The translations under genes were made by a program, and so were the position numbers. A stretch of DNA of 21,906 nucleotides from assembly GCA_046757665.1 (NCBI GenBank), contig JBHHYO010000048.1, forward strand, positions 1-21,906, in the 5' to 3' direction. The notes below the pieces were generated by a model that saw nothing but the letters and a program-made list of their open reading frames with translations, did no database searches and was not told the DNA's origin. This DNA comes from Nitrospinales bacterium. GTDB lineage: Bacteria > Nitrospinota > Nitrospinia > Nitrospinales > JAJDAT01. This document shows positions 1 to 21,906 of this stretch, piece by piece; the first letter of the stretch is position 1, and every line of letters starts with the position of its first letter.

Positions 1-276
1 GCCAAAAGCAAATGCAGGAAAACGAATAGCAATCTCATTTTCCTCACCAAACAAGACGATCATTAAGCGAATCAAAATAGAGTGAAACCTGTGGTCAAAA
101 ACGTGCCCTTCAACAAATCCAGTCAAAATGAACTCTATGGGGGAATAGGCGTAATAGAGCAAAATCGCATTTTCATCCCCTCCCCCCAATGAACGGTTCA
201 GTCCAATGAGTCTTAAAACGATTCCCAGCACGATGAGAACCACAAATATGAGACTGACAGAGGATTTCTTTTTCAT
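1..276 (-). CDS. N-terminal part of a GT-C fold membrane glycosyltransferase (ArnT/PMT_2, GT39/GT83-like); runs off the window edge
   Basis: Not in the ORF track; translated by hand from ATG at 276: MKKKSSVSLIFVVLIVLGIVLRLIGLNRSLGGGDENAILLYYAYSPIEFILTGFVEGHVFDHRFHSILIRLMIVLFGEENEIAIRFPAFAFG... It shows TM1 ending in 'LR', then the acidic 'DE' motif, then 'LFG..E.AIRFPA', the typical GT-C N-terminal pattern. Open to position 1. Confidence 0.8.
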   Translation of the reverse strand, partial: MKKKSSVSLIFVVLIVLGIVLRLIGLNRSLGGGDENAILLYYAYSPIEFILTGFVEGHVFDHRFHSILIRLMIVLFGEENEIAIRFPAFAFG

Positions 277-380
277 AATCTAAATGGAGTAAATGTCTCC
301 GGTGTATTCCAACGTTTCTTTTGGAAGTGAGAGCAATTGATTGAAGTTGGGATGAAGGATGGTTGCAAAGGGAAGGACCG

Positions 381-1814
381 TCAAGCGCTGAGCGCTTCCT
401 GGGAGGGTTCCAGTTTGGGCAGGCTGACTTTGAATTTTGTTCCCTTCCCCAATTGGCTTTCCACGTCAATCCGACCTCCGTGAGCTTTCACAATGTACCG
501 GGAAATGCTCAAGCCCAGCCCACTGCCGCCCTCGGACCGGGAGCGGGCCTTGTCCACACGATAAAAGCGGTTGAAAATGTTGGGCAGGTTTTCCTCGGAA
601 ATGCCGATGCCGGTATCCTCCACGGTCAGCAAGGCGGCATCCTCCTTGTTTTGCAGGGAAACTTTTATTCGCCCCCCCGGCGGGGTGTATTTGATGCCGT
701 TGTGCAGAATGTTCCAGATCATCTGCCGCAGGCGGACGGCATCGCCATTGATCCGCGCCGGCTCCAGATAGGCGATCACGATTTCTATATTTTTTTCGTC
801 TGCCAGCACTTCCGCGTGTTTGCAAACCTCTTCAATAATCGTTCCCAGGTCCATCGGTTTGCAATCGAACCGAATCTTATCCTCGTCCGCCTTGGAGAGC
901 GCAAACAAATCCTCCAGAACCTTGGACATGTAATTAATTTCTTCCAGGTTGCTGGACAACACCTCCTGATATTCGTTGAGTGTGCGGACCTTATTGAGAG
1001 TCAACTCGCTTTGTCCCTTCAAAACGGTCAAGGGCGTGCGTAATTCATGGGACGCATCGCTACTAAACTGCCGCATGTGAACGAACGAGTTTTCCAGCCG
1101 CTCCAACATGTCGTTGAAGGTAACGACCAGCTTGCCGATCTCGTCCTGAGCCGGGGGCACGGGGATGCGTTTGCTCAGGTCGTGACCGCTACTGATGTCC
1201 CGAGCGGTTTGCGTTATTTTGGAAACGGGATTCAAGGCGCGCCGGGCCATGAAAAAACCCACCAGGGTGGCCACGCCCAGAATGGCCGGGATGGCCATAT
1301 ACAGAAAAATTTTCAGGCTTTTCATGGTTTCATTAACGGCCTGAAGGGAAGTGCCCACCTGAACCAGGTTCACCAGTTTCCCGTTGCGCCGGATGGGCAT
1401 GGTGAGCACCCGAATGGGGTGGTCGTCCGACAACATGAAAGTTTCAAACGTATCTTCTCCCTTGACCGCCCGGGAGTAAGCCTCCTGGGTCAGGGGAAAC
1501 TGGGAGCCGTCGATATTTTTGGAGCGCGAACCCACGTTGCCGGAGCCGTCATAAATCCGGAAAAACTTGTTCATGTTGCCGTGCCCCATGAACTGGTTCA
1601 AAAAATATTCCAGCCCCGGCAAGGGCGCCGCCGCGTATTTCATCAGGGCGGTTTTCGCCACCACCCGCGCCGAAACTTTCAGCGAGTTGTCCACGCCTTC
1701 ATACAGTTGGTTGGATAAAAAGAAGTGCAGAAGAAAGCTGAAAAGGATCAGGATGATGGCCAGAAGGGCCACGTACCAGGCGGTCAATTTCAATCGTATT
1801 GAGGTAAAGCTCAT
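381..1814 (-). CDS. Sensor histidine kinase, heavy-metal (CusS/CzcS/HprS-like) family: TM-periplasmic-TM-HAMP-HisKA-HATPase
   Basis: Two TM helices, HAMP (…DEIGKLVVTFNDMLERLE), H-box FSSDASHELRTPL, N-box NILHNGIKY, G1 DTGIGI, F-box IFNRFYR, G2 GSGLGLSI. Confidence 0.93.
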   Translation of the reverse strand: MSFTSIRLKLTAWYVALLAIILILFSFLLHFFLSNQLYEGVDNSLKVSARVVAKTALMKYAAAPLPGLEYFLNQFMGHGNMNKFFRIYDGSGNVGSRSKNIDGSQFPLTQEAYSRAVKGEDTFETFMLSDDHPIRVLTMPIRRNGKLVNLVQVGTSLQAVNETMKSLKIFLYMAIPAILGVATLVGFFMARRALNPVSKITQTARDISSGHDLSKRIPVPPAQDEIGKLVVTFNDMLERLENSFVHMRQFSSDASHELRTPLTVLKGQSELTLNKVRTLNEYQEVLSSNLEEINYMSKVLEDLFALSKADEDKIRFDCKPMDLGTIIEEVCKHAEVLADEKNIEIVIAYLEPARINGDAVRLRQMIWNILHNGIKYTPPGGRIKVSLQNKEDAALLTVEDTGIGISEENLPNIFNRFYRVDKARSRSEGGSGLGLSISRYIVKAHGGRIDVESQLGKGTKFKVSLPKLEPSQEALSA

Positions 1815-1817
1815 GGG

Positions 1818-2486
1818 TCACTCCTTCATCACATAACCCACGCCCCGCAACGTGTGCAACAGTTTTTTGGGATGGTTCTTGTCGATTTTTTTCCGCAGAT
1901 GATTGATATAGACATCGATGACATTGGTAAACGTGTCGAAGTTGTAGTCCCAGACATGCTCGGCGATCATGGTTCGGGTCAACACCTTTTCCCGGTTCCG
2001 CATGAAGTATTCCAGCAGACTGTACTCTTTTCCGGTAAGTTCGATTTCCTCTCCGTCACGCTTGACTTTATGACTGAGGAGGTCGAGGGTCAAGTCGGCG
2101 ATTTGCAGAACGGTCTGGCGCTCGGTTTTTCCTCTTCGCAACAACACCCGCGTGCGGGCCAGCAATTCGGAAAACGCGAACGGCTTGGTCAAATAATCAT
2201 CCGCGCCCTTGTTCAGCCCTCTTACCCGGTCTTCCACGGAATCCTTGGCGGTGAGGAGAAGAATGGGGGTGTCGATTTTATCTTCGCGCAACCGGGTCAG
2301 CACCTCCAGGCCATCCATCTTGGGAAGCATGATGTCCAGAATAATCAAGTCGTAGAGATTTTCGCGCGCCAGGTATAATCCTTCCTCGCCGTCGTAAGCG
2401 ACATCGACGGCGTAGGTTTCCTCCTCCAGGCCCTTTTTGATAAATCCGGCGACTTTTTTTTCATCCTCGATAATCAAGATTCGCAT
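1818..2486 (-). CDS. OmpR-family response regulator (CusR/CzcR-like)
   Basis: Receiver domain (MRILIIEDE, LDIMLP, GADDYLTKPF) plus winged helix (VWDYNFDTFTNVIDVYINHLRKKID, TLRGVGY); 3 nt from the kinase gene. Confidence 0.95.
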   Translation of the reverse strand: MRILIIEDEKKVAGFIKKGLEEETYAVDVAYDGEEGLYLARENLYDLIILDIMLPKMDGLEVLTRLREDKIDTPILLLTAKDSVEDRVRGLNKGADDYLTKPFAFSELLARTRVLLRRGKTERQTVLQIADLTLDLLSHKVKRDGEEIELTGKEYSLLEYFMRNREKVLTRTMIAEHVWDYNFDTFTNVIDVYINHLRKKIDKNHPKKLLHTLRGVGYVMKE

Positions 2487-2693
2487 TTACGCATCCCACT
2501 TCTTTTGGACTTTATGCAACTCAATTTCCGACTGAAGCATTTTCATGTGCTTTTCGCAATCCTTCATTATGGCGGAATACATGGCCCGGCAACTTTCATC
2601 CCTGGCGTCGATCATGGCCTGCTTGCAAATCCCCGCCGCCTCCTCCACGGATTTCAAGGCGACCAGCAAATTTTCATTAAATTTTTCAGCCAT
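2487..2693 (-). CDS. 68-aa helical-hairpin protein resembling half of a ferritin-like four-helix bundle, Cys/Met-rich
   Basis: Amphipathic helix-turn-helix pattern 'EAAGICKQAMIDARDESCRAMYSAIMKDCEKHMKML' follows the rubrerythrin/EncFtn spacing. Its TAA stop directly abuts the ATG of the response regulator. Confidence 0.75.
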   Translation of the reverse strand: MAEKFNENLLVALKSVEEAAGICKQAMIDARDESCRAMYSAIMKDCEKHMKMLQSEIELHKVQKKWDA

Positions 2694-2755
2694 GGCAAGT
2701 TCTCAATCCACCGGCGGATTTCGATCATTCGTCAAAATCGAGCCGGGACGGGGGG

Positions 2756-3013
2756 TTATTCTCTTTCTTCCTTTTCCCACTGCTTGCGAAAGAGAATTTT
2801 GACCATCACGATACCCAGGGCCATCCCGAAATAAGGAAGAGCATTTATTAATTCCACCAGAAAACGTCCGAAATCTCCATAATTTTTTGCCAGGCCGCCA
2901 AGCAAGGGATTGCCGGACTTTTCCACCCAGTAAAAAATGAGGTTGATGACCGTTCCGCAAATAAAACCGATGAAAGCGCCAAACCCGTAGTAAACAATTT
3001 TAAGTCCATCCAC
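2756..3013 (-). CDS. Small membrane protein with two TM segments, unknown function
   Basis: Two hydrophobic Gly-rich helices and a charged C-tail (RKQWEKEERE). GTG start; start position uncertain. Confidence 0.7.
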   Translation of the reverse strand: MDGLKIVYYGFGAFIGFICGTVINLIFYWVEKSGNPLLGGLAKNYGDFGRFLVELINALPYFGMALGIVMVKILFRKQWEKEERE

Positions 3014-3037
3014 GCCATATGCCCCCGCAAATCCTCC

Positions 3038-3066
3038 TTGCGCTGTTATACTCCAATGGTTAATAT
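3038..3066 (+). promoter_or_regulatory. Putative sigma70 promoter for the SDR gene
   Basis: TTGCGC (3038-3043), 17 nt, TAATAT (3061-3066). Confidence 0.45.
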
Positions 3067-3093
3067 CTTAATACAACCTTATAGCGGTTGCAA
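3065..3093 (-). promoter_or_regulatory. Putative sigma70 promoter for the membrane protein / half-ferritin / two-component cluster
   Basis: Minus strand TTGCAA (3093-3088), 17 nt, TAAGAT (3070-3065). Confidence 0.5.
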
Positions 3094-3110
3094 AACCTTC
3101 GGGGGGAATC

Positions 3111-3851
3111 ATGCGGCTGGAAAACAAAACAGCGATCATCACCGGCGGGGCAACGGGGATCGGTTTTGCCTGCGCGCAACTGTTTTGCCGGGAAGGAGCG
3201 CGGGTGGTCTTGTTCGGCAGACGCCAGGACAGGCTCGACGAGGCGGTGGGAACTATCGGTGAAAAGGCCCTGGCCGTAGCGGGCGACATCACCCGCGAAG
3301 AGGATATCGTCCGCCTGGTTGACACCGCGCTGGCCCGTCTGGACCGGCTCGATATTCTGGTCAACAATGCCGGGGCCTTCGGCGGCGCGCCCCTCCACGA
3401 AATGGAGGACGAGCATTGGGACAACATGTTCGCCGTTAATTTGCGCGGCGTGTTCCGATTGACCCGGCGAGTGATTCCTTCCATGCGGAAACAAAAATCC
3501 GGGTCAATCGTTCATATCAGTTCCATCCTGGGAATGATCGCCGTTCCGCAAACGGCGGCCTACAATGCTTCCAAGGGAGCCTTGATCCAGCTCAGCCGCT
3601 CCATCGCCGCGGAATATGGCGCGGACGGCATCCGGTCCAACGCAGTCTGTCCGGGACTCATCGCCACGGAAATGACCGCCGACCTGATGAGCGACAAGAA
3701 ACTCATGGAAGAATGGCGCAAGGGCTATCCCATCGGCCGGTTTGGCGAACCGGAGGACGTGGCACGGGCCTGTCTTTATCTGGCCAGCGACGAGTCTTCC
3801 TTCGTAACGGGAGCCGTTCTCCCGGTGGACGGCGGATACACCGCGCTCTAG
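3111..3851 (+). CDS. Classical short-chain dehydrogenase/reductase (FabG-like SDR)
   Basis: TGGATGIG, NNAG, catalytic YNASK, C-terminal VDGGY. Basic 'GRR' after beta-2 suggests NADP(H). Confidence 0.95.
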   Translation: MRLENKTAIITGGATGIGFACAQLFCREGARVVLFGRRQDRLDEAVGTIGEKALAVAGDITREEDIVRLVDTALARLDRLDILVNNAGAFGGAPLHEMEDEHWDNMFAVNLRGVFRLTRRVIPSMRKQKSGSIVHISSILGMIAVPQTAAYNASKGALIQLSRSIAAEYGADGIRSNAVCPGLIATEMTADLMSDKKLMEEWRKGYPIGRFGEPEDVARACLYLASDESSFVTGAVLPVDGGYTAL

Positions 3852-3859
3852 CCGCGGGG

Positions 3860-3888
3860 TTGACTGGTTCTCCGGCAAGGCATAGAAT
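3860..3888 (+). promoter_or_regulatory. Sigma70 promoter upstream of gatB
   Basis: TTGACT (3860-3865), 17 nt, TAGAAT (3883-3888); 5/6 match to consensus in both boxes. Confidence 0.7.
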
Positions 3889-3979
3889 AACTTCGTTTAC
3901 TCAAACATATTTATGATCGGTAAGGGTTTTTTCGCCGGGCACGTCCGCGTTTCACCCACAGCCTCAAGAACACAACACC

Positions 3980-5410
3980 ATGAAATACGAACCGGTTATC
4001 GGACTGGAGGTTCATGTCCAGTTAAAAACCCAAACCAAGTTGTTCTGTTCCTGCTCAACGGAGTTCGGCGGGTCTCCCAACGAAAACACATGCCCCATCT
4101 GCCTGGGAATGCCGGGGGTTCTGCCGGTTTTAAATAAAAAGGTGCTGGAATTGGCTATACGGGCCGGACTGGCGACTCATTGCCGCATCCAGACCACCAG
4201 CCGTTTCGACCGTAAAAATTATTTTTATCCCGATCTGCCGAAGGGCTATCAAATTTCACAATACGATTTTCCCATCGCCTTGGGCGGCTACGTCAACATC
4301 CGGGCAAACGGCGCCGGGAAGCGCATCGGCTTGACCCGCATCCATATGGAGGAAGACGCCGGAAAACTGATCCACGGAGAAAACCTGGGCCAGCCGGACA
4401 AAAGTTACGTGGACTTCAATCGCACCGGCGTCCCTTTAATCGAAATCGTCAGCGAACCGGACATTCGTTCGCCGGAGGAGGCCAAGGAATATTTGACGGA
4501 ACTGAAGGCCATTTTGCTGTACGCCCAGGTGAGCGACTGCAATATGGAAGAAGGCAGTCTGCGATGCGATGCCAATATCTCGCTACGTCCCCATGGCCAG
4601 AAAAAGTTCGGCACGCGCACGGAACTGAAAAATTTAAACTCCTTTCGGTTCGTGCAAAAGGCCCTCGAATATGAAATCGACCGCCAAGCCAAAATACTCG
4701 ACCAGGGCGACCGGGTTGTCCAGGAAACCCGGCTGTGGGACAAGGGCGTTACTTTTTCCATGCGTAGCAAGGAGGAAGCGCACGATTACCGGTATTTCCC
4801 CGAACCCGACCTGGTGCCGATGGTCGTCGATGAGCAATGGATCGAAACAATACGGTCCACCCTGCCCGAACTGCCGGAACAAAAGCGGCAACGGTTTGTC
4901 AAGGAATACCAAATTCCTCCGTATGACGCAGGGGTCCTCACCTCCACCCGGGCTCTCGCGGACTATTTCGAAAAATGCGTCGGCCTGTATCCTGAACCCA
5001 AGACCATCAGCAACTGGATCATGAGTGAATTGTTGAGGGAACTGAAGGACGACAACCGGGACATTTCGGACTGCCCGGTCACTCCCGGCAAACTAACGGA
5101 TCTGCTACAATTGATCGACCGGGGAACTATTAACGGAAAGATCGCTAAAAGTGTTTTTAGTGAAATGTACCAAACCGGCAAACCCGCCGAGACCTTGGTG
5201 CGGGAAAAAGGTTTAACCCAAATTACCGACGAATCGCAAATCGTCAAAGTCATCGAAGAAGTGCTGGAGGCCAACCCTCGCCAATTGGACGATTACCGAA
5301 ACGGCAAGGAAAAACTCTTCGGGTTTTTCGTCGGCCAGGTGATGAAGGCCAGCAAGGGTCAGGCCAATCCGGCGGCGGTCAACAAATTGCTCAAGGAGAG
5401 GCTGGCTTGA
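3980..5410 (+). CDS. gatB: Asp-tRNA(Asn)/Glu-tRNA(Gln) amidotransferase subunit B
   Basis: [58 protein letters not shown]-terminal YqeY domain ([16 protein letters not shown]). Confidence 0.99.
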
Positions 5411-5487
5411 GGGCTTTGGCGAGCGGCGCCCGCCCGCTTCCGCTCAAACAATCTCTTTTTCCTTAAAAATCGTAACCGGTAGAAACT

Positions 5488-6051
5488 ATGTCGCACACTC
5501 AATGGAAAACGATCATTCATATTTGTCTTGTTACCTTTGCGGTTGTTTTCGGGTCCGCGGTAAGGTATAGTTCCACGGCTTTCGCCGGAGAAACCAGCGC
5601 CCCTGCTTCACCGGCGGGGAAAATATCCCAGGACAAACGCTTTATCGACAATGGCGACAATACCATCACCGACACCAAAACGGGGCTCATGTGGATGAAG
5701 CAGGATTCCTTTTTGCATACCGGGCATTGGAAAAACTGGTTCCAGGCGCAGGACTACATCGACCAGTTAAATGAAAAGGGATTCGCGAATTATCATGACT
5801 GGGAAGCGCCCACCGTGGAGGAGTTGAAGACCTTGTATGAACCGGAGAAACTCAACAGCTCCCAGCTGGGCCATGAAATGAAAATACATATCGACCCCCT
5901 GTTTGCAAAGAAAGGATCGGGGTCTTCCTGGTCGGGCCAGGCCAACGGCGTTTTCCAGGCTTTCGGAGTTGTTTTCAATGACGGCAAAAGATTCTCCCAT
6001 CCGAAGCGCTCCAAGGCCCGGAAATCAATTCGCGCCGTGCGCCATCCCTAA
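5488..6051 (+). CDS. Exported Lcl C-terminal domain (DUF1566) protein
   Basis: Signal peptide (…AFA), RFIDNGDNTITDTKTGLMW, 'DWEAPTVEELKTL', C-terminal 'IRAVR'. Confidence 0.85.
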   Translation: MSHTQWKTIIHICLVTFAVVFGSAVRYSSTAFAGETSAPASPAGKISQDKRFIDNGDNTITDTKTGLMWMKQDSFLHTGHWKNWFQAQDYIDQLNEKGFANYHDWEAPTVEELKTLYEPEKLNSSQLGHEMKIHIDPLFAKKGSGSSWSGQANGVFQAFGVVFNDGKRFSHPKRSKARKSIRAVRHP

Positions 6052-6086
6052 CCCTGAATTATTCCTTGATAAGTGAATCCAACTTT

Positions 6087-7742
6087 ATGAAAACCCTGAA
6101 ACGTTCCATCATTATTTTCTTCTTCGCTTGCAGTTTCGTGGCCGGTCCGGACTCACCGGCGCAGGCCACCTTTCCGGACATGGAAATCGGCCATTGGGGC
6201 AAAATGGACACCAACATCCCCAGTATGGCGAAAGGCCTCACCAATGACAGGGACGACCCTCAATACATAAAGGTTCATGAGCTTGTGCGCGACAAAAAAT
6301 ATGATGAGGCTCTGGCCATTCTGGAAGAAAAAGCCAAAAACAAATCCGAGCGCGACACCGCCCTGATCCTGAAAGCCATCATTCTCAACGAACAAGGGAA
6401 ATATTTGCAGGCGCTTTCGGTCATGCGCCTCGGGGAAGTGATTCAAAAGCTTCATCCGGCGATCCAGTTCGGACTTTGCCAAATACATCGCAACCTGGGC
6501 CAGGCCGACATGGCTCGGCGATCTTGCAGGATCACCACGCAACAACATTTTCGCAACCCGCTGACGCATTACGAATTTGCACAAACCTTGATGGCCCTGG
6601 GGGAAATGAAAGAGGCCAGCGACGAACTCGCCCTGGCCGCACAATTCGATCCCAAAAACCCTCGCTATCATTATCAGCGCGGATTGATTTTTTCCTATTT
6701 CAACGATACGGACCAAGCGAAAAGGGCTTTTCAAAAAGCCCTGTCCGCCGATCCCAATCATCTGGACTCCGTCTATCAGCTGGCTTACATTTATGCAGTG
6801 ACCGGAAAGCCGGAAAAGGCAAAAAAACAGATCGCCGTTATTCTTGCCGCCAAGGACGAGCACCCCAAAACCCAATCCGCCAAAGTGTTGCTGAATTACA
6901 TCAACGAAAACGCCACGGCCAAACTGCCGGCAAAAATCGATCCGCCGGCGTACCACCTGAGCCGGTCGCAATCTTTCTACAAATCCGGGAAATACGGTCT
7001 GGCGCTCCTGGAAGTTCAAACTGCCGCCCGGCTCAAACCCGACGATCTGAAAACGCAGGAAATCCTCGTCGGCCTGAGCAGTATTCTTTTGCGTTTGGTC
7101 CTGGCCGAGGAAGCGGTAAACCACCTGATTGAGCTGGCCAAAGGGCAGTCTGTGCTCCAGGCTCGAGGATACCAGAAACTCGGCGACATCAAAGTAATGC
7201 AAGGCAAACTGGCCGCGGCCCGCAAAAATTACGAAAAGGCGCTTTCCCTGGGTGATCCCAAAAACCTGGCTAAAATAGCAATCGAGGAAATCCCCGAACA
7301 ATCCGCAGATTCCGCGGCGCCCATCAAACCTCAGGAGCTTTACATCGACCCCGTGGAAGGACTGAACCGTCAAGGCGAAATTTTTTCCCACTACGGAATG
7401 TACAAGAGTGCGCTCGGCATCTATTCCCTGATCCTGAAAATGAAGCCGACGCATGTTCTGGCGAAGCTGAATGCCGGCGCCGCCTATTTCAAGATTGGGC
7501 AATACAACCGCGCCATTGCTCTTCTCGAAAAAGTTCTGGTCACCCATCCCAATCACGAGAACATCAGCACTCACCGGCTTCTCCTGGCTCAAGCCTATGC
7601 GAAAAAAGGCGATTTGACCTCGGCGCTCAATAACCTGGAAAAACTGGTTGAACTGAATCCTCGCTACAAGAAGCTCATCCAGTCCAAATCTGAATTCGAA
7701 AAACTAAAAAATTTTGAGCGGTACAAGAAGCTGATGCAATAG
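6087..7742 (+). CDS. Exported multi-TPR protein
   Basis: Signal peptide from ATG 6087 (MKTLKRSIIIFFFACS…AQA), followed by many TPR units (e.g. DPKNPRYHYQRGLIF, AKLNAGAAYFKIGQYNRAIALLEKVL). Confidence 0.88.
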   Translation: MKTLKRSIIIFFFACSFVAGPDSPAQATFPDMEIGHWGKMDTNIPSMAKGLTNDRDDPQYIKVHELVRDKKYDEALAILEEKAKNKSERDTALILKAIILNEQGKYLQALSVMRLGEVIQKLHPAIQFGLCQIHRNLGQADMARRSCRITTQQHFRNPLTHYEFAQTLMALGEMKEASDELALAAQFDPKNPRYHYQRGLIFSYFNDTDQAKRAFQKALSADPNHLDSVYQLAYIYAVTGKPEKAKKQIAVILAAKDEHPKTQSAKVLLNYINENATAKLPAKIDPPAYHLSRSQSFYKSGKYGLALLEVQTAARLKPDDLKTQEILVGLSSILLRLVLAEEAVNHLIELAKGQSVLQARGYQKLGDIKVMQGKLAAARKNYEKALSLGDPKNLAKIAIEEIPEQSADSAAPIKPQELYIDPVEGLNRQGEIFSHYGMYKSALGIYSLILKMKPTHVLAKLNAGAAYFKIGQYNRAIALLEKVLVTHPNHENISTHRLLLAQAYAKKGDLTSALNNLEKLVELNPRYKKLIQSKSEFEKLKNFERYKKLMQ

Positions 7743-7822
7743 CTTTTTGATTTTTTATGATTCGCCCGTTTTTTCTCAAAATGTGCTCACGCCCGGCCCG
7801 ATGATGCTTCGGAAAATCCGAT

Positions 7823-7850
7823 TTGACTTTCATCCTTATTCCTGTAAAGT
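7823..7850 (+). promoter_or_regulatory. Possible sigma70 promoter
   Basis: TTGACT (7823-7828), 16 nt, TAAAGT (7845-7850). Confidence 0.4.
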
Positions 7851-7975
7851 TGGAAAATCCGGGAATTTTCGACCACAATTTTACTACGAGGAGCATTAAC
7901 CCGGCACACTGGAAAGCCTGCAATGCCTTCCCTATTCAAAGGGGAGACGGCAAGAGGATGAATCCGGATTTTCCA
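7851..7975 (+). other. Structured intergenic element closed by a perfect 12-bp inverted repeat (candidate ncRNA, leader or MITE)
   Basis: TGGAAAATCCGG (7851-7862) is the exact reverse complement of CCGGATTTTCCA (7964-7975). The stem can be extended with G-U pairs on the + strand, and internal hairpins are present. Confidence 0.5.
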
Positions 7976-8056
7976 TGCCGCCAATTATATCGCTCCCCCC
8001 GGTAAATCCGTTTTGGCGTAAATGGTTTTTATATTTTCAAAAGGGAGGACACGCAG

Positions 8057-8506
8057 ATGACCATCCAACAGGGAGGTAAAATTTTTGTTCTAAAGGGGCT
8101 GATAATTTTTTTCGGGATCCTGCTTGTTTCCGGGCAGGGACTATCCCAGACAAACGACTGCGGAGAAGCCGGGCGCCAGTTGCAAGGAAATTTTGAGGTT
8201 ATCCAAACCAAGGGAGGTCTGTGGGGTTATTTCGAAAGGGCCACGGCATTGAAGGATCGGTCTTTTCTGGGGATGCAGGCCGACTCCAAACTGCAACGCG
8301 CCGTGATGATTTTCAAAGAGCAATGTAGCGATCAGTCCACCCCCCCTCCCACCCCTGCCCTGTTTAAAAAAATCGGCGACGTTCTGGATGAGGCCCGGAT
8401 CATCAACAACAAATCGGTGAACCGCACACCGCCGGAGAAAATCGTTACCTCCGTTCAGGAACTGATCAAAAACCTCGACAATCTCATAAAGAGCGCGGGT
8501 CAATAA
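8057..8506 (+). CDS. Exported alpha-helical hypothetical protein with two Cys
   Basis: Strong SD GGGAGG 8-9 nt upstream, hydrophobic signal peptide, amphipathic helices; 6 nt from bcp. Confidence 0.8.
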   Translation: MTIQQGGKIFVLKGLIIFFGILLVSGQGLSQTNDCGEAGRQLQGNFEVIQTKGGLWGYFERATALKDRSFLGMQADSKLQRAVMIFKEQCSDQSTPPPTPALFKKIGDVLDEARIINNKSVNRTPPEKIVTSVQELIKNLDNLIKSAGQ

Positions 8507-8512
8507 CACGCT

Positions 8513-8980
8513 ATGGGAACCCAGCCCCAGGAAGGAAAAAAAGCGCCTGATTTTTCAGCCACGGATCAAAACGGCAAAACGGTGAAACTGAGCGCGTTCA
8601 GAGGAAAAAAAAACGTCGTTCTGTATTTTTACCCGAAAGACATGACGCCGGGTTGCACCACCGAGGCCTGCGATTTCCGCGACCATTTCAAACGATTTAA
8701 AAACACGGTCATCCTGGGGGTCAGCGCCGACCCTCCCGAAAGGCACACGAAGTTCATCGAGAAATACGATTTGCCTTTTACCCTGATCAGCGATCCGGAC
8801 AAAAAGACAATCAAGGCCTATGGCGTGTGGCAGGAAAAAAAACTTTACGGCAAAACATTCATGGGTATTGTGCGATCCACTTTTATCATCGACAAGCAAG
8901 GCGTCCTGCGCAAGGTTTTTCCCAAGGTGAAAGTGAAAGGCCACGTGGAAGAGGTTTTGCAAACGCTTGCTGAACTGTAA
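8513..8980 (+). CDS. bcp: Peroxiredoxin BCP/PrxQ (thioredoxin-dependent thiol peroxidase)
   Basis: VLYFYPKDMTPGCTTEACDFRD (peroxidatic and resolving CxxxxC), RSTFIIDKQG. Confidence 0.96.
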   Translation: MGTQPQEGKKAPDFSATDQNGKTVKLSAFRGKKNVVLYFYPKDMTPGCTTEACDFRDHFKRFKNTVILGVSADPPERHTKFIEKYDLPFTLISDPDKKTIKAYGVWQEKKLYGKTFMGIVRSTFIIDKQGVLRKVFPKVKVKGHVEEVLQTLAEL

Positions 8981-8994
8981 CGGCCGCCGGCGGT

Positions 8995-10428
8995 TCAGCG
9001 CCGTCCGGTTCGCCTCCCCGGTCGGGGACGCGACATCAGTTTTTCGATTGCCGCCACGGTTTTGGGATTACCGCGGGCCATGTTGATGCAACCTTTCTCG
9101 GTAATCAGCAGGTTGTCCTCGATGCGTATGCCGATTTCCTCGTCATAAACCCGACCCTTGCATTTCAACCGAAAGCATCCGTACAATCCGGGTTCGTTGC
9201 TGATCAACCATCCGGCGCGCATCGGCTGTTCCGCGTAATTTCTGAACGGGTCGCCGTCGTGCTCCTGCTCCCCCATCAAATGGCTGACCCCATGCGGCCT
9301 GTCCTTATACTTCAATTTGTATTTTCCCCCCGCCGCACGGAATTCGTTTTTCAAATCCTGGTTGATCGATCCCCAGCATACTTCGTTCAACTCCCGGATA
9401 GCCACACCCATCCGGGCTTTCCTTTCCACCGCCAACTGGGCTTTTAGCACGATCTCATAAAGCATTTTTTGCAAGGGATTAAAGCGCCCGGACGCGGGCA
9501 CCGTGCGGCTGATATCCGCGTGCATGGTCATCCAGCGAACGCCGAAATCGAGAAGCACCAGTTCATTCCTGCCGATGTCGTCGTCGTTTTTCAGGTAATG
9601 CAATGTGGTTGCGTTGACTCCGGAGGCAATGATGGAAGGGAAAGCAAGCCCATAAGGCGATTGCATCAGCATTTGCCCCTCAAGAAATCCCTGTACCTGG
9701 TACTCCGTTTTGAATTCATGGAAACGGCGCAGTGTGGCCTTGAACGCCTCGGCGGTTTTCAAGTGCGCCGTACGGGTATTGGCCCTGTCGTACTCGTCCA
9801 GCGGCAGGCGCAATTCAAAATGCGATTGCATGATATTGCTCAATGCCCCCGGCCTCATTCCCCATTTTCGCAACAAGGCGGACAATTTCTTTTTGAAATT
9901 CCAGTTATGGTCGCCCCGGAGCGTTTTGACCCTGCCGCTTTGGGTTCCCTCAATCCATAACGTGGCCAGCCGGCGGTTTTTTTGTTTCAAAAGACGCTGT
10001 TGGAGAACTTTTTCGAACTCATTGATGTCCCGGATATCCTTGATCCCGGTCACGTTGCGTGCTTCGCGCAGGCTGGCTGGCGCGCCGACGCCAAACCGGA
10101 CGCCATCCCAGAACTCCTTGGCCGGGTCCTTGGGGCTGACGAACAGAATTTCGTCCGACTCGGAGGAACGGGGATCCAGCAACAAAATGACTTTCGACTG
10201 GTTGATCCCTGTAAGATACATGATGGCGGGTTCCTGATAGGTCGGGACATAGGCGTAGGTCCATCCCGTTTCCTCGCCGGGGCCGTAGGGCACACCGGTG
10301 ATGACCATCAGTTTTTTTTCTTTTTCCATCAACGCCAGCCGCCGTTTGCGGAACCGGCGCTTGGCGAGTTTCCCCGCGCCGCCATCCCGGAATATGCCGG
10401 AATATTTTTTTTTGTTACGGATGTTCAT
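8995..10428 (-). CDS. Xaa-Pro aminopeptidase (M24B, aminopeptidase P family)
   Basis: AMP_N-like N-domain (YLTG, EFWDG) and metal-ligand motifs LDFG…ADISRT, HGVSHLMGEQEHD, NEPGLY, GIRIEDNLLIT. Confidence 0.9.
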   Translation of the reverse strand: MNIRNKKKYSGIFRDGGAGKLAKRRFRKRRLALMEKEKKLMVITGVPYGPGEETGWTYAYVPTYQEPAIMYLTGINQSKVILLLDPRSSESDEILFVSPKDPAKEFWDGVRFGVGAPASLREARNVTGIKDIRDINEFEKVLQQRLLKQKNRRLATLWIEGTQSGRVKTLRGDHNWNFKKKLSALLRKWGMRPGALSNIMQSHFELRLPLDEYDRANTRTAHLKTAEAFKATLRRFHEFKTEYQVQGFLEGQMLMQSPYGLAFPSIIASGVNATTLHYLKNDDDIGRNELVLLDFGVRWMTMHADISRTVPASGRFNPLQKMLYEIVLKAQLAVERKARMGVAIRELNEVCWGSINQDLKNEFRAAGGKYKLKYKDRPHGVSHLMGEQEHDGDPFRNYAEQPMRAGWLISNEPGLYGCFRLKCKGRVYDEEIGIRIEDNLLITEKGCINMARGNPKTVAAIEKLMSRPRPGRRTGRR

Positions 10429-10443
10429 ACCGAAAAATTCCGC

Positions 10444-11052
10444 CTATCGTTTTCTTAATATTCCCAGCCATTCCCTGCCCCGGCGCCGCTCGATGGAGTG
10501 CGGAGTTTTTTCCAGATGCTCGATGGCAAAATGCCGGGAGAACAAACGCGGGATGTCCGCATACCCGGTATGGTACGGCGGCCCGCCTTCCTCGTTGGTC
10601 TCGTAAAAAAGAGCCACCAGCAGACCGTTTGCCTGCAGGAGCCGATGAACCGTTTCGACATAAAGCGCACGCGCCGAAGGCGCAATGGCGCAAAAAAACG
10701 TCTGCTCCAGCACCAGGTCATAACAACTGTCGTGAGCGGAGTCCAGTTCAAAAAAATCCGCCAACAGCACGTTGGCGCGCAACCCCTTTTGCGACAGCGC
10801 GTCGGTCAAACAGGTCACGGCGCCCGGCGAGAAATCCACGCCGGTCACGTCAAAACCCCGTTCGGCGAAGAAGACCACCTCATGGCCGCGACCGCAACCC
10901 GGGACTATGGTTTTGCCCGGCCGCAATTTTTTTTCCCGCCAAAGACGCGCGAACGGTGGAGAAACCTCGCCCAAGTCCCATCGGAGATCGCCTGTATCGT
11001 AATGTTTTTGCCAATCCTGCCGGCCGTACCCGCCGGTCAATTCGCTCGTCAT
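10444..11052 (-). CDS. SAM-dependent methyltransferase, TPMT / halide-thiol methyltransferase (HOL/HTMT-like)
   Basis: WDLG…SP, motif I VPGCGRGHEV, 'DFF', EQTFFCAI, GGPPY, C-terminal HSIERRRGRE. Confidence 0.88.
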   Translation of the reverse strand: MTSELTGGYGRQDWQKHYDTGDLRWDLGEVSPPFARLWREKKLRPGKTIVPGCGRGHEVVFFAERGFDVTGVDFSPGAVTCLTDALSQKGLRANVLLADFFELDSAHDSCYDLVLEQTFFCAIAPSARALYVETVHRLLQANGLLVALFYETNEEGGPPYHTGYADIPRLFSRHFAIEHLEKTPHSIERRRGREWLGILRKR

Positions 11053-11054
11053 GG

Positions 11055-12008
11055 TCAGCAGTTAAAAAATTTGACAAGTTGATCAATGGCGGCGCGGCCC
11101 ATCGCTTCCACCGCTTCAACGGAATTGCCGCCGATGTGCGGAGTAACCATCAAGTTCGGACAAGCCAGAAACTCCAGGTCGTCCGGCGGTTCGCTCTCGA
11201 AAACATCCAGGGCGGCGCCGGCGATGACCCTCTCCCGCAAGGCGGTTTTCAAGGCTTGCTGGTCAACCACCGCGCCCCTACTGGTATTCACCAGGTAGGC
11301 GGCGGGTTTCATGCGCCGCAATACACTGCCGTCAATCATTCCCCGGGTCGCTTGAGTCAGGGGAACGTGCAGGGAAACGATGTCCGACGATTCGATCAGG
11401 TCGGCGAATTCGACCTGCACCGCTCCCACCTGCCGGCAAAATTCCGGCATGTCGAGTATGTCCCGCACCAGGATGCGGCAGTCAAAGGGTCGAGCGAGCC
11501 GCGCTACTTCCTTGCCGACATGACCACAACCGATAATCCCCAGAGTTTTTCCGGCAAACGACGTTCCGCCATCCTTCACCCATTGCCCGCGCTTGAGTTC
11601 GCGCGCGCCGACAAAAACTCTGCGGCACAGGCCCAGGATAAAACAGAGGGTCAGCTCGGCGACGGACCGTTTATTGACGCCGGAAGTCCAGCACAAGGCC
11701 ACGCGGCGGCGTTGCAACGCCTGCCGGTCAATATTGTCCAGCCCAACCCCGTATTTGGCAACAACCTTGAGGCGCGGCAGGGCGCGGAGTACCCGTTCGC
11801 CAACCGGGTCCCGCCCGACCAGCGCCGCGTCGGCATCGCTTAAAAACTCGATCAGCTCGGACTCGGTCAGGTAACGGCCTGTTTCATTATACGCCGTGTC
11901 CGGGAAAGCGCGGGCCAATTCGGCGCGAAGAATTTTTGAACCACAAAATGCGGGAGGCGTCGCCGCCACTTTGGGGCCGCGCCCCTCCCGGGAATGGGGT
12001 CCAGACAT
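11055..12008 (-). CDS. D-isomer-specific 2-hydroxyacid dehydrogenase (phosphoglycerate dehydrogenase-like, no ACT domain)
   Basis: KYGVGLDNID, GIIGCGHVG, NTSRG, LDVFESEP, TPHIGG. Start set at ATG 12008, 4 nt after the upstream stop, instead of the 12164 start that overlaps the traB-family gene. Confidence 0.9.
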   Translation of the reverse strand: MSGPHSREGRGPKVAATPPAFCGSKILRAELARAFPDTAYNETGRYLTESELIEFLSDADAALVGRDPVGERVLRALPRLKVVAKYGVGLDNIDRQALQRRRVALCWTSGVNKRSVAELTLCFILGLCRRVFVGARELKRGQWVKDGGTSFAGKTLGIIGCGHVGKEVARLARPFDCRILVRDILDMPEFCRQVGAVQVEFADLIESSDIVSLHVPLTQATRGMIDGSVLRRMKPAAYLVNTSRGAVVDQQALKTALRERVIAGAALDVFESEPPDDLEFLACPNLMVTPHIGGNSVEAVEAMGRAAIDQLVKFFNC

Positions 12009-12012
12009 GGCC

Positions 12013-13203
12013 TTAACCGAACAACTGATGAACGATGGATGCGCCGGCGATATAGGTGCCGAAAACGGATCCCATGTTGGCAAAGAAAAACACGAGAAAA
12101 ACACGGACCACCCGGTTCTTCCACCACATTTTCCAATGAACGATATCGTCGCGCAGGGATTCAAAATCGCGCACCTGGGGTTTTCGCAAATACGATTCGA
12201 CGATGCCGACTACCATACCGGCGCCGATGGTGGGATTCAGCGACGTCAGCGGCGCGGCGATAAAAGCCGTGAGCACCGAGCCCGGATGGGCCAGCGCCAA
12301 AGCCGCTCCCAGCGCGCTCAATCCGCCGTTCACGACAACCCACGTCACAATCAACTGCCACCCCAGTTCCGGAGAGTGCCGATAGCCGACATAAAACATG
12401 CTGAGGATCAACACACCGACCCCCCATCCGATGAAGTAACCGGTACGGCTGGGCGGCGGTTTTTGTTCCAGTTCCCGTAGCCGCTCTTCTCCCGGCGGGG
12501 CGGCAAACTCGGACACCATTCCCCGCAGATGACCCGCACCCACCATGGCGATAATGTGTTTCGGCGCATCGGCGGCGGAGGATATCCGCGCCAGTTGGCC
12601 GGCCATATATTGATCCCGCTCGTCAATCAAAACTTCCTTGATGGCGGGCAGTTTCTCGCCGAATTCCTCCACCACGGCATGGAGTAAATCGCCCCGTTTC
12701 AAATCCTCGATCTGTTCCTCGGTAATTTCTTCATCGACGAAAATGCCGGCAATCAACCCCGAAAACAACTTGAGCTTCTGCCAAAAAGAGATCCTGTTGA
12801 CCAGCCGGTGAAGCGTCGTGGAAACATCGCGGTCGATCAGTTCCAGACGGACGTTGTGCTCCCGGGCCAACTCTATGGCCCGTTGCATTTCCATCCCGAC
12901 TTCCACGCCGAACTTTTCCGCCAGCCGTTTCTGGAAAGCCGTCAGGGCCAGATTGACAAGCAGGAGGGTGGCTTTTTTTTCCCGGAAAATTCGGTAGATA
13001 TCCAAATTCTTCCAGCCCGCCTTGTTGATCAGGTTGTCATACCGGGGCTGGCACAGTTCCACCGCAACGCAATCATGATCGCCGGCGCGGATCATCTCCT
13101 CCACCAGTTCAACGCTTTTTTTGGAAATATGCGCCGTGCCGATCAGGGTGACCGCCGTCTGGTTGCACTGCACGGTTTTGACGATATCCTTGGTCGTATC
13201 CAA
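12013..13203 (-). CDS. TraB/PrgY (pheromone-shutdown) family membrane protein
   Basis: LIGTAHIS, VAVELC, IDRD, LIDERDQYMA, VGAGH plus C-terminal TM helices. TTG start at 13203 is preceded by SD GGAGG (13213-13209). Confidence 0.9.
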   Translation of the reverse strand: MDTTKDIVKTVQCNQTAVTLIGTAHISKKSVELVEEMIRAGDHDCVAVELCQPRYDNLINKAGWKNLDIYRIFREKKATLLLVNLALTAFQKRLAEKFGVEVGMEMQRAIELAREHNVRLELIDRDVSTTLHRLVNRISFWQKLKLFSGLIAGIFVDEEITEEQIEDLKRGDLLHAVVEEFGEKLPAIKEVLIDERDQYMAGQLARISSAADAPKHIIAMVGAGHLRGMVSEFAAPPGEERLRELEQKPPPSRTGYFIGWGVGVLILSMFYVGYRHSPELGWQLIVTWVVVNGGLSALGAALALAHPGSVLTAFIAAPLTSLNPTIGAGMVVGIVESYLRKPQVRDFESLRDDIVHWKMWWKNRVVRVFLVFFFANMGSVFGTYIAGASIVHQLFG

Positions 13204-13367
13204 ACCAACCTCCCTCGAAGGCAATCCCTTTTCACAAACCCGCCGCGTCATCGGGCCCGGCCTCCTGGCCGTGAAAGGGAAAAAAATTCAATTTATATTA
13301 ACCAAAAGACGAATTTCTAATTTAACATAAAACCGGACTGCATTTCAGGATTTCCGGGAGCCGCGCC

Positions 13368-15374
13368 ATGGACCGTTTCAAACTGAAAGCTGATTTTCAA
13401 CCCGCAGGCGACCAGCCCAAGGCGATCCGCCAACTGGTGGATAACCTGCGGGCTCACGTCGGCCACCAGACCCTGCTGGGAGTGACGGGTTCGGGGAAAA
13501 CCTTTACCATCGCGCAAATGATTCAGGAGGTGCAAAGGCCGACACTGGTCATTGCCCACAACAAAACCCTGGCCGCCCAGCTCTACAGCGAATTCCAAAG
13601 CTTCTTTCCGGAAAACGCCGTCGGCTACTTCGTCAGTTACTACGACTATTACCAGCCGGAAGCTTACCTGCCGCACACCGACACGTATATCGAAAAGGAC
13701 TCTTCGATCAATGACGAAATCGACAAGATGCGTCATGCCGCGACGCATTCCCTGTTCGAGCGCCGGGACACGCTGATTGTCGCCAGCGTCTCGTGCATCT
13801 ACGGCCTGGGTTCTCCGGAAGCATACCACGGGATGCTGGTTTTTCTGGAAAAGGGAATGCGGGTCGAACGCGACCAGGTTTTGAAAAAACTGGTGGAAAT
13901 CCAATACAAGCGCAACGACATTGATTTCCAGCGGGGCACGTTTCGAGCCCGGGGGGATGTGGTCGAGGTCTTGCCGGTTTATGAGCGGGACGAGGCCATC
14001 CGCATCGAATTTTTCGGCGACGAAATCGAAAAGTTGACGGTCTTCGATCCCTTGACCCGGTCGGTCCTCAAACCTCTGGACCGCATCGCCATCTATCCCG
14101 CCAGCCATTACGTCACGCCCCGGCACAAGCTGGAGCGGGCGGAGCAGATGATCCTCGACGAACTGCGGGAGCGCATCGCCTACTTCAAGAATCGAAACCT
14201 TCTGCTGGAAGCGCAAAGGATCGAGCAACGCACGATGTTCGACCTGGAGATGATGCGGGAGATCGGTTACTGCAAGGGGGTGGAGAATTATTCCCGCCAC
14301 CTTACGGGACGCCGGGCGGGCGAGCCGCCGCCGACTCTTCTGGATTATTTCCCGGACGACGCCTTGATCGTCATTGATGAAAGCCACGTCACCCTGCCGC
14401 AGTTGAACGGCATGTACAAGGGAGACTACTCGCGCAAGGAAAACCTGATCCGCTACGGTTTTCGCCTGCCGTCGGCCTTCGACAACCGGCCGCTGACTTT
14501 CGAGGAGTTCGAGCGGATGGCGCACACGCGCATCTACGTTTCCGCCACTCCGGGTCCCTACGAAAGGCAACACTCCGGCGAGCGGATCGTCGAACTCATC
14601 GTACGCCCCACGGGCTTGATCGACCCACCCATGGAAGTGCGGCCGATTACGGGACAGGTGGACGACCTTTACAAGGAAATCACAACGCGCGCCGAGCGCG
14701 GGGAGCGAGTACTGGTCACCACTTTGACAAAACGCTTCGCCGAGGACCTGACCGAACATTTCACCGAGATGGGATTGCGCGTGAAATACCTGCATTCGGA
14801 AATCAGCACCCTCGAACGGATCCAAATCATCCGCGAATTGCGCCTGGGCGAATTCGACGCCCTGATCGGCATCAACCTTTTGCGGGAAGGGCTGGACATC
14901 CCGGAAGTGTCCCTGGTGGCGATTCTGGACGCGGACAAGGAAGGTTTCCTGAGGTCCGCCACCTCGCTGATTCAAACCAGCGGCCGCGCCGCCCGCAACG
15001 TTGACGGCCGGGTTATCCTCTACGCCGACAACATCACCGATTCCATGCGCCAGGCCATCGAAGAAACCCGGCGGCGGAGAGTAATACAAATGGAACACAA
15101 CCAGGCAAACAACATCCAGCCCGTTTCCATCAAAAAGTCGGTCCGCGAAACGCTGGGTTATGCGGAACAATTCGCCATCGTCCCGCTGGTTCAGGAAGAG
15201 GAGGACGATTACGCCGACCCGGAAGGTTTGCCCAAATTGATCGCCGACCTGGAAAGCCAAATGCTAAGAGCCGCCAAAAACCTCGAATTTGAAAAAGCCG
15301 CGCAGTTGCGCGACCGGATCAAAAAACTCAAGGAAAAAGAACTGGAACTGGCTCCGGAAATCGATTCTTCCTGA
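13368..15374 (+). CDS. uvrB: Excinuclease ABC subunit B
   Basis: GDQP, Walker [38 protein letters not shown]-terminal UVR domain ([13 protein letters not shown]). Confidence 0.99.
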
Positions 15375-15408
15375 CAAATCCCCCCCGCCGCCCAAACAAG
15401 GGCATTCG

Positions 15409-16053
15409 TTATCCCTTATGCGCGCCAGCTAACAGCCGACCATCTTTCTTCAAAAATTTTTGCAAAATCCCCTGGTCCTTCTCCGGAACCCGGATAAACT
15501 TCACGCCGGTCACGCAGGGTTCTTTTTTACTTTTGTTATTATGACGGACGTTGCGGACCACGGCCTCGATATTTTCCACCGGCTCATCGGGAAATTCGAT
15601 TTTAAGCACTATTTTGGTCATTTTGGCCAAGGGCCTGAGATGGCATAACAAGGCTCCTTCCGCGGTCAAATCGCGTACAGTGGCATTCTCCATAACGCTG
15701 TTGGGCCCCTCGGAGTAGGTTACGGAAAGATTGGCTTTCAGACGGTCGATTTTACGCAATTTGATTTTTTCGTGGGACTTGGGATATTCAATGATCATAA
15801 AACTGATGGCACGGGTAAACATGGACAATACGACGGTATCGAACATATAAACCACTCCGTCGCGGATATAGCGCACCTGGCATCCGGTTTCCATGGGCAC
15901 ACTCAGAGGTTGTCCCTGGACCTTCGGAATATCCGTAATGATATATTCGTTAAGCAACCATCCCCGGATGCAAACATTGTAAGATTCGCCTTGAATAGTG
16001 ACAGTGACTTTCTGCCCCAACACAAGGTACAGTTCTCCTTTTAGAGTGGCCAT
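15409..16053 (-). CDS. YcgR-like c-di-GMP-binding protein (PilZN + PilZ, flagellar-brake type)
   Basis: RxxxR (RKIDR) and D-x-T-x-x-G (DLTAEG, variant of DxSxxG), C-terminal GVKF. Strong SD AAGGAGG lies inside the upstream gene. Confidence 0.85.
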   Translation of the reverse strand: MATLKGELYLVLGQKVTVTIQGESYNVCIRGWLLNEYIITDIPKVQGQPLSVPMETGCQVRYIRDGVVYMFDTVVLSMFTRAISFMIIEYPKSHEKIKLRKIDRLKANLSVTYSEGPNSVMENATVRDLTAEGALLCHLRPLAKMTKIVLKIEFPDEPVENIEAVVRNVRHNNKSKKEPCVTGVKFIRVPEKDQGILQKFLKKDGRLLAGAHKG

Positions 16054-17435
16054 GTTTCCTCCTTAACCAATTTGTCGGCAAGCTCCTCGGCGGGGTACGT
16101 GAGGATTTCCGACAACGTGGGATGATAATGAGGAATCCGCAAAATATCGTTTACGGTGCCATGATAATACATAACGGCGATGAGTTCATGAATCATTTCG
16201 GCGGCCTTGGGGCCGACGATATGGGCGCCGATGATCTCGCCGGTCCGGGGCCGGCAAAGGCATTTCACATGGCCATGGGTTTCGCCGAGGCAAATCGATT
16301 TGCCGTGGTCATTAAAGGGATAGGACGCGGACAGGTAGGGAATGTTGCCCGCCTGACATTCTTTTTCCGAGAGCCCGACGCTGGCAACCTGGGGATCGGT
16401 AAAAACAACGGCGGTTTTCAAACGTTCATCCAGAGCCTGTTGCGGCCGGTCGGGGTGGACCGCGTTGTGGGCGGCAATCTCGCCTTGTTGAATGGCGATA
16501 TGCACCACTTCATGCAAACCGTTGACGTCGCCCACGGCAAAGATATGCGGTTGATTGGTGCGCATTTCGGAATCGACGGGGACCCGTCCCTTTTCAACGG
16601 TCACGCCCGCCGCCTCCAGGTTGAGCCCGTCGATACAGGGCCGCCGCCCCAGGGCTTGCAGGATGATTTGCGCCGTAACGGTTTTCCCCTCGCCGTTATG
16701 GGTGAAATGGACGGTTCGACTGCCGTTGTCGGAAGAGACGCGGCGCAGTTGGGTTCCGGTATAGACCGTCATGCCCTCTTCCCGGAAACGGGCTTCCACG
16801 GGGCGGGCGAGGTCTTCGTCGCCTTTGGAAAGGATATGGCCGCTTCGCTGAATGAGGGTTACCTGAACGCCGATGCGGCAAAAAAACTGCGCCAGTTCCA
16901 CGGCCACCGGCCCGGCGCCCAGGACAATCAGGGAGCGGGGCATCTCGCGCATTGCCAACGCATCGTCGCTGGTGATGAATCCGCTTTCCCGCAAACCGGG
17001 TACAGGAAAATCCGCCACGGTCGATCCGGTGGCGACAATAAAGTTTTTGGCCGACAAGGTATTCGACCCCACGCGCACCTCGCGCGGGGAAAGGAACGAG
17101 GCGGATTCCTCGTAAAGGGTAAAACGCGGATCGCGCAACTGTTCGACCCGGTATTCGGCAAACTGGCGGATGAGACGGTTTTTACGGTCATTGATGGCGG
17201 CCAGGTCGGCGCCGGCCTTGACGGGCAAGAGACCGAACTCCTCCGCCCGGCGCATCAACGCAATGACTTCCGCGGAGTGCAGGATAATCTTCGAGGGCAT
17301 ACAGCCGCGCAGGATGCACAGGCCGCCCAGCGGGCCCCGGTCGATAATAGCGACGCGGGCGCCGGCGGTTTGCGCGGCGTGGGCGGCGGCATAACCGGCC
17401 GACCCGCCGCCGATAACGATCACATCGTAGTACAT
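16041..17435 (-). CDS. Class I flavoprotein disulfide reductase (dihydrolipoamide dehydrogenase / MerA-like, no C-terminal Cys pair)
   Basis: GGGSAG, redox GGLCILRGCMPSK, GAGPVAVE…QRS, FAVGD, C-terminal HYHPTLSE. Confidence 0.92.
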   Translation of the reverse strand: MYYDVIVIGGGSAGYAAAHAAQTAGARVAIIDRGPLGGLCILRGCMPSKIILHSAEVIALMRRAEEFGLLPVKAGADLAAINDRKNRLIRQFAEYRVEQLRDPRFTLYEESASFLSPREVRVGSNTLSAKNFIVATGSTVADFPVPGLRESGFITSDDALAMREMPRSLIVLGAGPVAVELAQFFCRIGVQVTLIQRSGHILSKGDEDLARPVEARFREEGMTVYTGTQLRRVSSDNGSRTVHFTHNGEGKTVTAQIILQALGRRPCIDGLNLEAAGVTVEKGRVPVDSEMRTNQPHIFAVGDVNGLHEVVHIAIQQGEIAAHNAVHPDRPQQALDERLKTAVVFTDPQVASVGLSEKECQAGNIPYLSASYPFNDHGKSICLGETHGHVKCLCRPRTGEIIGAHIVGPKAAEMIHELIAVMYYHGTVNDILRIPHYHPTLSEILTYPAEELADKLVKEETWPL

Positions 17436-17612
17436 ACCATTACGAGAAAATCCCCGAAAACCGGTTCGGGGAACCTGATTTTCCCCCTACCGAAGATAAT
17501 AAACCCGAAGGCTCACCCGGTCAAGCTCCGGACAACGGGGAAAAGCCGCCGAATCGGTTGTGCCGGGGTTGAGAAAAAGACCCTTGCATAGCCCGAGACT
17601 CGCCGCCTTCGG

Positions 17613-17719
17613 TGTCATCGCGAGCCGCGACCAGCGGCGTGGCGATCCAGCCGGGCCACGCCCGGTGGGAATGGGTCCTTTCTGGATTGCTTCGTCGGCT
17701 GAGCCGCCTCGCAATGACA
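17613..17719. repeat. REP/RPE-like palindromic element (GTCATTGCGAG…GCAATC…GATTGC…CTCGCAATGAC type)
   Basis: Terminal IR TGTCATCGCGAG / CTCGCAATGACA (11/12). Inner IR GGCGATCCAG (17641-50) / CTGGATTGCT (17682-91). Side hairpins CCGC-GACCA-GCGG, CCGGGC-CAC-GCCCGG and CGGC-TGA-GCCG. Confidence 0.8.
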
Positions 17720-17757
17720 GTCAAACAACAAAGCTCTCTTTGAGAAAGCCGGAGGTT

Positions 17758-18276
17758 TCAATCGAAATCTTCCGGCTTGAGACCAAACTCCTTATAACAA
17801 TCGCCCAGAAGGTTTTCGGTGTTTGCCGCCATTTGCTGATCGCCCCGCGCCACAAACAGCCGTCGCGCCTCGCGGAGATGGTGAATGGTGTCCCTGCCCT
17901 GTTTCAGTGAATAATGCAACATCGCAAGGTTGCCGTGGGCCTTGGCAAATTCCGGGTCCAGGCGAATGGCTTCCCGGTAATGTTGCATGGCCTCATCGGT
18001 GTGGCCAATCAGGTTGCTGACCACTGCCAGGCTGTAATGGCACATGGGATCATCCGGCCTCAACTCCACGGATTTCCGGAAACACTCGGCGGCCTTGATG
18101 TTCATGGGAACCTTGCCGTAACGAATGCCCAGATTGAAATGCGCCTTGAAGTGGCCGGGGTCTTGCTCCACGGCTTTTTTATAGGCCTCGATGGCCTTTT
18201 CATTTTGGCCGAGCCGCCCCAGGGCCAGCCCCTCCTTGAACCAGTCTTCCGCGGTTTTAGTGGATGCGGTATTCAT
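17758..18276 (-). CDS. Cytoplasmic TPR protein
   Basis: About 4 TPRs (AEDWFKEGLAL…DPGHFKAHFNLG…DPEFAKAHGNLA); no signal peptide. Confidence 0.9.
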   Translation of the reverse strand: MNTASTKTAEDWFKEGLALGRLGQNEKAIEAYKKAVEQDPGHFKAHFNLGIRYGKVPMNIKAAECFRKSVELRPDDPMCHYSLAVVSNLIGHTDEAMQHYREAIRLDPEFAKAHGNLAMLHYSLKQGRDTIHHLREARRLFVARGDQQMAANTENLLGDCYKEFGLKPEDFD

Positions 18277-18403
18277 ATGGCTTTTCCGAGTCTCCCTGTA
18301 ATGAAAGCTCTTGCGAGAGCAGAAATTGAAATTTGGATTTTAGATATGCTAACGTATTAGCGTCCTCAATTGCAAACATTCACGCGGAAAATAAAGGAAG
18401 ACC

Positions 18404-18679
18404 ATGACCATTGAACCCGGATCCGAGGAAGAACGAGTTCTTCTAAGCAAATGGATTAAAAAAGGCCGTCATCTGATCGTCGGCTCCTCTCCGCTGGGCG
18501 AGTCTTACCTCGACCCCAACGTCAAGCGGGAGGGGGACGCCGCCGAGCAGGCGGAAGAGTATGTCACGTTCGACCACGAAGTCGCAAAAAAACTGCCCCA
18601 CATGAAAGGCAAGTTCCGTTACGAACTGGAAACCTATTACAGCGACACATGGGGGCCTTACCTGCCGAAAACGGATTGA
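18404..18679 (+). CDS. 91-aa hypothetical soluble protein
   Basis: SD AAGGA upstream, GC3-rich codon usage like its neighbours, fills the gap between the TPR gene and the convergent reductase. Confidence 0.8.
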   Translation: MTIEPGSEEERVLLSKWIKKGRHLIVGSSPLGESYLDPNVKREGDAAEQAEEYVTFDHEVAKKLPHMKGKFRYELETYYSDTWGPYLPKTD

Positions 18680-18715
18680 GGAGCGGGTCACAACGCCCAT
18701 GGCGGAATTTTTTCC

Positions 18716-20155
18716 TCACCGCCGCCAGGCATGGAATTTTCGCAGAAAATTGAGGAGGGCTCGCGGAGCGTTCGCCTTTTTCCACACCCCGGCGGCGTAT
18801 TTGTTGGCCTCGGCCATGGTGGGATAAATATGAATGGTCCCCAGAATCCTGTTCAGTCCGACACCGTTTTTCATGGCGGAGACATACTCGGCGATCAAAT
18901 CGCCGGCATGGTATCCCATGATGGTGACTCCCAGGATTTTATCTTTTCCGGGAACGGTTAAAACTTTAACGGCGCCGTGATCCTCGCCGTCGGCGATGGC
19001 CCGGTCGAGGTCGTCGATGCCGTACCGGGAAACGTGACAGGGTATGCCCTGGGCTCCGGCTTCCGTTTCATTGATTCCCACCCGCGCCACCTCCGGGTCG
19101 GTGAAGGTGCACCAGGGGATCACCCGGTAATCGACCTTGAACTTCTTGATGGGGCTGAACAGGGCGTTGACGGCGCAATACCAGGCCTGATGGGCCGCGG
19201 TGTGGGTGAACTGATAGGGCCCCGCGACGTCGCCGCAGGCGTAAATATTTTCGTGGGCCGTGGTTCGCATGTATGAGTCCACCTCGACGGTGCCGCGCGG
19301 CCCCAGCTTGACGCCGATGTCTTCCAGGCCAAGCCCCGCGGTATTCGCCTTGCGCCCGACGGCCACCAGAATGCGGTCGAACTCCACCCGGTCCTGCTTG
19401 CCGTCGGCCTCCGTAACCATAAAGCGGCGGCCGTTTTCCACGACGATTTTTTTGCAAGTGGTGTTGACTCTTACGTCAATGCCGTCCTGAATAAACCGCT
19501 CGCGCAGGGCGTCGCTGAACTCCTTGTCCTCCCGGGAGATGAGCGCCGGCAACATTTCCACCTGGGTGACGCGACTGCCGAGGCGCGCGAAACACTGGGC
19601 CAGTTCGGAGCCGATCGGTCCGCCGCCCGCCACCACCAGTCGTTTCGGCAATTCGCGGAGGTCCCAAAGGTTGTCCGAGGTCAGGGGCTCCACCTGGTCC
19701 AACCCGGGAATCGGCGGCACAACGGCGCGGGCGCCGCTGGCGATGATGATGTTGCCGGTCGTCAGCGTTTTGCCGTTGACGCTGACCTCGTGGGGAGAAA
19801 CCACCCGGGCCTCGCCTGCATAACAGTCCACGCCCAAACCCCGGTACCGTTCTACGCTGTCGTGGGGCGCTACCTTGCGGATCACGCTTTGCACCCGCTC
19901 CATCACCTCGGCAAAATCGAAGTCGACGGCAACGGAGCGGATGCCGAATTCTTTATGGCGTTTCATGTAGGAAAGCATCTTGGCGGTGCGAATCAGGGCC
20001 TTGCTGGGGATACACCCGGTGTTCAGGCAGTCACCACCCATCTTGTGTTTTTCGATCAAGGCTACCCTGGCCTTTACCGCCGCGGCAATATACGCGGAAG
20101 ACAACCCCGCCGACCCCCCGCCGATGACAACGATGTTGTAATCCTTTTTCGCCAT
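18716..20155 (-). CDS. Class I flavoprotein disulfide reductase (MerA/Lpd-like, 'HIYPT' subtype, no C-terminal Cys pair)
   Basis: GGGSAG, GGDCLNTGCIPSK, GGGPIGSE…VEM, GPYQFTHTA, HIYPTMAE. Confidence 0.93.
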   Translation of the reverse strand: MAKKDYNIVVIGGGSAGLSSAYIAAAVKARVALIEKHKMGGDCLNTGCIPSKALIRTAKMLSYMKRHKEFGIRSVAVDFDFAEVMERVQSVIRKVAPHDSVERYRGLGVDCYAGEARVVSPHEVSVNGKTLTTGNIIIASGARAVVPPIPGLDQVEPLTSDNLWDLRELPKRLVVAGGGPIGSELAQCFARLGSRVTQVEMLPALISREDKEFSDALRERFIQDGIDVRVNTTCKKIVVENGRRFMVTEADGKQDRVEFDRILVAVGRKANTAGLGLEDIGVKLGPRGTVEVDSYMRTTAHENIYACGDVAGPYQFTHTAAHQAWYCAVNALFSPIKKFKVDYRVIPWCTFTDPEVARVGINETEAGAQGIPCHVSRYGIDDLDRAIADGEDHGAVKVLTVPGKDKILGVTIMGYHAGDLIAEYVSAMKNGVGLNRILGTIHIYPTMAEANKYAAGVWKKANAPRALLNFLRKFHAWRR

Positions 20156-20245
20156 TACAGCCCCTTTGCTAACGTTTGGAAAATACAGACAGGTTAAGTC
20201 CGCGATTCGCCGGTTTCCTTACACTCGGCGTTTTTCGTTGGCGAA

Positions 20246-20965
20246 TCAATCGAAAATTTCGCCGCCGGCAATGCGCCGACGCTTTTTGCCGCGATCCAAC
20301 GGATGGTCGTATCCGGGCAGAATCGTGCCGTCGGTGGAATAGGGTCCCAGTTTGCTCCAGGTGCCGTACTGGGAGCGGTCCACGTACTCGATCTCCACAA
20401 TGGCCTTGGGATTTTTGTATCCGTATTTGAAGGGAACGATCACCCGCAGAGGAAAACCATGCTCATGGGTCAACGGCGTCCCGTTCATGGAATAAACCAG
20501 AAGGGCGCGCTGACGGCCGAGGGTTTCACGATCCAGATGCTCCACGTAGGTGTCGGCGCAGTGAAAGACCACGCCCTCGGCCTGCGGAGACGGGCGAACG
20601 ATTTTCTCCAGCTCGGAAAAATGGAACCCCCGCCACTCGGCCTTGGCGGACCAGCATTCGACGCATTTCAAACGCGACACCTGGGTGCGCGCCGGCAGGG
20701 CCTGAAGCTCGTCCAGGGTAAACTCGCGGGGATTCGCGCACAGGCCATGCACCCGGAGCGTCCAGGCCTCCAGCTTCACCCGCCGCATGGGTTTGAAATA
20801 ATTTATATAAAACTTCCAGTACCGGCCCTCGCGGGTCTTGCCGACAAAATCGGTGCCGGAAAAATAATCGATCCCCGCCCGCGCCTTTTTGGGAAGAGCC
20901 AGGGCCGCCGGGACCAAGGCGCAAAACAGGGCCAGCAGGCGGTGCAAAAAAGTTCTTCGATTCAC
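20246..20965 (-). CDS. Tat-exported molybdopterin oxidoreductase, sulfite-oxidase/MsrP (YedY) family
   Basis: Twin-arginine signal NRRTFL…KARA, Mo-ligand motif KCVECWSAKAEWRG, LTHEHGFPLRVIVPFKYGYKNPKAI. GTG 20965 is the likely start (alternative ATG 20998). Confidence 0.9.
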   Translation of the reverse strand: MNRRTFLHRLLALFCALVPAALALPKKARAGIDYFSGTDFVGKTREGRYWKFYINYFKPMRRVKLEAWTLRVHGLCANPREFTLDELQALPARTQVSRLKCVECWSAKAEWRGFHFSELEKIVRPSPQAEGVVFHCADTYVEHLDRETLGRQRALLVYSMNGTPLTHEHGFPLRVIVPFKYGYKNPKAIVEIEYVDRSQYGTWSKLGPYSTDGTILPGYDHPLDRGKKRRRIAGGEIFD

Positions 20966-20976
20966 TTCACCGGTGT

Positions 20977-21630
20977 TTATTGTTTGGATCGGGCGCATCG
21001 GAATCCCAGAAAAACAAATTTTTTGTCGGCGGGGACAAAGTTTCTTTCAAACGTTTTGCCGTACTCGTAATCGAGGTGGAAATTCCATAACCCGCCACGG
21101 ATGATTTTTTTATTGCCGGCGCCGCTTGCCGTCCATTCCCAAACCGAGCTTGCCATGCCGCGCGCGCCATACACGGACACGTCTTTTTTATCGAAACCCA
21201 CCTTGCGTTTGATGAGCCCCGAATGAAACGGATGGGGTTTGCGTCTGGGTTTTTTATTGCCCCAGGGGTAAACCAGGCCGTCGGGGCCGCGGGCGGCCTT
21301 CTCCCATTCCGCCTCGGTGGGAAGCCGCTTGCCCAGGCGTCCGCAAAACTCCTCGGCCTGCCGCCAGGAAACGGAGGATACGGGATGCCGCTCGGCTCCC
21401 GGCGGAAAACGATGACCGGCAAACTGTCGGACAAACTCGGCGTTCGCCACCTCAAGGCGGTCGATAAAAAAAGCGTCGAGGACGATGGTCCTGCGCGGCG
21501 CGGCATCCGGGTCCGCGTCATCCCCCATGACAAAAGGCCCCGCCGGAACCTCCACCATGTCGGACGAATACACCGGGTTTGCAAGAAAAACAAACAACGC
21601 CACGGTGACAAATGATACCCCGTACCCCAT
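20977..21630 (-). CDS. Exported FGE-sulfatase (SUMF1) domain protein lacking the catalytic FGE cysteines
   Basis: Signal peptide, MVEVPAGPFVMG, FIDRLEVAN, RLPTEAEWEKAARG, YPWG, MASSVWEW, RGG, LGFRCA. Confidence 0.9.
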   Translation of the reverse strand: MGYGVSFVTVALFVFLANPVYSSDMVEVPAGPFVMGDDADPDAAPRRTIVLDAFFIDRLEVANAEFVRQFAGHRFPPGAERHPVSSVSWRQAEEFCGRLGKRLPTEAEWEKAARGPDGLVYPWGNKKPRRKPHPFHSGLIKRKVGFDKKDVSVYGARGMASSVWEWTASGAGNKKIIRGGLWNFHLDYEYGKTFERNFVPADKKFVFLGFRCARSKQ

Positions 21631-21636
21631 GGACAA

Positions 21637-21666
21637 AGTTTAACAGGAACGCGGGACACAGGGCAA
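21637..21666 (-). promoter_or_regulatory. Putative extended -10 sigma70 promoter placing +1 at the FGE start codon (leaderless)
   Basis: Minus strand TTGCCC (21666-21661), 18 nt, TGt-TAAACT (-10 at 21642-21637), 6 nt, ATG (21630); no SD. Confidence 0.5.
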
Positions 21667-21817
21667 GAAATCGCAAGCACGAAGAAAATAATCAACACAT
21701 TATTTTTATTGTATTATATTTGAACAATCAAATTTGGTGTGTTATATTATTATTAAAATTCATACCCCGCCTTAAGGAAACTATCTATGCGAATTCTATT
21801 ATCGCAGGAGAGTTTGA

Positions 21818-21892
21818 ATGAAAAAGAACTACGATTCCTCGGAAGCGGGTCAACTAGTACTTAGTTGCATAAATAGAAGTATTTACATATAA
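21818..21892 (+). CDS. Possible 24-aa small ORF MKKNYDSSEAGQLVLSCINRSIYI
   Basis: SD AGGAG (21806-21810) 7 nt before the ATG; no homology recognised. Confidence 0.25.
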   Translation: MKKNYDSSEAGQLVLSCINRSIYI

Positions 21893-21893
21893 T
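21865..21893 (+). promoter_or_regulatory. Sigma70 promoter firing out of the right edge of the window
   Basis: TTGCAT (21865-21870), 17 nt, perfect TATAAT (21888-21893). Confidence 0.65.
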
Positions 21894-21906
21894 ATCCTCC
21901 AAGAGC

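What the first reader, a model, noticed from the sequence alone, without database searches (positions are those of the whole stretch)
381..2693. Cys-substituted half-ferritin protein fused head-to-tail to a CusRS-like two-component system: candidate three-component metal/redox sensor
Seen: the TAA of the 68-aa ORF directly abuts the regulator ATG (0-nt gap), and the regulator is 3 nt from the kinase. The protein has C23, C35, C46, H49, H60 and five internal Met. Known: ferritin-like helix pairs (rubrerythrin, bacterioferritin, EncFtn) carry E-x6-Y on helix 1 and E-x-x-H on helix 2. Here those positions read V16-x6-C23 and C46-x-x-H49, so carboxylate/Tyr di-iron residues are replaced by thiols. 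No encapsulin-targeting tail is visible. Inference: a homodimeric four-helix bundle converted from an Fe site into a Cu(I)/thiol-redox site, conceptually like Cys-lined Csp copper-storage bundles, acting as a cytoplasmic buffer or modulator for the two-component system.
Basis: partly seen in the sequence, partly recalled or inferred. Interest (0 to 1): 0.7.

Follow-up and report, generated by a model that had tools for sequence, protein, structure and literature searches.

The report
Cysteine-lined mini-ferritin gene heading a sensor operon
A real 68-residue protein found almost only in marine nitrite-oxidising Nitrospinota looks like half a ferritin whose iron-binding residues became cysteines, and across one bacterial order its gene abuts a metal-type two-component sensor, so it may be a new metal- or redox-sensing helper, though its chemistry and partners are untested.

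Summary
A 68-aa ORF (2487..2693, minus) ends in a TAA that abuts the ATG of an OmpR-type regulator (1818..2486). That regulator lies 3 nt from a histidine kinase (381..1814). Both pass NCBIfam's heavy-metal two-component cut-offs.

The small protein is real: 98 of 120 Nitrospinota genomes carry it in single copy, and differences between orthologues pile up at third codon positions. It folds as a confident helical hairpin (pLDDT 93.9) and is predicted to form an antiparallel homodimer (0.59 against 0.00 for controls).

Profile alignments to a designed di-iron protein (E 2.8e-6) and to this genome's own rubrerythrin-like protein (hhalign E 1e-4) place V16/C23/C46/H49 on the E-x6-Y and E-x-x-H ligand positions. 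One distant homologue still carries E/Y/E/H there.

Within the order, C23, C35, H49 and H60 are in 64 of 64 proteins and C46 in 61 of 64. The regulator follows directly in 63 of 63 testable loci. Deeper relatives lack both C46 and the linkage. Family-wide, only D32, C35, E56 and H60 persist.

Metal or redox binding, and any contact with the sensor system, are inferred and not shown. I rate it a new variant of a known kind, of moderate interest.

The parts
2487..2693 (-). 68-aa half-ferritin-like hairpin protein (P0001), first cistron of the operon
   Evidence: ORF confirmed. AF2 gives pLDDT 93.9 with helices 2-29 and 33-62. Homodimer score 0.59 against a best control of 0.00. Profile matches to di-iron proteins. 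Present in 98 of 120 genomes.
1818..2486 (-). OmpR-family response regulator of the heavy-metal (CopR/CusR/CzcR) subfamily; its start codon abuts the small gene's stop
   Evidence: Pfam Response_reg plus Trans_reg_C. TIGR01387 scores 294 bits against a cut-off of 279.2. It is 80-87% identical across the order.
381..1814 (-). Membrane histidine kinase of the heavy-metal sensor subfamily: two TM helices, a periplasmic domain, HAMP, HisKA and HATPase
   Evidence: Pfam domains. TIGR01386 scores 312.7 bits against a cut-off of 292.55. It is the only one of 32 kinase matches in this genome that passes that cut-off.
2694..2755 (-). 62-nt spacer upstream of the small gene, the likely promoter / 5' UTR region
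   Evidence: In relatives, a TGnTAnAAT element lies 27-39 nt upstream of the ATG in 49 of 70 distinct upstream regions (shuffles: mean 1.3, max 6). The window itself has no exact match. The consensus promoter scan was at chance level.
2756..3013 (-). 85-aa small membrane protein with two hydrophobic helices, a conserved upstream neighbour on the same strand
   Evidence: Found upstream on the same strand in 62 of the 64 order-level named loci; the two without it, L047 and L074, have under 210 nt of contig upstream. No Pfam family. Atlas neighbours are unnamed Nitrospinota clusters. The spacer to the small gene varies from 39 to 319 nt.
3111..3851 (+). Short-chain dehydrogenase, a divergently transcribed conserved neighbour (context only)
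   Evidence: Pfam adh_short_C2, E 9.8e-75. Found on the opposite strand in most order-level loci.

Best explanation
The 68-aa gene encodes a cytoplasmic helix-loop-helix protein that descends from the ferritin / rubrerythrin / EncFtn type of di-iron helix pair. It pairs with a second copy into an antiparallel four-helix bundle.

The ancestral ligand set is E-x6-Y on helix 1 and E-x-x-H on helix 2, and one distant homologue still has it. In this order that set has been rebuilt:
- The terminal Glu is now a small residue (S/A/T/V at position 16).
- The Tyr is Cys23.
- The bridging Glu is Cys46.
- His49 and its neighbour Asp45 are kept.

At the dimer's two-fold axis this gives a pocket lined by two Cys46, two His49 and two Cys23, flanked by invariant Met27, Met38 and Met52. 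Such a pocket suits a soft metal (Cu(I) most likely, Zn or an Fe-S cluster possible) or a reversible inter-subunit disulfide. It does not suit di-iron chemistry.

A second, older site is likely at each end of the bundle. There Asp32 and Cys35 of one chain should meet Glu56 and His60 of the other.

The gene is the first cistron of an operon small-regulator-kinase, with stop and start codons abutting. The protein is therefore made together with the regulator of the genome's only heavy-metal-class two-component system. I infer that it gives this periplasm-facing system a cytoplasmic metal or thiol-redox input, or buffers the same stress.

What is shown: the gene is real; the fold; the residue mapping; conservation; synteny. 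What is predicted: the homodimer. What is inferred: metal or redox binding, which metal, and any contact with the regulator or kinase.
For: Gene and fold. The gene is real and single-copy. It folds as a hairpin with pLDDT 93.9. The homodimer scores 0.59 (three runs 0.58-0.60, at least 88% of contacts shared, partner pLDDT 80-81) against a best control of 0.00. That mark was reached by 20 of 30 proteins solved as pairs of one chain and by 1 of 23 solved as single chains. Contacts 19-19', 45-45', 45-49' and 38-53' show an antiparallel bundle whose axis lies at the 16-19 / 45-49 level.

Ferritin-like descent:
- A profile of the family against PDB sequences ranks the designed di-iron protein 2hz8 first (E 2.8e-6), then DF-type models (E 0.003), with bacterioferritin and Dps lower.
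- hhalign to this genome's own rubrerythrin-like protein gives E 1e-4, probability 57%, with the ligand columns in register.
- Sub-threshold hits to ferritin-clan Pfam families recur: DUF2383 in 31 of 37 members, Coat_F 27, DUF1657 19, Ferritin 17.
- Homologue P0134 keeps E/Y/E/H at these columns.

Conservation in 64 distinct order-level proteins: C23, C35, H49, H60, D32, D45, E56, M27 and M52 are each 64 of 64. C46 is 61 of 64 and M38 is 62 of 64.

Synteny. The regulator follows directly in 63 of 63 order-level named loci that have room, with a 0-nt gap in 52. The same holds in L001-L030 and L037-L039; these sets overlap.

Context. An extended -10-like element lies just upstream of the small gene in 49 of 70 distinct upstream regions. 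The regulator and kinase pass TIGR01387 and TIGR01386, and this is the only such kinase in the genome. The cytoplasmic copper repressor family CsoR (PF02583) was found in 2 of 52 sampled genomes of the order, against 4 of 9 outside it and 2 of 2 in the sister family f5.
Against: No experiment or expression data exist. No RNA run was listed.

Every Pfam and NCBIfam hit of the small protein is below the curated cut-off. Structure searches do not discriminate: Foldseek gave no match at E <= 0.001, and VIA-align gave Z of 9-10 for EncFtn-like chains, tied with many unrelated hairpins.

The dimer is a prediction and may partly reflect likeness to solved DF and EncFtn dimers.

C46 and the two-component linkage are both confined to one order, so their co-occurrence is a single evolutionary event. 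The family exists without the system: f5 has a queC-like gene next door, f6 has nothing related, and a Bdellovibrio MAG has a dapF-like gene. The ancestral function is therefore independent of signalling.

The kinase's periplasmic His/Met are weakly conserved. The copper-specific equivalog models are not reached: CusR 254 bits against 420, CusS 235 against 423.

No metal-efflux or copper gene lies in the window. CopA-like and CopZ-like genes are on other contigs. I had no coordinates for the dimer, so the Cys-Cys and Cys-His distances are inferred from the contact list.
Confidence: 0.45

Rival explanations
1. The protein has the fold and site described above, but it is only an output of the system. 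It would be a cytoplasmic metal or oxidant buffer, or a chaperone, placed first in an autoregulated operon so that it rises with the regulator. It would not touch the kinase or the regulator.
For: The family occurs without any two-component genes in f5, f6 and a Bdellovibrio MAG. It is a first cistron with its own promoter-like element. The kinase has no PAS or other cytoplasmic input domain: only HAMP, HisKA and HATPase. The two cytoplasmic Cys of this kinase are kept in only 41 and 44 of 58 orthologues.
Against: A stop/start abutment kept in 52 of 63 loci, and within 4 nt in 58 of 63, is tighter than simple co-regulation needs. A 68-aa protein with three Cys is a low-capacity buffer. Copper storage proteins line the bundle with 13-18 Cys (recalled).
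Confidence: 0.25
2. The working site is not the rebuilt ferroxidase-like centre. It is the family-wide pair of end sites, where Asp32/Cys35 at the start of helix 2 of one chain meet Glu56/His60 at the end of helix 2 of the other. This geometry resembles the inter-subunit Cys...His sites of CsoR/RcnR/FrmR sensors. C23 and C46 would be a later, order-specific addition or merely structural.
For: Across 37 sequences that include 31-37%-identical relatives, only D32, E56 and H60 are invariant, and C35 is in 36 of 37, whereas C23, C46 and H49 vary. In the predicted dimer, helix 2 pairs with helix 2' at position sums of 90-94 (45-45', 42-49', 38-53', 38-56'). That places residue 35 opposite 56-59', and residues 34-35, 56 and 59 are all in the interface. 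Cys35 and His60 are 25 residues apart. That equals the Cys-to-His spacing in the Nitrospinota CsoR (C32, H57) and, as recalled, in M. tuberculosis CsoR and E. coli RcnR/FrmR.
Against: hhalign to that CsoR gives probability 0.3%, E 0.18. No PF02583 hit appears among those listed (all hits at E <= 1) or (25 of 31 families shown). This is therefore an analogy, not membership. No 35-60' contact is among the 25 pairs printed. There is no third helix and no DNA-binding residues.
Confidence: 0.3
3. It is a metal-free protein-protein modulator. Like Sda (a hairpin that blocks a kinase's DHp domain) or Spo0E/CheZ-type helical phosphatases (all recalled), it would act through conserved acidic or amide residues, and the Cys would be structural.
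For: It has the hairpin size and shape. It is translationally coupled to the regulator. It has invariant acidic residues D29/D32/E56 and amide residues N6/N8/N31.
Against: No Spo0E-like or Sda family hit appears in the Pfam scans among those listed. The same conserved residues persist in lineages where no two-component genes are adjacent. Three invariant Cys plus two His plus three Met in 68 residues is unusual for a purely structural role.
Confidence: 0.1
4. It is an operon passenger. The small protein has a housekeeping role unrelated to the sensor system, and its position is a frozen accident of one ancestor.
For: The family sits in front of unrelated genes elsewhere, and overlaps them: a queC-like gene and a dapF-like gene. 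Linkage arose once. Kin share gene order.
Against: The junction is maintained across four families and about 20 genera, while the spacer to the upstream membrane-protein gene drifts from 39 to 319 nt.
Confidence: 0.1

Closest known systems
Encapsulated ferritin (EncFtn, e.g. Rru_A0973) and other two-helix half-ferritins
   Same: Both have a two-helix hairpin of similar length that must dimerise to build a site on the two-fold axis. The ligand columns are in register, and the Tyr-to-Glu spacing of 23 residues is identical (EncFtn Glu32, Tyr39, Glu62, His65: passages of PMC5012862). EncFtn-type chains (3k6c, 5n5e, 7s8t, 6suw) are among the top Foldseek rows.
   Different: Two of the three metal ligands are replaced: Glu to a small residue, and Glu to Cys. 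The Tyr is replaced by Cys. There is no targeting tail, and no encapsulin shell gene was found in a 97.6%-complete genome. There is no evidence of a decamer. The gene is linked to a sensor system, not to a shell gene.
Due Ferri (DF1 / DFsc) designed di-iron four-helix bundles
   Same: They are the best sequence matches in the PDB (2hz8 E 2.8e-6, 1mft 0.0029). They share the helix-loop-helix antiparallel homodimer plan. The predicted 45-49' contact parallels the Asp-His second-shell pair of DF1 (recalled).
   Different: DF proteins are artificial consensus designs, so the match shows likeness to the di-iron helix-pair consensus and not kinship. The carboxylate ligands are absent here.
Rubrerythrin / bacterioferritin / Dps (ferritin-like superfamily)
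   Same: hhalign to the genome's own rubrerythrin-like protein gives E 1e-4 with E48/Y55/E78/H81 on columns 16/23/46/49. There are weak bfr, Ferritin and Rubrerythrin hits. Some sources label family members 'rubrerythrin' or 'DNA-binding ferritin-like protein'.
   Different: It is half the domain. All model scores are below the cut-offs. A di-iron site is impossible with the present residues.
Csp copper storage proteins (Cys-lined four-helix bundles; recalled)
   Same: The idea is the same: thiolates pointing into the core of a four-helix bundle to hold Cu(I).
   Different: Csp are single-chain bundles with 13-18 Cys. This protein has 3 Cys per chain. There is no Pfam hit to that family at E <= 1.
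CsoR / RcnR / FrmR metal and aldehyde sensors (PF02583)
   Same: They also form an antiparallel dimer of helical hairpins, with an inter-subunit site built from a Cys at the start of helix 2 and a His 25 residues later. CsoR is nearly absent from the order that has the linked, C46-bearing form (2 of 52 genomes, against 4 of 9 outside).
   Different: There is no sequence relation (hhalign probability 0.3%), no third helix, no DNA-binding motif and no Cys/His at the fourth fingerprint position.
Accessory proteins of two-component systems: Sda, Spo0E, PhoU (recalled)
   Same: They are small cytoplasmic helical proteins that tune a kinase or regulator. PhoU is itself a metal-binding helical bundle.
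   Different: No homology was detected (no hit among those listed). None is known to be a ferritin-like hairpin or to be translationally coupled in front of the regulator.

Membership tests
Ferritin-like superfamily, two-helix (EncFtn-type) half domain | Helix-loop-helix hairpin of about 60-100 residues | tested here: met
   The AF2 model has pLDDT 93.9 with helices 2-29 and 33-62.
Ferritin-like superfamily, two-helix (EncFtn-type) half domain | Antiparallel homodimer that completes a four-helix bundle around a two-fold axis | tested here: inconclusive
   The prediction passes its mark (0.59 against a best control of 0.00; a mark reached by 20 of 30 solved homo-pairs and 1 of 23 single chains). 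It is still a prediction and may draw on solved DF and EncFtn dimers.
Ferritin-like superfamily, two-helix (EncFtn-type) half domain | Ligand motif E-x6-Y on helix 1 and E-x-x-H on helix 2 | tested here: not met
   The columns align in register but read V16, C23, C46, H49. Only the His survives. The motif is intact in the distant homologue P0134.
Ferritin-like superfamily, two-helix (EncFtn-type) half domain | Significant match to a family model | tested here: inconclusive
   Pfam Coat_F scores 17.6 bits (cut-off 25.7), DUF2383 16.2 (30.8) and DUF1657 16.0 (27.7); bfr has E 0.042. All are below their cut-offs, but all are ferritin-clan families by my recollection of Pfam clans. The PDB profile hit has E 2.8e-6 and hhalign gives E 1e-4 at probability 57%.
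Encapsulated ferritin proper | C-terminal targeting peptide and an encapsulin shell gene | tested here: not met
   No PF04454 match in the genome, which is 97.6% complete. The tail is a conserved H-K-x-x-x-K-W-D motif, unlike the targeting peptides I recall.
Heavy-metal two-component system (CopRS/CusRS/CzcRS subfamily) | Regulator and kinase score above TIGR01387 / TIGR01386 cut-offs | tested here: met
   294 bits against 279.2, and 312.7 bits against 292.55.
CusRS copper/silver system proper | Equivalog-level score; conserved periplasmic His/Met ligands | tested here: not met
   NF007346 scores 254 bits against 420, and NF007345 scores 235 against 423. Periplasmic H78 is kept in 24% and M76 in 55% of 29 orthologues.
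CsoR/RcnR/FrmR (PF02583) | Match to the family model; three-helix protomer | tested here: not met
   No hit at E <= 1. hhalign to a Nitrospinota CsoR gives probability 0.3%. The model has only two helices.
Csp copper storage protein | Single-chain four-helix bundle lined by many Cys | tested here: not met
   It has three Cys in 68 residues and a two-helix chain. No Pfam hit to such a family at E <= 1.
Any metalloprotein or thiol-switch class | Bound metal or reversible disulfide | not testable with these tools
   This needs purified protein.

The most novel reading that the evidence does not exclude
A natural minimal 'due ferri'-type bundle has swapped its bridging carboxylates for thiolates. 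Two Cys46 and two His49 on the two-fold axis would then form a symmetric Cys2His2 site, in the boldest form a CuA-like Cu2(S-Cys)2(His)2 core, with Met27, Met38 and Met52 nearby. The protein would be a third, cytoplasmic component that feeds Cu(I) or thiol-redox status into a periplasm-facing CopRS-type system. It would stand in for the CsoR repressor that this whole order of marine nitrite oxidisers mostly lacks.
Probability: 0.12. Interest if true: 0.8.

Novelty: new variant of a known kind. Interest (0 to 1): 0.55.

Why it matters
If the inference holds, three things follow.

- It would be the first natural case of a ferritin-type di-iron helix pair rebuilt into a thiolate/imidazole site. 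That would be a natural counterpart of the designed DF scaffolds used in metalloprotein engineering.
- It would be a new kind of accessory protein for the widespread CopRS/CusRS class of sensors, letting a periplasmic sensor also read the cytoplasm.
- It concerns Nitrospinota, the main nitrite oxidisers of the ocean. According to passages of PMC5029188, they lack catalase and superoxide dismutase, and their metal and redox regulation is essentially unstudied.

The gene is near-universal and single-copy in the phylum, and its partner regulator is 80-87% identical across an order. This points to a core function and not an accessory one. The claim is cheap to test, because a 68-residue soluble protein is easy to make.

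Tried and rejected
Structure searches. Foldseek against the PDB gave no match at E <= 0.001. The VIA-align wide search gave Z of 9-10 for EncFtn-like chains, but equally for designed proteins, ESCRT-III, chemoreceptor and other hairpins, so the fold alone does not identify a family.

Fused forms. None were found among 8000 scored candidates of 175-2000 aa (weak evidence).

Expression. No RNA holder was listed for window 381-3100.

Earlier findings of this scan. Nothing by place, sequence or words.

Literature:
- 'Nitrospina' + 'two-component' + 'copper': 17 papers, 10 listed. I read passages of PMC5029188 only, and it does not mention this gene.
- 'four-helix bundle' + 'histidine kinase' + 'small protein' + 'ferritin-like': 1 unrelated paper, seen in the listing only.
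- 'Nitrospina gracilis' + 'response regulator' + 'histidine kinase': 2 papers, seen in the listing only.

I found no description of this family in these searches. Supplements were closed and could hold locus-level data.

Other checks:
- CsoR membership is rejected.
- The EncFtn cargo reading is rejected.
- A thiol partner on the kinase is not supported: this kinase's two cytoplasmic Cys are kept in only 41 and 44 of 58 orthologues.
- The sigma-70 consensus scan of the window was at chance (2 found, 1.9 expected).
- Atlas neighbours (PA2169/DUF2383 at 0.88, 64-65-aa rubrerythrin clusters at 0.85-0.86) are below 0.9 and are leads only.

I did not test binding of the small protein to the regulator or kinase. 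The single complex job went to the homodimer.
Full report
**1. What is in the sequence.**

On the minus strand lie three tightly packed ORFs:
- a 68-aa ORF at 2487..2693;
- a 222-aa ORF at 1818..2486, whose ATG directly follows the first ORF's TAA;
- a 477-aa ORF at 381..1814, 3 nt further on.

It has no N-terminal hydrophobic stretch, so I take it to be cytoplasmic (read directly from the sequence).

The 222-aa protein carries Response_reg plus Trans_reg_C. The 477-aa protein carries HAMP, HisKA and HATPase_c behind two hydrophobic segments and a periplasmic stretch. Both exceed NCBIfam's curated cut-offs for the heavy-metal subfamily: TIGR01387 at 294 bits against 279.2, and TIGR01386 at 312.7 against 292.55. 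Neither reaches the CusR, CusS or HprR equivalog cut-offs. This kinase is the only one of 32 kinase matches in the genome that passes TIGR01386.

**2. The small ORF is a real gene.**

A word-indexed search found 119 clusters of about 68-aa proteins at 64-94% identity. Every organism name given for them is Nitrospinota, Nitrospinae, Nitrospinaceae or Ca. Nitrohelix. A profile search raised this to 279 clusters.

In whole genomes of the phylum, 98 of 120 have it, and 54 of 57 high-quality ones. It is almost always a single match, and it occurs once in the window's own genome. Differences between orthologous genes fall mostly on third codon positions (24873 / 11798 / 66691 for positions 1 / 2 / 3), and 45404 of the differing codon pairs are synonymous against 31306 non-synonymous.

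An exhaustive HMMER scan of 1.84 billion representatives found only 17 proteins at E <= 0.001, so the family is small and narrow. Outside Nitrospinota I saw a Bdellovibrio MAG and a Ca. Deferrimicrobiaceae MAG.

**3. Fold and assembly.**

With a 37-row alignment (A2), AlphaFold2 gives a hairpin of helices 2-29 and 33-62 at mean pLDDT 93.9.

Two copies are predicted to bind. The score is 0.59 (runs 0.58-0.60) against a best control of 0.00, with at least 88% of contacts shared between runs and a partner pLDDT of 80-81. That mark was reached by 20 of 30 proteins solved as homo-pairs and by 1 of 23 solved as single chains.

The printed contacts (19-19', 15-15', 45-45', 45-49', 42-49', 38-53', 38-56') describe an antiparallel four-helix bundle. 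Its two-fold axis passes at residues 16-19 of helix 1 and 45-49 of helix 2. The pass may owe something to solved DF and EncFtn dimers. It shows likeness, not binding.

**4. Is it a half-ferritin?**

Structure search cannot decide. Foldseek had no hit at E <= 0.001, although EncFtn-type chains and a DF model fill most of its top rows. The Foldseek-independent search gave Z of 9-10 for EncFtn-like chains and equally for many unrelated hairpins.

The sequence evidence is better:
- (a) The family profile's best PDB match is the designed di-iron protein 2hz8 (E 2.8e-6). DF-type four-helix models follow at E 0.003, with bacterioferritin and Dps at 0.02-0.7.
- (b) hhalign against a natural 196-aa rubrerythrin-like protein from the same genome gives E 1e-4 at probability 57%.
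- (c) Ferritin-clan Pfam families recur below threshold across members: DUF2383 in 31 of 37, Coat_F 27, DUF1657 19, Ferritin 17.

In both (a) and (b), column 16 falls on the helix-1 Glu, 23 on the Tyr, 46 on the helix-2 Glu and 49 on the His.

The 23-residue spacing between columns 23 and 46 equals that between Tyr39 and Glu62 of EncFtn. Its ferroxidase centre is built from Glu32, Glu62, His65 and Tyr39 of two chains (passages of PMC5012862).

One distant family member, P0134, is 99 aa and 37% identical, and comes from a Ca. Deferrimicrobiaceae MAG. It shares the family's N-terminal, loop and C-terminal motifs, and it still reads E-x6-Y and E-x-x-H in these columns.

I conclude, at about 0.8, that the family descends from a di-iron helix pair and has lost that site. 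It is not an encapsulin cargo, because no shell gene was found in this 97.6%-complete genome.

**5. Which residues are conserved, and where.**

Counts in 64 distinct proteins from order-level loci:

| Residue(s) | Count |
|---|---|
| C23, C35, H49, H60, D32, Y39, D45, E56, M27, M52, R36, N6, N8, K65, W66 | 64 of 64 each |
| M38 | 62 of 64 |
| C46 | 61 of 64 (one each Y, H, X) |
| M43 | 5 of 64 |
| M50 | 4 of 64 |

Position 16 is S (29), A (20), T (14) or V (1).

In the four deeper relatives taken from genome loci (families f5 and f6, and Bdellovibrio), C46 is never present (Y, Y, S, M). C23 is present in 3 of 4, H49 in 3 of 4, and C35 and H60 in 4 of 4.

Over all 37 rows of A2, only D32, E56 and H60 are invariant, and C35 is missing only from P0134.

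So there are two layers:
- An old, family-wide set: F5, N6, N8, D32, S34, C35, Y39, D45, E56, E58, H60 and the tail K-x-x-x-K-W-D.
- A younger set that completes a Cys/His/Met pocket at the former di-iron position. C46 is confined to the order. M27 and M52 are invariant in the order but are also present in the f6 relative.

Helix 2 pairs with helix 2' at position sums of 90-94. Residue 35 should therefore face 56-60' of the partner, and residues 34-35, 56 and 59 are listed in the interface. The old set would thus cluster at each end of the dimer. This is my inference. I had no coordinates, and no 35-60' pair is among the 25 printed.

**6. Gene neighbourhood.**

In 30 of 30 loci (the window's own locus included) and in three more from other families of the order, the order of genes is small gene, regulator, kinase.

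Among 68 named loci from GTDB species representatives, 64 are order-level. These largely overlap the previous set. Of the 64, 63 have room downstream, and all 63 have the regulator next on the same strand. The gaps are:

| Gap (nt) | Loci |
|---|---|
| 0 | 52 |
| 1 | 2 |
| 2 | 2 |
| 4 | 1 |
| -4 | 1 |
| 45-46 | 4 |
| 102 | 1 |

The 64th locus ends at the contig edge.

An 85-aa two-helix membrane protein lies upstream on the same strand. It has no Pfam family and its atlas neighbours are Nitrospinota-only. A divergent short-chain dehydrogenase is also conserved. The spacer between the membrane-protein gene and the small gene drifts from 39 to 319 nt.

In 49 of 70 distinct upstream regions, a TGnTAnAAT element sits 27-39 nt before the small gene's ATG (shuffles: mean 1.3, max 6). 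The window itself has only a near-match. The small gene is therefore most likely the first cistron of a small-regulator-kinase operon.

Outside the order the linkage is gone:
- f5 genomes have the small gene overlapped by a queC-like gene. They carry the orthologous regulator (55-57% identical) and kinase on another contig, with no small ORF in front.
- The f6 copy stands alone.
- The Bdellovibrio copy is overlapped by a dapF-like gene.

**7. What it most likely does.**

The former di-iron pocket now offers two Cys46 and two His49. Each His keeps its Asp45' contact, which is predicted. Two Cys23, small residues at position 16 and invariant Met complete the pocket. This is a soft-ligand set suited to Cu(I), possibly to Zn or an Fe-S cluster, or to an inter-subunit disulfide.

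The operon partner belongs to the CopRS/CusRS/CzcRS class and is the only such system in the genome. CopA-like and CopZ-like genes exist elsewhere.

The cytoplasmic copper repressor family CsoR was found in only 2 of 52 sampled genomes of the order (none in this genome). It was found in 4 of 9 genomes outside the order, including 2 of 2 in f5. This fits a picture in which the order senses cytoplasmic copper or redox state another way. It rests on very few evolutionary events, and kin are not independent.

I therefore favour, at 0.45, a metal- or thiol-binding dimer that works with the two-component system. My step-wise odds are:

| Step | Odds |
|---|---|
| Real protein | 0.97 |
| Ferritin-like descent | 0.8 |
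| Homodimer | 0.7 |
| Cys/His site binds a metal or switches redox state | 0.55 |
| Functional tie to the system of any kind | 0.6 |
| Direct contact with kinase or regulator | 0.3 |
| Copper specifically | 0.35 |

**8. Evidence against, and limits.**

- Every family-model hit is sub-threshold.
- The dimer and the site geometry are predictions.
- There are no expression data.
- The kinase's periplasmic His/Met are poorly conserved and the copper equivalogs are not reached, so copper is a class-based guess.
- The family's existence apart from any sensor genes shows that its ancestral role is something else, and the family-wide end site may be the true active site.
- Linkage and C46 arose once, together.

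**9. Novelty.**

I found no paper describing this family or a ferritin-like hairpin in front of a two-component system (listings; passages of PMC5029188 and PMC5012862 read; supplements closed). Databases label members 'hypothetical', 'rubrerythrin' or 'DNA-binding ferritin-like protein'.

It is best filed as a new variant of a known kind: a ferritin-superfamily half-domain with a thiolate/imidazole site, recruited to a heavy-metal-class sensor operon.

Statements about DF1 ligands, CsoR/RcnR residue numbers, Csp, CuA, Sda, Spo0E and PhoU are recalled and not taken from a call.

Noticed in passing
window 2756..3013 (-): An 85-aa protein with two hydrophobic helices has no Pfam family, and its atlas neighbours are unnamed Nitrospinota clusters. 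It is conserved directly upstream of the small gene in nearly all order-level loci and may belong to the same module.
   Followed up: partly
loci L003-L030, about 27-39 nt upstream of the small gene's ATG: A conserved extended -10-like element TGnTAnAAT occurs in 49 of 70 distinct upstream regions. In some loci (e.g. L013) its GTGATAG is matched by CTATCAC about 18 nt downstream. This inverted repeat could be an operator or a 5'-UTR hairpin.
   Followed up: partly
genomes of the phylum: The CsoR-family repressor (PF02583) was found in 2 of 52 sampled genomes of the window's order, against 4 of 9 in the other families of the class. It was found in neither this genome nor most complete genomes of the order.
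   Followed up: partly
L033 4001..4878; L111 3027..4131: In deeper relatives the small gene is overlapped at its 3' end by unrelated genes: a queC-like gene in family f5 and a dapF-like gene in a Bdellovibrio MAG (names from my reading of the translations, not from a family scan). The family habitually sits as a leading, overlapping cistron.
   Followed up: no
window 8513..8980 (+) and 10444..11052 (-): There is a Bcp-type peroxiredoxin (AhpC-TSA, E 9e-44) and a TPMT/TehB-like methyltransferase (E 3e-34) a few kb away. Both are stress-related, but nothing shows a link to the operon.
   Followed up: no
window 5488..6051 (+): A 187-aa protein carries an Lcl C-terminal domain (PF07603, E 1.7e-19), next to a 558-aa TPR protein.
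   Followed up: no
kinase orthologues, column near window residue 438: A Cys is present in 52 of 58 kinase orthologues at a position in the ATPase domain where the window's kinase has another residue. The window's own C318 and C331 are kept in 41 and 44 of 58.
   Followed up: no
G039 and G040: These two small genomes (1.6 Mb) of one genus each show two partial matches to the small protein. In G039 these are residues 1-49 at a contig end and residues 32-68 elsewhere. This is probably an assembly break and not a split gene.
   Followed up: no
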